Positions 1 through 64,000 of a DNA stretch of 64,000 nucleotides are shown here, piece by piece. The notes beneath the pieces are model-generated. The model was not told where the DNA came from. It ran no database searches and worked only from the letters and a program-made list of their open reading frames with translations. The stretch's first letter is position 1; every line of letters starts with the position of its first letter. The translations under genes and the position numbers were made by a program. This DNA is from Spirochaetia bacterium (GTDB lineage Bacteria; Spirochaetota; Spirochaetia; WTKD01; G963693115): contig CBDDCA010000005.1 of assembly GCA_965226055.1 (NCBI GenBank), positions 448,001-512,000 of the forward strand. The letters are read 5' to 3'.

Positions 1-2745
1 CAAGCCTAATTTATCTACTCCATCCTGGGTATACTTGCCTCCACTTGCACTTCCTATGGCTACTTTTCTTCCATTGCTTACTACTTCTTGTGCATTTGCT
101 GGGTTCGTATCTTTTTGCAAGCCATATACGGTATATACCAGCCCGTCATTATTGGTTATCGGATTTCCTGACGCATCTATTGCATTGGTAAATGCTGTCA
201 ACTCGGTCACTTCTATTTTTATTGTCCCTTCTCTTGTCAGTGACTTACTCACTGCTAAGATATCATTCACTAAGGACTGGGCTGGCGGTACTGCTTGTAC
301 TCCTTCCATTGTCAGCTTCTTTATTGTTCCTGCTGTTCCGCTTGCCACTTTTGTGCTATTGAGTGTATTTATCGCTGCTACTCCTACCGTATAGGTCTTT
401 TTGTCTTCTCCTGCAAAGGTGATGCTGTGCTTGGTCGCACTATTGCTTCCTTGTACCACACGGCTTCTTACTCCGCTTTCTGCTTGTATTTCGTCTAGGG
501 TGCTATGGTCTCCTTCTGCTATGTACACTCTATACTCTACTTGTGATTGTGATAACTCCGTCCCTGCTGGTGTTTTATACGATGCTCCAAATGTTCCTAT
601 ACTAAACTCATAGATCCCCTTAAATGATTGTGCTTCTTTTAAGGTTGCTCCACTGGGCATAGGGGGGGCTGTCGATACACTATCCCATACTTTGAGCTTT
701 GTGCTTGCTATGTCTGTTGCGGGACTTACTTGCCCGCCTTTTATCTCTACAAGAAAAAATCCGTATTCTTTTGCTGTTCCTTCTGTGCTTGCTACTTCTA
801 GGCCATCTGCTATCCCAAAGTATACTTCTTTTGTACTTCCTGTTATGCTCTTTTCTGCTACGACTGTTGCTCCTTCGTTCATCCTTACTCGATAATAGAT
901 ACTACTTCCAGGGCCTGTCTTAAATGCTACCTTTGCTCTTATTGCCCCGCTCTTATCAAGCGTAATCCCTTCTACTCCATCCTTTGAGGGGGCTGCTAGT
1001 GCTGCTGGTACTGTCACCTCTGCTGTTTTTTCACTCTCGTTTCCTGCATAATCTTTACTCAATATCTTTACTTCGTAGGTCTTTCCTGATTCTAAACTTG
1101 CTATTTCTTTATAGAAACGGGTCGCTGGATACTTCACTGCTGTCGATGGCAACACTTCGGTATTGGGGGCTTCTTTCTCTGCTACACTTACTAGATATTC
1201 TTTTATGTCTTGATTTTTCGCAAGTATAGTATTTGGTGCTCCCCACTCTATACGCAACGCTTTCTTGCCTCCTGAAAGCACTACTTTACTGGTGATACTT
1301 CCTACGGCATCAGGTGCTTCTGTATCTGCATTTGTGAGTGTTGTCACTTCTTTTTCTGCTGCTGCTCCTTCGTTATCAGCACTATCAAGCGATACGACTT
1401 TCACCTTGTATTTTGTTGCTGCTTCCAAGCCTGTTATTTCGGCATTCCTTACACTACTGCTCCTTATCGTCTCTGTCTTTACTACTGTTATCCCTTGCAT
1501 TACTGTTATCTTTACTCCTGCATAATCTCCTACTTGCGGTGCTTGCCAGCTTACTATCACTCTAGTTTGCCCTGCTACTACTCCCACATTTGTTACTGTT
1601 TCTGTCTGCTTATCGGTGGTGGTTCCTTCTTTCTCTACTGCCGTGTAGTATCTCCCGTTCTTATAGGGTCGCACTATCGCTTTGTAGCTCTGTACTCCAT
1701 AGAGCTTGGTTACTGCTACGCCATTCTGCCCTACATACAGCATCCCTTTTTCTTCTGTCGCATTTGCTACTTGGGCAACACTGTTTTTTGTCACACGAGC
1801 ATCTGCTACTACTTGTCCCGTGCTTGTCTCTACTACTACCAACAGTTCTACTTCACCGCTTACATCGTAATTCCCCCATGTAATAAGCAGACTCTCATCT
1901 GCTGCTGCTCCTGTTTTATCTTTTGCTTCTACTTTTACATTTGATGCTTGTAACGCAGGCACTGCTTCTCCGAGCTTTGAGGGATCTATATCTGTCAATT
2001 CTTCTTTTATGCTTGCTTTGTTGCCATTGATATCTTCATAGACTATCTTTACATCGTAGCGTACATTACTGCTTGTCGCTACCGAAAACGCAAGCTCTCC
2101 GCTCTCTATATTGGTTATTTCTTTTTTCGCTACTACCTCTCCTGATGCATTTTCTATTTGCACCTCTGCTTTGCTTATATCGGTTTTGCCTTTCCCTAGC
2201 CTCTTTGTGTCCCATACTACTTTGAGCTGGTTGTCTCCTGCTTTCTCTACTCCTACATGAAAAAAGCCATCTTGCGGGGCAGTGGTATCCGCTGCGGTAA
2301 TAATTTCTTGCGATACCTTTGACGACTTCTGACTTCCTGATTGTGCTTCTACCTCTATCGTATAGGCGGTATGCTCTTTCAAGCCTTTTAGCTCATATTT
2401 TAGCCTTCCCAGAAAGAGTTCTTTATATTCCTGTGCGGGTACTGTTACGCTAAAAGACTGCCCTGTAGTGCCTACGGGACTTGCAGTGATGACTACACTG
2501 TCCGCTGCTACTGGTGCTTCCCAGCTGAGCTCTAGTGATCCATTATCTGCTACTGATGTTATCGATAAATCTGATACTGACCCAAGTGTTGTCGGTGTCG
2601 GTGGAGTAGGATCAGACCCTCCTCCTGATGAACTGCTACTACTATCTGTACATGCTATGAGTATAGCAGCTATCACTATATATACGAGAAAAGAGAGTTT
2701 ACCCCCCCCCCCCCCCATTTTTCGTGTTATATTATTTCTTATCAT
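1..2745 (-). CDS. Large FN3-type surface lipoprotein, 3' end beyond the left window edge; paralog of 50932..55581; missing from the ORF track
   Basis: Manual translation from ATG 2745 (SD AAGGAG at 2752-2757): MIRNNITRKMGGGGGKLSFLVYIVIAAILIA-C-TDSSSSSSGGGS..., with a lipobox Cys and an FN3-like LELSWEAP. The same frame at positions 1-135 reads YTVYGLQKDTNP..., matching YTVYGLQKDTDP of the paralog. The middle of the gene was not checked codon by codon. Confidence 0.88.
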   Translation of the reverse strand, partial: MIRNNITRKMGGGGGKLSFLVYIVIAAILIACTDSSSSSSGGGSDPTPPTPTTLGSVSDLSITSVADNGSLELSWEAPVAADSVVITASPVGTTGQSFSVTVPAQEYKELFLGRLKYELKGLKEHTAYTIEVEAQSGSQKSSKVSQEIITAADTTAPQDGFFHVGVEKAGDNQLKVVWDTKRLGKGKTDISKAEVQIENASGEVVAKKEITNIESGELAFSVATSSNVRYDVKIVYEDINGNKASIKEELTDIDPSKLGEAVPALQASNVKVEAKDKTGAAADESLLITWGNYDVSGEVELLVVVETSTGQVVADARVTKNSVAQVANATEEKGMLYVGQNGVAVTKLYGVQSYKAIVRPYKNGRYYTAVEKEGTTTDKQTETVTNVGVVAGQTRVIVSWQAPQVGDYAGVKITVMQGITVVKTETIRSSSVRNAEITGLEAATKYKVKVVSLDSADNEGAAAEKEVTTLTNADTEAPDAVGSITSKVVLSGGKKALRIEWGAPNTILAKNQDIKEYLVSVAEKEAPNTEVLPSTAVKYPATRFYKEIASLESGKTYEVKILSKDYAGNESEKTAEVTVPAALAAPSKDGVEGITLDKSGAIRAKVAFKTGPGSSIYYRVRMNEGATVVAEKSITGSTKEVYFGIADGLEVASTEGTAKEYGFFLVEIKGGQVSPATDIASTKLKVWDSVSTAPPMPSGATLKEAQSFKGIYEFSIGTFGASYKTPAGTELSQSQVEYRVYIAEGDHSTLDEIQAESGVRSRVVQGSNSATKHSITFAGEDKKTYTVGVAAINTLNSTKVASGTAGTIKKLTMEGVQAVPPAQSLVNDILAVSKSLTREGTIKIEVTELTAFTNAIDASGNPITNNDGLVYTVYGLQKDTNPANAQEVVSNGRKVAIGSASGGKYTQDGVDKLGL
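2702..2716 (-). repeat. G15 homopolymer in the signal-peptide coding region (candidate phase-variation tract, currently in frame)
   Basis: 15 C on the + strand, read as ATG GGG GGG GGG GGG GGT on the coding strand. Confidence 0.9.
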
Positions 2746-2788
2746 ACATCACTCCTTATGATATAATTTTATTTTTATCAACTTTTAC

Positions 2789-2817
2789 ATTATATATATT
2801 ATTTCCTATTTTGTCAA
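2789..2817 (-). promoter_or_regulatory. Consensus sigma70 promoter of the lipoprotein gene
   Basis: TTGACA (2817-2812), 17 nt, TATAAT (2794-2789). Confidence 0.85.
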
Positions 2818-2824
2818 TATAGAT

Positions 2825-2841
2825 AAAAAAAAAAAAAAAAA
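2825..2841 (-). repeat. T17 tract just upstream of the -35 box
   Basis: A17 on the + strand followed by TACAC; the same A17-TACAC occurs at 55687-55708. Confidence 0.85.
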
Positions 2842-2967
2842 TACACTTTTTTTATCGCATATCCCTTATATCTGAAAGCACTAGCATATAAGTATAGTAC
2901 TAAAGAAATAAAAGTACTATACTAAAAAAAGAATAAAAAATATATACATATATAATAAGGAGTTATT

Positions 2968-5685
2968 ATGAAAGAAACATTGGCATATATATCTTTCTTT
3001 GGCAAAGGTATATCCGAAGGAGATTCATCAATGAAAGAAATACTAGGAGGAAAAGGAGCTAATCTTGCTGAAATAGCAGGCTTAAACATACCAGTTCCTC
3101 CTGGATTTACGATTACTACCGAAGCTTGTGCAAAATACAATGAAACAAAAAAGTTTCCTCCAGGACTAAAAGAGAGTACTAAAAAAGCAATCACTCGACT
3201 TGAAACTATACTTTCAAAAAAGCTAGGAGATTCTAAAAATCCATTATTAGTATCAGTTCGTTCTGGAGCGGCAGTATCAATGCCTGGCATGATGGATACT
3301 ATTCTTAACCTAGGGCTAAATGATACATCTGTTATAGGACTAGCACAGTCTTCTCAAAATGAACGTTTTGCATGGGATGCCTATAGAAGACTTATCAATA
3401 TGTTTGGTAATGTTGTATACAACATGAACCATCATGATTTTGAACAAGCTCTTACAAAAGTAAAAAATGAGTATGATGTAGAACTAGACACTGAGCTTAA
3501 TGCAGAAGCATTAAAAAAAGTAGTACTTGCATATAAAGCTCTTTTTAAGAAACATGCAAACAAAGATTTTCCTCAAAATGCACACACACAATTACAAGAA
3601 GCTATTTTAGCAGTATTTAGTTCATGGAACAACGAACGTGCTATAACATATAGAAAACTAAATAAAATTTCTGGATTATTAGGAACAGCAGTAAATGTGC
3701 AGTCTATGGTATTTGGAAATTTTGGGCTTGATTCTGGTACTGGTGTTGCTTTTACTCGTGATGCATCAACAGGAGAAAAAGTATTTTATGGTGAATATCT
3801 TATGAACGCTCAAGGAGAAGATGTAGTAGCAGGAATACGAACACCAAAAAAAATACATGCTCTAAAAAAACAACAACCAAAAATATATTCTCAATTAGTA
3901 GCAATAAAAGATAAGTTAGAAAAACATTATCGTGATATGCAAGACATAGAGTTTACCATAGAACAGGGAAAACTGTATATTTTACAAACAAGAAGCGGAA
4001 AACGCACTGGTGCAGCAGCAATAAAAATTGCTGTAGATATGGTAAAAGAAAAACTCATTACTAAAGAAGAAGCATTACTTCGTGTTGATGGAGAACTATT
4101 TCAACAGGTATTTCATCCCCGTATTGATGATAAAGCAAAAAAAACATCATCTGTACTAGCAAAAGGAATCAATGCATCTCCCGGAGCAGCAGTTGGCAAG
4201 ATAGTTCTCTCTTCAGAGGAAGCACAAGCCGCTGCCCAAAAAGGCATTAAAACGATATTAGTACGCGAACAAACATCCCCCGAAGACATTGGAGGAATGA
4301 GTGTAGTACAAGGTATCCTCACAAGTACTGGAGGAATGACAAGTCATGCTGCAGTCGTAGCAAGAGGAATGGGAACTCCCTGTATTGTTGGTTGTTCTGC
4401 ACTACAAATAAAAGATGGAAGTGTAATTATAGCTGATAAAGAATATCCAGTAGGAACAATACTTACCTTAGATGGTTCTACAGGAGAAATATATGATACT
4501 GCACTTCCACTTATTGAAGCAAGTATTAACAATGATATAAAAGCATTCCTCAGCTATGCCGATCAAATACGATCAGCTGCAAAACGCCCTAAAGATCATC
4601 CTTCAAGTTTTAATATTCGAGCAAACGCTGACACTCCAGAAGATGCCTTAAAAGCACGAAATTGGGGAGCACAGGGAGTCGGATTATGTAGAACAGAACA
4701 CATGTTTTTCAACGAAGATAGAATACGCATTTTTCGAGAAATGATACTAGCCGATGATCAAAAGAGTAGAAAAAAAGCATTAGATAAGCTCCTTCCTTTA
4801 CAAAAAAAAGACTTTGAAGGCATTCTCACTGCAATGAAAGGATTGCCAGTAACTATTAGGCTTCTTGATCCACCTTTACATGAATTTTTACCACAAGAAG
4901 CAAAACAGCAATCTGAGCTAGCATCTATGCTTAATATCTCTATTACTGAAATACAACACAGAATACAAAGACTTCATGAAAGCAACCCTATGATGGGATT
5001 GCGTGGATGTAGACTAGGAATTATATATCCTGAAGTATATGAAATGCAAATTAGAGCAATCATCAATGCTGAAATATCATGTCTTAAAAAAGGCATTAAA
5101 GTAAAACCTGAAATAATGATACCGTTAGTAGGCTCATATACAGAATTAGCACGCCTTAGAGAACTTGCACAATCTATAATAAAAGAAGAAAAACAAAAAA
5201 ATAAACTCAGTATTAGTTCAAAAATAGGCACTATGATAGAAATCCCTCGAGCAGCCATCACTGCAGATCAAATTGCTCAATATGCAGATTTCTTCTCTTT
5301 TGGCACAAACGACTTAACACAACTTACCTATGGTTTTTCAAGAGAAGACACCTCTTCTTTCTTTCCTAATTACCTTGATGAAAAAATATTAGAAAATGAT
5401 CCATTCCAAATACTAGATACTACAGGAGTGGGCTTTCTGGTAAAACATGCTACTATTGCAGGAAGAACGACAAAGCCAAACCTTTCTCTCGGCATTTGTG
5501 GTGAACACGGAGGAGAACCCCACTCCATCAACTTTGCGTACCAATGTGGATTAAACTATGTATCCTGTTCTCCATTAAGAGTACCTGTTGCACGCCTTGC
5601 TGCAGCTCAAGCAGTAATAAAATCAAGCAATCAAAAGGCTACTTCTATCAAAAAAACTACTAAAACAACAAAAAAGAGTACGTAG
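2968..5685 (+). CDS. ppdK: Pyruvate, phosphate dikinase
   Basis: LGGKGANLAE, VRSGAAVSMPGMMDTILNLG, phospho-His motif GGMTSHAAVVARG, GICGEHGG. Confidence 0.98.
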   Translation: MKETLAYISFFGKGISEGDSSMKEILGGKGANLAEIAGLNIPVPPGFTITTEACAKYNETKKFPPGLKESTKKAITRLETILSKKLGDSKNPLLVSVRSGAAVSMPGMMDTILNLGLNDTSVIGLAQSSQNERFAWDAYRRLINMFGNVVYNMNHHDFEQALTKVKNEYDVELDTELNAEALKKVVLAYKALFKKHANKDFPQNAHTQLQEAILAVFSSWNNERAITYRKLNKISGLLGTAVNVQSMVFGNFGLDSGTGVAFTRDASTGEKVFYGEYLMNAQGEDVVAGIRTPKKIHALKKQQPKIYSQLVAIKDKLEKHYRDMQDIEFTIEQGKLYILQTRSGKRTGAAAIKIAVDMVKEKLITKEEALLRVDGELFQQVFHPRIDDKAKKTSSVLAKGINASPGAAVGKIVLSSEEAQAAAQKGIKTILVREQTSPEDIGGMSVVQGILTSTGGMTSHAAVVARGMGTPCIVGCSALQIKDGSVIIADKEYPVGTILTLDGSTGEIYDTALPLIEASINNDIKAFLSYADQIRSAAKRPKDHPSSFNIRANADTPEDALKARNWGAQGVGLCRTEHMFFNEDRIRIFREMILADDQKSRKKALDKLLPLQKKDFEGILTAMKGLPVTIRLLDPPLHEFLPQEAKQQSELASMLNISITEIQHRIQRLHESNPMMGLRGCRLGIIYPEVYEMQIRAIINAEISCLKKGIKVKPEIMIPLVGSYTELARLRELAQSIIKEEKQKNKLSISSKIGTMIEIPRAAITADQIAQYADFFSFGTNDLTQLTYGFSREDTSSFFPNYLDEKILENDPFQILDTTGVGFLVKHATIAGRTTKPNLSLGICGEHGGEPHSINFAYQCGLNYVSCSPLRVPVARLAAAQAVIKSSNQKATSIKKTTKTTKKST

Positions 5686-5717
5686 ATATTGGCTTTAATA
5701 TACAATAAATAAGGCAC

Positions 5718-5755
5718 AATAAAAAAGTGATGGTACATACCATCACTTTTTTATT
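5718..5755. terminator. Bidirectional intrinsic terminator between convergent ppdK and rnhA
   Basis: Perfect inverted repeat AATAAAAAAGTGATGGTA-CA-TACCATCACTTTTTTATT. Confidence 0.85.
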
Positions 5756-5782
5756 CTTTTATCCTTTACCAATAATATACAA

Positions 5783-6226
5783 TTATATAGATATATTACT
5801 CATACTTTCATTTACAAGTGTATCACATAACTCATTATACTCATTATTATCATGACCTTTCACCCACACCCATCGTATAGTCACTTGTTCATTGAGCATA
5901 TGTAGTTGCTCCCATAATTGTTTATTCAATACAGGTTTGCGATTACTTGCTTTCCAATTATTACGTAACCATTTATCAATCCATTCAGTGATGCCTTTTT
6001 GTACATATTGAGAATCAGTATACACTGTAATAATACTTTTTGGACGCACTCTTTCTATCCATAATAGAGATTTTATTGCAGCAATAAGCTCCATTCTATT
6101 ATTAGTAGTGTCAGAAACAGCTTCACTCTCAGCATAGGTATACTTTGGAACATAAAAAGCCCATGCTCCTAGCCCAGGGTTTCCTCGACACCCTCCATCA
6201 GTATAAATCTCTAATTTATCATTCAT
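5783..6226 (-). CDS. rnhA: Ribonuclease HI
   Basis: IYTDGGCRGNPGLG, TTNNRMEL, TDSQYV, WVKGH motifs. Confidence 0.97.
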   Translation of the reverse strand: MNDKLEIYTDGGCRGNPGLGAWAFYVPKYTYAESEAVSDTTNNRMELIAAIKSLLWIERVRPKSIITVYTDSQYVQKGITEWIDKWLRNNWKASNRKPVLNKQLWEQLHMLNEQVTIRWVWVKGHDNNEYNELCDTLVNESMSNISI

Positions 6227-6271
6227 TATAATTATTATCCCTTTCTTTTTTATTTCCTTTACTATTTTCTA

Positions 6272-6955
6272 CTATGGAAGTGGTAGAAATACCACAGAAA
6301 AATCATTATCCAAATATTTTTCCTTAAAAGATTTTATCTTAAAATTTTTTGATTGCAAATACGTAATAAGTGTTTCAGGATTATGATAATTAAAAATAGA
6401 ATACTTATACTTTGAATCTGTATGCAAAAAATTACACACAACCCCTTTTTTAGCACTCTTACACATTATTGAAAGGGCAAATTCAATAACAGCATACTTA
6501 GCAATTACCTTTTCTTCTGGATCCTTAAAATAATTACTCGCATCTAAATTCCATACACCAGAAAGAAACACTACATCATAAGAATTAGGCAGTACAGTAA
6601 CATCACTCTTTAGTATATCAAAAACAGAAAAATATGCATCAGGAAAACGTTTTTTTACTTTTTTAATATACTGTGGATTACTATCAATACCTGTATATTG
6701 ATATTGTAGTTTTTCTTGACACATATACTCAAAAAGAGCAGCATACCCACAACCCACATCAATTACAGTATTACCCATCTTTAGATCTAGCTCTTTTTGG
6801 GCCAACTCTACCAGTACTTCAAACCGCTTAAATTGTGATTCACGACTCATCCATCCTAACAGCTCATCACTATCATCCTTGTCTGTATTAGAATAAAACA
6901 CAGAGGTCACTTTTTTATAAACTTCTAAAACTTTTTGAACCAATGGGGTAAGCAA
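6272..6955 (-). CDS. Class I SAM-dependent methyltransferase
   Basis: VIDVGCGYA motif I, YTGID motif II; TTG start. Confidence 0.8.
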   Translation of the reverse strand: MLTPLVQKVLEVYKKVTSVFYSNTDKDDSDELLGWMSRESQFKRFEVLVELAQKELDLKMGNTVIDVGCGYAALFEYMCQEKLQYQYTGIDSNPQYIKKVKKRFPDAYFSVFDILKSDVTVLPNSYDVVFLSGVWNLDASNYFKDPEEKVIAKYAVIEFALSIMCKSAKKGVVCNFLHTDSKYKYSIFNYHNPETLITYLQSKNFKIKSFKEKYLDNDFSVVFLPLP

Positions 6956-6963
6956 AATATCAC

Positions 6964-7617
6964 TTATTCTCCCTTTGAAGAAACATCTCCATCTTTGCTA
7001 GTACTATTATCTCCCTGCACTGTATCATTTACTGACACAGATTGTGCTTCTTCTTTATTTTGTACACTCACAGTTTCATTATCCGCATCTGTACTGCTTT
7101 CTTTCTTTTCTTCTTTATTATCAGAATGAGAAGAAACAACTGTCTCTTTACTAGCTTGTACAGCAGGCGATTGATTACTAACAGTATTTTTATTACCAGA
7201 TTTTCCTTTTTTACTTTTACTATCCTTTTTTAGAACAGCACTATCATTTTCTGATTCATTTGTAGAAACAACAAGTGATATATACACCATCTCACTTGCG
7301 TCACCATATCTTTGACCGAGCTTTACAATGCGTGTATATCCCCCTTTTCTATCAACAAAAAGAGGTGCTATTGAAGTAAATAATTTTGCATGCACTTCTT
7401 TGTCTTGCACCCATTTTGCAACTAACCTACGATTAGCAACTGAATCTACTCTTGCTCGTGTTATCATTCGTTCTGCAATTCGCTGTAATACCTTGCTCTT
7501 CGCTAATGTAGTTTTAATCCTTTCATATCGAAATAATGCTACCAACATATTTCGAATCATAGCTTTTCTATGAGCTGGTGTTTTACTTAGTTTTTTTAAT
7601 TGTATTCGATGATTCAT
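6964..7617 (-). CDS. rplQ: 50S ribosomal protein L17 with a long low-complexity C-terminal tail
   Basis: HRKAMIRNM, GGYTRIVK; follows rpoA. Confidence 0.96.
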   Translation of the reverse strand: MNHRIQLKKLSKTPAHRKAMIRNMLVALFRYERIKTTLAKSKVLQRIAERMITRARVDSVANRRLVAKWVQDKEVHAKLFTSIAPLFVDRKGGYTRIVKLGQRYGDASEMVYISLVVSTNESENDSAVLKKDSKSKKGKSGNKNTVSNQSPAVQASKETVVSSHSDNKEEKKESSTDADNETVSVQNKEEAQSVSVNDTVQGDNSTSKDGDVSSKGE

Positions 7618-7629
7618 AATTACTCCAAT

Positions 7630-8649
7630 CTATTCGTGTTTATTTAATTCTTCTGGCAAAGACATTCCTAAAGATAAATCCATATCCTGTAATTTTTGTC
7701 TTATTTCATCCATCGATTTTGCACCAAAATTTGGTAAATTAGCTATTTCTCTTTCTGTTAGTGAAACTAATTCATAGATTTTCTTAATATTAGCAGCACG
7801 TAAACAATTAGATGAACGAGACGATAACTCTAACTCATCAACAGAAAGCTCTAACAATTTTTTCATATCATTCATCTCTTGTTCAGCTTCACTATCATGC
7901 TGTTCAATAAGAGACTCATCAAAATTGATAAGAACGGTTAAATGATCTTTAAGAATTTTAGCAGCATAAGAAAGAGCATCTGCTGGAGACAAAGTTCCAT
8001 TCGTTTCAATATTGAGTATTACCTTTTCATAATCATTACGATACCCTATCCTTATGTTTTGCACTTTCAATACAACATTTATTATAGGAGAAAAAATAAC
8101 ATCAAGAGCAATCGTTCCATGCTCTTGTATATCATTAGCAAGCAATTCAGCAGGAAGATACCCTCTTCCATACTCAATATCTAATTCAATTTCAATATGT
8201 ACATCTTGTGAAGCATGAAATAAAACTTGCTGATCGTTTAAGATTTGAATATTTTGTTGTTCAAACTCTGTTGCAGTAAAAGCTTTCTTTCCTTTAAATT
8301 CTGCCTTAATAGTACTCTGTAACTGAGTATCATCAAGCACACGAAATTTCAATAGCTTTAATGCATCAATAATAGCAACAGTATCTTCTTCAACACCATC
8401 AATATTTTCAAATTCACTGCTTATAATATGCTGACTACCATCATTAAAGACACTTATTCTTATAGCACTTATAGCATATCCTTTAATAGAAGACAGCAAG
8501 GTTCTTCTCAGTGAATTTCCTATTGTTTGACCTACCCCTCTCTCAAAAGGAGAAATTTCAAACACTCCTTTATTTTTCTCTTCAGATACCTTATTAAATG
8601 TAATTGAGGTAGGTAACTTAAAACCTTTAAGTAAATGTTTAACTGACAT
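7630..8649 (-). CDS. rpoA: RNA polymerase subunit alpha
   Basis: PFERGVGQTIGNSLRRTLLSSI, alpha-CTD LELSSRSSNCL..NFGAKS. Confidence 0.98.
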   Translation of the reverse strand: MSVKHLLKGFKLPTSITFNKVSEEKNKGVFEISPFERGVGQTIGNSLRRTLLSSIKGYAISAIRISVFNDGSQHIISSEFENIDGVEEDTVAIIDALKLLKFRVLDDTQLQSTIKAEFKGKKAFTATEFEQQNIQILNDQQVLFHASQDVHIEIELDIEYGRGYLPAELLANDIQEHGTIALDVIFSPIINVVLKVQNIRIGYRNDYEKVILNIETNGTLSPADALSYAAKILKDHLTVLINFDESLIEQHDSEAEQEMNDMKKLLELSVDELELSSRSSNCLRAANIKKIYELVSLTEREIANLPNFGAKSMDEIRQKLQDMDLSLGMSLPEELNKHE

Positions 8650-8674
8650 ATTTTCTCATTTTCTCCCTTATAGT

Positions 8675-9046
8675 TTATGGACGTCGTACCTTACTTGGTC
8701 TGCAACCATTATGAGGAATGGGGGTTATATCATGAATAGACAGTACAGATAACCCTAGATTCACTACGGTACGAATCGCAGATTCTCTTCCTGTACCAGG
8801 TCCTTTCACATATACATCAACACGCTCAAGACCACATATTTCCAATGCTTTCTTTAATGCTGTCTCAGATGTCACTTGTGCAGCATAAGGAGTTGATTTT
8901 TTTACTCCCTTAAAACCAAGTGATCCTGCACTAGACCAACATATAACTTCACCATTTTCATCTGTTATAGTTACTATAGTATTATTAAAGGTAGCTTGAA
9001 TATATATTCTACCATTTACAATATTTTTTTTAACTTTTTTAGCCAT
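8675..9046 (-). CDS. rpsK: 30S ribosomal protein S11
   Basis: [22 protein letters not shown]. Confidence 0.98.
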
Positions 9047-9063
9047 GAATTACTATCCTCCTC

Positions 9064-9429
9064 CTATTTCTTCTTACCAGCAACGGTCTTCTTCTTACCT
9101 TTCCTTGTACGTGCATTCGTTTGAGTTCTCTGCCCTCTTACTGGCAAACCCTTTCTATGGCGTAATCCTTTATAGGTAGCGATATCCATAATACGTTTAA
9201 TATTCAAATTAACCTGTGTTCGCAATCTTCCTTCAACAATACATTCATTTTCAATATACTGACGAAGTTTAGTTATTTCCTCCGAACTTAAATCATTTGG
9301 TTTTACATTGATATCTATCGAAAGATCCTTACATATCTTTTCAGCAGTAGATCTTCCTATACCATAAATATAGGTAAGAGAGATATGTAAGTGTTTATTG
9401 GGTAAATCTATTCCTGCTATTCTTGCCAT
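9064..9429 (-). CDS. rpsM: 30S ribosomal protein S13
   Basis: [28 protein letters not shown]. Confidence 0.98.
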
Positions 9430-9436
9430 ATTACTA

Positions 9437-9550
9437 CTACCTCTGTTTTTGCTTATGCTTAGGATTAGAACAAATTACTCTAAGTACCCTTTTTCTTCTT
9501 ATAACTTTACAGTTATCACAAATTGGTTTAACACTTACTCTTACTTTCAT
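9437..9550 (-). CDS. rpmJ: 50S ribosomal protein L36 (Zn-ribbon type)
   Basis: [37 protein letters not shown]; start corrected to ATG 9550 after SD GGAGG. Confidence 0.97.
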
Positions 9551-9560
9551 AAGTCCTCCA

Positions 9561-10880
9561 TTACAGTGTTCTGGAACGTATATGTCCCTTAGTTGTGGTT
9601 TGTCCCTGATAATGCATTTTTTGACTGGCATCAATTTGAGACATAAGATCTAAATCTACACCAACAAGTATCAGCATTGATGTGCCTCCAAGCAAATAAG
9701 TCACTTGTTGAGGAAGTCCCAATACTATTTGTACAATAGTAGGCATTATAGCAATAAGTGCCAAAAATAAAGAACCAGGTAAAATAATTCTATTTAATAT
9801 CTTTAAAAAATACTCTTCCATATTTTCACTTCTAATTCCGGGAATAGTTCCACCATTTTCCCGTATATTTCTTGCAATTTCAATAGGATTTAAGGTAACT
9901 TGCGTATAAAAATAAGCAAAAAATATTATAAGGAGCGTAAAAACAATTATATAAAAAGGCCCTGTAGGGCGCAACCAATATAGTAAAGTAACAACAAACT
10001 CAGACTGAGAACCTAATCCTTGCAATATCTGTAAAGGGAATGTCATCAAAGATGAAGCAAAAATAACAGGAATAACCCCCGAAGGATTGAGCTTAAAAGG
10101 GATATATACATTTTGTGCACCATACATTTTTCTCCCTACTACGCGCTTTGCATAAAAAACAGGAATTCTTCGTTGTCCTTGCTGTTCAATTACTACCAAA
10201 GCCACCACAACAACAAATACAATGAACACTATGATGATATAAATTGCATTTAGCTGCCCTTCCTGCACCAAACGAAGCAAAGTAAACACTGCACGTGGCA
10301 TCTGTGCTAAAATACCAGCAAAAATTATAAGAGAAACACCGTTTCCTATACCTCGTTGATTTATCTGTTCTCCTAACCAAAGCAAAAATACAGTACCAGT
10401 AGTTACCGTAAGCATAGCAAGAGGAGCATAATATAAAAATGATAAATTTATTGCATCAGGAATAGTTCGAGCATACTGAGTGACAACATATGATTGAACA
10501 AGACATACAATTACCGTAAAATTTCTTGTATACTTATGTATTCGCTTACGTCCCCCTTCTTCTTGAGATATCTTTTTAAGAGGAGGAAGTATTACCGTAA
10601 GCAACTGCATAATAATAGAAGTAGTAATATACGGAACAACCCCTAACATAAAAATAGAAAATCGAGAAAAAGCTCCTCCAGCAAAAAAATCAAGATAGTT
10701 TACTAAATTTACTCCTACAGAATTACTATTTTGATTTTGAAGAAAATATGAGTTCAATGCATCTAAATTTATTCCAGGAATAGGAATCGCAGCACCTAAA
10801 CGAAAAATGAGCAAACAGAAAGCAGTAAAGAATACTCTCTGACGTAACTCTTGAATAGTAAAAATTGATCTAAGATTCAT
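9561..10880 (-). CDS. secY: Preprotein translocase subunit SecY
   Basis: [36 protein letters not shown]. Confidence 0.98.
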
Positions 10881-11370
10881 TGTTTAAATCCTCATTTTTA
10901 CTATCAACAGTATTTTCATTTCCTTCTTTTTTATGAGAATTAGCTACATTTCCACCTGCTGCCTGTATCTTTTCCTGTGCTCCTTTTGACACAAGAATAG
11001 TCTCATCTACACTAATAGATTTAGATATTGTACCATTTGAAAGTATTTTTACATATACATCTTTAGAAGCAATAAGCCCTTTTTTATGTAAACTAATAAT
11101 TGAAACAGTATCTCCACTATCAAAATGAGCATCTACACTATTCAATGAAATAATAACTGGTTCCATCTTAAAAAGGGCATTAGAAAAACCTCTACGAGGC
11201 AAACGTCTATATAAAGGCATTTGTCCTCCCTCAAAACCAAGTCGAACTCCTCCTCCTGACCGTGCTTTTTGTCCTTTTGTTCCTCTTCCTGCAGTACATC
11301 CTGTTCGAGATCCTGCTCCTCTCCCTAATCTTTTACGAGAACGAACCGTTCCTTTAGGAACACTAATCAT
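10870..11370 (-). CDS. rplO: 50S ribosomal protein L15
   Basis: GRGTKGQKARSG, GFEGGQMPLYRRLP. Confidence 0.97.
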   Translation of the reverse strand: MISVPKGTVRSRKRLGRGAGSRTGCTAGRGTKGQKARSGGGVRLGFEGGQMPLYRRLPRRGFSNALFKMEPVIISLNSVDAHFDSGDTVSIISLHKKGLIASKDVYVKILSNGTISKSISVDETILVSKGAQEKIQAAGGNVANSHKKEGNENTVDSKNEDLNNES

Positions 11371-11566
11371 TTGAAATCTCCTTCACTGAAATTAAGTGCT
11401 TAACAGTTTGTATCATCCCTTGTATAGACGCTGTGTTTTTATGAATAACACTACTATGCATCTTTCGTAATCCAAGCGCAATCAAGGTTGCTCTCTGATT
11501 TGGTTTACGCCCAATATCACTTCTTATCTTAGTTATTTGTACAGTATTTTGTGTTGCATTTTCCAT
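11363..11566 (-). CDS. rpmD: 50S ribosomal protein L30
   Basis: RSDIGRKPNQRATLIALGLRK; spc operon position; start 11566 or 11569. Confidence 0.95.
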   Translation of the reverse strand: MENATQNTVQITKIRSDIGRKPNQRATLIALGLRKMHSSVIHKNTASIQGMIQTVKHLISVKEISND

Positions 11567-11588
11567 CATAAACTCCTGACAATATCAA

Positions 11589-12101
11589 TTAACTCCAAAA
11601 ATTTTGTAATGTTTTTCCTCTATCAGAGGCTGCTTTACTTGCAGTTAACATTTGCTCAAACGCATCAAAGGTAGCTTTCACCATATTTATACTATTTCGC
11701 GATCCTAAAGATTTTGCTAAAATATCATGATACCCTGCCATCTCTAAAACAATACGCACAGGACCTCCTGCAATAATACCAGTACCAGGTGCCGCTGGAC
11801 GAAAGATAATCTTAGCTTTCGATGATTTTCCTTCTACCCAATGAGGGATAGTTGTTTTATACATAGGCACCTTTACAAGAGCTCTCCTTGCTTTATTCAC
11901 TGCCTTTCTTATAGCTTCAGAAACATCCGTTGCTTTTCCAAACCCATATCCAACCAAACCTTTTTTATTTCCTACAATAACAAGAGCAGAAAATGAAAAC
12001 CGTCTTCCTCCCTTTAATACTTTTGCAAGACGTCTAATACCTATGAGGTTTTCTGTAAATTCTGGCTGAGTAGTATCTTTATTTTTAGGGGTAAATGCCA
12101 C
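11589..12101 (-). CDS. rpsE: 30S ribosomal protein S5
   Basis: KGGRRFSFSALVIVG, PAAPGTGIIAGG. Confidence 0.97.
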   Translation of the reverse strand: MAFTPKNKDTTQPEFTENLIGIRRLAKVLKGGRRFSFSALVIVGNKKGLVGYGFGKATDVSEAIRKAVNKARRALVKVPMYKTTIPHWVEGKSSKAKIIFRPAAPGTGIIAGGPVRIVLEMAGYHDILAKSLGSRNSINMVKATFDAFEQMLTASKAASDRGKTLQNFWS

Positions 12102-12112
12102 TACAATATCTC

Positions 12113-12487
12113 CTATATTTTTATTTCATTTGATCTTAATGTATCTACAAACGATCTAATAACACCATGAAATTTAAGACCATTTCTATCAAACACTAAA
12201 CTATTGACATTAGCTTCTTTAAGTCTTTGAGCAAAAAGTTGAGCAAGACTCTTTACCGATTCTACTGTTACATTTTTTCTTTCCATTTCTTTTTCAATAC
12301 TAGAGATTGCACACACTGTGTCTTGCTTATTATCATCAATAGCTTGTGCAAAAATATTTCTATTAGACCTATATATAGTTAAGCGTAATTTTTGTTCAGT
12401 ACCATGTATTTTGGCACGTATCTTTCTTTTACGCTTTATTTTACGCTGTAACTTTGGAACAATTTTTTTATTTAATAATTTTATCAT
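12113..12487 (-). CDS. rplR: 50S ribosomal protein L18
   Basis: RLTIYRSNRNIFAQ, VFDRNG; start set at ATG 12487 after SD AAGGA. Confidence 0.95.
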   Translation of the reverse strand: MIKLLNKKIVPKLQRKIKRKRKIRAKIHGTEQKLRLTIYRSNRNIFAQAIDDNKQDTVCAISSIEKEMERKNVTVESVKSLAQLFAQRLKEANVNSLVFDRNGLKFHGVIRSFVDTLRSNEIKI

Positions 12488-12532
12488 ATATACATATCCT
12501 TGCACACAGTACCTACATATAGAGAGTACTAT

Positions 12533-13072
12533 TTATTTTTTGCCTGTTTTACCTTCTTTTCTACGTATAATTTCATCACTGTACTTAATACCTTTTCCTT
12601 TATAAGGCTCTGGTTTACGCAAACTACGTATCTCAGCACTTACCTGACCAACTTTCTGTTTACTTATACCCTCAACAATCACAGTATCTTGCTTTGGTGT
12701 TTGTATACTAATTCCTTCAGGCACAAAATACTCAAAAGATGTTGAATACCCAACATTAAAAGTAACAGATGCTCCTTTTGATTCAGCACGATACCCCACA
12801 CCTACAAGAGTAAGTGTTTTACTAAACCCTTGTGAAACTCCTATAACCATATTATACACTAATTGTCTATACAACCCATACATTTGCCTAGCTCTCTTCT
12901 CTTGATTAGTAGGAACAATAGTACATTTTTTATCATCTATCTCACAACGAATTTCGGGAACACATTTTTCCTGTAATGTTCCTTTTGGGCCATTTACTGT
13001 AATCATAGTATCACTTACTTCTATTGTAACACCATTTGGAATTTCAATAGGAATTTTTCCTATACGTGACAT
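12533..13072 (-). CDS. rplF: 50S ribosomal protein L6
   Basis: MSRIGKIPI, RKPEPYKGKGIKY; start corrected to 13072 after GGAGG. Confidence 0.97.
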   Translation of the reverse strand: MSRIGKIPIEIPNGVTIEVSDTMITVNGPKGTLQEKCVPEIRCEIDDKKCTIVPTNQEKRARQMYGLYRQLVYNMVIGVSQGFSKTLTLVGVGYRAESKGASVTFNVGYSTSFEYFVPEGISIQTPKQDTVIVEGISKQKVGQVSAEIRSLRKPEPYKGKGIKYSDEIIRRKEGKTGKK

Positions 13073-13115
13073 AATTCCTCCTCTGTAGTATGAGAAATAA
13101 TACAAATAGCACTCT

Positions 13116-13514
13116 CTACCAGATGGAACATATAAGCTCTCCTCCAACTTTCATTTCACGTGCTTGCTTATCAGTTAATACACCCTTTGAAGTTGAAATA
13201 ATAACAGTGCCAAAACCATTTCTTACTCGTTGTATATTTCTATATTTTGAATAAATTCTTCGTCCTGGCTTTGATATTTTCTTTATTTCATGAACAACAG
13301 GCTTCATAGATTCATCATATTTCAATGTAATCGTCATTGTTTTTATTGATTGAGAATTATCAATTTCATAGCTCTCAATATACCCTTCTAACTGCATAAC
13401 TCGAACTATTTCTTGATTAATCTTTGAATTTTTCACCACTAACTGTTCATGCTGTGCCATGTATGCATTTCTAATCTTAGTTAACATATCTGCTATTGGA
13501 TCTGATACTGCCAT
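13116..13514 (-). CDS. rpsH: 30S ribosomal protein S8
   Basis: DPIADMLTKIRNA, SKPGRRIY, GGELIC. Confidence 0.97.
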   Translation of the reverse strand: MAVSDPIADMLTKIRNAYMAQHEQLVVKNSKINQEIVRVMQLEGYIESYEIDNSQSIKTMTITLKYDESMKPVVHEIKKISKPGRRIYSKYRNIQRVRNGFGTVIISTSKGVLTDKQAREMKVGGELICSIW

Positions 13515-13523
13515 TTCCCCCTC

Positions 13524-13709
13524 CTACCAACTTGATTTTCTCACTCCAGGTATATACCCTTCGCTTGCATATTTTCTAAAGCATATTCTACAAAGTTCAA
13601 ACCTTCTCATAAAACCTCTTGGTCTTCCACATAACTTACATCGATTTACACGTCTTGTAGAAAATTTAGGAGATTTTTCTGCTTTAACAATCATTGATTT
13701 TTTTGCCAT
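13524..13709 (-). CDS. rpsN: 30S ribosomal protein S14, short Zn-binding type Z
   Basis: 61 aa, RCKLCGRPR...LCRICFR. Confidence 0.97.
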
Positions 13710-13744
13710 AAATTTATATATCCTTTTTATTTACATACCTACAC

Positions 13745-14287
13745 TTACTTCATAAAAGGAAGCTGTAATTTCTCTAATAAAGCAATAGCCTCTTCATCTG
13801 TTTTTGCAGTTGTGCAAAAAGTAATATTTAAGCCTATAACCTTATCTATTTTATCATAATCTATCTCTGGAAAAATAATATGTTCTTGTATTCCCAAAGA
13901 ATATGAACCGTGACCATCAAAACTATTTTTCTTAATACCTCTAAAATCACGAACACGAGGAAGCGCAATATGTATTAAACGAAAGAGAAATTCATACATT
14001 CTTTTTCTTCGCAATGTTACTTTCGCTCCAATTGGCATACCTTCACGCAGCTTAAAATTTGCAATAGATTTTTTTGCTTTTGTAATTACTGCCTTTTGTC
14101 CTGTAATGATACTTATTTCCTGCATAACATTTTCTACTCGCTTCTTATTTTGTATAACATCACCAACTCCAGAACTGACAACTATTTTTGTGAGCTTTGG
14201 CACTTGCATAGGAGTAGTATAATTAAATTGCTTCATGAGTTCAGGGACAATAGTATCTTTATATAATTCATTTAATAGTATTGCCAT
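13745..14287 (-). CDS. rplE: 50S ribosomal protein L5
   Basis: [25 protein letters not shown]. Confidence 0.97.
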
Positions 14288-14583
14288 TATAATACTTCCC
14301 TTGTTTTTTTAGAAATTCTTTCTTTTTTACCATTTTCAATTTTTATTCCCGCTCTCGTTTTCTTTCCTTTTGACACTAACATAACATTAGAAATATGCAA
14401 AGGAGCTTCAATAGAAATAATTCCTCCCTTCTCTTGCTGTGATTTAGGTTTTACTGCTTTTTTAATAAGATTTAATCCTTGCACAATAATTTTATCCTTA
14501 CCAACACTCACAACCTTCCCTGTTTTTTTCTTATCTTTCCCTTGAGTAATCATTACTGTATCATTCTTTTTAATATAAGACAT
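14287..14583 (-). CDS. rplX: 50S ribosomal protein L24
   Basis: [21 protein letters not shown]. Confidence 0.96.
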
Positions 14584-14951
14584 TATAATACCTCCGGAGC
14601 AAGTGATATAATTTTCATCTGCCCTCTATCACGTAATTCTCTTGCAACAGGACCAAACACACGTTTTCCACGCGGATTAAAAGAAGCATCAAGAATAACA
14701 CATGCATTATCATCAAAACGAATATATGTTCCATCACTGCGTCTTGTCTCTTTACTTGTTCTTACAATCACTGCTTTTTGTACGCTTCCTTTTTTTACTT
14801 GAGATGTTGGTATTGCTCCTTTTACTGCCACAGTAATAATGTCTCCAAGATGTGCAATATAGTGTTTTGTACCCCCTAATACTTTGATACATTCTACTAC
14901 TTTTGCACCACTATTATCTGCTACTGTAAGCACTGTTCCTGCCTGAATCAT
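14583..14951 (-). CDS. rplN: 50S ribosomal protein L14
   Basis: [23 protein letters not shown]. Confidence 0.98.
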
Positions 14952-14973
14952 AATTTCTCCTTAGCTTAAAATA

Positions 14974-15228
14974 CTATTGTGCACGCGAAATAATAGAAAG
15001 CATTGCCCATTTTTTATGCTTACTTATAGGACGAGACTCTATTACTCTCACAATATCTCCAATATTTGCTTCATTATTTTTGTCATGTGCAACTACTTTT
15101 TTTGTTACTCCAATAAACTTTTTATACAGCGGATGCATCTTTCTATTTTTAATTGCTACCACAATGGTTTTATCCATTTTATTACTAACAACTTCTCCTT
15201 GAAATATTTTTTTATTTTCTGCTGCCAT
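14974..15228 (-). CDS. rpsQ: 30S ribosomal protein S17
   Basis: VVSNKMDKTIVV, HPLYKK, ESRPISK. Confidence 0.97.
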   Translation of the reverse strand: MAAENKKIFQGEVVSNKMDKTIVVAIKNRKMHPLYKKFIGVTKKVVAHDKNNEANIGDIVRVIESRPISKHKKWAMLSIISRAQ

Positions 15229-15240
15229 ATCTTTCTCCTC

Positions 15241-15474
15241 TTACTCTTGTGTTTCTTGATCATTACTTTGTATATTTTGTACATCTTGAGAATGATCAAA
15301 ATTATACATTCTTGTCAAAACTCTCGCTAATTGACGTCTTACAGTACGTAACTCAAGAGGATTATTTATTTGTCCCATAACTTTTTTTACACGCAACTCA
15401 TGATTTTTTTTTCGCAACTCATCGCGTTTCAATACTAATTCTTCAAAAGTCATTTCAGCAAAACTATTTTTCAT
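15241..15474 (-). CDS. rpmC: 50S ribosomal protein L29
   Basis: NPLELRTVRRQLARVLT; position between rplP and rpsQ; start set at ATG 15474. Confidence 0.93.
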   Translation of the reverse strand: MKNSFAEMTFEELVLKRDELRKKNHELRVKKVMGQINNPLELRTVRRQLARVLTRMYNFDHSQDVQNIQSNDQETQE

Positions 15475-15475
15475 C

Positions 15476-15892
15476 TTATCCTCTCTTTGCAAACTTTGCT
15501 TTTAATGGAAGTTTACCAATAGCACTGCGTATAGCTATTACAGCTACTTCCTCTGATACACCAGCAATTTCAAATAACACTTGTCCACGCTTAACACATG
15601 CAACCCATTGATCTAAATTACCTTTTCCACTCCCCATTCTTGTTTCTGCAGGCTTACGTGTATACGGATAATCAGGAAAAATTCTAATCCATACTTTTCC
15701 TCCCCGTTTCATTTTTCGTGAAAGAGCAATTCTTGTTGCTTCAATTTGACGAGAAGTTACATAGTTATGTGTTAACGCAATAACTCCGTACTCTCCAAAA
15801 GCAATACTGTTTCCTCTCGTAGCTTCACGAAGAAGACGTGTCCGAACCTGTCGCATCTGCTTTCTATGTTTTACTCGCTTAGGACTAAGCAT
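15476..15892 (-). CDS. rplP: 50S ribosomal protein L16
   Basis: [23 protein letters not shown]. Confidence 0.97.
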
Positions 15893-15894
15893 AG

Positions 15895-16629
15895 CTATTT
15901 TCCTCCCTCTTTCGTTTGTGCAGAATATTCATAGTATAAAGAACGTGAGTTACCAGATGATTTCATTATCTTTCCAGCATCAAGACGCTGTTCTTTTCTA
16001 TAAATCTCTCCCTTAAATATCCATATCTTTACCCCTATAGCCCCATAAGTAGTCATTGATTCAGTAAAACCATAATCAATATCTGCTCTCAGAGTATGTA
16101 ATGGAATACGCCCTTCCTTAACAGTTCTATGCTGAGTCATTTCAGCTCCATTCAAACGACCAGACAATTTTATCTTTACTCCTTGCACTCCTGCTTTCAT
16201 AGCACTTGCTAATGCCATTTTTAGAGTACGTCTCCATGCAGTTCGCTGCTTTAATTGGCGTGCTATATGTAATGCCATAAGCTGTGCATTAGATTCAGGC
16301 TTATTTATCATACGTATCTTAAGTAATATCTTATGAGAAGAATACTTTGACAATTTAGCAGTAAGTTTTTCTATATTTGCACCCTTTACTCCAATAAGTA
16401 CTCCTGGCTTTGAAGTATACACAATCAGAGTTATTCTTTGAGGATACCGTATAATTTCTACATCAGAAATATCCGCATTAGTCAATTCAGGCAATTTTGC
16501 CATAGCTTTTCGTATAGCAAGATCTTCATGCAACTTTGCAAGATATTCTTTTCCAGACGCATACCAATTTGAGCGCCATAATTTATTAATACCTATTCTT
16601 AATCCATAAGGATTTACTTTTTGACCCAA
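15895..16629 (-). CDS. rpsC: 30S ribosomal protein S3
   Basis: [25 protein letters not shown]; TTG start. Confidence 0.97.
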
Positions 16630-16632
16630 ATG

Positions 16633-16983
16633 TTACTCCTTCCCTTTTAAGCTATCTTCTAATTCAACTGTTATGTGACTCATTCTTTTTAACAGAACAT
16701 CAGCACGCCCTCTTGCTCTTGGCCACATACGTTTCATTCGTGGCCCCTCGTTTATCACTATATTTTTAACAAATAAATGAGATTCATCTAACTGTGAATC
16801 TTGAGATAAAGCATTGGCTGCCGAAGATTGTGCTACTTTTTTAATCAATTTTGCTGCAGAATGCGGCATAACTTGGAGATAGGCCATCAATTCTGTATAC
16901 GGTCTTTTTTTAAGAGTATTTGCTACCCTTCTTGCCTTAAAAGGAGAAATACGCGCATATCTATGAATACTTTTATATATCAT
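16633..16983 (-). CDS. rplV: 50S ribosomal protein L22
   Basis: RISPFKARRVA, PRARGRA. Confidence 0.97.
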   Translation of the reverse strand: MIYKSIHRYARISPFKARRVANTLKKRPYTELMAYLQVMPHSAAKLIKKVAQSSAANALSQDSQLDESHLFVKNIVINEGPRMKRMWPRARGRADVLLKRMSHITVELEDSLKGKE

Positions 16984-16986
16984 ATA

Positions 16987-17265
16987 CTACCTCTTAACCT
17001 TTTTATCAGAACCAGCATGTCCATAAAATATTCTTGTAGGAGAAAATTCTCCTAACTTATGTCCTACATGTTGTTCAGTAATATACACAGGAATAAATTT
17101 TTTTCCATTATATACCGAAATTGTAAATCCAACCATATCTGGTATAATAGTAGATTCTCTTGAATAAGTTTTTATTACTATTTTTTTATCAGAACTTTTT
17201 GCATGTGCTACTTTTTTTAATAAACTATTTCGTACAAAAGGTCCTTTTTTTACTGATCTTGACAC
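16987..17265 (-). CDS. rpsS: 30S ribosomal protein S19
   Basis: [20 protein letters not shown]. Confidence 0.97.
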
Positions 17266-17275
17266 TATATACCTC

Positions 17276-18100
17276 TTACTTTTTCTTCTTTACAAGAAAT
17301 TTACTTGAAATTTTATTTTTCTTTCTTGTTTTATATCCTTTAGTAGGCATTCCCCAAGGAGACACAGGATGTCGTCCTCCAGATGTTCGCCCTTCACCTC
17401 CCCCATGTGGATGATCATGAGGATTCATAGCAACCCCTCGCACTTTAGGACGTCTTCCTAAAATACGAGCCATCCCTGCTTTCCCAAGACTAACATTGGT
17501 AGTTTCTTCTCCTCCAACAGCACCAATAGTTGCTTTGCAACGTCCAAGCACCATTCTTATTTCTCCTGAAGGCAATTTAAGGTTAACGTATTTTCCTTCT
17601 TTTGAAGAAACTATCGCATAATTCCCAGCAGAACGTGCCATAACCCCTCCTTTCCCGAGGGTAAGCTCTATATTATGTACGGCATTACCTAAAGGAATAT
17701 TTTCAAGAGGAAGACAAGTACCGACTTTTGGTTCAGCTTTTTCTGCACTGATAACTATGTCTCCTACCTTTATACTTTTTGGAGCTAAAATATATCTTTT
17801 TTCACCATCTACATAATGCACTAAACATATATCAGCACTTCTATTAGGATCGTATTCAATACTGGCAATTTTTCCTGGTATGTTTATTTTATCCCTCTTA
17901 AAATCAATATATCGATACAATTTTTTTGTGCCACCTCCTCTACGGCGCACAGAAATAGATCCAGAACCAGCTCTTCCACTTATACGTTTTTTTCCTTTTG
18001 TAAGCGACTTAAGTGCACTCGATTCTGTGAGATGATCATATGTTCGAGAAACTCTAAATCGTAATCCCGGAGTAATTGGCTTTCTTGATCTAACACCCAT
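17276..18100 (-). CDS. rplB: 50S ribosomal protein L2
   Basis: [26 protein letters not shown]. Confidence 0.98.
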
Positions 18101-18102
18101 AT

Positions 18103-18393
18103 TTATACACCTTCAAATATTGAAATACTATCACCTTGCTTTAGAGTGATAATTGCCTTTTTATAACTACTTGTATTTCCTACAAACTTCCCTTGTCGTT
18201 TCTTTTTACTATTTACATTTATTACTCTACATGATAAAGGTATCACTTGATAGAGAGTTGTAATTGCTTCCACAATCTCTTTTTTATTTGCTTGTTTTAG
18301 CACCTTAAATATATACTTATTTTGCTCTTTACTTATATTTGATTTCTCAGTAAGAAGAGGAGTAATAATAATTTTCTCAGGATACTTTTGCAT
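18103..18393 (-). CDS. rplW: 50S ribosomal protein L23
   Basis: [15 protein letters not shown]. Confidence 0.96.
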
Positions 18394-19030
18394 ATCTTTT
18401 CTCCTTATCTAAAAAATCATTTAATTTTATAATAGCATCTTTTGTTATCAAAATTAATTTACTGTAAAGCAACGATTTTATTTCCAATTTATTAAAAGTA
18501 AATACTTTTATCCATGGAATATTTTTTGCAACTCTTTTAAGCTGTGCATTATCATCGGAAATGATAAATATCATAGGTGTTTTCTTTGCATTAAAAGATA
18601 TAATTCTTTCATAAAATTCTTTTGTTTTTGTATTTAGTAATTGCTCATTAAAATCAATAACTTGCAACTGTTTATCTTGAATTTTTTTTGAAAACAAACT
18701 ACGATACGCTACATTACGAATTTTTTTTGGCAAAGTAACACTATAATCACGAGGCTGTGGACCAAAAACAGTTCCTCCGCCTACCCATACTGGTGAACGC
18801 CTACTTCCTGCACGAGCTCGCCCCGTACCTTTTTGTCGCCAAGGCTTTCGATTTGAATAGTTTACATCACTACGCCCTTTCGTTGCAGCTGTTCCTTGTC
18901 GAGCATTTGCTAATTGATTTTTCAAAGCATAGTATATAGAGCCTTCACTAATTTTAGAAGCAAACACTGTATCGTTTAGCTCTACTGACTCTACTATTAC
19001 TCCATTACTACTTATCACTTCAAGATTCAT
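18377..19030 (-). CDS. rplD: 50S ribosomal protein L4
   Basis: [25 protein letters not shown]. Confidence 0.97.
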
Positions 19031-19033
19031 TCA

Positions 19034-19711
19034 CTACTCCACTTCTTTGTTATTTTCTACACTGGTATTTTCTACAATATGAACTACTTTCTTCACTGAT
19101 GGTCTAATGCGAATAGGTGCATTTACTGCTCCTGGTACAGAGCCTTGTATCAACAAACGATTATATTCTTTATCAATACTAATTACCCGCATATTCTGAA
19201 GAGTAACCGTATTATTTCCCATTCTTCCTGCACCTTTCGTTCCTTTTCTTTTTCGAGATGGATCTGCAGATTGTCCTGAAGAACCTATATGTCTATGAAA
19301 TTTAGAACCATGTCCTGCTGGACCTCCATGTACACCATGTCGTTTCATTACTCCTTGATAGCCTCTTCCTTTTGCACGCCCACTAACATCTACATATGTC
19401 ACGTACTCAAAAATTTCAACTCCAATTTCATCACCAATATTCTTATCTTCAAAGCCTTTGCTTTCAAATAACACAGAACGACTTTCAATTCCTTCAGAAA
19501 AATACCCTAGCTGTGGCTTATTTAGCAATGCCGCTTTTTTCTTAAAAGCAGAAAGAATTTTAGCAGAATATCCATTTTTTTCTTCTGTACGTTCACTTAC
19601 TACCACATTTGGCTCAACACTAATGATAGTTACAGGTATGATTTTTCCTTTATCATCAAATATCTGTGTCATTCCTATTTTTTTTGCATACAACTCTTTC
19701 ATATTACTCAT
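19034..19711 (-). CDS. rplC: 50S ribosomal protein L3
   Basis: KKIGMTQIF, KGRGYQGVMKRH; start 19711 or 19717. Confidence 0.96.
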   Translation of the reverse strand: MSNMKELYAKKIGMTQIFDDKGKIIPVTIISVEPNVVVSERTEEKNGYSAKILSAFKKKAALLNKPQLGYFSEGIESRSVLFESKGFEDKNIGDEIGVEIFEYVTYVDVSGRAKGRGYQGVMKRHGVHGGPAGHGSKFHRHIGSSGQSADPSRKRKGTKGAGRMGNNTVTLQNMRVISIDKEYNRLLIQGSVPGAVNAPIRIRPSVKKVVHIVENTSVENNKEVE

Positions 19712-19771
19712 AGACATACCTTATGTATTGATGATATGATGCACATACATACCATCTTCTATCCTTTTAGT

Positions 19772-20080
19772 TTACTGTTTTACCTGCACTTCTACCCCAG
19801 CAGGTATATCCAATTTCTGCAAAGCATTCATTACTTCAGGGCTTGGATCCATTACATCAATGAGACGAGTAAAAGTTCTCATCTCAAACTGCTCACGAGA
19901 TTTTTTATTTACATGAGGTGAGCGCAATACTGTAAATTTCTCTATTTTTGTTGGAAGAGGAATAGGACCAACAACTCCAGCTCCTAATTTTTTTACTGAT
20001 TCAACTATACTTTTTGCACCTATATCTGCCAATTTCGAATCAAATGATTTCAGCTTTACTCTAAAACGTTGATTATCCAT
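19772..20080 (-). CDS. rpsJ: 30S ribosomal protein S10
   Basis: [23 protein letters not shown]. Confidence 0.98.
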
Positions 20081-20170
20081 ATCCTCTTCCTTATTGTGTA
20101 TTACTACTATCTTTATACATATTTATATATAACTGTACATGCTTCTATAAAAAGCATGCACAATATTTTC

Positions 20171-21364
20171 TTATTCAAGAATATCAGTTACTTGACCACT
20201 TGCTACTGTTCTTCCGCCTTCACGAATTGCAAAACGCAATCCTTTATCCATAGCAATAGGTTTAATAAGTGTCACCTCAATTTCAGTATTATCACCAGGC
20301 AATACTATTTCAGTTCCACCAGAAAGAACTATCTCTCCTGTTACGTCAGTAGTTCTAAAATAAAATTGTGGACGATACCCGCTTGTAAAATTGGTATGTC
20401 TTCCTCCTTCTTCTTTACTGAGAACATAGATTTGTCCCTTAAATTTTGTATGAGGAGTGATAGAACCTGGTTTAGCAACAACTTGCCCTCGTTCTACTTC
20501 ATCTTTATCAACACCACGAAGCAATAATCCTACATTATCACCTGCTTGCCCTTCATCAAGAATCTTATTAAACATTTCAACACCAGTACATACTGCTTTA
20601 CGTGTTTCGCGTATACCTACAATTTCAATTTCATCACTTGTATTGATTTTTCCAAGCTCAACTCTTCCTGTAACTACAGTACCACGTCCTTGAATAGAGA
20701 ATATGTCCTCTATAGGCATAAGAAATGGCTTTTCTACATCTCTTTCAGGAACAGGAAAATATTCATCCATAGCTTTAAGCAAATCATCTATTGCTTTTGT
20801 CTTAGATTCATCTTCCATATTTTCCATTGCTTGAAACGCACTTCCTTTAATAATTGGAATTTCATCACCTGGAAAATCATATGAACTTAGTATTTCTCTG
20901 ATTTCTTCTTCTACCAATTCTACCATTTCTTCATCATCAACAAGATCTGTTTTGTTCAAAAATACAATAATCTTAGGAACACCTACCTGTCGTGCAAGAA
21001 GAATATGCTCTCTTGTTTGAGACATTGCTCCATCTGGTGCAGATACTACAAGTACAGCACCATCCATCTGAGCTGCTCCAGTAATCATATTTTTAATATA
21101 GTCTGCGTGACCTGGACAGTCTACATGAGCATAATGACGGTTTGGGGTTTCATACTCTATGTGTCGAGTATTTATAGTGATACCTCTTGCTTTTTCTTCA
21201 GGTGCATTATCAATATCTTCATATTTCAATGCTTTTGATCCCATTGCTTTTGCACTATACATGGAAATTGCTGCAGTCAAGGTAGTTTTTCCATGATCTA
21301 CATGCCCAATAGTACCTACATTTACGTGAGGTTTATTACGTTCAAATTTTGCTTTTTCTGCCAT
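20171..21364 (-). CDS. tuf: Elongation factor Tu
   Basis: [33 protein letters not shown]. Confidence 0.99.
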
Positions 21365-21649
21365 ATGCAGCCTCCTTAAGTTTTTAATTGCTTTAATAGC
21401 AAAATAAATTCAAAAAAAACAATACGGCTTCTCTCTTGTCAGAAATATACAGTCGAGACATTGAAAAAACCGTTATCTGATACTTGGTATACTACTAAGC
21501 ACCAGAACCTGCTTTTAATAATAACATATCATTACTATTACAATACTATAATAGTAATACAATAACTTATTATAGCATACACAGTATACTATGACAAGTT
21601 CTTTATACTTCTATAAGTATAGCATATAACAATCATAGCAATGGCTACA

Positions 21650-22120
21650 CTACCAACGATAGTGCGAAAATGCCTTGTTTGCTTCTGCTGTTCTATGCGT
21701 TTCTTCTTTCTTCTTAAATGCTACACCAGTGGAATTAAATGCATCTAAAAGCTCGTTACCTAGCTTTTGTGCCATAGATTTACCACTGCGTTTTCTTGCT
21801 CCCATAATAACCCAACGAAGAGCAAGGGCTTGTTTTCTATTAGCACTTATTTCCATAGGAATTTGGTAGGTAGCTCCTCCTACTCTCCTTGATTTCACTT
21901 CTAATTCAGGCTTAATGTTATCAATGGCCTTATGAAATGTTTCAAGAGGATTAGCATCAATTTTCGTTTTCAAAAAATCAAGCGAATCATACACAATACG
22001 TATTGCGGTTGCTTTCTTTCCTTGCCACATCAATGTATTGATAAGTTTAGACAGAACTGCGTCTTTATACCTATAATCGGCTTCATACGATATTGGTGCT
22101 TTACTGTATTTTTTACTCAT
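21650..22120 (-). CDS. rpsG: 30S ribosomal protein S7
   Basis: EVKSRRVGGATYQIP, AEANKAFSHYRW. Confidence 0.98.
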   Translation of the reverse strand: MSKKYSKAPISYEADYRYKDAVLSKLINTLMWQGKKATAIRIVYDSLDFLKTKIDANPLETFHKAIDNIKPELEVKSRRVGGATYQIPMEISANRKQALALRWVIMGARKRSGKSMAQKLGNELLDAFNSTGVAFKKKEETHRTAEANKAFSHYRW

Positions 22121-22151
22121 ATTTTTTGTCCATTCTTTTTTTTATGTGTAA

Positions 22152-22526
22152 TTACGCCTTTGGTTTTTTCGTTCCATATTTTGAACGTCCACGATTTCTT
22201 TTTTCTACCCCAAGAAGATCTTTTGCTCCTCTTACTATATGATAACGAACCCCTGGTAAATCTTTTACTCTTCCTCCACGAATAAGCACAACAGAGTGCT
22301 CTTGAAGATTATGTCCTTCGCCTGGAACATAGCCTGTTACTTCTATACCATTAGTAAGGCGAATACGTGCTACTTTCCGCAGTGCAGAGTTAGGTTTTTT
22401 AGGAGTAACTGTCATAACACGAGTACAGACTCCACGCTTTTGAGGACATTCCTGCAATGCAGGAGATTTTGTCTTTTTAGTAGTTTTCTTTCTTCCTTGT
22501 CGAACCAATTGATTGATTGTTGGCAT
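22152..22526 (-). CDS. rpsL: 30S ribosomal protein S12
   Basis: [30 protein letters not shown]. Confidence 0.99.
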
Positions 22527-22653
22527 GTATCTTTATATTCCTTTTATGATATTCCTTTATTTATTTTATCTAAAACTTTTTTTTATAATCTGCTTTAGAC
22601 TTCTTATTGTACTATGTTCTAGAAAAATTGTAAAGTGTTTTTTAGAAAAAATT

Positions 22654-22736
22654 TGTACTTTTACCATCTTGTGTGAACCCCTAAAATCCATGATAGTAAT
22701 TATACTGTACTATTATCAAAATAATAAGAAAAATAA
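22654..22736 (+). repeat. Degenerate copy of the putative IS left end also present at 36224-36300
   Basis: TGTACTTTTACCATCT...AAAATCCATGATAG...TTATACT...AAGAAAAATAA is shared with the region 5' of the HTH transposase fragment. Confidence 0.7.
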
Positions 22737-22804
22737 GTAATTAAAATTTCAATGTAACACTTAAAATCGCAATCAAGTGGTGGAAAATATGGTATCATAG
22801 AAGT

Positions 22805-23665
22805 ATGAACGATACAGAAAATACTGATTATATATCAATTGATGCACCAGCAACTCACTATGATATGCTTTTAGAAAAAATGAACAGTATGACAGAAAAG
22901 ATGGATAGTATTAACACAAGTATGACAGAAAGAATTGATAGCGTAAACACCAGCATGACAGAAAGAATGAATAGTATGGCAGAAAAGATGGATAGTATTA
23001 ACACAAGTATGACAGAAAGAATTGATAGCGTAAACACCAGTATGACAGAAAGAATAAACAGCGTAAATACCAGCATGACAGAAAAAATGAATAGTATGGC
23101 AGAAAGAATTGATAGCGTAAACACCAGCATGACAGAAAAAATGAATAGTATGGCAGAAAGAATTGATAGCGTAAACACCAGCATGACAGAAAAAATGAAT
23201 AGTATGGCAGAAAGAATTGATAGCGTAAACACCAGCATGACAGAAAGAATCGATAGCGTAAATACCAGCATGACAGAAAAAATGAATAGTATGGCAGAAA
23301 GAATAGATAACGTAAACACCAGCATGACAGAAAAAATGAATAGTATGGCAGAAAAGATGGATAGTATTAACACAAGTATGACAGAAAGAATAGATAGCAT
23401 AATCACCAGCATGACAGAAAGAATCGATAGCGTAAACATCAGCATGACAGAAAGAATAAACAGCGTAAATACCAGCATGACAGAAAGAATAAACAGCGTA
23501 AATACCAGTATGACAGAAAGAATGAATAGTATTCAAACAAATATGACAGAAAAAATAAACAGTGTAAATGCAAATATCAAAACTATATATTGGATATTAG
23601 GCATACACTTTGCTATTACATTGACAGGATTTTCGCTTATTTTTTCCCAACTGTTTAATTTTTAA
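22805..23665 (+). CDS. Bdr-like coiled-coil tandem-repeat protein with C-terminal transmembrane anchor
   Basis: Mixed 11-aa (VNTSMTERIDS) and 7-aa (MNSMAEK/R) repeats, then a hydrophobic tail IYWILGIHFAITLTGFSLIF. Confidence 0.75.
   Translation: MNDTENTDYISIDAPATHYDMLLEKMNSMTEKMDSINTSMTERIDSVNTSMTERMNSMAEKMDSINTSMTERIDSVNTSMTERINSVNTSMTEKMNSMAERIDSVNTSMTEKMNSMAERIDSVNTSMTEKMNSMAERIDSVNTSMTERIDSVNTSMTEKMNSMAERIDNVNTSMTEKMNSMAEKMDSINTSMTERIDSIITSMTERIDSVNISMTERINSVNTSMTERINSVNTSMTERMNSIQTNMTEKINSVNANIKTIYWILGIHFAITLTGFSLIFSQLFNF
22870..23570 (+). repeat. Intragenic tandem array of 33-bp and 21-bp units (54-bp composites)
   Basis: Recurring ATGACAGAAAGAATTGATAGCGTAAACACCAGC and ATGAATAGTATGGCAGAAA units; boundaries approximate. 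Confidence 0.9.
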
Positions 23666-23691
23666 TGCTGTGGAGATTGATATACATTATT

Positions 23692-23945
23692 TTAGAAAAA
23701 CATCCTTTGTAGTAGACCTTTCTTATACTGCTTTGTAAGTTCTACTTGTTTCTGTGTGAGAGATATTTTTGTGTCTACACTCTGCAGAAAAGATCTTATC
23801 TTTTGTTGTTCGGGGAAGGAAGGTAGTAATACTTTTTCTTGAGAATAATCCTTAAAATACATATGAGGAATAACACTTCCAATAATATATTTTAAAGTAC
23901 AATTCTTTGTAATACACTGTATAAAAAATATACATTAACTTTTTC
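23692..23945 (-). pseudogene. hsdS: C-terminal remnant of a type I restriction-modification specificity subunit (HsdS)
   Basis: Manual translation KYIIGSVIPHMYFKDYSQEKVLLPSFPEQQKIRSFLQSVDTKISLTQKQVELTKQYKKGLLQRMFF*; the upstream part (VYFLYSVLQRI) lies in another frame and the N-terminal part is missing. Confidence 0.8.
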
Positions 23946-24085
23946 TTGTTTACTCATCTAATAGTAGTATAGCAATACAGCCGTTATGTGAATCTTCATC
24001 TTGTGAAAGCCTTGCATTTCGCACTTGATTCTGGAATCTGCATTATATTATATAAAAACTTTAGGAAAATATTTATATAATATGC

Positions 24086-24112
24086 TAAAGAAACGAAAAA
24101 TAATGCCGAAAT
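24086..24112 (+). promoter_or_regulatory. Sigma28 (FliA) promoter of flagellin
   Basis: TAAA, 15 nt, GCCGAAAT. Confidence 0.8.
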
Positions 24113-24187
24113 ACCTTGATTTTTTTTCAATTTTTATCTAAACTTATAGTAAAAACAAACAGTAAAAAATATGCTTAGGAGGCAACC

Positions 24188-25021
24188 ATGGTTATCAATC
24201 ATAATTTAAGTGCAGATTTTGCAACCAGAGTGAATAATATGAAAAATACATCTATTCGCTCAAGTATTCAAAAGTTATCTTCTGGATTAAAAATAAATAA
24301 CGCAGGAGACGATGCGGCTGGACTTGCAATATCTGAGAAAATGAGAGCCCAGATTAGAGGAATGCAAAGAGCTTCTAGTAATGTGCAAGAAGCATACTCA
24401 TTTATAGAAACTGCAGAGGGATACCTTGCTGAATCAAATGATGTTCTACTGCGTATTCGTGAGCTCTCTATTCAAGCAGCGAATGGCATTAATTCTGGTG
24501 AAGATATTGAACTTATCAATGCTGAAATCGATCAGCTTGTGCAAGAAATAGATAGGGTTGCAAGAGATGCTCGGTTTAATGAAAAACCTCTCTTTATTGA
24601 TGGAGGTAGCTCAATAAGCTTCCATGTGGGACCTAATCCAGATCAAAATATCTCTGCTACTATTGGAGATACGTCAGCTACAGCATTAGGACTCCTTGAA
24701 GAAGGAGAACAAATACCTTCATTAAGCATATTGGATACTGAAGATGCAAATCGTGTTATTGGGAGAGCAGATAGTGCATTAAAGGCAATTTCTTCACAAA
24801 GAGCTGAGTTAGGAGCTATTCAAAGCAGATTTAGTTATTTACAACAAGGACTTGAAATAGGAACAGAAAACTTACAAGCTGCAGAATCAAGTATCAGAGA
24901 TACTGATATGGCAACAGAAGTTTCTACACTGGTAAAAAATCAAATACTCGCTCAATCTAGCCTTGCTATGCTTGCTCAAGCAAACACAAATCCTCAATCT
25001 ATCCTCAGCTTACTAAACTAA
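24188..25021 (+). CDS. flaB: Flagellin (FlaB-type periplasmic filament core protein)
   Basis: MVINHN N-terminus, KLSSGLKINNAGDDAAGLAISEKMR, AESSIRDTDMA, MLAQAN. Confidence 0.93.
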   Translation: MVINHNLSADFATRVNNMKNTSIRSSIQKLSSGLKINNAGDDAAGLAISEKMRAQIRGMQRASSNVQEAYSFIETAEGYLAESNDVLLRIRELSIQAANGINSGEDIELINAEIDQLVQEIDRVARDARFNEKPLFIDGGSSISFHVGPNPDQNISATIGDTSATALGLLEEGEQIPSLSILDTEDANRVIGRADSALKAISSQRAELGAIQSRFSYLQQGLEIGTENLQAAESSIRDTDMATEVSTLVKNQILAQSSLAMLAQANTNPQSILSLLN

Positions 25022-25045
25022 ACGAGCTTTTGCAATAATGAAAAC

Positions 25046-25081
25046 AAAAATGTAATCACATAGATATGTGATTACATTTTT
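25046..25081 (+). terminator. Intrinsic terminator after flagellin
   Basis: AAAAATGTAATCACATA-GA-TATGTGATTACATTTTT. Confidence 0.8.
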
Positions 25082-25122
25082 TATATTAAGTAGTATTATA
25101 TTGTTCCGACTATCATAATAGT

Positions 25123-27201
25123 ATGGATATACCTGGCTTACCTTCCAATAATTCGGGAAACATTGATACCCAAAAACTCATTCAGGATCTACTGGATGCG
25201 GAAAGGATACCTATCACTAATCTTGAAGAAGAAATTGAAGAGGATAAAAATAGAATTACCCTCTGGCAAGATGTGGAAGATACTATGGAAAAACTTCAGT
25301 CTTCTGCAAGAGATATATATAAATTAGACAATTCTTTCGATACATTTTCAGTAAGTAGCGATACCCCAAGTGTTATATATGCTTCTGCTCGAAGAGGGGC
25401 ACTTACAGGAGAATTTCTTATAAAGGTAGTACAAACAGCCAGTGCTGATAGATGGATAAGTGGATATGTGTCAGACGATTACATAGTAAAAGCAGGAAAC
25501 TATACCTTAGCTATAGGACAAGAACGCATTAGTGTAGAAACTAACGCGACAAATATCAGTAGTTTTGTAGAAAAACTGAATAAAAAAGCAAAAAATCTAT
25601 TACAGGCAAAACTGCTTCGAAAAGGAAGCCAAGAAAAAGAGCAAGTTCTATTGTTAGAGAGCTTGAAGATAGGAAAAAATCAAAAATTACGTTTATCAAA
25701 AAACTTTGAAGCTCTGGCATTAGATATACAGCTTATTGAACATAAAAATGATATTTACTCTCATACTGTTGCTCTTACGAGTAAGCATATAGAGAGTGCC
25801 AAAAGTAATGTAAATCTTTTTTTCGATGCTACTATAAAAAAAACAGATATAACCATACCTACACAAACAGCACAGCTTCGCTTACATCCAGGGGCATTGG
25901 GGACAGTTCGTGTTTCTGGTATACCGCAAAATTTACTCAACTCAACAAAAGCGGTGCTAAAGCTATCGTTTATCTTTGATACTATACAAGATAATGCTAC
26001 TGCAACTACTACACAGGCTACAGAGTCTTTTTCTGAATCATCTATAAAAGAACAATCAAGTACTCCTACGGCTACCCTTGAAGACATATCAATACCGTTT
26101 AGTGCTGTGAATAATCTGCTTGATACAGCAAAGACAAGCACTACACTCCCTGTACTGATAAGCGATAAGACATCTTCTCATCCTAACGCAGTATTTCTTT
26201 CTATTGATACTACCCGTATATCAAAGAATAGTATTATCTCAACAGAGATTGATATTACACAAATACGACACAATGATGAGATTGTGTTTACAGTTATAAA
26301 TCCTCTTACAAACTATGATCTACAATATATTGATGCTATCGTATTTGAAGAATCAAGTTCTCGTACGCTTGTTCCGAGAAATCCAGTAAGTCATGCTCAA
26401 AACGCTATCATTGAGTACAATGGCATTGAGGTGGAGCGTGATAGTAATGATATTCTGGATGTGATACCTGGATTGACATTGCATCTTAAAAAAAAGTCTG
26501 ATCAAGAGGTTACTATTAGTGTCACCAATAATGTGGAAGATGTAAAAAATGATATTATCTATTTTATTGGGCGGTATAATCAACTTATGAGAAAACTTAA
26601 TATTTATTCAAGTTCTCGCCCTGAGGTATTGAATGATATTACTTTTGAAACACAAGAAGAGAGAGATACAGCATTGGATAATTTAGGAAAACTTTCAAGT
26701 AATTTTGGAATTTCTCGCATTATTACAAACTTAGAGCGTATTACGACTCAGCAATATTCTAATCCTATTGAGATACGCTTTGCGTCTTTGCGTGCTATTG
26801 GAATAGAACGCAATTTTGGAAGTAGTCAATCAGTGGCAGGAAACAGGTATCTTAATATAGATGAGCTACAGCTTAGTAATTCTCTTGAAAATAGTTTTGA
26901 TGGAGTAAAATATTTATTTGCGGTAGATCAAAATAGCGATTTTAGGGTCGATTATGGGATAGCATATCTCATGTATGATGAATTGGAAAAATACTTGCAA
27001 ACAAATGGAATAATACGGCAAAGAGTAAATGCTCTTAATCGTGGTATACAGACAAAAGAAAGAAATGTTAGCAATGCTTTAGCAAACTTAGACAGAACAG
27101 AGAAAAATTTACGACGAAAATATGGCTTAATGGAGCAGTCCTTACAAGAGCTAGAATCAACCCAAAATACCCTTAATTTATTTAACAATACCAATCGCTA
27201 A
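25123..27201 (+). CDS. fliD: Flagellar filament cap protein FliD (long spirochaete type)
   Basis: N-terminal IPGL..IDTQKLIQDLLDAER; AQNAIIEYNGIEVERDSNDILDVIPGLTLHL; C-terminal coiled coil; follows flaB. Confidence 0.9.
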   Translation: MDIPGLPSNNSGNIDTQKLIQDLLDAERIPITNLEEEIEEDKNRITLWQDVEDTMEKLQSSARDIYKLDNSFDTFSVSSDTPSVIYASARRGALTGEFLIKVVQTASADRWISGYVSDDYIVKAGNYTLAIGQERISVETNATNISSFVEKLNKKAKNLLQAKLLRKGSQEKEQVLLLESLKIGKNQKLRLSKNFEALALDIQLIEHKNDIYSHTVALTSKHIESAKSNVNLFFDATIKKTDITIPTQTAQLRLHPGALGTVRVSGIPQNLLNSTKAVLKLSFIFDTIQDNATATTTQATESFSESSIKEQSSTPTATLEDISIPFSAVNNLLDTAKTSTTLPVLISDKTSSHPNAVFLSIDTTRISKNSIISTEIDITQIRHNDEIVFTVINPLTNYDLQYIDAIVFEESSSRTLVPRNPVSHAQNAIIEYNGIEVERDSNDILDVIPGLTLHLKKKSDQEVTISVTNNVEDVKNDIIYFIGRYNQLMRKLNIYSSSRPEVLNDITFETQEERDTALDNLGKLSSNFGISRIITNLERITTQQYSNPIEIRFASLRAIGIERNFGSSQSVAGNRYLNIDELQLSNSLENSFDGVKYLFAVDQNSDFRVDYGIAYLMYDELEKYLQTNGIIRQRVNALNRGIQTKERNVSNALANLDRTEKNLRRKYGLMEQSLQELESTQNTLNLFNNTNR

Positions 27202-27263
27202 ATTGTATTTGCTTATGTATATACTTTTACATAAAAGCACGATAGATACTACAATAAACATAC

Positions 27264-28193
27264 ATGAAACTTTTTATAAACGATGAAAAGATTGATATTC
27301 AATTAGGAGAAGAACTCTATTTGTCTGATGTTCTTGAATCTATTGAGTCTCAAATACAACATGCTGGTGGAATTATCTCGGCTATACTTGTAAATGATAA
27401 AAGTATTGATTTTTCTAATGATGCATGGAAGCAGATTGCGGTGCATTCTATCAATACTCTTCATATAGAAGCAGACGCTCCTGAGCTTACACGAAAAAAA
27501 CTTTTCGATTCATTTTTACAGTACCTCTACAATATACAATCATTTGCTTTACAAAAGGAGGATACTGAAGAACAAGCACAGCAGAGACAACTCTTTTTAG
27601 AGAACAGTACCTTAGCACAGGAGCTAGAACAGCTTATATCTGGCATTGATATGCTTATGGTAGAAGACATTACACAGCATTCTATACGCATACCGTTACA
27701 AAAGGCTTTTTCTTTGCTTGGATTATTTCAATCTCCGCCTCAAATACAGTATAATGAAGAGGCATGTACTATACTAGAACAAAGTATAGAGCATATCAAA
27801 AAATATAGAAACGGTCCTTTTTCTTCAATACAGCAATGGAATGAGGCAGTACATTCTATACTGCAACAAGCTGATGATATAAAACAGCTTTCGTCCATTG
27901 TGCATAGTGCTGATGCTATGATTATCGGCAATACTGTTATATCGCATATTGAATCTATAGATAAGTATCTTTCTGTTATACAATATCCTCCCGAACATTG
28001 CCATGATACACAGGCATACGATCAGCTTTACAGTGAACATACTCAAAGTCTTGATACTATATTCAAAGAATTAGAACCAGCAATACAACATACTGATTGG
28101 GTTACGGTTGCAGATATTATGGAGTATGAGATAGCAGCATTACTAGAAACATATGCAAAAACACTGCTCCATGATTATAGCAATGAACCATAA
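27264..28193 (+). CDS. Hypothetical protein
   Basis: 309-aa ORF; C-terminal DWVTVADIMEYEI resembles a motif seen in flagellar-locus hypotheticals. Confidence 0.7.
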   Translation: MKLFINDEKIDIQLGEELYLSDVLESIESQIQHAGGIISAILVNDKSIDFSNDAWKQIAVHSINTLHIEADAPELTRKKLFDSFLQYLYNIQSFALQKEDTEEQAQQRQLFLENSTLAQELEQLISGIDMLMVEDITQHSIRIPLQKAFSLLGLFQSPPQIQYNEEACTILEQSIEHIKKYRNGPFSSIQQWNEAVHSILQQADDIKQLSSIVHSADAMIIGNTVISHIESIDKYLSVIQYPPEHCHDTQAYDQLYSEHTQSLDTIFKELEPAIQHTDWVTVADIMEYEIAALLETYAKTLLHDYSNEP

Positions 28194-28788
28194 GAACACA
28201 ACTGTTACTCATAGCACTACCACTACAGAGGATGGATTGTTTTCTCATCCTCAATTAACGCACAATAAGTATAGCGTACAGTGTAACTCTGTACAAGAGA
28301 CAAAAGAAACTGCATTGCAATGGCTACAAACATATGTCGCATATATTGAGACAACATCAGTAGTACTTTTGTATGGAAAAATTGGTGCTGGAAAATCATT
28401 ATTTGTACGATTTTGTTTAGAATATTTAGGCTGTCTTGATTTGTATGATCAATTTAGTAGCCCTAGTTTTTCTTTAGTACATGAATATGAGCTAGCTCCC
28501 CATACGATGAACACTGAGCATACTAGCCTCTCTATTGCAGATACAATACATAGCGTACAGCATATTGATTTATATCGATTACATCATCAAGATGAATTAT
28601 ACGATATTGACATTTTTTCTGTAGAACATGCTCTCTATTTTGTTGAATGGCCTCATAAAATACCGTATGATTTTTTTCTGCAACTACAAATCCCTATTTC
28701 TGCACTCTATTTTACATTGCTTGATGAAACTGTCCGTACCATTACATTTGCTGATGATTCCACACATACTAAAAAACTAATACAATAA
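28183..28788 (+). CDS. tsaE: tRNA t6A biosynthesis ATPase TsaE
   Basis: LYGKIGAGKS, SSPSFSLVHEY, HIDLYRL, VEWP; start set at ATG 28183. Confidence 0.92.
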   Translation: MNHKNTTVTHSTTTTEDGLFSHPQLTHNKYSVQCNSVQETKETALQWLQTYVAYIETTSVVLLYGKIGAGKSLFVRFCLEYLGCLDLYDQFSSPSFSLVHEYELAPHTMNTEHTSLSIADTIHSVQHIDLYRLHHQDELYDIDIFSVEHALYFVEWPHKIPYDFFLQLQIPISALYFTLLDETVRTITFADDSTHTKKLIQ

Positions 28789-28793
28789 AAACA

Positions 28794-29657
28794 ATGAAAC
28801 ACACGCATACTGATATCTTTGATATGCTATATATTGATGGTAGCTTACACACAAGTATGAGTCTTCGCTGGGAAAGAAGAGAGCGTATGCCACATACACA
28901 GGATAGTCATGCTTACCACAGTAACTATCGTATACTACAACAGGCAAGCACAACACTTTCCACCTATGATATAAAACAAAGCCGTTCTGAAAAACTTCCT
29001 CTTCTCTGTGATGAGCTTAGGGCACACTGTGAGGGTACATATGAGACATTGCAAGCGGTGTGTGTATGCATAGGGCCTGGTTCATTTACTGGCATACGAT
29101 CTTCTCTTGCTTTTGCAAAGGGGCTCTGTTGTGGAAATGGCATTACTCAACTGATTACTCTTACTTCGTTTGATATTATTGCACAGGCATATTGTTCATA
29201 TCGTCCACTCATTGCTCTCTGCGATGCTCGTGGGCATCGGTATGTAGGGCAAACATTTATACAACATACTGAAACTGAAAGAAAAAAAAATGATACTCAT
29301 AGTGCTTCTTCTATAGATACTACCGATTACATACAAGAGCGGGAGCTGTTAGATATTCATACTTTGCATACAACGATACAGGCGTTACAGCAGTCTTTGC
29401 ACCAGCAAGATCCTATTGTATATATTGCAGGTGAACCTGCAGCATTTCTCCATACACAGCTACACGAGCAGTATAGTCGCTATTATGCAATGAGCTACGA
29501 TACTACCGATACCGCTTCATTATTGCGACTTCCTCATATGCATTGGAATGAGATACAGTGTATGCATGCTATGTCTATTGTTTCATTTCGAAAATTTTTG
29601 CATGAAGATTTTAGCTCTATGGATAGCATTCCACTCTATGGAAAGCACTACATATAA
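28794..29657 (+). CDS. tsaB: tRNA t6A biosynthesis protein TsaB
   Basis: GPGSFTGIRSSLAFAKGL, DARG, C-terminal PLY; adjacent to tsaE. Confidence 0.9.
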   Translation: MKHTHTDIFDMLYIDGSLHTSMSLRWERRERMPHTQDSHAYHSNYRILQQASTTLSTYDIKQSRSEKLPLLCDELRAHCEGTYETLQAVCVCIGPGSFTGIRSSLAFAKGLCCGNGITQLITLTSFDIIAQAYCSYRPLIALCDARGHRYVGQTFIQHTETERKKNDTHSASSIDTTDYIQERELLDIHTLHTTIQALQQSLHQQDPIVYIAGEPAAFLHTQLHEQYSRYYAMSYDTTDTASLLRLPHMHWNEIQCMHAMSIVSFRKFLHEDFSSMDSIPLYGKHYI

Positions 29658-29679
29658 CTATATTGGTAGTGCATATGTA

Positions 29680-29952
29680 TTAAAGGCTATCCTTTGTGTT
29701 TTTATTGATCTTTTTTTGAATTTTTGATCCTAATTGAGATGCGATTGCATTGCCTGTATGTGCTTTTGCTTTCTCAACTGCAACTATATTTTCTGCTTGG
29801 ATATGCTCCCATAACTCCTCACGATACACTTTAACATGAGATGGTGCTTCAATCCCTACTTTTACTCCATCAGAGCGAATATCCACAATTTTTATCTTAA
29901 TGTCGCCATTTATAACTATAACCTCGTCTTTTTTACGAGTCAATATAAGCAT
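29680..29952 (-). CDS. csrA: Carbon storage regulator CsrA
   Basis: MLILTRKKDE..VKVGIEAPSHVKVYREEL; start corrected to 29952. Confidence 0.96.
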   Translation of the reverse strand: MLILTRKKDEVIVINGDIKIKIVDIRSDGVKVGIEAPSHVKVYREELWEHIQAENIVAVEKAKAHTGNAIASQLGSKIQKKINKNTKDSL

Positions 29953-30100
29953 ACTTATAGTATAGTATAAATTGTATAATAGCATAAATCATAATTTCCA
30001 AAATTATATACAGTAAGCTAACTTTACCAAATATTGAAAAGCAATAATGTAGAATATGACAAAAATTATAAATTGCTATATTTGATCTAACTATAAGAGC

Positions 30101-30331
30101 TTAATAATAAGGGAATAGCAATAAAGAACCTACTACATAAAATACACCAGATATTATGAAAGCAGAACCTAAAAAATAATCTCTTACTCTATCCTTATGA
30201 TTCTCCTCTAAAATTTGCTCAGCACTTAATATTTCATCAGCATTAATTTCTACATTATAGTTGTTTTCAGTAGTAGTACAACTTGATAGTGATACTATCA
30301 ATATCAATAAAAATATCGTTCTAAACTTCAT
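30101..30331 (-). CDS. Small putative lipoprotein with C-terminal TM helix
   Basis: MKFRTIFLLILIVSLSS-C lipobox; hydrophobic C-terminus. Confidence 0.6.
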   Translation of the reverse strand: MKFRTIFLLILIVSLSSCTTTENNYNVEINADEILSAEQILEENHKDRVRDYFLGSAFIISGVFYVVGSLLLFPYY

Positions 30332-30338
30332 ATACTTA

Positions 30339-31280
30339 TTATATATGTTTCTTTGATTGATGGGAGAGGGTGTTTCTTTCCCAGAATACCTTGTCTACAT
30401 ATCCTTGTATTGTATTATCTTGTACGGCATCCAATCTTTTTTGTGATATGCAGGCATAGTGTTCCGCTATATCCACTCCTATATATGTTCTATTCAATTT
30501 TTTTGCTACTACACAGGTAGTGCCTGACCCTACAAAAGGATCAAATACTATATCACCTTCATTACTGCTTGCTAGTATTAGCTTTGCCACGAGCTTCTCA
30601 GGCTTCTGTGTGGGATGCTCTGTATTTTCTGGCATAGACCAATACGGGATAGTGATATCGTCCCAAAAATTTGATGGATATGTATCTCTAAATCTCCCTT
30701 TTTCTGTTTCTTTCCAATCTTTAGGAGTGCCTTTTTCTTTATATGGAGCTATTACTTTTTTTCTTGTTTTTACCTTTTCTACATTAAAAGTAAATTCTTT
30801 TGACATTGTACAGAACCATATATCTTCATGGGCATTTTTCCAGTTACTTTTTGATCCTCTTCCTTTTTCTCTTTGCCATGTTATTCTATTTTGTATATGA
30901 AAATAGGTACGTGCTATTACATGTAAAGAGGAAGATGAGTACCAGTCTCCATGTATATATATACTTGCAGTGTCTTTTAGCATATGAACAATACTTTTAA
31001 GAAGTCTATCAATATACTGTGAGTATGTTTCTATGCTTACTTTCTTAAAGCTAATATTTTCAAACTGTTTATTGAGGTTATACGGAGGATCTAGTATGAG
31101 CAAATCTACACAGTTACTTGGCAAATACTTTGCTATTTCAAATATATCTCCTAGTATAACTTTATTACCTATACTTTCAATAGCTACTTTGTCTTTTATA
31201 TGTGTTACTAATTTCTTGTATAAACAATCCTTCTCATGATCTTCTATTACCAGAGTTTTGTTCCGTTTGCTTCTTTCCAT
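30339..31280 (-). CDS. N4/N6 DNA methyltransferase (beta class), orphan
   Basis: LDPPYN catalytic motif precedes HPTQKP and DPFVGSGTT (SAM binding). Confidence 0.93.
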   Translation of the reverse strand: MERSKRNKTLVIEDHEKDCLYKKLVTHIKDKVAIESIGNKVILGDIFEIAKYLPSNCVDLLILDPPYNLNKQFENISFKKVSIETYSQYIDRLLKSIVHMLKDTASIYIHGDWYSSSSLHVIARTYFHIQNRITWQREKGRGSKSNWKNAHEDIWFCTMSKEFTFNVEKVKTRKKVIAPYKEKGTPKDWKETEKGRFRDTYPSNFWDDITIPYWSMPENTEHPTQKPEKLVAKLILASSNEGDIVFDPFVGSGTTCVVAKKLNRTYIGVDIAEHYACISQKRLDAVQDNTIQGYVDKVFWERNTLSHQSKKHI

Positions 31281-31345
31281 ATTAGCTACTGCTTACTGTA
31301 TTTTGCTCTCATCACTAAAAGTGATATATCATATGAAATACATTT

Positions 31346-31891
31346 TTACGAAGAAATATCTTCTCCTGTATCTAAGGCATGTTTTGTTCCCCATCCACTG
31401 TTAATACATTGTTTTGCAACATTATTGTTTGGGTTGATAAGAATAGGCCCTAATAAATTACATGTTATGTGTTGTAAATCTTGTTGCAATGTTAATATAG
31501 AATATACTAGCACATGCTCTTTTTCATCTTTGATATGTAACACTTCAAAGTCGTACGATTGCAATGAAAGTGTATAATCTTTTCGTACATCAAAAGGATT
31601 TACAAGATAAAACAATAAATCATGTTCTTCTACTGAACGTAATACTGCAATGGGATTTTCTTTGTATTGTTCAAGAAAAAATTGTTTATACTGATCTAAG
31701 CCAATTAATCCATACGGAAAATCAATGTGAGTAACAGCTTCAATCTTTAGCTCCTCTTCATTCTGCTTTTCTGTAACAGCAGTAGATGTTTCTCTTTCTT
31801 TTACTGCTACAACTTCTCTTGTAGTAGTATCAACTGATGAATGAAAACTATTATTATTTTGTTCTCCTTGTAATGTTTGCATATAGCTCAT
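31346..31891 (-). CDS. fliW: Flagellar assembly factor FliW
   Basis: FPYGLIG, LVNPF, TCNLLGPILIN; downstream of flgL. Confidence 0.92.
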   Translation of the reverse strand: MSYMQTLQGEQNNNSFHSSVDTTTREVVAVKERETSTAVTEKQNEEELKIEAVTHIDFPYGLIGLDQYKQFFLEQYKENPIAVLRSVEEHDLLFYLVNPFDVRKDYTLSLQSYDFEVLHIKDEKEHVLVYSILTLQQDLQHITCNLLGPILINPNNNVAKQCINSGWGTKHALDTGEDISS

Positions 31892-31976
31892 ATATTCTCC
31901 TTTTCTTTATATATCAAAATATTTTTATTACTAATATGTTTTTTTCTCATTGTTGCATGTCCTTATTCATTAACAA

Positions 31977-33221
31977 TTATCGTAGATAATTTAATAATGA
32001 AGTATTCATAATCTGATTACTCACTGCAAAGGTAGCTTGCTGTACTTGTTGTAACTCTTTTAGGCGTACAATAATATCTGAAAAATCAATGGCTAACTCT
32101 TCATTTATTTGAGCACTAATGTTTATAGTATCGTTTCTATCCATTTTTTCAAATACAATGTCTAAACGTTCTGAAACAGCTCCTACTTTTGCAAGATTTT
32201 CAAGGGTTGATTCAAGCGCTCTGTCAATAGCTCCCAAAATCTTCCCTCCGACTAATTCATGATTACCATTAAAGAGTGCATCTCGCAACTCAATAATACT
32301 TGCAAATACAGTTTCTTCATACGAGCTTGCTGAAGGAGCTACATTATTAGGAGGGCTGTTATCGGTTGTTATCCCTATATCTTGTAAAAAAGTACCTGCA
32401 ACATCCTTAAGCCATAACTGTTCATTATTTGATCCTTCTATTACCAACTCTCCTGTAATGGGAGCACGTGATGCCCTAATCATAGCATCGGAATTATTTA
32501 TCTTTTCAATAATGCTATTTATAGTATCTCCTTGTGATAACGCTATTTCTTCGCCATTTGCATACATAACAGAATCTTCTTGCAAGATAAAATTACCCAC
32601 ATCTTGATTACTATATATACGCGGATTGCCTGTCCACATAAGTCTGCTTCCTGCCACTCCATTACTTATGGTATTGTTGTCTGATATTCTCACTTGTACA
32701 GCAGTATCAGAACCAAGATACTCGACCGATGAAATTAAAGCTCTTCCTTTATCGGTAATGTTGGTACGTAATGCGTAAAAAGGAGGACGTGATGTTTTTG
32801 TTCCTCCAAACATATAGTTTCCATCTGAATCTTGCTGATTTGCTGCCTGATATAACGCTTCTATAATTTCATTTACTTCGACTGCCATGTTATGCGTATC
32901 AAAATCGTCAAAGGTTCCATTTGCTCCTTGTACTGCTAACTCCCGAACACGTTGCAGCAAGGTAACCATTTGCTGCATAGTTCCTTCGCTTAACTGTAGA
33001 TCATCATATACACGGCGATTATGGGTAATAAATACTTTTGTACGTGTCAGCTGCGATTCATATCGACTTCCTAATGCGGCAGAAACAGGATCTTGTCGTA
33101 GTTTTTGAACTCTTTTCTGAGAATTTAACTGATTGTTATAGGTTATCGTTTCGCTTTTTTGATCATGGATGGCTGTACGTATGTTACTATGTGTTTGATA
33201 AAATCCTATTCTTCCTACCAT
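31977..33221 (-). CDS. flgL: Hook-associated protein 3 FlgL
   Basis: LQRVRELAVQGANGT, GNYMFGGT, SLLNYLR. Confidence 0.93.
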   Translation of the reverse strand: MVGRIGFYQTHSNIRTAIHDQKSETITYNNQLNSQKRVQKLRQDPVSAALGSRYESQLTRTKVFITHNRRVYDDLQLSEGTMQQMVTLLQRVRELAVQGANGTFDDFDTHNMAVEVNEIIEALYQAANQQDSDGNYMFGGTKTSRPPFYALRTNITDKGRALISSVEYLGSDTAVQVRISDNNTISNGVAGSRLMWTGNPRIYSNQDVGNFILQEDSVMYANGEEIALSQGDTINSIIEKINNSDAMIRASRAPITGELVIEGSNNEQLWLKDVAGTFLQDIGITTDNSPPNNVAPSASSYEETVFASIIELRDALFNGNHELVGGKILGAIDRALESTLENLAKVGAVSERLDIVFEKMDRNDTINISAQINEELAIDFSDIIVRLKELQQVQQATFAVSNQIMNTSLLNYLR

Positions 33222-33247
33222 ATTGTTACTCCTTATTTCATTTCATT

Positions 33248-35131
33248 TTAAATTGCTAATAACGCTTCATATATTCTATCAAGGTTAGATAAAAATTTTG
33301 CTACTCCTTGATATGCAGTTTGAAATTTTACAAGATTTTGTAGCTCCTCGTCTAAGTCAACTCCACTTACCTCACTTTGCCGTGCCTGTAAATCTTGTAA
33401 AATACGTGCTTGTGTTTTTGATAATACTTCTGCTTCTTGTCCTTTTGCTCCTATGAGGGCTATACTATGTGAAAAGAAATTATCGTAAGACTCTACATTA
33501 CTAAGCCCTAGCTGTTTTGTACGTAATGCTGCAATGTCAAGTGCTGCTCTATTATCACCACTATCCAGCTGATCATTGATATTAGGGTATGCTGTAGCTA
33601 CACGCCTCACATCATTTGCAATGGCTGGATTTAGCTCTAAAGAGCTTGCTGGATTAAGAAAAGGAGCTACCGAAACATTATCAGGACTTTGTAACGCATC
33701 AACTGCATTTGCAGTTTGCCAACTAAATGATCCTGCTGCCCCTGATTGTAATAGCATCCCAGAATACCCTACTAAAAACTGCCCACTATCTTCTAAATAA
33801 CGAATTACAAAATCAACATTTGCCTTATCATTTGCAGCGGTAGCTTCAAAGCTTAGCTGTCCTTGTGTATTGAGTGACGCTACTACTTCGGCTCCACTTG
33901 TATTGATGCGAGTAATAATATCTTCCACTGTGTCAGTGCCATTATATGGGATCTGTATAGTACTTTCTCCTTCTCTGCCTGATACAGTTAAAACACCAGA
34001 AAAACCAACTTGCTGATTTAATGCTAGTGTATTAGTACCCACAACACTGTAAATACGTGATTGATCAAATGTACCGTCTAAATCAACATCATAGTTTCCT
34101 AGTGCATTAAGAACAGTAGGTCTTTCAGTAAAAAAATTCAATCCTGTTTCATTTGTTAAACTTATTCCTTGTCTATGAATTTCATTTGTATTATGAATTA
34201 AAGAAATAGCAAATGTATTAAGAGTTTGTATTTCTTGGCGAACATCATCATCGCGTAATTGTAGCAAAGCAGAGAGTTTTCCTCCACTTCTATCGACTAA
34301 GTCGCCACTGTCTTGCCAGTACACTTGATACTCTACCCCTGTACCTATCCCTGTGGTATTTTCACTAAAGGAAAAAGAACGTGCTTTTTTTCCTTGCACC
34401 AATATTTTGCCGTTTGTGTGTACCATAAACTCATCAGAATCTTTATTGCTTGTTGTTATATTTACTAAGCCCCCTAATTCTTGTAAAAACATATCTCGCC
34501 TATCAAGAAGATCATTTGGCTCTATTTGAAGAGATCTTGCTTGTTGGATAGAAGAGTTAAGCGTTGCTATTTCTTTTGCAAGCTCATTTATTTTTGATAC
34601 AGTAAAGTCTATTTCAACATGCAATGCATCTTGTACTGCATCAAGTTGTTGTGACCGTTCACGTATCATAGCGGTAAGAGTTTGTGTTCTTTCTACTAAT
34701 TGTAAACGCACTGACATTTCCTGAGGATAGAGAGATAATTCTTCCCACGATGACCAGTATCTATCAAACGCTCCACGCAAAGAACTGTTATTGTCTACCT
34801 CATTTTGAATATCTTCAAGTCTTCCTATATACTTACTGCGTGTATCCCAAAACCCTTGTTTATGACTTTGTGCTATAATTTGTTCTTCTATCTGTAAATC
34901 TTTCTGACGACGTATTGACTGTATATTTACCCCTTGCCCTATTTGCCCTGCAAGCTCTGCTCGAGTTGCTCCAGGCATATACCGTGGCACTTCACTTGCA
35001 AGCGTTACTCGTTGACGAGAGTAACCTGGAGTATTAATATTACTAAGATTATGTCCTGTTGTTCTTAATTGCTGGGCATGAGCTAAAATCCCACGTCTTG
35101 CAATTTCCACTCCGCTAAATGTAGATTGCAT
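33248..35131 (-). CDS. flgK: Hook-associated protein 1 FlgK
   Basis: GHNLSNINTPGYSRQR, NDLLDRRD, SGVDLDEE. Confidence 0.96.
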   Translation of the reverse strand: MQSTFSGVEIARRGILAHAQQLRTTGHNLSNINTPGYSRQRVTLASEVPRYMPGATRAELAGQIGQGVNIQSIRRQKDLQIEEQIIAQSHKQGFWDTRSKYIGRLEDIQNEVDNNSSLRGAFDRYWSSWEELSLYPQEMSVRLQLVERTQTLTAMIRERSQQLDAVQDALHVEIDFTVSKINELAKEIATLNSSIQQARSLQIEPNDLLDRRDMFLQELGGLVNITTSNKDSDEFMVHTNGKILVQGKKARSFSFSENTTGIGTGVEYQVYWQDSGDLVDRSGGKLSALLQLRDDDVRQEIQTLNTFAISLIHNTNEIHRQGISLTNETGLNFFTERPTVLNALGNYDVDLDGTFDQSRIYSVVGTNTLALNQQVGFSGVLTVSGREGESTIQIPYNGTDTVEDIITRINTSGAEVVASLNTQGQLSFEATAANDKANVDFVIRYLEDSGQFLVGYSGMLLQSGAAGSFSWQTANAVDALQSPDNVSVAPFLNPASSLELNPAIANDVRRVATAYPNINDQLDSGDNRAALDIAALRTKQLGLSNVESYDNFFSHSIALIGAKGQEAEVLSKTQARILQDLQARQSEVSGVDLDEELQNLVKFQTAYQGVAKFLSNLDRIYEALLAI

Positions 35132-35146
35132 AATCTCCTCCTTGAG

Positions 35147-35662
35147 TTAAGCATTTTTACACACCAATAAACCACTAGTATCACCATTCTTTTTATCTTG
35201 TACATGATACTTTTTGTTCGTATATAATTCTTCATATACTCTATCAAAAAAATCTCGATACTCTGTAATTTTATGTTCATAGTATGTTTCTATCCCAGAA
35301 GCAATACTTTTGATTTCTTCATACAAATGAATACATTTTTGGGCAATAGCAACAATATCAATGCTACACTGTATTCCTACTCTTTTTGATATATCAGTAA
35401 TAGACATTACTGAATTTTCTATAGAGACAGTGTCATCACTATTTTGCAATAAAGATTCACTTATTTTTTTCTGAGTTGCATGTAACTGTTGCCGAGCATG
35501 AGCAATATGCTCACTACACATACTACTCTGTAGAGACTTGGTTATATCTTCTCCTGCTATCATAGAAGAAAATAATATACTATACTCTTTTTTCGATTTT
35601 TTTAATGTATCATAAAGAAGCTGAAGTTCTTGCTCAAATTTTTGTAAAAGTATTACATACAT
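35147..35662 (-). CDS. Hypothetical protein, FlgN-like by position
   Basis: Helical 171-aa ORF directly upstream of flgK; sigma28-like -10 TCCGATAA 7 nt before the ATG. Confidence 0.55.
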   Translation of the reverse strand: MYVILLQKFEQELQLLYDTLKKSKKEYSILFSSMIAGEDITKSLQSSMCSEHIAHARQQLHATQKKISESLLQNSDDTVSIENSVMSITDISKRVGIQCSIDIVAIAQKCIHLYEEIKSIASGIETYYEHKITEYRDFFDRVYEELYTNKKYHVQDKKNGDTSGLLVCKNA

Positions 35663-35728
35663 ACTCTCTTTATCGGAAAGAGAGAAAATAACAATAGTTT
35701 TTTTTATATATTACAATGAATAATGTAT

Positions 35729-36139
35729 CTATAAAAGTAGGAGTGTAGGAAAAATTGCATGTAATATACCGAATACAAGCATAAGTAGTCCAATAATAGC
35801 TATATTTGTTTTAATAAATTCTTGAATCCACTTAAAAAACTTATTTTGCCCTTTATATTCCATGTTTGCTTTACTGGATATCAGTGCTATCCCCCCAATA
35901 ATAGACAAGAATGCAGGAATGATGTCTCCAACAACAGGAGTATCAAGAGGTTTAATAATTGAAATAATACCAAAAATAAGAGTAATACTCCCTATAATAA
36001 GCCCGAGCGGCTTATGCGAAATAAATTTTTCAGTTACAATCTTATCTAGTTTAATAAACGCACCAAAGCGTTCATACGATAAAAATACTCCGCATAATAG
36101 TAAAAATACTGTTGAAAAAAAGAAAATTTGATAATCCAT
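35729..36139 (-). CDS. Hypothetical 4-TM membrane protein
   Basis: Four hydrophobic segments; SD GAGGT. Confidence 0.7.
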   Translation of the reverse strand: MDYQIFFFSTVFLLLCGVFLSYERFGAFIKLDKIVTEKFISHKPLGLIIGSITLIFGIISIIKPLDTPVVGDIIPAFLSIIGGIALISSKANMEYKGQNKFFKWIQEFIKTNIAIIGLLMLVFGILHAIFPTLLLL

Positions 36140-36223
36140 ATTGTTACCTCAATCTAATTACTGATTTTATTCTTTATTGTAGTATATTATTATAAATAAT
36201 ACAAGTAGAGTATCACTATTTTT

Positions 36224-36548
36224 TGTACTTTTACCATCTCATGTACCCCCCAAAATCCATGATAGCAGTTATACTATAATAGAAATAACAAGAAAAATAA
36301 AAAAAGGAGGAGAGTAAATGACATACTCTAAACTCTATAATACAAGAAATCAACCAGAACTGCATAGCATGCGATTAGCTATAGCACTCTCTGCAAAAAA
36401 ACACGGAATAAAAAGCACTGCTCGTACATTTCATGTATCTCGTAATACAGTACGAAAATGGTTTCAAAGATACAAAGAGAATCCTACAGCTATGTTCTAT
36501 GATAGACGTCCAACTTCAGTAAATAGTAAAACTCCAAATCACAGCTAA
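36224..36548 (+). mobile_element. IS remnant: putative left end plus truncated HTH transposase ORF (36318..36548), IS481/IS3-like
   Basis: Begins TGT; SD AGGAGG; HTH GIKSTARTFHVSRNTVRKWFQRY; no DDE domain follows. Confidence 0.65.
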
Positions 36549-36557
36549 TAGTTGGAG

Positions 36558-36586
36558 TTGACATGTGTAACCATCTGTATTACAAT
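36558..36586 (+). promoter_or_regulatory. Sigma70 promoter of infC
   Basis: TTGACA, 17 nt, TACAAT. Confidence 0.85.
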
Positions 36587-36592
36587 ATGAGT

Positions 36593-36619
36593 ATGTTTAG
36601 GAGAAATTTTTTCGTTTGA
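36593..36619 (+). other. Putative leaderless uORF MFRRNFFV whose stop overlaps the infC TTG start
   Basis: ATG 6 nt after the -10 box; TGA 36617-36619 overlaps TTG 36616-36618. Confidence 0.5.
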
Positions 36620-37173
36620 AGCATCAAAAGACACGAATTAATTCCGATATACGATCGGACACTGTTTTACTAATTGAAGAAAATGGTGCTTCCCTTGGGG
36701 TTATCCCTATTGAACAAGCATTATCCATTGCAAGAGATAGACAACTAGATTTAGTAGAGGTTGCTAAAAATGCAAACCCTCCCGTCTGTAAAGTACTTGA
36801 TTTCGGTAAATATAAATACGAGCTCAATAAAAGACAAAAAACAATCAATAAAAACAAGAAAAAACAGACACAAAAAGAAATTCGTATGCAGCCTAAAATA
36901 AGCGATCATGATCTTAATTTCAAGGTACGTCATATTGATCAGTTTCTTAATGAAGGAAACAAAGTAAAAGTAGCTATTCGCTTTCGAGGACGTGAATTAG
37001 CATACACTCAAATTGGAAATGGTATACTCAATCAAATTAGAGAAATGCTAACCTGTACTTTTGTTACTGATAAAGAACCCTCTATGGAAGGAAATTTTAT
37101 GACTATGCTACTATCCCCTAGTAGCAAATCAGGAAACAAACAAGCTACACAAAGTACTGATAGCAATAAATAA
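36616..37173 (+). CDS. infC: Translation initiation factor IF-3
   Basis: RINSDIR, LDLVEVA..PPVCKVLDFGKYKYE, KVKVAIRFRGRE; TTG start. Confidence 0.96.
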   Translation: MKHQKTRINSDIRSDTVLLIEENGASLGVIPIEQALSIARDRQLDLVEVAKNANPPVCKVLDFGKYKYELNKRQKTINKNKKKQTQKEIRMQPKISDHDLNFKVRHIDQFLNEGNKVKVAIRFRGRELAYTQIGNGILNQIREMLTCTFVTDKEPSMEGNFMTMLLSPSSKSGNKQATQSTDSNK

Positions 37174-37197
37174 CAGTATTTATTACTATCGTATATA

Positions 37198-38502
37198 TTA
37201 ATCGGTCCCTAAGGAAAAAAAGTTCCTAAGAGATTTACCCATCTTACTTATCCATGTCCATTTACTTGATTGTCTTTCTCTATTTTTAGAAAAAGACTTT
37301 TCTGAAATAGGAAAATATCCTTCTCTGTTTGCTTTATTTTGATAATAGCGTTGAAACCCATTTACACATAAACCAATAGCTACTCCATAGTTAGGACTAC
37401 GATATGTCTGAATTGGTCCTCCCCAATTACTTGGCTGAGCAAGACGTACCCTAGTGTGCATACGCAACTCTACTAATGAAGTAATGCCTCGCAAACGAGC
37501 TCCTCCTCCTGTAATAACTACTGGATATGCTTCTATTTTCTCTTTTAATTGTAACATTTGATATGCAAGCACAAATATATCTAGCATCCTTGCATAAGAA
37601 ATTCGATATATCAGTTCTGTATCAATCAACTTTGATGCTCCATCTTCAGTTCGTACTTCTTCATGATTGTTTAGTTCAGACAGATACATACGATCTAAAC
37701 AGGAATAATTTTGCACTATTTGCCTTGCTAAAGTCATACTTATGTTTAGCTCATTTTGTATATCTTTACTAATATCATCAATACCGTAGGGTACGACTAT
37801 CACTGCTTTAGGACTACCATGTTCATACCATGCTGCAGAGACACTTTGTGCTCCAATATCAAATAATACCACCCCTTGCTCTTTTTCATCTTCAGTTAGC
37901 ATATGTTCACTTGCAGCAAGTGACGCAACACAGAGAGAATCTAAATTAAGAGTAAGGGTATTTATACATCGTTTATACTTATTGATTTCTTCTATAGCAG
38001 TGCTTATGAGTAACAGCTCAGCTTCTACACTTGTGCCTATACACCCTATAGGATTTCGTTGTACATAACGACCATCTACTGTATACTGACGCAATATTGC
38101 ATCAATGTACTCGCGACCGTCTTCAATAGAGGCATTGCTTGCCATCAAACGTGCAGTAAGCAAGTCTTTATCGTTTACTTCTCTTTTTCTTCTGCTAAAA
38201 GGATTCTTTACTCTGTTGATTTTTGATTGAATAAATCTATTCTTCATGGCAAAAGTAGTAAATACATATTGATCATCTAATGAAGATATATGAGAACGTA
38301 TAGTTTCATTTAACACAGATGCCAGTTTATCAGCATCTACTATAGATCCTTTCTCTACTAATCCTTGTGTAAAACAGGAAAAAGACTCCAAAATTTCTAG
38401 GGTTTGTGCCTCTAAAGATTGTATTCGAGAAAGAACTATTTTTGTTTCAAAACTTCCTATATCAACACCAAGAAAATACTCATAGCTTTGCATTTTAGCC
38501 AT
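37198..38502 (-). CDS. ftsA: Cell division protein FtsA (divergent)
   Basis: GVDIGS, LTEDEKEQGVVLFDIG, VVITGGGARLRG, C-terminal amphipathic helix. Confidence 0.9.
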   Translation of the reverse strand: MAKMQSYEYFLGVDIGSFETKIVLSRIQSLEAQTLEILESFSCFTQGLVEKGSIVDADKLASVLNETIRSHISSLDDQYVFTTFAMKNRFIQSKINRVKNPFSRRKREVNDKDLLTARLMASNASIEDGREYIDAILRQYTVDGRYVQRNPIGCIGTSVEAELLLISTAIEEINKYKRCINTLTLNLDSLCVASLAASEHMLTEDEKEQGVVLFDIGAQSVSAAWYEHGSPKAVIVVPYGIDDISKDIQNELNISMTLARQIVQNYSCLDRMYLSELNNHEEVRTEDGASKLIDTELIYRISYARMLDIFVLAYQMLQLKEKIEAYPVVITGGGARLRGITSLVELRMHTRVRLAQPSNWGGPIQTYRSPNYGVAIGLCVNGFQRYYQNKANREGYFPISEKSFSKNRERQSSKWTWISKMGKSLRNFFSLGTD

Positions 38503-39262
38503 CTTTTTCCAATCTCCCTACTATACTCCCTTCAATTATTTCAAAAGAGATAAATCGCTGTACTTTCGCTATATTTGCTACTTTGCTTAAAAAATAATAC
38601 ATTTTTCTCAACATATCTGCATCAAAGTGTAGATCACTTGTAATATATTGGGCATAATCAGTAAAATGAATATCAACTAATGTAAGAGTATCTTCTCGTT
38701 TGATAGCAAACTCAGATACTTTTGTAAACAACGATGGATTATCTTTTTTTATTATATCAATTTGCTGTATAAATGATAAAAGCCATGAAGGGAGTACTAC
38801 CCCTGGCGTAGGATTTTTAATAACGACTCCCGAAAGGATAGGAACATCTACTATGCCATTTTGCACCCCTACCTGAATACACTTCCCTTCCCTATCAAAA
38901 TAGGAAGGGGTTGTTTTGTTGTCAACAGTAGCTAAGATACTCACAATAGGCCTTGCACGCGTGAGAGTAATAACTAATGTTGAAAATAGCGTTTTCTTTA
39001 CTTTTGCAGTATAAATAAGCGGGCTTGCTTCTAATGCGAGTACTATATTTTTCTTATTTATATCTATATATTTCTGTGGTAATTGTAAGTCAGTAATGTT
39101 TTGTATATCTTCTGTGGATAACTCTATATCTCCTTCTACATACATTTTAGTAATTTTTTGATTATATATATATACTAACAATAGTATACTGAGAACAACA
39201 ATAATACAAAGTAGTACTACAAATCGTTTTGCTATCGGATATTTTTTCTGTATATGTGTCAT
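38495..39262 (-). CDS. ftsQ: Cell division protein FtsQ/DivIB
   Basis: N-terminal TM plus POTRA-like segment; lies between ftsW and ftsA. Confidence 0.8.
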   Translation of the reverse strand: MTHIQKKYPIAKRFVVLLCIIVVLSILLLVYIYNQKITKMYVEGDIELSTEDIQNITDLQLPQKYIDINKKNIVLALEASPLIYTAKVKKTLFSTLVITLTRARPIVSILATVDNKTTPSYFDREGKCIQVGVQNGIVDVPILSGVVIKNPTPGVVLPSWLLSFIQQIDIIKKDNPSLFTKVSEFAIKREDTLTLVDIHFTDYAQYITSDLHFDADMLRKMYYFLSKVANIAKVQRFISFEIIEGSIVGRLEKDG

Positions 39263-40509
39263 AGCGCTGTATTCTCCTGTAAAGTACTAGTACTGCTATC
39301 TGCTATTTTTGCTGCTTTCAGTAAAAAAGCATAGGTTACAAGGGTAGTGATTAACGAAGTTCCTCCCGAAGAAAAGAAAGGCAGATTAAGTCCTGCAGTG
39401 GGCACAAATCCTAATACTACCATTATATGACCTAATGCTGATATCACAAGATTAAAAAGACATCCTATACTTACATAATAATAGAATTTATTACACTCAA
39501 AAAGTATATTACATATCTTTAAGCAATAATAGCACAACATTAAATAGAGACCAATGACAATACCTACTCCTAAAATACCAAACTCATGTAATATGATTGA
39601 AAATACAAAATCATTATTAAAGTAAGGCAATATCAAAACATCTAACATGGAACTTCCTAAGCCATTCCCTAAAATACCTCCTTTGCGAATTAAGTCATAC
39701 GATTGCTCTACTTGAAAATTTATACCTTGTGCATCAGAATTAGGATTGAAATAGGAAAAAATGCGTAATGATCTAGTTTTATCATTAAAAACAAGAAAAA
39801 TGAACAATATAATAATACCTAAAAGTATCGATACCTTCCATCGTTTATGAATATCAGAAACAAATATGAGAGCTGATACTATTGAAAAAAATATGAGCAA
39901 AGAGGAAAAGTCTCCTTGTAAATAGAGTCCTCCCCCATACATCACTATTGCATACATAAACAGCAAAAATAGCTTTCTTGTACTACGACTTCGTTGTATT
40001 GTATCCATAGTGTGTACAATAGTATTGTATTGTGAAAGTAAATATGCCATATACAGAATAAGCACTATGCGTACAAAATCACCAGTTTGAATTGATACTC
40101 CCGCAACACGTATCCATCGTTTTACTCCATTTATTTCAGGAGCAAAAAAATAGGTATACACCATAGCAAGCAATGCCACCACTGACACAAAAGGAATGCT
40201 GTTTTTTATCTTTTTTGTAGATATCTTTTGTATCCATATAAGCCCTATAATGCCAAGAATTGCTGCAATAAGCTGTTTTGAAAATAAAGTCAATATGCCT
40301 ACTGTTGGATAATCATATGCTCCTCCAACATTTCTTCCATTTTGAATAGAAAAACTATACGAAACAGAAAATGATAATGCAAGCCCTACTCCAAGAAATA
40401 TAATAAGCATGAGTTGAAATTTTTGTGCGTATATTCCATTTTGTATCGACATCATACTGTTGTCTTGCTGTGAAGAATAATGCTGTACTTTATTATCGTT
40501 ATATATCAT
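39259..40509 (-). CDS. ftsW: SEDS protein FtsW
   Basis: INGVKRWI, NDFVFSIILHEFG, GLNLPFFSSGGTS. Confidence 0.92.
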   Translation of the reverse strand: MIYNDNKVQHYSSQQDNSMMSIQNGIYAQKFQLMLIIFLGVGLALSFSVSYSFSIQNGRNVGGAYDYPTVGILTLFSKQLIAAILGIIGLIWIQKISTKKIKNSIPFVSVVALLAMVYTYFFAPEINGVKRWIRVAGVSIQTGDFVRIVLILYMAYLLSQYNTIVHTMDTIQRSRSTRKLFLLFMYAIVMYGGGLYLQGDFSSLLIFFSIVSALIFVSDIHKRWKVSILLGIIILFIFLVFNDKTRSLRIFSYFNPNSDAQGINFQVEQSYDLIRKGGILGNGLGSSMLDVLILPYFNNDFVFSIILHEFGILGVGIVIGLYLMLCYYCLKICNILFECNKFYYYVSIGCLFNLVISALGHIMVVLGFVPTAGLNLPFFSSGGTSLITTLVTYAFLLKAAKIADSSTSTLQENTAL

Positions 40510-40527
40510 AGTTGCCTTATATGGTAT

Positions 40528-41607
40528 TTACCGTATTTTGAGTGTTGATAATGCTATTATTAAAAAAATTGTTCCTAATATCCAAAAGCGTACTACTATT
40601 TTACTTTCAGACCAACCACTAAGTTCAAAATGATGATGAAGTGGAGCCATCTTAAACACTCGTTTTTTTCTCAGTTTATAGCTTAGCACTTGTATTATGA
40701 CCGAAGTTGTTTCAATGACAAGCACCCCACCAAGTAATAATAATAATAATTCTTGTTTGATCACAATTACAATCAGACTTATGAGTCCTCCTAATACTAA
40801 ACTTCCTGTATCTCCCATAATAATAGATGCAGGATATGCATTATGCCATAAAAACCCTAGCATTGCTCCAATGATAGCGAGACTTACGATAGTAAATTCA
40901 CCAGCATGCTCTACAAAATGAACTTGCAAATATTCGGAATAATCTACACGCCCTATCACATAAGAAAGCACTGCTAATCCAACTGTTATAAATATGACTA
41001 CCCCTGCAGCTAACCCGTCCAATCCATCAGTAATATTAACCGAATTACTTGTACTAATAATTATCAAGACTACAAAAGGAATATAGAAATACCCTATATT
41101 TACATATATGTCCTTAAAGAAAGGAAAATAAACATAGCTGTTTTCTTTTCCACTCACTAACAACAGTACTATTGCTGTTACTATCCCTATACATATTTGT
41201 CCTACCAGTTTTGTTATTGCTTGTAGCCCTCTTTTTTTTGTTACTGTTAGCTTAAGATAATCATCAATGAACCCAAGTATGCCAAAACAGACAAGAACAA
41301 ACAAAGTAAGCCATGTATAAGGCAACGCAACATCCATCCATAAAAGAACACTCATACCTATTGCAATATTAATTGCTACTCCTCCCAAAGTGGGAGTACC
41401 TTTTTTCTTTTTATGTGTTTCAGGGCCATCACTTCGAATTACCTCACCAAAATGATATTTTCTTTGTAAAGAAATAAGAAAACGAGACAATACTGTACAC
41501 AATATAAATGCAGTAATGGCTGCATACGCAGAACGGAATGTTATATATTGAAATATATTAAAAAAAGAAACATTTTCAAATAAAGGAAACAATAATATTT
41601 TTATCAA
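40528..41607 (-). CDS. mraY: Phospho-MurNAc-pentapeptide transferase
   Basis: KKGTPTLGG, GFIDD, NITDGLDGL, MGDTGS, MAPLHHHFEL; TTG start. Confidence 0.97.
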   Translation of the reverse strand: MIKILLFPLFENVSFFNIFQYITFRSAYAAITAFILCTVLSRFLISLQRKYHFGEVIRSDGPETHKKKKGTPTLGGVAINIAIGMSVLLWMDVALPYTWLTLFVLVCFGILGFIDDYLKLTVTKKRGLQAITKLVGQICIGIVTAIVLLLVSGKENSYVYFPFFKDIYVNIGYFYIPFVVLIIISTSNSVNITDGLDGLAAGVVIFITVGLAVLSYVIGRVDYSEYLQVHFVEHAGEFTIVSLAIIGAMLGFLWHNAYPASIIMGDTGSLVLGGLISLIVIVIKQELLLLLLGGVLVIETTSVIIQVLSYKLRKKRVFKMAPLHHHFELSGWSESKIVVRFWILGTIFLIIALSTLKIR

Positions 41608-41632
41608 AATAACTCCTTAATATGCTACACAG

Positions 41633-43231
41633 TTATAACACATTATTTTTAATAAGCTCATGTAATGTATATGAATTGCTACCCTTTAAGATAACTGCAG
41701 TTTGATGTTTAGGCAATGATTGTATTATTGAGCGTATAAAGTCCTTTGCTTCATGAACAGTATTATAACAATGTTCAAGAGCTATATGTGAAAATTGATA
41801 TTCTTTTCCTATCCACACAACATGGGTAAGAGCAAGTGATTGAACAAAACGCACTAAGCGTACATGAAGATCATTACTAAAAGTTCCTAATTCTTTCATA
41901 CCTCCTAGTATTGCTATTGTATAGGTATACGATAAACTGACAAACCACTGTAAAGTGCATTGCATTGCTTCATAATTTGCATTATAAGAATCATCTATAA
42001 CAAGAGGTTCTTTACTTCTAATTTCAAACCTTTGCTTTTCATGCTGTACCCCTTTTAGTGATACAATACTCTCACTAAGAGAATATCCAAGATATTCTGT
42101 AACTTGTAGACTTGTATAAATATTAGCTATATTACTTGCACCAATAAAAGTATCAAGTACTATATGGATATTCTTATCAGCTGACTGTTTCTCTCCATCA
42201 CTTGTAGTATATGTAATGTCTATACCCTGTAGCTGCATATCTTGAATATGTAATTCTGCAGGCATAGATTTTTTTCCAAATAAAGTATAAGAAATGCCCT
42301 GTTTGTCAGCCATAGCTTGTAACTGTTTGTCTTCTTCTGGCAAAAATAACATTTTTGTTTGATGACGATGCTTTGCTATCTTTAGTTTTTCTGCTTGTAA
42401 TTCTTGCTTACTTGCATAGCCTCCTAAATGAGCAGTACCAACATTGGTAAGCACTGCAATGTCAGGAACAATCATATCCACCAACATATCCATTTCTCCT
42501 GTGGTGGAGATTCCATATTCCAATACAGCGTACCGAACATTATCCCATGACGCATTTAACACACTTATTGCTAAGCCTTGTATAGTATTTAAGTTCTTAA
42601 TAGAGTATACGGTGGGATGAAAATGCTGTAATATATGCACAAGCATGTCTTTTGTGGTAGTCTTGCCCATACTTCCACTAATTGCAATAATAGTAACAGT
42701 ATCTCTCTGTTTATTGATAGTATCTGTAGTAAGCAACATGAGCGCTTTCGTGCTATCTCTTACTACTATAAGAGTAATATTTGGAGACAAGAGAGATTGT
42801 ACAAACTCTTGAAATGCAGTGTCCTGCGTAGTATTCCTAGACATATTTTCAAAATGGACATCATATTCTGTAGCATAGTGTAACATATCCTGAGAAACAG
42901 TACCATTATTTTGTATGTGTTGATGTAAAAACTTTCTAAAAGCAACAATATCAATTACTGCAACAGACGCATGACTATCCATTACTTCCTGTATATAAGT
43001 ACCTCCATTAGTATAGTTTCCTGCTAACCCAAAAAAAAGAGTATGTGCAGAAACATTTCTTGAATCAATACTGACAAAGTTCCAGAAGGCTTCTTTGTTT
43101 CCGTATACTGCATATGCTAATTTTTGCTTACAAAAAACATCAATAAGCTCCTGTACTGTATGACGTGACACATTTCCTTTTGTATGAGACATAGTATTCT
43201 GTAATGGCTGTTTTTCTTCTTGTGTATTCAT
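41633..43231 (-). CDS. murF: UDP-MurNAc-tripeptide:D-Ala-D-Ala ligase
   Basis: SIDSR, ISGSMGKTTTKDM, IDDSYNAN, GGMKELG, LKGS. Confidence 0.93.
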   Translation of the reverse strand: MNTQEEKQPLQNTMSHTKGNVSRHTVQELIDVFCKQKLAYAVYGNKEAFWNFVSIDSRNVSAHTLFFGLAGNYTNGGTYIQEVMDSHASVAVIDIVAFRKFLHQHIQNNGTVSQDMLHYATEYDVHFENMSRNTTQDTAFQEFVQSLLSPNITLIVVRDSTKALMLLTTDTINKQRDTVTIIAISGSMGKTTTKDMLVHILQHFHPTVYSIKNLNTIQGLAISVLNASWDNVRYAVLEYGISTTGEMDMLVDMIVPDIAVLTNVGTAHLGGYASKQELQAEKLKIAKHRHQTKMLFLPEEDKQLQAMADKQGISYTLFGKKSMPAELHIQDMQLQGIDITYTTSDGEKQSADKNIHIVLDTFIGASNIANIYTSLQVTEYLGYSLSESIVSLKGVQHEKQRFEIRSKEPLVIDDSYNANYEAMQCTLQWFVSLSYTYTIAILGGMKELGTFSNDLHVRLVRFVQSLALTHVVWIGKEYQFSHIALEHCYNTVHEAKDFIRSIIQSLPKHQTAVILKGSNSYTLHELIKNNVL

Positions 43232-43264
43232 ACTCTCACTTATGTACTCTTTATTGTATCCATA

Positions 43265-43546
43265 CTATTCTGTAGCATAGCTTGGAACCTCTTCTATATC
43301 AAGAACTATTGTTTTTTCTGGGGTAATTTCTGACATAGAAAGTGCTTCTTTTAGCTTAAACAGATAATGAGGACTTTTATAGTATTCTATTGTTGCAATT
43401 TTCCTTTTATTCTCATCAATAAACTGTAGTTGCTTTTCGGCTAAATCTTTTTTTTGTAAGTAGTAATCAAAATATGCTCCTGATACTACTAATTTAACAA
43501 TCATAATAAATAGAGTTATAAGAACAAGTACTACTAATTTTCTCAT
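43265..43546 (-). CDS. ftsL: FtsL-like cell division protein
   Basis: Short TM plus coiled coil; lies between rsmH and murF. Confidence 0.6.
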   Translation of the reverse strand: MRKLVVLVLITLFIMIVKLVVSGAYFDYYLQKKDLAEKQLQFIDENKRKIATIEYYKSPHYLFKLKEALSMSEITPEKTIVLDIEEVPSYATE

Positions 43547-44532
43547 ACAATTTTTTCTAACACCCGTAATTTTGCACTTCTACTAGCTTTATTTGCATTT
43601 ACTTCATCAGTACTAGGAACAAGAGGCTTTTTATGCAACGCTACTCCACTATTAGAATATATATTATTGATGTTCGGAAAAAATTCGCTTATCTTTAGCT
43701 TCCCTTGAACAATACGAGAAAAATGCTTTACTATTCTATCTTCTAGGGAATGAAATGATATAACTGCCATTCTCCCTCCTTTCGCAAGGAGAGACCACGC
43801 TACAGGTAAGGCACGCTGTATTCGTAGCAGCTCATTGTTCACTTCTATACGCAACGCTTGAAAGAGTCGAGAAAGTATACTTCTGTCCTGCATTTTTTTT
43901 CCTAACTGTAAAGCATGGCATATATCACTCACGCTTTGTATGTGCTGTTCTTTTCTATACGACTGTATTCTTCTTGCCCATTTTACTGCTTGACGTTCTT
44001 CTCCATACATACGAAATACGGTACTTAACTCATGCTCTGTGTAAGTATTTACAATATCGAATGCTTTTGTTGTTTCTTTATTATTAAGACGCATATCCAA
44101 AAATTCATCGCCTTGCCAACTAAATCCTCGTTGAGAATGTATAAAATGGTACATCGAAACACCTAAATCAAAAAGAATTGCCTGCACTGTACTATTTTTT
44201 TGTTGCAAATGAGAAAATAAATCATCAAACCACATATTATAAAACTGTACACAATGTGTATACTCTATAAGATTTTTTTGTGCCATAGCAAGCATTTCAG
44301 AGTCTACATCATTTGCTATTAGTGTAAAACAAGGATCTGCTATAGATGAGGCACACTGTTCTTGATAAGAACAATTATCATATAATGATAATAAACGAAG
44401 CGAATGACCACCAAGACCAACAGTGGCATCAACACATATATTCTTTGTTGTATGCATTGATAAACAAGGAAACAAATATTTTGTAACCTCTGCGTCCATA
44501 ACCGGAGTGTGGACAGTACCACTGTTTAGAAT
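43543..44532 (-). CDS. rsmH: 16S rRNA m4C1402 methyltransferase RsmH; start probably ATT 44532 (ATG 44499 is the alternative)
   Basis: VDATVGLGGHS, FDLGVS, LDMR, FQALRIEVN, ISFHSLEDRIVK, SRSAKLR; conserved HTPV lies upstream of the first ATG. Confidence 0.93.
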   Translation of the reverse strand: MLNSGTVHTPVMDAEVTKYLFPCLSMHTTKNICVDATVGLGGHSLRLLSLYDNCSYQEQCASSIADPCFTLIANDVDSEMLAMAQKNLIEYTHCVQFYNMWFDDLFSHLQQKNSTVQAILFDLGVSMYHFIHSQRGFSWQGDEFLDMRLNNKETTKAFDIVNTYTEHELSTVFRMYGEERQAVKWARRIQSYRKEQHIQSVSDICHALQLGKKMQDRSILSRLFQALRIEVNNELLRIQRALPVAWSLLAKGGRMAVISFHSLEDRIVKHFSRIVQGKLKISEFFPNINNIYSNSGVALHKKPLVPSTDEVNANKASRSAKLRVLEKIV

Positions 44533-44981
44533 TTGATGGACCCTCCCAGTTCCCTTATCGCTTCAACTTTCAACGGTTCTTGTTTTTCCATATAATGTTC
44601 ATAATTACTTGGCTCCCATAGTTCAAAGTATTGCACCATTCCCACCATGATAGCCTTGTCTTTTATTCCAATCCTATCCAGTAATTGCTGATTTATACTC
44701 AACCTTCTTGTTTTTTCCTCTATTTCCTGTTCAAAAGAAAAAGATACAAAATATCGCATAAGAGCCTTATTAGTAGACTCATCAAGAGGAGAAGAATTAC
44801 TCGTTATACGCTGCACTAACTGTTGCCAGTACTGTCGTGGAGTGATCCAGATACAGCTTCCTTCACACCCTAAATTAACAAATACTCCCCTATCATCCAT
44901 ATGGCTTATTTGCTTAGAAGGAAACGAGAATCTCCCTTTATCATCAATAGTAACAAGATAACTCCCACTAAATATATTCAT
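44526..44981 (-). CDS. mraZ: Division/cell wall cluster repressor MraZ
   Basis: IDDKGRFSFP, FELW; first gene of the dcw cluster. Confidence 0.9.
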   Translation of the reverse strand: MNIFSGSYLVTIDDKGRFSFPSKQISHMDDRGVFVNLGCEGSCIWITPRQYWQQLVQRITSNSSPLDESTNKALMRYFVSFSFEQEIEEKTRRLSINQQLLDRIGIKDKAIMVGMVQYFELWEPSNYEHYMEKQEPLKVEAIRELGGSIKF

Positions 44982-45049
44982 AATATCACCATATAGCCAT
45001 CATAATAACTTTACTATTACTCTTTCCTATTACATTGCCTTCTTGGTAA

Positions 45050-45100
45050 ATAATACCACTATATTCCATTTTAGTCAACTATTATTCCATTTTTTTCCAC
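45050..45100 (-). promoter_or_regulatory. dcw promoter overlapped by five MraZ-box-like repeats
   Basis: GTGG/ATGG/GTTG/ATGG/GTGG at about 10-nt period; TTGACT (45078-45073), 17 nt, TATTAT (45055-45050). Confidence 0.75.
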
Positions 45101-45176
45101 ATTTTTTATATTTACTTTCTCTTTTTATTCCTTTGTAGTTTCAAAAAAACAGTCTAAAAAATACTATACTTATAGT

Positions 45177-46079
45177 ATGAGTGAAATCGTATTCGGTGGA
45201 ATAGAAACAGGGGGAACTAAACTTATATGTGCAGTTGGTACAAACGATAGTAATTTACAGCATATCACACGAATAGAAAATACTACCTTTGATGAAACAA
45301 TGTCAAAAGTAATCAATTACTTTGATACAATGAAAAAAAAATATAGTATTCCTGCTATAGGAATAGCTAGTTTTGGTCCTATAGACCTGCATACAAATTC
45401 AAAAACATATGGGTATATTACCAATACCCCTAAATTAGAATGGCAAAACAAAGATCTATTAGGAACTATACGCTCTCGTTTAGGGGTAAAAGCAACACTT
45501 GATATTGATGTCAATGGGGCAGCACTGGCAGAAGGAGAATGGGGAAATGCACAAGGACTTTCAAACTATATTTATATTACCGTTGGAACAGGAGTAGGAT
45601 TAGGAGTAGTCATAAACAATCAGCCTCTTCACGGACTTATCCATCCTGAAGGAGGACATATGTTACTTCCGTTACATCCAAAAGATCCTAGCAATGGAGT
45701 TTGCTCTTTTCATAGCTCCTGTCTTGAAGGATTAGCCAGTGCCCCTGCTATCAAAAAACGCTGGAACAAAGATGCTTCAGAACTGCCAGACGAACATTTT
45801 GCATGGGAACTAGAATCGTATTATCTTGCACAAGCCATTTGTAATTTTATACTATGCTTATCACCTCAACGTATTATTCTAGGCGGAGGTGTCATGAAAC
45901 GAAAAGGACTTATTGAAAAAATACGCAATACAGTTATACGCTCCCTTGCTAATTATGTACAACACGATGCAATTCTTAGCAACATTGAAACATATATTGT
46001 AACTCCAAAATTAGAATACTGCGGTGTTTTAGGAGGAATTTTTCTTGCTAAAAAAATACACAGCACTGCGCAACCATGA
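45177..46079 (+). CDS. ROK-family sugar kinase (fructokinase-like)
   Basis: GGIETGGTK, GIASFGP, DVNGAALAE, YITVGTGVG, HPEGGH, CLEGLAS. Confidence 0.92.
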   Translation: MSEIVFGGIETGGTKLICAVGTNDSNLQHITRIENTTFDETMSKVINYFDTMKKKYSIPAIGIASFGPIDLHTNSKTYGYITNTPKLEWQNKDLLGTIRSRLGVKATLDIDVNGAALAEGEWGNAQGLSNYIYITVGTGVGLGVVINNQPLHGLIHPEGGHMLLPLHPKDPSNGVCSFHSSCLEGLASAPAIKKRWNKDASELPDEHFAWELESYYLAQAICNFILCLSPQRIILGGGVMKRKGLIEKIRNTVIRSLANYVQHDAILSNIETYIVTPKLEYCGVLGGIFLAKKIHSTAQP

Positions 46080-46311
46080 TAACACATATGTACATGAAGT
46101 CTATAGTATACAAAAATATAAAAAAGAATCAATAAACATATATACATAAAATTTTCTCATAAATTATCGATATTTATTATAAAAACTCAATCAATGCATT
46201 TCTATTTCTGTATTATTTTTAAGTAGTAATTAATATATAAAGTAAAGTATTGTTAATAGCTAACATGCAAAACACTATTGGTGTTTTGTTTTTTTATTGG
46301 AGGTATTTGCT

Positions 46312-47253
46312 ATGGGACAATATCAGGATACTCTGTGTATAACCCATTTATTTTTACAATATTCTGAAAAACAAAAAGAGAACATACCAGATGCACAATT
46401 TTATTATGATGAATTATTTAGTGCAATTAGAAAACATGTATATACATATCCACAAAGACTTAACTCACATAACACTCTTGAAATAAGCAGTGAATTTCTT
46501 ATATTCATGGAAAATAAAATTAACTCTTATATTAGTAATTTTGAATATACAGGAGTCCCTTTTGAATACTACTTAAATACTATCTTAAAATTTCAATTCT
46601 ATAGTTTCTTAAAACAATATAAACAAGAAATACAGGAATATAAGTTTTTTGAAAATGCTTCTGTGTACAACATTTTGGATATACCAACATATACTAATGA
46701 ACAATCTATAAAATATGAAAAGCCAGAAATGTCCCTTCCTTTTGCCATTAAAACACTTAATGATATTGTAAAAAATTCAAAACACAGCAAAGCTTTCAAA
46801 AAACGTCTATGGTGGTTTACATTAAAATATATGCATATTCTAAAAGAAAGCAATATTACTATATTATTACAGACCTGTGAAGAAAGCATGTCAAAATTTT
46901 TATTTTTTAAGTCACGGTTAAAAAAGCACATCACAGCGTATGAAGAAAAGATACATAAAATTAGAATACAAAAAAATCTCTATTTTTCTAAATGTAGAAA
47001 AATAGAACTTCGATTAGAAGAGACATTAACAAACAAAGAATATGAAAAACTACAGAATCTTTTACAAAAATATAAAGCACGGTATCAAGCAATATTTGAA
47101 AAATATGAAAGATATAGCGTACAGGCACTCATTTCTAATGAAGAGTTATCTCAGTTATTACATGTACCAAAAGGAACAATTGATTCTGGACTTTATTTCT
47201 TTCATATCAAATGTAAGGAGCAGTATAAAAACCATGCCTATACACTAAAATAA
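46312..47253 (+). CDS. Putative sigma70-family-like or HTH transcription factor
   Basis: Region-2-like FEYTGVPFEYYL; C-terminal region-4-like HTH ISNEELSQLLHVPKGTIDSGLY; SD GGAGGT before ATG 46312. Confidence 0.55.
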   Translation: MGQYQDTLCITHLFLQYSEKQKENIPDAQFYYDELFSAIRKHVYTYPQRLNSHNTLEISSEFLIFMENKINSYISNFEYTGVPFEYYLNTILKFQFYSFLKQYKQEIQEYKFFENASVYNILDIPTYTNEQSIKYEKPEMSLPFAIKTLNDIVKNSKHSKAFKKRLWWFTLKYMHILKESNITILLQTCEESMSKFLFFKSRLKKHITAYEEKIHKIRIQKNLYFSKCRKIELRLEETLTNKEYEKLQNLLQKYKARYQAIFEKYERYSVQALISNEELSQLLHVPKGTIDSGLYFFHIKCKEQYKNHAYTLK

Positions 47254-47359
47254 TTGCATTTTTTTCATCATAATAGTGCATAATCATATATACTATATTT
47301 AATAGTAACATTACTAAAAACAATATGTATGATAGTTACTATAATAACTAATACATTAA

Positions 47360-47433
47360 CGGGCTGTAGCGTAGTTGGTTAGCGCACTAGTCTGGGGGAC
47401 TAGGGGTCGCTGGTTCGAGTCCAGTCAGCCCGA
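47360..47433 (+). tRNA. tRNA-Pro(GGG), CCA not encoded
   Basis: Acceptor CGGGCTG/CAGCCCG; anticodon arm CTAGT-CTGGGGG-ACTAG; T-loop GTTCGAG. Confidence 0.95.
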
Positions 47434-47476
47434 TTATTTTTATCCTCATACCAGATCAAAGGAGTATAATCATTAC

Positions 47477-49882
47477 ATGAAACTTGAATATCTTTTATTT
47501 AACACAGTAATCGTTATTTTTCCACTCATATCCTCAATAGTTATCAGTATTCAAAAAACACAAGAAGCAAAACAAAAACGAAAAGCATTATTTTTTTTCT
47601 TTATAAGTTGTTTCATAACCGCTATTCCTTTTATTATCTGGGATGTATATGTTACGGACTTACACTGGTATTTTAATAAAAAATATATAACAGGATTACA
47701 TATTTTCAATCTTCCAATAGAAGAAATTCTCTTTTTCTTTACTATCCCCTATGCTACAGGGAGCTTATGGTTGATACTGTTTAATTCACATACACATAAT
47801 GGAGTTGTACACAGTTTTATACAAGACGGATACATGCATAGAGCAAAGGTTGTACATACCATGCGATGGATATATCCTTTGAGTATTGTTCTCCTATTTG
47901 TAGCGTTCTGGCTTCTTACCTATACCTCAAATAGTATAAACATAAACAATCATATTGAAAACGATACTATATATTTTGGCTATACTAAATTGACCGTAAT
48001 TGCACTTTGTCTTGCTATACTCTTTGATTATGCATTGGGCAGTAGATTGCTCCAGCAAATACGCTTTTACCCATTTATAGCACTATATGCTACTCTTAAT
48101 TTCATATTCAATGGGTATCTTACTGGACGCCCTATTGTATTATACAAAGAAGGACAATATTTAGGCATTCGGCTTGGCAGTACCCCTATAGAAGATTTTT
48201 TCTATGGATTAGCTTTGTTTATATTTGTGTTATCTTTACTGCATCACTTTACTGCAACAAAATCTGTTGAATCGCTGTTAAAAAAAATAATTCGCTTTCG
48301 ATTAAAAAATTATAAAATACAATATAACACTATTGATTATTCACTTCCTCTCTATTTATCAGAGAGCATTGCCAATAAAAACAAGAAAATAAAAGTAGCA
48401 GTAATAGGAGGAGGACTTGCAGGAATATCTTCTGCAATTATGCTAGCAGAACGAGGTTTTGAAGTACATCTTTTTGAAAAAAATAAGCATCTTGGAGGAA
48501 AATGTGGTGCATGGAAAAAAAATATAACAGGGATAGAAAACAGTACTATTGATCATGGATTCCATGGCTTTTTCCCTTGCTACTATAACTTACTTGATTT
48601 TTTAAGAACACATAACATACTACAAAAACATACTAAACGTATAGACAGATACACCATAGTAAACAAAGAACAAAAAATTACTCATCTTGATAATGCTTCT
48701 ACTACTCCTATCTACAACCTATTTGATTTACATAAAAAAAAGGTATTCAATCTCTTTCGTGCATTTTTTACTATTTCTAATCTTAAACTTATAGCAACAC
48801 TTAATTTTGATACACATAAAACTATTAAAAAGTATGATGATATTTCATTTCTTGATTTTAAAAAGCAAGCTCACTTACATACAGATATATCTTTTATTTT
48901 AACAATATTTGCTCGTGCTTTTTTTGCAAGTGAAGACAAACTTTCAACGGCACAGCTACTTAAGAATTTTCATATATATTACTTAAGCAATAACGAAGGG
49001 TTATTATATCATTACATATATCCCAATTATATAGATGGTTTTCTTACACCATTACAAGAGCTAATGGAACAGTATTCCATTACTATCCACAACAATACCC
49101 CTATTCATACTATCACAAGAGAACATAGTGATAATACCATGTATACATTCAATATAGAAGATGAAAATCACACTGTATACAAACAGTATAATGAAGTTAT
49201 TATTGCAAGCGATATACATGCCACTAAAAAAATTGTAGAAAATAGCCCTTGTTTTACTACTGCCTTACACAATCATACAGAAACAAATAATGCTACTAAT
49301 CAGATACAATCTCAAACAGTCACACAACAACTACAACATATTCCCATCAACCAAAGGTACTCTGTGTATCGCATTTGGATAAAAAATTGTACTATCCCTT
49401 TCGATAAATATTCTTTATTTACCAGTTTTGAGCGAATACACATATTAGATACAATCGCACAAGTAGATTTTTATGACGATGCTAGCAAAGTATGGGCAAA
49501 AGAGAATAACGGACATGTATTAGAATTACATTGTTATGCCGTGCCAGACTCTCTGCATGATGAACAAAGCATAAAAGAAGCGTTCTTACAAGACTTAGCA
49601 TATTATTTTTCTCAATTTACTCCTGATACTTTAGTGCATGAGGATTTACAGATAAACGATAATTTTACCCCATTTACTGTTGGACTTGATTCATATAAAC
49701 CTACAACTGACTCTGGTATTAAGGGCTGTTACTTTGCAGGAGATTGGGTATCACTCCCTGTACCATGTAGCTTACTAGAAGCCGCTCATACAAGTGCCCG
49801 ATTTGCAGCAAATAAGATAGTATCAAAGTATGATTTACAAGAATTTTCTATACATTCCGTTCCATTAAAAGGACTCATATAA
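47477..49882 (+). CDS. Fusion of two membrane lycopene-cyclase domains (CrtYc/Yd type) and a CrtU-like FAD-dependent aryl-carotenoid synthase
   Basis: Cyclase motifs PFIIWD..LPIEEILFF and FNGYLT..PIEDFFYG; then VAVIGGGLAG, HGFHGFFPCYYNL, FARAFFA, FHIYYLSNNEGL, VLELHCYA, FAGDWV..LLEAAHTS. Confidence 0.85.
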   Translation: MKLEYLLFNTVIVIFPLISSIVISIQKTQEAKQKRKALFFFFISCFITAIPFIIWDVYVTDLHWYFNKKYITGLHIFNLPIEEILFFFTIPYATGSLWLILFNSHTHNGVVHSFIQDGYMHRAKVVHTMRWIYPLSIVLLFVAFWLLTYTSNSININNHIENDTIYFGYTKLTVIALCLAILFDYALGSRLLQQIRFYPFIALYATLNFIFNGYLTGRPIVLYKEGQYLGIRLGSTPIEDFFYGLALFIFVLSLLHHFTATKSVESLLKKIIRFRLKNYKIQYNTIDYSLPLYLSESIANKNKKIKVAVIGGGLAGISSAIMLAERGFEVHLFEKNKHLGGKCGAWKKNITGIENSTIDHGFHGFFPCYYNLLDFLRTHNILQKHTKRIDRYTIVNKEQKITHLDNASTTPIYNLFDLHKKKVFNLFRAFFTISNLKLIATLNFDTHKTIKKYDDISFLDFKKQAHLHTDISFILTIFARAFFASEDKLSTAQLLKNFHIYYLSNNEGLLYHYIYPNYIDGFLTPLQELMEQYSITIHNNTPIHTITREHSDNTMYTFNIEDENHTVYKQYNEVIIASDIHATKKIVENSPCFTTALHNHTETNNATNQIQSQTVTQQLQHIPINQRYSVYRIWIKNCTIPFDKYSLFTSFERIHILDTIAQVDFYDDASKVWAKENNGHVLELHCYAVPDSLHDEQSIKEAFLQDLAYYFSQFTPDTLVHEDLQINDNFTPFTVGLDSYKPTTDSGIKGCYFAGDWVSLPVPCSLLEAAHTSARFAANKIVSKYDLQEFSIHSVPLKGLI

Positions 49883-49894
49883 GAAAAATAATAA

Positions 49895-49968
49895 TGGGCC
49901 CACTAGGACTTGAACCTAGGACACACGGATTATGAGTCCGTTGCTCTAACCAGCTGAGCTATAGGCCC
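49895..49968 (-). tRNA. tRNA with CAT anticodon (probably Ile2/lysidine; elongator Met not excluded), CCA not encoded
   Basis: GGGCCTATAGCTCAGCTGGTTAGAGC; ACGGA-CTCATAA-TCCGT; GTTCAAG. Confidence 0.93.
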
Positions 49969-50077
49969 TTTAGCTTTATTGTATAGTAATTCATAAATAA
50001 AAGCAATGCCAATGTAATGTAAAAATATCAGCTTAATTGAAGGATCATATTAAGTACTATTGTTATATACTATTATT

Positions 50078-50443
50078 ATGATAGATGGCACAGAAGAAAT
50101 GAGAAAAACATTAGAAAGATTTAATTTAAATTCAGTTGAAGATAAAGAAAAAATTGATTTTTTATTGTTATCATCTCGTAATTTTAATCAAGTATTAAAA
50201 AATGTTAGGCTACAATCTGAAACTCCACCAGTCGAGTTAGGAGAAATATATAATGAGAATATATACACAATAAAATCAACTATTATTATTACTTTACTTA
50301 AAGCAATCATTGAAAGAAAAAAACAACTTGATAGATTAGCACATTATATTGATAAGGGAATACATCATATATATAGAGGAATAATATGTATTTCTGTAAC
50401 TATTAGTATAATTATTTTGAATGTATTGATCAGTTTATTCTAA
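50078..50443 (+). CDS. Hypothetical protein with C-terminal TM helix
   Basis: ORF preceded by TATACT-6nt-ATG. Confidence 0.55.
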   Translation: MIDGTEEMRKTLERFNLNSVEDKEKIDFLLLSSRNFNQVLKNVRLQSETPPVELGEIYNENIYTIKSTIIITLLKAIIERKKQLDRLAHYIDKGIHHIYRGIICISVTISIIILNVLISLF

Positions 50444-50617
50444 TGGCTCTAAACTTTCTGTGAAATATTCATAGTCTTTTAGTTCTATAGTGGGGATATT
50501 AGTATTATACACAGGCTTGTCTGTCTCATTTTTACTATATCCTGAACCGGGCGGTATATCTTTATTGGTATCATCAATGTTACTATGTGTATTTTTTGAT
50601 GTATTATACTCACTCAT
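50435..50617 (-). CDS. Small acidic hypothetical protein (60 aa)
   Basis: TTGACA, 18 nt, TATTAT, 6 nt, ATG 50617. Confidence 0.45.
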   Translation of the reverse strand: MSEYNTSKNTHSNIDDTNKDIPPGSGYSKNETDKPVYNTNIPTIELKDYEYFTESLEPLE

Positions 50618-50887
50618 ATATACATAATAGTAAATTACTATTATGTATGTCAATTTTACATATCTGCTGATTCAAGTGCTAATTGCGACAGAAAAGGCTT
50701 TAGCAGTAATCCAATAGAATTTCGAATCATCCTTTTTCCTATAATACAATATACAGCACAGGAGCTTTTGAAGAAGAGCCAACAAGATCTACTTTACATA
50801 ATGAATGCAACACAGAGGTAGACAAACAATATCTTCCAATTTTAGAGAAAATACATTGCCTTTACCCTTGCTGCAGACTACTTATAC

Positions 50888-50924
50888 AAGCTAAAAGAGA
50901 GTGCATAGCACTCTCTTTTAGCTT
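50888..50924. terminator. Intrinsic terminator of the large lipoprotein gene
   Basis: AAGCTAAAAGAGAGTGC-ATA-GCACTCTCTTTTAGCTT. Confidence 0.85.
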
Positions 50925-50931
50925 TACTACC

Positions 50932-53900
50932 CTACGATGAGGGACATGCTACTTTATCATTCTTAGTCTTTGGGTACTGTGCTTTTTTACCAGCCATAGC
51001 TGAACCTATAACCATATTTGCTACGTCAATGTCAATTTTACACAATTTCCATGATGATAAATTTTGATCAAAATTAATGGCATCTTCAAATACACCACTA
51101 ACTAGCTTAATATTCCTAACATTCCAATTTCCTATATCTTGATTAAAGGCTCTTGCCTCAAAAAACATCAAGGATATATCAGTTACTTCCTCAATATTCC
51201 AATTTCCTATATCTTGATTAAAGGCTCTTGTTCCCCTAAACATACCCCCCATATTCGTTACATTACTAGTATTCCACCGTGTTATATCTCCATTAAAAGT
51301 ACTATCTTGATAAAACAATTGATACATATTAGTAATAGCACTCGTATCTATCATGTTGAGGTTGGGGCTAGGGTTGCTACTCTTCCCTCCTGTAGCTTGC
51401 CTTGTTTTTTCTTCGCTGATAATAGTTTGTAGTGCTGATCTTGTTGTTGGTCTGTAATAGGTTTCTGCTTTTCCTGATGGTGCTGTTCTTAGCTCTGTCT
51501 GTATAACGATAGTGGCAGGTACTTTTTTCTTTGAAGCGGTTATTGTACATTGTACTACATCGTAGCTATATTCAGTAATAGCAGTGTCTCGTATATTGGA
51601 TTTGTTTGCTATGCCTGTTACAGTAACTGTTTTGCTACTCTGTTCAAACGATACTGCTAGCCCTGTCTCTTTTTTGATTTTCTCTGCATCTGCCTCTTGT
51701 ATATTGGCATCACAGGTAAAGGCATTGCCACTGGGTGTGCTTGCTAATACTCTTGTAGTATTTGATGCGAGTGCTGTGCCTACTGTTGCTGAAACTATGC
51801 TAGTGTTTCCTATAGATATTGCACTTACTTCAAATTCATGGCGTTCTCCTGTTGATGCTTTTGTAGGATCGGTGCTGTTTACTGCTTGTACTACTATTTC
51901 GTAGGTCGTTCCGTTTGTCAATCCTGTCAGGGTAGTGTTGGTTGTTCCTGCTGCTACTGTTGTGGGGCTTGAGTCTGCTTGTTTTATTGCTGCTACATTT
52001 CTTGCACTGCCACCTTTGGCTACTTTGTATACTTTGTACGATACCTGTGCTACTGTTAGGGTAGCTCCTGTATTTGCTTTGTGGCTTGCACTGAGGCTGG
52101 GAGCTGTCCACGATACTCTCATACCTGTCTGGGCTACTCTTGTCTGTATAGTTGATACTTCTGCAGGGGCTGTCGCTTGCGATGCGGTCGTTACGCTTGC
52201 CACTGACGATGCTACTTTTTTGCTTGGGTCTGTTTTTACTGCTACTTCTACCACAAAGTAATACTTTGTCGCTCCTTTTATTGCTACTACTGGTGCTGTG
52301 TCTGATGACAAGCCTAAACTGGCAAGGGCTGGTACTGTGTACACTCCGCTACTTGCACTGCCTAGGTTTATCTTTCTGCCTGCAAGTACTTCTGCTACTG
52401 TAGGGTCAGTGTCTTTCTGTAAGCCATACACTGTGTATGCTAGCTGATTGCTTGCTGTTATGCTTGTGCCATCGTAGTCTTTCGCTCCTGTAAATGTGCT
52501 TAGCTCGGTAAGTACCAGCTTTATTGTTCCTGTAGTATTTGTTGACGGTGATACTACCAGCTTTCCTGTGAGTAATGACTGATTTGGTGCTACTGCTTTG
52601 GAAGTATAGATTTCCTTTATTTCTGTTACATCGGTGTAAAAGCCTGCAGGAAAGAGCTTGTCACTATTTGTTGCATCGTAATTGGGGGATGTTGTGTTTA
52701 CTATCCTCACTCCTATGTAGTAGTCCTTTGCTGTTTCTATGGGCGTTGCTCCTGCATTGCTTCCACTGGTACTGTCTACTATTGCTATGGATATTGTGTC
52801 TTGAGTTGTTCCTGTTGCTTTTGTGTATTTTGCTACTCTTGTACTGGTTTTTTTCAATGCCCACAAGGCCGATACACTGGCAGGCTTTCCAGTGCTATCT
52901 TCTTTCTTGAGGTATAGCACATAGTAGGCAAGGTCTGTCGCTTCAAGGGCATTGCCATTTGCTTTGCTCACTCCTGCTATAGCTGAGGCATTGAGCTGTA
53001 CTGTTATGACTTTTTTCCCTCTGTTGCTTCCTGTTGTAGGCACTGCAAATACTACTGCATTACTGTTAGTGTAGGTTGTTACTTTTGGTGTGCTTGGGGG
53101 AGCGGTAAGCGTTGCTTTCTTTATTGTTACTGATGCTCCTATGCTATAGGCAGGATTGAGGCTGTTTATTGCTTCTACTCCTGCGGTATAGTCTGCTCCT
53201 TTTGTTCCTATAAATGTTGCTTTTAATGGAGTGCTGTTTCCTGCTAGCTCTCTTGTTTGTACTCCTGCAAGGGCTTTTATTTCGTCTAGTGTCTTTGTGC
53301 TGTGATCTCCTGCTGCTATGTATACTTTGTACTGTATTTGTGCCTGTGTGAGTTTTGCTCCACTGGGAGCTTTGTTATCATTGGTAATGTCTCCTGCACT
53401 AAATGTATAGACTGCTTTTGCAGTTGTTTGGGTTACTGACTCTACGGAGAGCTTTGCATCTTTGGGAGCGGGCGGTGCTGTTGAGGTGCTATCATATACT
53501 GCTACTGCATCACTCAGCGCGGTTACGGGGCTTACTCTGTTATTTGCTATTTGCAGAAAATCAAAGCGATAATTCTTGGCATTTGCTTGGCTCTTGGGTA
53601 CTTCTACGCCATCTGCTATCCCAAAGCTAATGGTGGTTGCTGTGTTTGTTATGCTTTTTTCTGCTATTAAGGTAGCTCCATCTTTCATACGCAAAGTATA
53701 GTATCGTCCTATGCCTGGAGCATTCTTAAAAGTTGCTTTTATTTGTATAGCTCCTGTTGTGTCTAGGGTAGGCTTGCTTTGAAAGAGATCCTCTGAGGGA
53801 GCTGTGAGTGAGTTGGGGGTGGTTATGTCTTTTGTTGCTTGGGTGCTTTTATTTTCTGAGTAATCAAGCGTGAGTATTGTTATGGTATATGTTTTTCCTT

Positions 53901-55581
53901 GCACAAGTTCTTCTACAGAGAGTGCTGTCGTGGGATAGGGTATTTTCTTCTCGCTCAGTACTGTGGTGCTTGTGCTTTTTTCTGCTATGCTTATACTGTA
54001 TTCTTTTATGTCTTTGTTCTTGGCTTTTGTCCCATCGGGGGCTGTCCATATTATCTGTGTGCCTATCTTTGCTGCTGATACAAAGGGATAGCTTGCTTGT
54101 ATGTTTGTCACTGCATCGGGGGCGGTGCTGTCTGCTGATGTGGTTACTGTGGCTGTTGCTTCTGTTCCTTTGTTGCCTGCACTGTCCATTGATACGACTG
54201 CCACTGTATACTCGGTGGTAGCTTTGAGGCCTGTTATCTGTGTGTTGCGTACTGTTCTCTCTGTTATTGTCACTGTCTTTGCAGGGGTACTGCTGTCTTT
54301 TTCTGTTGCTGTTATACTCACTCCTGCATAGTCTCGTACATCGGGAGCTTGCCAGCCTACTACTAGGCTTGTTGCTCCTCCTGTGGCACTCACATTGCTT
54401 ACAGGCTCTGTGCTTTTGTCTGTTGTTGCTTGTTCTTTTGATACTGCAGTGGAGTACTTTCCGTTTTGAGAAACATACACCTCTACTTTGTAAGTAAGCG
54501 TGCCATAGAGTTTTGTGAGTGCTATGCCATCTTTTGCCACATACACAGTGGCGTACTCTCTGTTGTCTGCACTTGCTCCGCTGACATTTGTTGCACTTGT
54601 GTCTTTATCTATTGTCTCCTCTGCTACTACTGTATTGGTTGCGGTTGCTATCACTCGTACTTGGAGGCTTTTTTCTGTACTTCCTGTTCCAAAGTTAAAA
54701 CTCCCCCACTTAATAAGCAGGCTTTCATCGGCTGGGCTATTGCTTTTATCGTTTGCTGTTACTGTAAGATCTGCCTCTGGGAGTGGCGTTACTGTCTGTG
54801 AGAGTGCTGATGGCACTATGCCTCTGAGTGCTTGCTTTGCCGTGCTTTTGTTACCGTTGCTATCTTTGTACACTACTACTATATCATAGCTGATGCCATC
54901 TATAGTGGGGACAGCAATGCTCACTTCTCCTTGTGTTACATCTTGTACTGTTACTTCTGTCTTTACCCCAGTAGTTCTTTCTATCACCTGTATTGTGGCT
55001 TCGGCTATGTCTGTTTTGCCTGACGAGAGCAGTGCTTTGTCCCATGTTAGCTTTATACCATTTGTTGCTGATTCTACTGCTACTTGGGTAAAGGTGTCCT
55101 GTGGTGCAGTTTCATCAGTAAGTGTTGTCACAGATCGGGTTATTTTTGGTGATACTTCTGAGTCTGAGCCTGAGTCTGATTTTTGAGCTTCTATCTCTAC
55201 AGTATAATCGGTAGTAGCGTGCAAGCCTCTGAGAGTGTAGGGTCTGTTTTGTTGAAACAATGCACGATATTCTATTGCAGGAACACGCACTTGTATTGAC
55301 TGGGCTGGTGCGGTAGATGTAGCTTTTACGACTACATGTGTGGCTTCGCTGGGAGCTTGCCAGCGTAACGAGAGTGTCCCATCGTTGCTTGCTGCTTGTA
55401 TCTGCACATTGGACACTGATGCGAGTGTCGGGGTTACTGAATTTCCCCCTCCGCCTGATGAACTGCTACTTCCCTCCGAACATCCTACGAGTACGAGGGT
55501 AGTCATTGCTAGCATCAATGCAACAACTATAGGTATATTCTGCTTACTTTGTAGCTTACTATTTAGATGATATTTTTTCAT
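50932..55581 (-). CDS. Giant surface lipoprotein: multiple FN3-like domains plus C-terminal DUF285/BspA-type repeats
   Basis: LVLVG-C lipobox and Ser/Gly linker; FN3 signatures (LSLRWQAP, ITGLKATTEYTVAV, LTGLTNGTTYEIVV); 25-aa repeats AFNQDIGNWN. Confidence 0.9.
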   Translation of the reverse strand: MKKYHLNSKLQSKQNIPIVVALMLAMTTLVLVGCSEGSSSSSGGGGNSVTPTLASVSNVQIQAASNDGTLSLRWQAPSEATHVVVKATSTAPAQSIQVRVPAIEYRALFQQNRPYTLRGLHATTDYTVEIEAQKSDSGSDSEVSPKITRSVTTLTDETAPQDTFTQVAVESATNGIKLTWDKALLSSGKTDIAEATIQVIERTTGVKTEVTVQDVTQGEVSIAVPTIDGISYDIVVVYKDSNGNKSTAKQALRGIVPSALSQTVTPLPEADLTVTANDKSNSPADESLLIKWGSFNFGTGSTEKSLQVRVIATATNTVVAEETIDKDTSATNVSGASADNREYATVYVAKDGIALTKLYGTLTYKVEVYVSQNGKYSTAVSKEQATTDKSTEPVSNVSATGGATSLVVGWQAPDVRDYAGVSITATEKDSSTPAKTVTITERTVRNTQITGLKATTEYTVAVVSMDSAGNKGTEATATVTTSADSTAPDAVTNIQASYPFVSAAKIGTQIIWTAPDGTKAKNKDIKEYSISIAEKSTSTTVLSEKKIPYPTTALSVEELVQGKTYTITILTLDYSENKSTQATKDITTPNSLTAPSEDLFQSKPTLDTTGAIQIKATFKNAPGIGRYYTLRMKDGATLIAEKSITNTATTISFGIADGVEVPKSQANAKNYRFDFLQIANNRVSPVTALSDAVAVYDSTSTAPPAPKDAKLSVESVTQTTAKAVYTFSAGDITNDNKAPSGAKLTQAQIQYKVYIAAGDHSTKTLDEIKALAGVQTRELAGNSTPLKATFIGTKGADYTAGVEAINSLNPAYSIGASVTIKKATLTAPPSTPKVTTYTNSNAVVFAVPTTGSNRGKKVITVQLNASAIAGVSKANGNALEATDLAYYVLYLKKEDSTGKPASVSALWALKKTSTRVAKYTKATGTTQDTISIAIVDSTSGSNAGATPIETAKDYYIGVRIVNTTSPNYDATNSDKLFPAGFYTDVTEIKEIYTSKAVAPNQSLLTGKLVVSPSTNTTGTIKLVLTELSTFTGAKDYDGTSITASNQLAYTVYGLQKDTDPTVAEVLAGRKINLGSASSGVYTVPALASLGLSSDTAPVVAIKGATKYYFVVEVAVKTDPSKKVASSVASVTTASQATAPAEVSTIQTRVAQTGMRVSWTAPSLSASHKANTGATLTVAQVSYKVYKVAKGGSARNVAAIKQADSSPTTVAAGTTNTTLTGLTNGTTYEIVVQAVNSTDPTKASTGERHEFEVSAISIGNTSIVSATVGTALASNTTRVLASTPSGNAFTCDANIQEADAEKIKKETGLAVSFEQSSKTVTVTGIANKSNIRDTAITEYSYDVVQCTITASKKKVPATIVIQTELRTAPSGKAETYYRPTTRSALQTIISEEKTRQATGGKSSNPSPNLNMIDTSAITNMYQLFYQDSTFNGDITRWNTSNVTNMGGMFRGTRAFNQDIGNWNIEEVTDISLMFFEARAFNQDIGNWNVRNIKLVSGVFEDAINFDQNLSSWKLCKIDIDVANMVIGSAMAGKKAQYPKTKNDKVACPSS
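51121..51230 (-). repeat. 35-bp exact direct repeat at a 75-bp period (DUF285 units)
   Basis: ATTCCAATTTCCTATATCTTGATTAAAGGCTCTTG at 51121 and 51196. Confidence 0.85.
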
Positions 55582-55686
55582 AATGTTCTCCTTATAATTA
55601 TCTATTTATTGTATAATTATCATTATACATCATACACAAATACCATTATACCAAAAATACTATTTTTTGTGTTATATCTGAAAATT

Positions 55687-55703
55687 AAAAAAAAAAAAAA
55701 AAA
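55687..55703 (-). repeat. T17 tract upstream of the lipoprotein promoter
   Basis: A17-TACAC on the + strand; extended -10 TGGTATAAT at 55653-55645. Confidence 0.85.
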
Positions 55704-55913
55704 TACACTGGATTACACAAAAAAACGCATAGCAAAAAGTGATAATAATGCTACAATTAGTACTTGAATCCACAAGACTCAAGTTCCAATTTGAATTTCC
55801 ATGTACTTACTAAAAATACTATTTTCTGATATATTAAATAATAGATATGTTCAAAAATATAAAATGACTAAAGAGCATATACATAAATGACGAAGGATAC
55901 TAGTATCTTATAT

Positions 55914-58241
55914 ATGCATAAAAAAATATCTGCTAAAACATTTTTTTTACTCATTAGTAGTTATAGCCTTCTGTTATTTCTTGTAAATTGTAGTTCTGTA
56001 AACAATACCACAAAAAATCCTGTATTTGAATGGAAATATAAAACTAATTTTCATATCATATCCTCTCCTGCAGTAGATTCTGCTGGAAATATATACTTTG
56101 GTTCACAAGATAAGCATATATACGCTCTCAACCCAAATGGCAAACTCATCTGGAAAAAACAACTGGGGAGTAAAGTCAATTCCTCTCCCACTCTTATTGC
56201 AGGAAAACTATATGTCGGAAGTCAAGATACCTATCTTTATATATTAAATATGTCAAATGGCGATATATTAAAAAGGTATAAAACGAATGATTCTATACAT
56301 GCCTCTACAGCTATTGATGAGTTTGGAAATATATATTTTGGTTCTTACGATGGCTTCTTTTATGCCTTAAACTCAGATACAACACTCAAATGGAAATTTA
56401 AAACAAATGGCATTATTGATTCAAGTCCTGCAATAGATGATAAAGGCACTATTTATATTGCCTCTACAGATGGTAATGTATACGCATTCAACTCATCAAG
56501 TAATGTACCGCTGTGGACTTTCTCCACTCAAGATAAAATAACAGCATCTCCTGCTATTGGACAAGATAATATCATATATATTGGCTCTTTTGATGGGTAT
56601 TTATACGCCATATATCCTGATGGTACAGAAAAATGGAAATTCAAAACAGACAATAAAATAACATCTTCAGCTGCAATTACGTCTGATAACACTATTGTCT
56701 TTGGTTCTCTTGACAAAAGCCTGTACGCAATTTCAGAAGATGGCACATTGTCATGGAAAAGAGAATTAAGAGGACAGATTAGTTCTTCTCCTGCAATAAC
56801 AAAAGGCAATTTCATTTTCATTGGATCCTATGATTACCATGTATACATGATAAGAGCAGAGGATGGCTCTATTAATTGGACTTACAACTTAAACGATTTT
56901 ATTATCTCTTCTCCTACAATAACAAAAAACGGAAATTTATATGTTACTTCTATGGATTACTCAATGTACGCATTTAAGATATATTCTAGAGGGTACACAC
57001 CAAGTCCTTGGCCTGGCTTTGGAGCAGGAAACATGCATACAGGAGTAGTACAAAAAAACTTAGCAGAGAACATTGCCCCCTTATTTCAAATTGCAAAAAC
57101 CGATACAGTAAAAATAAAATCACAGAACACAGAAAAGAACGCAACAGACACTATTTCAAACAATTATCCACGATCAAAAGTTATATCAAGCATTAAAGCA
57201 GAATCACAAAGTTTTGTATACACATATAATTTAGATTTGCAAAGTACAAGTATTGAGCTTACAACTATTGATACTACAAATGGAAAAATTCTTGACAATA
57301 AAATTATTGACACCCCTCTTAGTAATCTAACATCCCCTTTAGTGTTCAAAGATATAAATACTATCACTGTAGGAGATAAAAACATATTTCTTGGCTTATC
57401 ATCGTTAGAACCAAAAGGCATTTCTGCATCTAGCATAAATACAAATGGAGAAATCGTACAGCAGGCTTATATTAATGATACACTTTTGTACGAGATAAAC
57501 GATCCTATTGATATGGCAAATATCACGATAGACGGAACAACATATGTCTATGTACTAGGACACGATGATAATGGATTAAGTGCATTTCAAATACTTGAAG
57601 GTACTGACACTACACTACTCAATATTTTTAATATTGATAATGTAGAAAACTACAACTATGCCCTTGATAGCCCTACCCAAATTATTACCACCACCATATA
57701 TAATACTCCGTTTCTCTTTGTTTCTAGTGCAGTAGAAAGTGGAATATCACTCTTTAGAATAAATACTGATGGTACATTGATCTATACAGACTCAGTGTTT
57801 GATATACAAAACAAAGATTTCTATATAAGAGATATTAACTCAATGGCACTTCTTTCAGGATCAGGAACTACCTATCTGGTAACTGCAAGCGATGTTGAAA
57901 ATGGCATCAGTATTTTTTCCATTTCAAGCACTGGAATATTAGTCCCTACTACCCATATTAACTTTAACGAACATAATTTTGATATACAACAGTTAGGATA
58001 TATTTCATCTCTCAATATTGACAATGCCTACTACCTTGTAGTGTACGAGCAATCACAAATTTCTAGTAATATTTTTACTATCAATAACGAAAATAATATA
58101 TCACAATTTATCAATGACAGAACCTTTCAATCTGCTCTTAATGACACTACTACTATAACCGATATATCCACCAATACATCAGATACATTATTAGTATTTG
58201 CAAAAGAAAAAGAAATCGGACTCTACAAAATAGTACAATAA
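55914..58241 (+). CDS. Lipoprotein with a PQQ-like beta-propeller and a second propeller-like domain
   Basis: LLFLVN-C lipobox; about 8 repeats of W.F.T...I.SSPAI..DG.IY.GS.DG..YA; start 55914 or 55887. Confidence 0.85.
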   Translation: MHKKISAKTFFLLISSYSLLLFLVNCSSVNNTTKNPVFEWKYKTNFHIISSPAVDSAGNIYFGSQDKHIYALNPNGKLIWKKQLGSKVNSSPTLIAGKLYVGSQDTYLYILNMSNGDILKRYKTNDSIHASTAIDEFGNIYFGSYDGFFYALNSDTTLKWKFKTNGIIDSSPAIDDKGTIYIASTDGNVYAFNSSSNVPLWTFSTQDKITASPAIGQDNIIYIGSFDGYLYAIYPDGTEKWKFKTDNKITSSAAITSDNTIVFGSLDKSLYAISEDGTLSWKRELRGQISSSPAITKGNFIFIGSYDYHVYMIRAEDGSINWTYNLNDFIISSPTITKNGNLYVTSMDYSMYAFKIYSRGYTPSPWPGFGAGNMHTGVVQKNLAENIAPLFQIAKTDTVKIKSQNTEKNATDTISNNYPRSKVISSIKAESQSFVYTYNLDLQSTSIELTTIDTTNGKILDNKIIDTPLSNLTSPLVFKDINTITVGDKNIFLGLSSLEPKGISASSINTNGEIVQQAYINDTLLYEINDPIDMANITIDGTTYVYVLGHDDNGLSAFQILEGTDTTLLNIFNIDNVENYNYALDSPTQIITTTIYNTPFLFVSSAVESGISLFRINTDGTLIYTDSVFDIQNKDFYIRDINSMALLSGSGTTYLVTASDVENGISIFSISSTGILVPTTHINFNEHNFDIQQLGYISSLNIDNAYYLVVYEQSQISSNIFTINNENNISQFINDRTFQSALNDTTTITDISTNTSDTLLVFAKEKEIGLYKIVQ

Positions 58242-58242
58242 C

Positions 58243-59613
58243 CTAATGAGATGCTTTTAATAAAGCATTAGCAAAGTTATATAGTCTCTTTATTATAATA
58301 AGTATTTTATCCCCATACTCTGGATCTTTTGCCCATCTCCCACTTAAACCAAGTACTGTAGGAGAACTTCCAATCAATCCCAATCTTTCTAAAATAGGGT
58401 ATCGTGGATCTACTAATTTACCAACAAGTAAGTCACGAGTGGCATATCCTTTTAAGTGTTGTATATGAGCACGTATCCCAATTAACTCAGAAGGAAACCA
58501 ATGTCCTTCCGCGAATTGATTTATAGCACCAATACCAGCAAAATTAAACTGTTCTTTTTGTACTGTACCAGTAAAGCGCAAAAAATTAGTCTCAAGTAGC
58601 ATCTGTGCTATAGCAACATCATAATTAACATTTTCTCTATTTGATTCTTGAACATAATACGATACTATCTTCTCTACATATTCAACATTTAATGTAGGAA
58701 CATTATATAAAATAAAAGCAACAATCTCCTTTATATTAACTTTTCCTTCTCCAATAATAGACATATCCGATTGAGGAATAGGAATTTGCTCCACAGAAGC
58801 TCTATCATCATCAAGCTCTACCTCTATCTTTGTATCTTTTTCTGCTACAACAGGTTTGCTGATAGGAGGGTACGAAAAAATAATCTCTACTCTTCTATTT
58901 TTCCATCGTTGTTGTTCATCAGAAGCTAGCTGTTCACTTCCTCCCAATGCTTCTACTTGTATTCTTGTACTATCTACTCCCCTTTTAGCCAGTTCTTGCA
59001 ACACATAACTGGATCGTCTTTCGGACAGCGTTACTAAATTTCTCTTTCCTTCAACACTATTGATATCGCTTTCATTAACAACGGCAGCATGTCCTCTTAT
59101 GCGTATATTTGCAGAAGCAAGCTCCCTTTTTGCTTGTGCTGCAATGAAATCAAGTACGGCATCAGGGTCTCTATTTTGAAATATATCTTTACTGATATTG
59201 GTGGTATTACCATCAAAAAATAAAGTAGGAGCGTTTTGTTCACTCATACTCAAAAGAATCGCAAACTGTTTAATTTCTGTTTTTATCAGTTTTTCAAAAT
59301 CATTAAAGAAAGAAATACTCACTACATAGTTTACTGCAGAAAATACAGTTATATTGGGATCAAACTCCCATACATACCCACTTTGTAGCCATTGTTCTCC
59401 TTCATCTTGAAAAATAACTCTCCCATTAAACTCAGAGATACTCAATTCCCATTTATTGTATATATCAGGAGTAGCGGTTAAAAATCGGTATGGAAACCCG
59501 AATGTTTGTTCACCAGTTCTTACAGTAATACCAGCGGTAGGGGCAGTAAATTGCTGAGCAAATATACCAAAACACACATTAAAAAGCAGAATAATTATAT
59601 ATATTTTTTTCAT
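58243..59613 (-). CDS. Secreted OmpA-domain plus GH73 glucosaminidase protein
   Basis: Signal peptide; OmpA motifs IRGHA..LSERRS..NRRVEI; GH73 motifs AQMLLETNFL, QFNFAGIGA, HIQHLKGYA, WAKDPEYG. Confidence 0.85.
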   Translation of the reverse strand: MKKIYIIILLFNVCFGIFAQQFTAPTAGITVRTGEQTFGFPYRFLTATPDIYNKWELSISEFNGRVIFQDEGEQWLQSGYVWEFDPNITVFSAVNYVVSISFFNDFEKLIKTEIKQFAILLSMSEQNAPTLFFDGNTTNISKDIFQNRDPDAVLDFIAAQAKRELASANIRIRGHAAVVNESDINSVEGKRNLVTLSERRSSYVLQELAKRGVDSTRIQVEALGGSEQLASDEQQRWKNRRVEIIFSYPPISKPVVAEKDTKIEVELDDDRASVEQIPIPQSDMSIIGEGKVNIKEIVAFILYNVPTLNVEYVEKIVSYYVQESNRENVNYDVAIAQMLLETNFLRFTGTVQKEQFNFAGIGAINQFAEGHWFPSELIGIRAHIQHLKGYATRDLLVGKLVDPRYPILERLGLIGSSPTVLGLSGRWAKDPEYGDKILIIIKRLYNFANALLKASH

Positions 59614-59654
59614 ATGATTTCACCTAATTTATGGAGAGTGTTACTAGCTTTAAT

Positions 59655-59681
59655 ATATCGGCTAAAATTGTAATTTCTTTA
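59655..59681 (-). promoter_or_regulatory. Sigma28 (FliA) promoter
   Basis: TAAA, 15 nt, GCCGATAT. Confidence 0.8.
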
Positions 59682-59735
59682 TACTCGCTTGCCTCTTCTT
59701 TAGACAATTCTTTAGAAGATGAAAAAACAAAATTA

Positions 59736-60368
59736 CTAATGACCATTATCAGAAACAGTTGTCAAAGCAGCATCTGTAGAATTATAAAAATACATGTTTC
59801 TTAAGACATCAAGAATATATTTTCCATAATAAGGACTATCACTCCATTTGTTTGAAAGTTCTGACACTTGTGTAATGCTCCCTATCAATTTCTTTTTCTT
59901 TAGTATTTCAAAGCGTGGATCTACATGAGGGCTAGAAACGGGATACTCACTTGCATAACTTTTTAAGTGTTGCACATGTGCATATACTCCTGCTTCTATG
60001 GTAGAAAATCTATGGAGAAACCAAATGGATATATCTGCTCCCCCTATACCTGCAAAATTATTGTATTGTTTAGGATATTCATGAGAAAACAATAAAAAAT
60101 TAGTATGATATACCATTTGGGCAATAGTGACATCATGATTTACCCCTTCTCTCTCAGAGGCTTCCATATACGCATTAACAATAGTTTGAAGATAGGAAAT
60201 TTCAAGACTAGGATTTTTTTCTAAAATATACTGTATGATCCATTCAGATTCTAAGTGCCCTTGTCCCATAATAGATATATCAGAAAAATTATAATTCTCT
60301 GTTGCATAGGAGCTAATCGGTATATAGATAGTTATCAGTATTAAAAAAAATCTTTTATATACTACCAT
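59736..60368 (-). CDS. Secreted GH73 glucosaminidase-like protein, catalytic Glu apparently replaced by His
   Basis: AQMVYHTNFL versus AQMLLETNFL in the neighbour; NNFAGIG, HVQHLKSYA, DPRF. Confidence 0.8.
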   Translation of the reverse strand: MVVYKRFFLILITIYIPISSYATENYNFSDISIMGQGHLESEWIIQYILEKNPSLEISYLQTIVNAYMEASEREGVNHDVTIAQMVYHTNFLLFSHEYPKQYNNFAGIGGADISIWFLHRFSTIEAGVYAHVQHLKSYASEYPVSSPHVDPRFEILKKKKLIGSITQVSELSNKWSDSPYYGKYILDVLRNMYFYNSTDAALTTVSDNGH

Positions 60369-60463
60369 ATCTTTATTATACTAAATTCATACGATAGTTT
60401 ACTATCATCGTAATGATATTTGGTGGGGAGGGGAGAGGGAGCTATATCCTACACAGAAAGCAT

Positions 60464-61248
60464 TTAGAGTAATATCAAAAATAGTAAAGAAGATGAAGTA
60501 ACACCACTTATAACTCCTATTATAACACCTCTCCACGCTATAACAAGTGATTTCCTCTTTTTGTTTTTTTCATCATTGTTATGTTCTATCTTTTTTTGTA
60601 GTTCTTTTATTATTTCTAGTTTTGCTTTTATGCTTCCCTCTCTGTATAGTTATTCCTTAAAAAACTTTCAGGAGGAAAATATGGAAAACTATTATTTTCT
60701 GTTGTTACTACCTGATACACTGTGCGAACTGTTCTAATAGTAGAAATACAAAACGTTATCAAAAATAACGCCAATAAAGAGAGAAATATACCATCCTTTA
60801 TATTTTCTATAGACTTTATTCCTTCTCTGTTAAATACTAATATCACTACTATTAGTAATATAAATACCATTATAACGCCTATAGCTTTCCATTTATCCAA
60901 AATTTTTGATTTTTTATCTCTAATAATATCAATAAATAAAAATACATAAAGCAATAAGCTCCATATAAAAAGAAATATACTGATACTCATAATCAAATCA
61001 TGTGTAAATTCCACAGGTGTTATTTTGAGTATTATATATGTCATCCCTGACACTATCGCTATCATTATTACTATAAACTTTCCTAACAAAAACCGAGCGT
61101 GTGAGCTATACTCATCTAAGTCTTCTCTTATATTATTGATATGTCCCACTGCATTATCGTACATAAAGTCTAGCATCGCAGGATCTTTTTCTAAACACTT
61201 CACGTCTATATTGTCCCAATCTATTTTAGTTTCTTTTTCCTTTTCCAT
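60464..61248 (-). pseudogene. Frameshifted membrane-protein paralog of 61569..62450
   Basis: One-base loss near 60650 (AAT AA CTA versus AAT GAA TTA in the paralog); homologous LYREGSIKAKLEIIKELQK...TM continues in the shifted frame to TAA 60464. Confidence 0.75.
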
Positions 61249-61568
61249 AGATACAGTATAACAAATATAATATATAAGGAGCAAAAAAATAGTGATTGAC
61301 AATAAAAACATAAAAATATGGTATAATATATCTATGAATAGTGGGGTGAGTAAAATGGATACTAAAAAAACTAAGAATACCTCTAGTAAAATCCCTTCTC
61401 TTAGTGTTAGCAAATATATGATAGCACAAGAAAACGCAAAAGAAAATACACAAAAAAAAATACCAAATTTTTTGAGGATTATAGTACCAAAAGTAATAAC
61501 CGCATTGTATACATGGCTTAAAAAATAATACCTACAATATAATACAAAAAGCATTCAATAATACTTAA

Positions 61569-62450
61569 CTAGAGTATTATCAAAAGAAATGCGAATGAGC
61601 AGAGTCCTACTATTACCCCGAAACGCAAAAATTTCCTTCCTTTAAAAAGCAAAATATCCTTTTTCTTTGCAATACCAAAACTCTCAGTTATTATATCTTT
61701 TTGTAATACTTTTATCATTTTTATTTTTGTCTTTATACTTCCCTTTCTATATAATTCATTCTTCAAAAATTCTTCAGGATTAAAGTACGGAAAACCCTTA
61801 CTTTCTATTGTTAATATAGTATAAAATTTCCACATTGACATTAGTATATATATACAAGAAATAAAAAAACATGATAGAAATAATGCAAACCACACTCTCT
61901 TTAGATTACCTAAATAAAATTCTTTATTTTGTTGTATTAGCTGCATCATGAATTCCATTGTTAGTATCTTACCTATTATCCATTTAATTCCCAATATTCC
62001 CAATATTCCCAATATTAGACAAATCAAAAAAACTATTGCTGCCACTATAAATCTCGAAAAGTCTTTATCTGAAATTGTTTCTTCTTTATCTTTTAGTGAA
62101 GATATAATATAAGTAATAGAAAGAATAACATAAGATACAAAACGAAATATAATAACAAGTACAACAAGTAATCCAATTACAAAGAATATATTACTCCAAT
62201 TAAATTTTAGCTGTGCCCATATATCCTTTATTTTTTGTGTCATATCTATTACCTCTGGTATCATCATCGCTATTAGTAGCATGCACCCTGTTAATAAAAA
62301 TATAGCTTTTGAATTATGCTTATCTGAGACTTTCCCTATACTATTAGTAAGTTTTACTGCATCATAGTGCATAAGGTTCAGTAGCTCAGTATCTTTTTCT
62401 AAACACTTCTCGTCTATATTGTCCCAATCTACTTCAATTTCTTCTTCCAT
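61569..62450 (-). CDS. Multi-TM membrane protein
   Basis: MEEEIEVDWDNIDEKCLEKD N-terminus shared with the neighbour; about 5 TM segments; ILG x3 encoded by a 9-bp tandem near 61987-62015. Confidence 0.75.
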   Translation of the reverse strand: MEEEIEVDWDNIDEKCLEKDTELLNLMHYDAVKLTNSIGKVSDKHNSKAIFLLTGCMLLIAMMIPEVIDMTQKIKDIWAQLKFNWSNIFFVIGLLVVLVIIFRFVSYVILSITYIISSLKDKEETISDKDFSRFIVAAIVFLICLILGILGILGIKWIIGKILTMEFMMQLIQQNKEFYLGNLKRVWFALFLSCFFISCIYILMSMWKFYTILTIESKGFPYFNPEEFLKNELYRKGSIKTKIKMIKVLQKDIITESFGIAKKKDILLFKGRKFLRFGVIVGLCSFAFLLIIL

Positions 62451-62542
62451 AGATACAGTATAACAAATATAATATGTAAGGAGCAAAAAAAAGAGCAAAC
62501 ATATCTTTCTTTATTTACTATAATAAAGAAATAAAGATCTAT

Positions 62543-63676
62543 ATGCTAGCAGAAAAAGTGCTTATCTGTGCCGTAGTAAAAGATGTTGCTGCACAAATAA
62601 AAAATAATATTAAACATGCAATAAAAACAGGGCTTCACTTCTCTCAATACCATATTATTATTTATGAAAATAATTCGCAAGACAACACGAAAAATATTCT
62701 TAAACAATACACAGATAAACATATCAGTATTATAAGTGAGGATATAACAGATACCGAACTTTTACAACTGCAAGAACAGTATAATGATTTCCATAAAGGA
62801 AAACCAACAAGAATTGAACAAATATGCTTTGCACGTAATAAAGTACTACAAGAAATCAATCTTCCTAAATATAATCATTTTACTCATGTAATTTGGATTG
62901 ACATGGATGCAAAAAGCTGGTCTATAGAAGGAATACTCAGCTCTTTTGAAAAAAAGAACATTTGGGATGTAGTATATGGAAACAGCTATCCATATTACGA
63001 TTACTTTGCTTTACGTTTACAGCACAATTCTTTCCTTAGTTTAGGGCCAGAAATTATGGGCGAAAGATGGTGGAAAGAATTAGACACAACAAAATTGGTA
63101 TGTAACAAAACCTCTCCATTTCATCCACGCATACAAACAGCAGAGCCTATTATGAACAATCAAAAGATAAATCAAATAAAAAAACAAAAAAAAATATCTT
63201 CTGTTCCACTAGAAAAAAACACACAAAAACAAGATCTTATCCCTGTACTTTCTGCATTTAACGGAATAGGAATATTTAAGAAAGATATTTTTAAGCAGTT
63301 TTCGTATCATTACCTTATCACTGATGATGTAAAACATATATATCGAAATTACATTCATTCAGAAACATATAAAAAATATCAATACAATATTGAACATCAC
63401 GATACCTACGCCTCTAAAAATGAAAAAGATACAAAAAGTAACATTGTATGGAAATATCGAGAATCAGATAAACCTATAGTATGTGAACATGTCCCTCTTA
63501 ATTTTTCCCTTATCAAACATCATTACAAAATATATATCAATCCATATATGACATATACCAAATATGTATCCTTAAAAACTAAAGTGCATAACAGCTTTCT
63601 ATTACTCACTATACTGCTAAGAAAAGGCATAGTATGTATAAGAATACTCTTTTCTATTTTTAAGAAAAAAAAATAA
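62543..63676 (+). CDS. GT-A fold glycosyltransferase (CAP59/GT69-like)
   Basis: IYENNSQDNT, FARNKVL, DxD motif WIDMD, VLSAFNGIGIFK, CEHV. Confidence 0.7.
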   Translation: MLAEKVLICAVVKDVAAQIKNNIKHAIKTGLHFSQYHIIIYENNSQDNTKNILKQYTDKHISIISEDITDTELLQLQEQYNDFHKGKPTRIEQICFARNKVLQEINLPKYNHFTHVIWIDMDAKSWSIEGILSSFEKKNIWDVVYGNSYPYYDYFALRLQHNSFLSLGPEIMGERWWKELDTTKLVCNKTSPFHPRIQTAEPIMNNQKINQIKKQKKISSVPLEKNTQKQDLIPVLSAFNGIGIFKKDIFKQFSYHYLITDDVKHIYRNYIHSETYKKYQYNIEHHDTYASKNEKDTKSNIVWKYRESDKPIVCEHVPLNFSLIKHHYKIYINPYMTYTKYVSLKTKVHNSFLLLTILLRKGIVCIRILFSIFKKKK

Positions 63677-63687
63677 ACATACATATA

Positions 63688-63716
63688 TTGCCACATTTTA
63701 CCGCTTACTATATACT
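63688..63716 (+). promoter_or_regulatory. Sigma70 promoter, leaderless arrangement
   Basis: TTGCCA, 17 nt, TATACT, 6 nt, ATG. Confidence 0.75.
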
Positions 63717-63722
63717 GTTGTT

Positions 63723-63959
63723 ATGGAGAAAAGTAATAAAAAACATGCTCTCATAGAACTAGTAGGAGCAACCTGTACCTCATGTGCTATTGGAATTGAG
63801 CATATGGCACAAAGGCTTCCTGGTATTGAAGATGTCTGGGTAGATAAACAAGCAAGCTGCATCCATATTGATTACGATGGTAATTTTGAAGAATTAGAAA
63901 AAATTTGTCATTTTGTTCATACTATTGGATATCAAGCAAATATAATACAAACAAGCTAA
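63723..63959 (+). CDS. Heavy-metal-associated (HMA) domain protein, CopZ-like
   Basis: GATCTSCA metal-binding loop; 78 aa ending GYQA. Confidence 0.85.
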   Translation: MEKSNKKHALIELVGATCTSCAIGIEHMAQRLPGIEDVWVDKQASCIHIDYDGNFEELEKICHFVHTIGYQANIIQTS

Positions 63960-64000
63960 ACTCTGAAATTATTCTTCAGCTACTATATCACTCTTAACAG

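Follow-up and report, generated by a model that had tools for sequence, protein, structure and literature searches.

A lycopene cyclase and CrtU-like fusion gene between two tRNA genes

The window, by which we mean the whole 64,000-nucleotide stretch of DNA that was analysed, contains an uninterrupted reading frame on the forward strand (47477–49882) whose 801-amino acid translation, P0001, has no internal stops. The initial annotation had described it as a lycopene cyclase and a CrtU running together in one stop-free frame, and this is what the translation gives. All the motifs that it quoted are present: LPIEE, TPIED, GGGLAG, HGFHGFFPCYYNL, FARAFFA, FHIYYLSNNEGL, VLELHCYA and GDWV...LLEAAHTS...AAN...SVP. 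The locus has the following features.

47360..47433, + strand: tRNA-Pro(GGG), directly 5' of the gene (ARAGORN; shared with G001, a genome of the same genus, where it also flanks the gene)
47459..47465, + strand: Shine-Dalgarno-like AAAGGAG, 11 nt ahead of the ATG (read from the sequence)
47477..49882, + strand: coding sequence of the fused enzyme P0001, stop codon included (translation, G001 orthologue, dN/dS, contig from another study)
47486..47758, + strand: lycopene cyclase half-domain 1, residues ~4–94, with three predicted membrane helices and LPIEE (TIGR03462, PF18916)
47855..47920, + strand: extra connecting membrane helix between the cyclase halves, residues ~127–148 (AlphaFold2 helix 127–148, hydropathy)
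47981..48250, + strand: lycopene cyclase half-domain 2, residues ~169–258, with three predicted membrane helices and TPIED (PF18916 at 169–258)
48251..48391, + strand: Lys/Arg-rich linker with a short helix, residues ~259–305 (composition, AlphaFold2 model, alignment)
48392..49879, + strand: CrtU/CruE-family FAD domain, residues 306–801, with the GGGLAG dinucleotide-binding motif (PF01593, PF13450, phmmer, tree, signature residues)
49895..49968, − strand: tRNA-Met(CAT), directly 3' of the gene on the opposite strand (ARAGORN; arrangement shared with G001)

A longer mechanical ORF (47375..49882, + strand) begins at TTG 47375 and runs through tRNA-Pro(GGG), which it overlaps with its first 34 codons, so ATG 47477 is the likely start of the fused gene. 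This start, which had been proposed earlier, is also preceded by the AAAGGAG, and its frame stays intact in a strain variant in which a 1-nt deletion at 47444 breaks the longer frame. A promoter scan around the gene was uninformative (22 sites found, 22.6 expected). By one test the source organism is a spirochaete: the FlaA family of periplasmic-flagellum sheath proteins (PF04620) has three matches in its genome, versus none in any of 14 control genomes.

The N-terminal part resembles CrtYc/CrtYd-type lycopene cyclases

By profile matches above curated cut-offs and well beyond chance level, the N-terminal part is assigned to two lycopene cyclase half-domains of the CrtYc/Yd type. Pfam Lycopene_cyc (PF18916) is found in two copies (E = 3.2e-20; 72.9 bits, cut-off 27), and the NCBIfam model TIGR03462 matches two stretches of P0001 (83.8 bits, cut-off 39.4). 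A conserved acidic PxE(E/D) motif defines this family of cyclases, and here each half has a copy where its third helix begins, as LPIEE (residues 80–84) and TPIED (236–240); in an alignment of 26 fused proteins, E239 and D240 never vary and E83 hardly does. The two CrtYc/CrtYd-type membrane domains with PIEE and PIED that had been noted from the sequence are thus borne out by both profile and motif.

Seven membrane helices are predicted both in the AlphaFold2 model and by hydropathy, with the Lys/Arg-rich loops on one side: residues 4–25, 29–59 and 81–101 in the first half, 168–187, 197–217 and 238–258 in the second, and the connecting helix between them. The connecting helix is flanked by two lineage-specific insertions modelled with low confidence (pLDDT <50 at 119–121 and 153–162), which appear as gaps in the other fused proteins. 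Two TIGR03462 halves on one chain with an extra membrane helix are also the arrangement of the fusion-type CrtYcd cyclases of archaea and bacteria and of fungal CarRA/CrtYB, and the family name 'CarR_dom' appears in the NCBIfam result. In the fungal proteins the cyclase is likewise fused to another carotenoid enzyme, but that partner is phytoene synthase, upstream of the cyclase step, whereas here it is a CrtU-type flavoenzyme downstream of it.

The C-terminal FAD domain groups with the CrtU/CruE family

The AlphaFold2 model of P0001 (mean pLDDT 91.9, pTM 0.89) places the FAD domain after the seven helices. The two parts are joined by the linker, which has seven Lys and Arg residues within residues 260–300 and a helix at 267–275; a corresponding segment is also found at the N-terminus of unfused CrtU-like relatives (~500 aa, aligned from query residue ~265). 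Pfam Amino_oxidase (PF01593) spans residues 314–781 (E = 7.1e-28), PF13450 is matched too, and the nearest solved fold is the plant-type phytoene desaturase of rice (5MOG; TM-score 0.82, normalised to the target).

CrtU is not among the models of NCBIfam. Within that collection the highest-scoring named model for the FAD domain is HpnE (TIGR03467), and the phytoene-synthase-family (SQS_PSY) protein encoded elsewhere in the genome has HpnD and HpnC as its top names, so we considered whether the domain might be an HpnE-like hydroxysqualene oxidoreductase or another non-carotenoid amine oxidase, acting in a squalene or other lipid pathway. The three scores (82.5, 81.9 and 72.9 bits) are far beneath the curated cut-offs (283, 279 and 250 bits, respectively), and each CrtU-family protein that we tried has the same sub-threshold match to the HpnE model (94–173 bits). 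A true HpnE from Streptomyces, which passes the cut-off with 462.7 bits, scores only 24 bits with the query domain, and in the tree it takes a root position outside CrtU/CruE. Moreover, the HpnCDE route needs two SQS_PSY genes and this genome has one only; it also has a crtI-family gene, and the domain has a lycopene cyclase as its fusion partner. We regard an HpnE or squalene identity as very improbable and reject it.

In phmmer searches, the FAD domain scored 117–182 bits against CrtU/CruE-type ORFs from Streptomyces, Mycolicibacterium, Amycolatopsis, Chlorobiaceae and cyanobacteria, versus 60 bits for an outgroup zeta-carotene desaturase (ZDS) that passes its own curated cut-off and 32 bits for PDS-like ORFs. 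The references are orthologues from named genomes rather than the characterised proteins themselves. The ZDS (TIGR02732) and PDS (TIGR02731) models gave 73.4 and 50.0 bits, below their cut-offs of 622 and 569. We made a tree of 93 rows with IQ-TREE, using its 'quick' search, with SH-aLRT as the only support measure and with query rows of deviant composition. In this tree 82 CrtU/CruE-type rows form a clade (SH-aLRT 97) that excludes ZDS, PDS and HpnE; ZDS and PDS rows make up a separate clade, and HpnE is the outgroup. The query lies in a 47-row subclade (SH-aLRT 100) that groups with actinobacterial CrtU (SH-aLRT 99).

Conserved positions agree in part. As signatures we took the 61 columns in which 15 CrtU/CruE-type reference rows do not vary; in 18 of these no more than 2 of the 11 outgroup rows have the same residue, and we call the 18 family-specific. 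The query keeps 47 of the 61 and 14 of the 18, including H499 and H685. It deviates at four family-specific positions: K422, Q493, S504 and Y511. At 493 the deviation is the query's own, with the reference residue present in 23 of the subclade's 26 rows, but at 422, 504 and 511 the reference residue is kept by only 0, 3 and 0 of them. Taken together, scores and tree, along with the majority of the signature residues, place the FAD domain in the CrtU/CruE family, and not with HpnE, ZDS or PDS, as far as sequence comparison can tell. The CrtU-type identity first given to the C-terminal half therefore holds, and the clustering with HpnE or other amine oxidases that would have spoken against it was not seen in the tree.

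Actinobacterial CrtU, characterised in Streptomyces griseus, Brevibacterium linens and Mycobacterium, is a beta-carotene desaturase/methyltransferase, or isorenieratene synthase. Like the query domain it has an FAD amine-oxidase fold without a Rieske domain, and it too is paired with a lycopene cyclase, at the level of the genome; to go by the title of a paper of Krubasik and Sandmann from 2000, B. linens reportedly makes its aromatic carotenoids with cyclase genes of the CrtYc/Yd type. Unlike the query, it is encoded by a separate gene, has only 23–27% identity to the query (tblastn), and lacks the changes that set the query subclade apart at a few otherwise family-invariant positions. The CrtU of Chlorobi and CruE of cyanobacteria (phi- and chi-ring synthases) share the family clade and the family-specific histidines and aromatic residues with the query, but they are farther from it in the tree, carry a C-terminal Rieske domain (PF00355) that the query does not have, and come from phototrophs.

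The fusion is intact and conserved

The same-genus genome G001 has the fused gene at 94% identity, in a syntenic position between identical tRNA genes. Its dN/dS relative to our sequence is 0.20 over the whole gene; taken separately, the cyclase portion has 0.29 and the FAD portion 0.16. The junction is also crossed by a 13.6-kb contig that comes from another study, has 25 substitutions and one in-frame insertion of 3 nt, and keeps the frame open. We conclude from the G001 copy and this contig that the fusion is genuine and not an artefact; a check of the junction for a stop or frameshift, which the initial annotation had called for, found neither in these independent assemblies. A more distant fused protein, P0002 (798 aa, 71% identity), has an intact frame as well.

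It could still be argued that the gene results from misassembly, or is a pseudogene in decay with no function. It stands isolated between its two tRNA genes, remote from other crt genes, and another genome of the family, G005, has a very divergent, long-branched copy with no detectable crtB or crtI; no RNA run is listed as holding the stretch, which is neutral as regards expression. Set against this are the intact frames described above, the low dN/dS in both parts of the gene, the confident structural model of both domains, and a further 25 fused proteins that align over the full length. On the sequence data we consider this explanation so improbable that it can be set aside.

Fused relatives and their origin

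The fusion, for which the initial annotation knew of no described counterpart in spirochaetes, is not unique. The same cyclase-CrtU architecture is present in at least 25 other protein clusters, most of them named as Myxococcota: it accounts for 16 of 104 matches in one homologue search, and for 14 of 150 among the matches listed in another. The databases name these proteins 'lycopene cyclase domain-containing protein' or 'isorenieratene synthase', and 'lycopene cyclase fused to CrtU' is listed in a figure legend of a 2022 myxobacterial paper (PMC9304148). Our literature search found no characterised cyclase-CrtU fused protein, and turned up no paper dealing with aromatic carotenoids of spirochaetes. 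Within the Spirochaetota the fused gene is rare, with matches in 0 of 400 other sampled genomes. The protein is thus a further member, from a spirochaete, of a known but uncharacterised kind of enzyme.

The similarity to the myxococcotal fusions extends over the full length. Aligned at 30–40% identity, the 26 fused proteins (with database labels such as Myxococcales, Polyangiaceae and Nannocystaceae) have the same order of cyclase half, connecting helix, cyclase half, basic linker and FAD domain, and they share the FAD motifs as well as the two acidic motifs of the cyclase. The query differs from them in coming from a small, AT-rich spirochaete genome, in its two insertions around the connecting helix and a third in the FAD domain, and in lying outside any crt cluster.

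We asked whether the spirochaete fusion arose independently. In an unconstrained tree of cyclase domains, the query clade falls outside a 22-row clade holding the other 19 fused proteins, and forcing the 23 fused rows alone into one clade is rejected (p-AU = 0.0006). This rejection arises because three short unfused rows nest among the fused ones: when they are included in the constraint, the likelihood is higher by 17.4 and a single clade of all fused cyclase domains is not rejected (p-AU = 0.81), so convergent fusion is not supported, with the proviso that both constraint groups were named only after inspection of the tree. We also looked for an empty site in the other four genomes of the family by way of the upstream ROK kinase gene, and found that synteny beyond the genus is too weak to tell gain from loss; G003 alone keeps the ROK gene and a 318-aa ORF, with tRNA-Pro ~6 kb away.

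Outside the spirochaetes we examined three loci of the query's clade; each is a crt cluster, in which the CrtU-like gene is fused to, adjoins, or is one gene away from a CrtYcd cyclase: crtI-crtB-crtYcd-Rieske-crtU in Melioribacteraceae, crtI-crtB-crtU-crtYcd-Rieske in Binatia, and a polyprenyl synthase gene followed by a fused gene in a proteobacterial metagenome-assembled genome. For reference, S. globisporus has a crtY cyclase gene and then crtU, with a phytoene-synthase-family gene nearby.

Candidate genes for substrate supply

Genes for the earlier pathway steps are present on other contigs of the genome. The SQS_PSY gene, on contig C3, adjoins a polyprenyl synthase gene, and a crtI-family desaturase gene is on contig C6 (379 bits, cut-off 238). 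Since the SQS_PSY protein scores far below the CrtB cut-off as well as those of HpnD and HpnC, C40 phytoene synthesis in this genome is itself only presumed. Neither CruF (PF04240) nor CrtC (PF07143) was found in the genome, which is 89% complete. Its sole Rieske protein, of 99 aa, adjoins a 394-aa ORF that we take from its look to be SufD-like, and is probably part of Fe-S assembly.

The initial annotation had left the substrate to be either made elsewhere in the genome or taken from a host or diet. The first part stood, with crtE-like, crtB-like and crtI genes found; given these genes a scavenged substrate is not needed. Uptake of carotenoids from host or food in place of self-made lycopene would fit the lack of linkage between the fused gene and other crt genes, the divergence of the SQS_PSY protein, and the case of G005 (88% complete), where the fused gene is present and no SQS_PSY or crtI gene was found, so that the joint occurrence of these genes across the family is imperfect. 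Polyprenyl synthase, SQS_PSY and crtI-family genes are, however, all present in both this genome and G001, and a cyclase domain would be superfluous if beta-carotene came with the food. We therefore think scavenging quite improbable, and prefer synthesis of the substrate within the cell.

Proposed function

The reading we favour, and consider probable, is that one membrane-anchored polypeptide performs the last two steps of aryl-carotenoid synthesis. A polyprenyl diphosphate synthase, a phytoene-synthase-family enzyme and a CrtI-family desaturase, all encoded elsewhere in the genome, would supply the substrate. The cyclase part, with its seven predicted helices, would act within the membrane and close the psi-ends of this substrate into beta-rings; the substrate would be lycopene or something more desaturated that the genome's CrtI produces. 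The Lys/Arg-rich linker would set the FAD domain on the cytoplasmic face, where it may remove hydrogen from the beta-ring and relocate a methyl group to give an aromatic end group of the phi or chi type, and the resulting pigment could resemble isorenieratene, renieratene or chlorobactene. We think it likely that the product is aromatic, with the function of the FAD domain extrapolated from sister clades at 25–31% identity. For CrtU and CruE of those clades, a role as beta-carotene desaturase/transmethylases has been described, with isorenieratene, or renierapurpurin, renieratene and isorenieratene, as products (PMC7395447).

Alternatively, the cyclase may be fused to a CrtU-family flavoenzyme that stops short of full aromatisation, carrying out ring or chain desaturation or some other change to the end group, so that the pigment is cyclic but non-aromatic. 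Known spirochaete carotenoids are non-aromatic torulene derivatives, which counts for this explanation. One account presumes them to be beta-carotene derivatives (PMC4511686). The explanation is also favoured by the low identity to the CrtU/CruE references, by the absence of any lineage with characterised enzymes from the 47-row subclade, and by the three family-specific positions at which that subclade has largely lost the reference residue. Furthermore, the genome's CrtI is closest to the model 'bifunctional phytoene desaturase/3,4-desaturase' (522.6 bits, cut-off 640), so the substrate is perhaps not plain lycopene. On the other side, the subclade is nested between lineages of aromatic-ring synthases–actinobacterial CrtU on one hand, Chlorobi CrtU and cyanobacterial CruE on the other–which makes aromatisation the parsimonious ancestral activity, and most of the family-specific residues are kept. 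In addition, two of the three related clusters have a Rieske methyl-oxygenase-like gene beside the CrtU-like gene, a pairing that recalls CruE and CruH of the aromatic synechoxanthin pathway (PMC7395447). On balance we judge a non-aromatising enzyme unlikely, though it deserves to be kept in mind, and continue with an aromatic end group as the preferred outcome.

A fuller version of the aryl-carotenoid reading, which we advance tentatively and would put at slightly under an even chance, is that a small lineage of non-phototrophic spirochaetes acquired by horizontal transfer a synthase that takes in lycopene and releases aryl carotenoid, all on one polypeptide. Only three more genes would then be needed for this lineage to make aromatic carotenoids. 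The docking of the flavin domain on the membrane cyclase, which is conserved and modelled with confidence, would allow the beta-ring intermediate to go straight from one active site to the other.

Implications

Aromatic carotenoids and their fossil products (isorenieratane, chlorobactane and renieratane) serve as markers for green and purple sulfur bacteria, and aryl isoprenoid biomarkers are read as signs of photic-zone euxinia. The list of producers of aromatic carotenoids was recently widened to cyanobacteria (PMC7395447). The uncharacterised CrtU-like clade described here, often fused to or beside a cyclase, has members in genomes that carry the labels Myxococcota, Binatia, Melioribacteraceae and Spirochaetota, and if these are active the list would grow further. 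Spirochaetes would then be an unrecognised non-phototrophic source of isorenieratene-type pigments and of aryl isoprenoid biomarkers.

As a compact two-step module, the fused gene would by itself convert a lycopene producer to an aryl-carotenoid producer, and it offers a natural test case for substrate channelling from a membrane cyclase to a peripheral flavoenzyme. Carotenoids of spirochaetes have been linked to aerotolerance (PMC4511686), and aryl carotenoids, if the proposed function is right, would be a new class of pigment for spirochaete biology.

A complete and conserved fused gene

The fused gene lies within a single open frame in the ORF list, which has the following features around its 5' end:

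47375-49882 (+): open frame
47360-47433: tRNA-Pro(GGG), overlapped by the initial 34 codons of this frame
47459-47465: AAAGGAG, upstream of the ATG at 47477
47477-49882 (+): fused gene, a stop-free translation of 801 residues

Because the tRNA falls within the 5' part of the long frame, translation more sensibly begins at the ATG at 47477; this overlap and the position of AAAGGAG bear out the start chosen in the initial annotation, whose quoted protein motifs are all found in the translation. Deletion of 1 nt at 47444 in a variant strain would disrupt the longer frame and leave the frame from 47477 unaffected. Pfam matches Lycopene_cyc twice (PF18916, at residues ~4-94 and 169-258) and Amino_oxidase once (PF01593, residues 314-781), and the NCBIfam model TIGR03462 matches twice, exceeding its cut-off. 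The periplasmic flagellar sheath protein FlaA has three matches in the genome compared to none in 14 control genomes, which supports the identification of the host as a spirochaete.

The fused gene is a real feature. In a second genome of the genus (G001) it has an open frame with 94% identity, in a syntenic block that is 96% identical in nucleotides and keeps both flanking tRNAs. The dN/dS ratio between the two copies is 0.20 overall (0.29 in the cyclase part, 0.16 in the FAD part). We also compared public assemblies over positions 47300-50000. One of them, X2, is a near-identical run from which this DNA may derive. X5, a 13.6-kb contig that comes from another study, covers the entire stretch; it differs by 25 substitutions, by the loss of 1 nt upstream of the ATG and by 3 nt inserted in frame, and its translation is open across 802 codons. 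A more distant fused protein, P0002 (798 aa, 71% identical), and 24 further fused proteins align with ours from end to end (another, P0014, was excluded from this alignment for its lower coverage). The junction, which had been singled out for checking, shows neither a stop nor a frameshift in any of these comparisons.

Neighboring stretches differ in how far they are conserved. Directly upstream of tRNA-Pro, and adjoining a ROK kinase gene, is a 318-aa ORF (46297-47253, +) with no Pfam match and conservation of 98% in G001 and 33% in G003, another genome of the family. For the stretch 50024-51106, downstream of tRNA-Met, blastn found no counterpart in G001's syntenic region; this stretch includes a 127-aa ORF that matches no Pfam family, and may be a small variable segment. 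A gene at 50932-55581 (-) codes for a predicted surface protein of 1549 aa in which fibronectin type III repeats are combined with a DUF285 domain at the C-terminus; it is located in a stretch where G+C is 0.41-0.44 (vs ~0.33) and AT skew is strong, and it is far more diverged from G001 (85% nucleotide, 77% amino acid identity) than its flanks (96% nucleotide identity). Positions 1-2000 resemble the region of this gene: G+C is again raised (0.44), and AT skew is strongly negative (-0.39).

The FAD domain groups with CrtU and CruE

NCBIfam has no CrtU model; its best-scoring names for the FAD domain are HpnE at 82.5 bits (cut-off 283) and, at 73.4 bits (cut-off 622), zeta-carotene desaturase (ZDS). 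The HpnE match is uninformative because all 20 other relatives scanned give the same sub-threshold match (94-173 bits). As references we used named loci and, from the same genomes, one HpnE and two ZDS genes (all passing curated cut-offs) and PDS-like genes. One of the named loci, from S. globisporus, is downstream of a CrtY-type cyclase and near a phytoene-synthase-family gene, as expected for crtU. The FAD domain scores 164-182 bits against Chlorobiaceae and cyanobacterial ORFs, 142-165 against those of Amycolatopsis and Mycolicibacterium, and 117-134 against Streptomyces CrtU-type ORFs, compared to 60 for ZDS, 32 for PDS-like ORFs and 24 for HpnE.

In an IQ-TREE phylogeny (93 rows x 479 columns, the rows hand-picked from 104 + 150 listed matches and the named loci), the fused protein is inside a 47-row clade (SH-aLRT 100) that comprises all the fused proteins and many unfused ones of ~500 aa. 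This clade groups with actinobacterial CrtU (SH-aLRT 99), and the next branch contains Chlorobi CrtU and cyanobacterial CruE-type rows. ZDS, PDS and HpnE fall outside the resulting 82-row CrtU/CruE group (SH-aLRT 97), so that HpnE, the alternative raised in the initial annotation, is rejected on both score and position. The fused protein keeps 47 of the 61 columns that are invariant in 15 reference rows, and 14 of 18 family-specific columns. By its scores and tree placement we assign the domain to the CrtU/CruE family, in a subclade none of whose members belong to lineages where such enzymes are characterised; the original identification of both halves was right. Other natural fusions with CrtU-family domains exist (P0168, P0171 and P0150), two with an N-terminal UbiE-like methyltransferase and one with a C-terminal UbiA-type prenyltransferase.

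An AlphaFold2 model built from a 98-row alignment (mean pLDDT 91.9, pTM 0.89) has seven long helices (4-25, 29-59, 81-101, 127-148, 168-187, 197-217 and 238-258), then a short helix and an alpha/beta FAD domain; its only low-confidence parts are two lineage-specific insertions flanking the connecting helix. Among solved structures, rice phytoene desaturase (5MOG) has the most similar fold, with a target-normalised TM of 0.82, and the fold search found no solved structure matching the cyclase part. By hydropathy and Lys/Arg distribution, the 26-36 loop shares one side of the membrane with the 260-300 linker, presumably the cytoplasmic one, so the flavin domain would face the cytoplasm.

The rest of the pathway

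As the initial annotation stated for crtE, crtB and crtI, there is no other crt gene in the 64-kb window. It had proposed that the substrate is either made elsewhere in the genome or taken from a host or diet, and the former is favored by the gene content of other contigs. Contig C3 has an SQS_PSY-family gene adjoining a 397-aa polyprenyl synthase gene, and C6 has a crtI-family desaturase (491 aa; 379 bits, cut-off 238) whose closest equivalog model is bifunctional phytoene/3,4-desaturase (522.6 bits, cut-off 640). The SQS_PSY protein is divergent and below every equivalog cut-off, so its C40 specificity is presumptive. Also on C6, at a distance of about 2 kb from crtI, a patatin-like phospholipase gene adjoins one for a SMODS/DncV-like nucleotidyltransferase (L133:4231-6077), a pairing typical of CBASS anti-phage systems.

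The pathway is patchy among six genomes of the family. Every part is present in our genome and G001; in G003, CrtYcd is a separate gene, CrtI is present twice and a CrtU-like gene is absent; the cyclase is absent from G002 and G004. The fused gene of G005, a genome that is 88% complete, is very divergent, and SQS_PSY and crtI were not found in that genome. This fused gene (L116:10198-12399, contig C44) is downstream of a glycosyltransferase gene; its terminal branch is 1.7-2.7 changes per column long, and it may have changed function or be decaying.

Distribution and genomic context

Both domains occur together in 16 of 104 matches from a 90%-clustered collection, and in at least 14 among 150 listed representatives of a 50%-clustered library; the fused proteins with organism names are from Myxococcales, Polyangiaceae and Nannocystaceae MAGs. 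None of 400 sampled genomes of other Spirochaetota matched the FAD domain at E <= 1e-30, and the phylum's known carriers consist of this genus, G005 and two MAGs whose genes are unfused. The FAD tree does not separate fused from unfused forms, which are interleaved there. For the cyclase, a tree that unites all fused domains in one clade, together with three short proteins nested among them, is not rejected (p-AU 0.81) and has a higher likelihood than the free tree. Most simply, this spirochaete lineage would have received the gene by transfer, already fused.

All three annotated non-spirochaete loci of the 47-row subclade are carotenoid clusters:

Melioribacteraceae: CarH-like regulator ... 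crtI, crtB, crtYcd, Rieske oxygenase, CrtU-like
Binatia: crtI, crtB, CrtU-like, crtYcd, Rieske oxygenase
Proteobacterial MAG: polyprenyl synthase, then fused gene; also a divergent CrtI-like gene, glycosyltransferase, acyltransferase

In L009, one of the two spirochaete MAGs, the unfused CrtU-like gene is flanked by glycosyltransferase and acyltransferase genes; in L007, the second, an acyltransferase gene is ~2 kb upstream. Linkage of the cyclase to the CrtU-like enzyme thus recurs in annotated loci of relatives, either between neighboring genes or within a single chain. The Rieske oxygenase genes of the Melioribacteraceae and Binatia clusters (L008:10671-11660 and L006:12180-13361) adjoin the CrtU-like or cyclase gene; their best NCBIfam name, a weak one, is methylsterol monooxygenase, and by analogy with cyanobacterial CruH they may oxidise ring methyl groups.

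Relation to known carotenoid pathways

Aerotolerant spirochaetes contain carotenoids (PMC4511686), and CruE and CrtU are described as desaturase/transmethylases with a list of aromatic products (PMC7395447). Isorenieratene synthesis is presented as a prediction from gene annotation alone in Binatota (10.1101/2020.09.14.296780) and Myxococcota (PMC10576062). Our literature search found no paper pairing 'CrtU' with 'spirochaet' or 'isorenieratene' with 'spirochete', and searching by names of the fusion found only a myxobacterial paper whose figure legend names a 'lycopene cyclase fused to CrtU' (PMC9304148). The fusion type itself is therefore already known from other phyla, where it is uncharacterised. 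The product of the spirochaete gene is most likely a bifunctional lycopene cyclase/aromatic-ring synthase, with the upstream genes in the same genome; it may also channel its intermediate, as the initial annotation proposed. What is new is the occurrence of this fusion in spirochaetes and, as predicted from the genes, the aromatic pigment that it would imply there.
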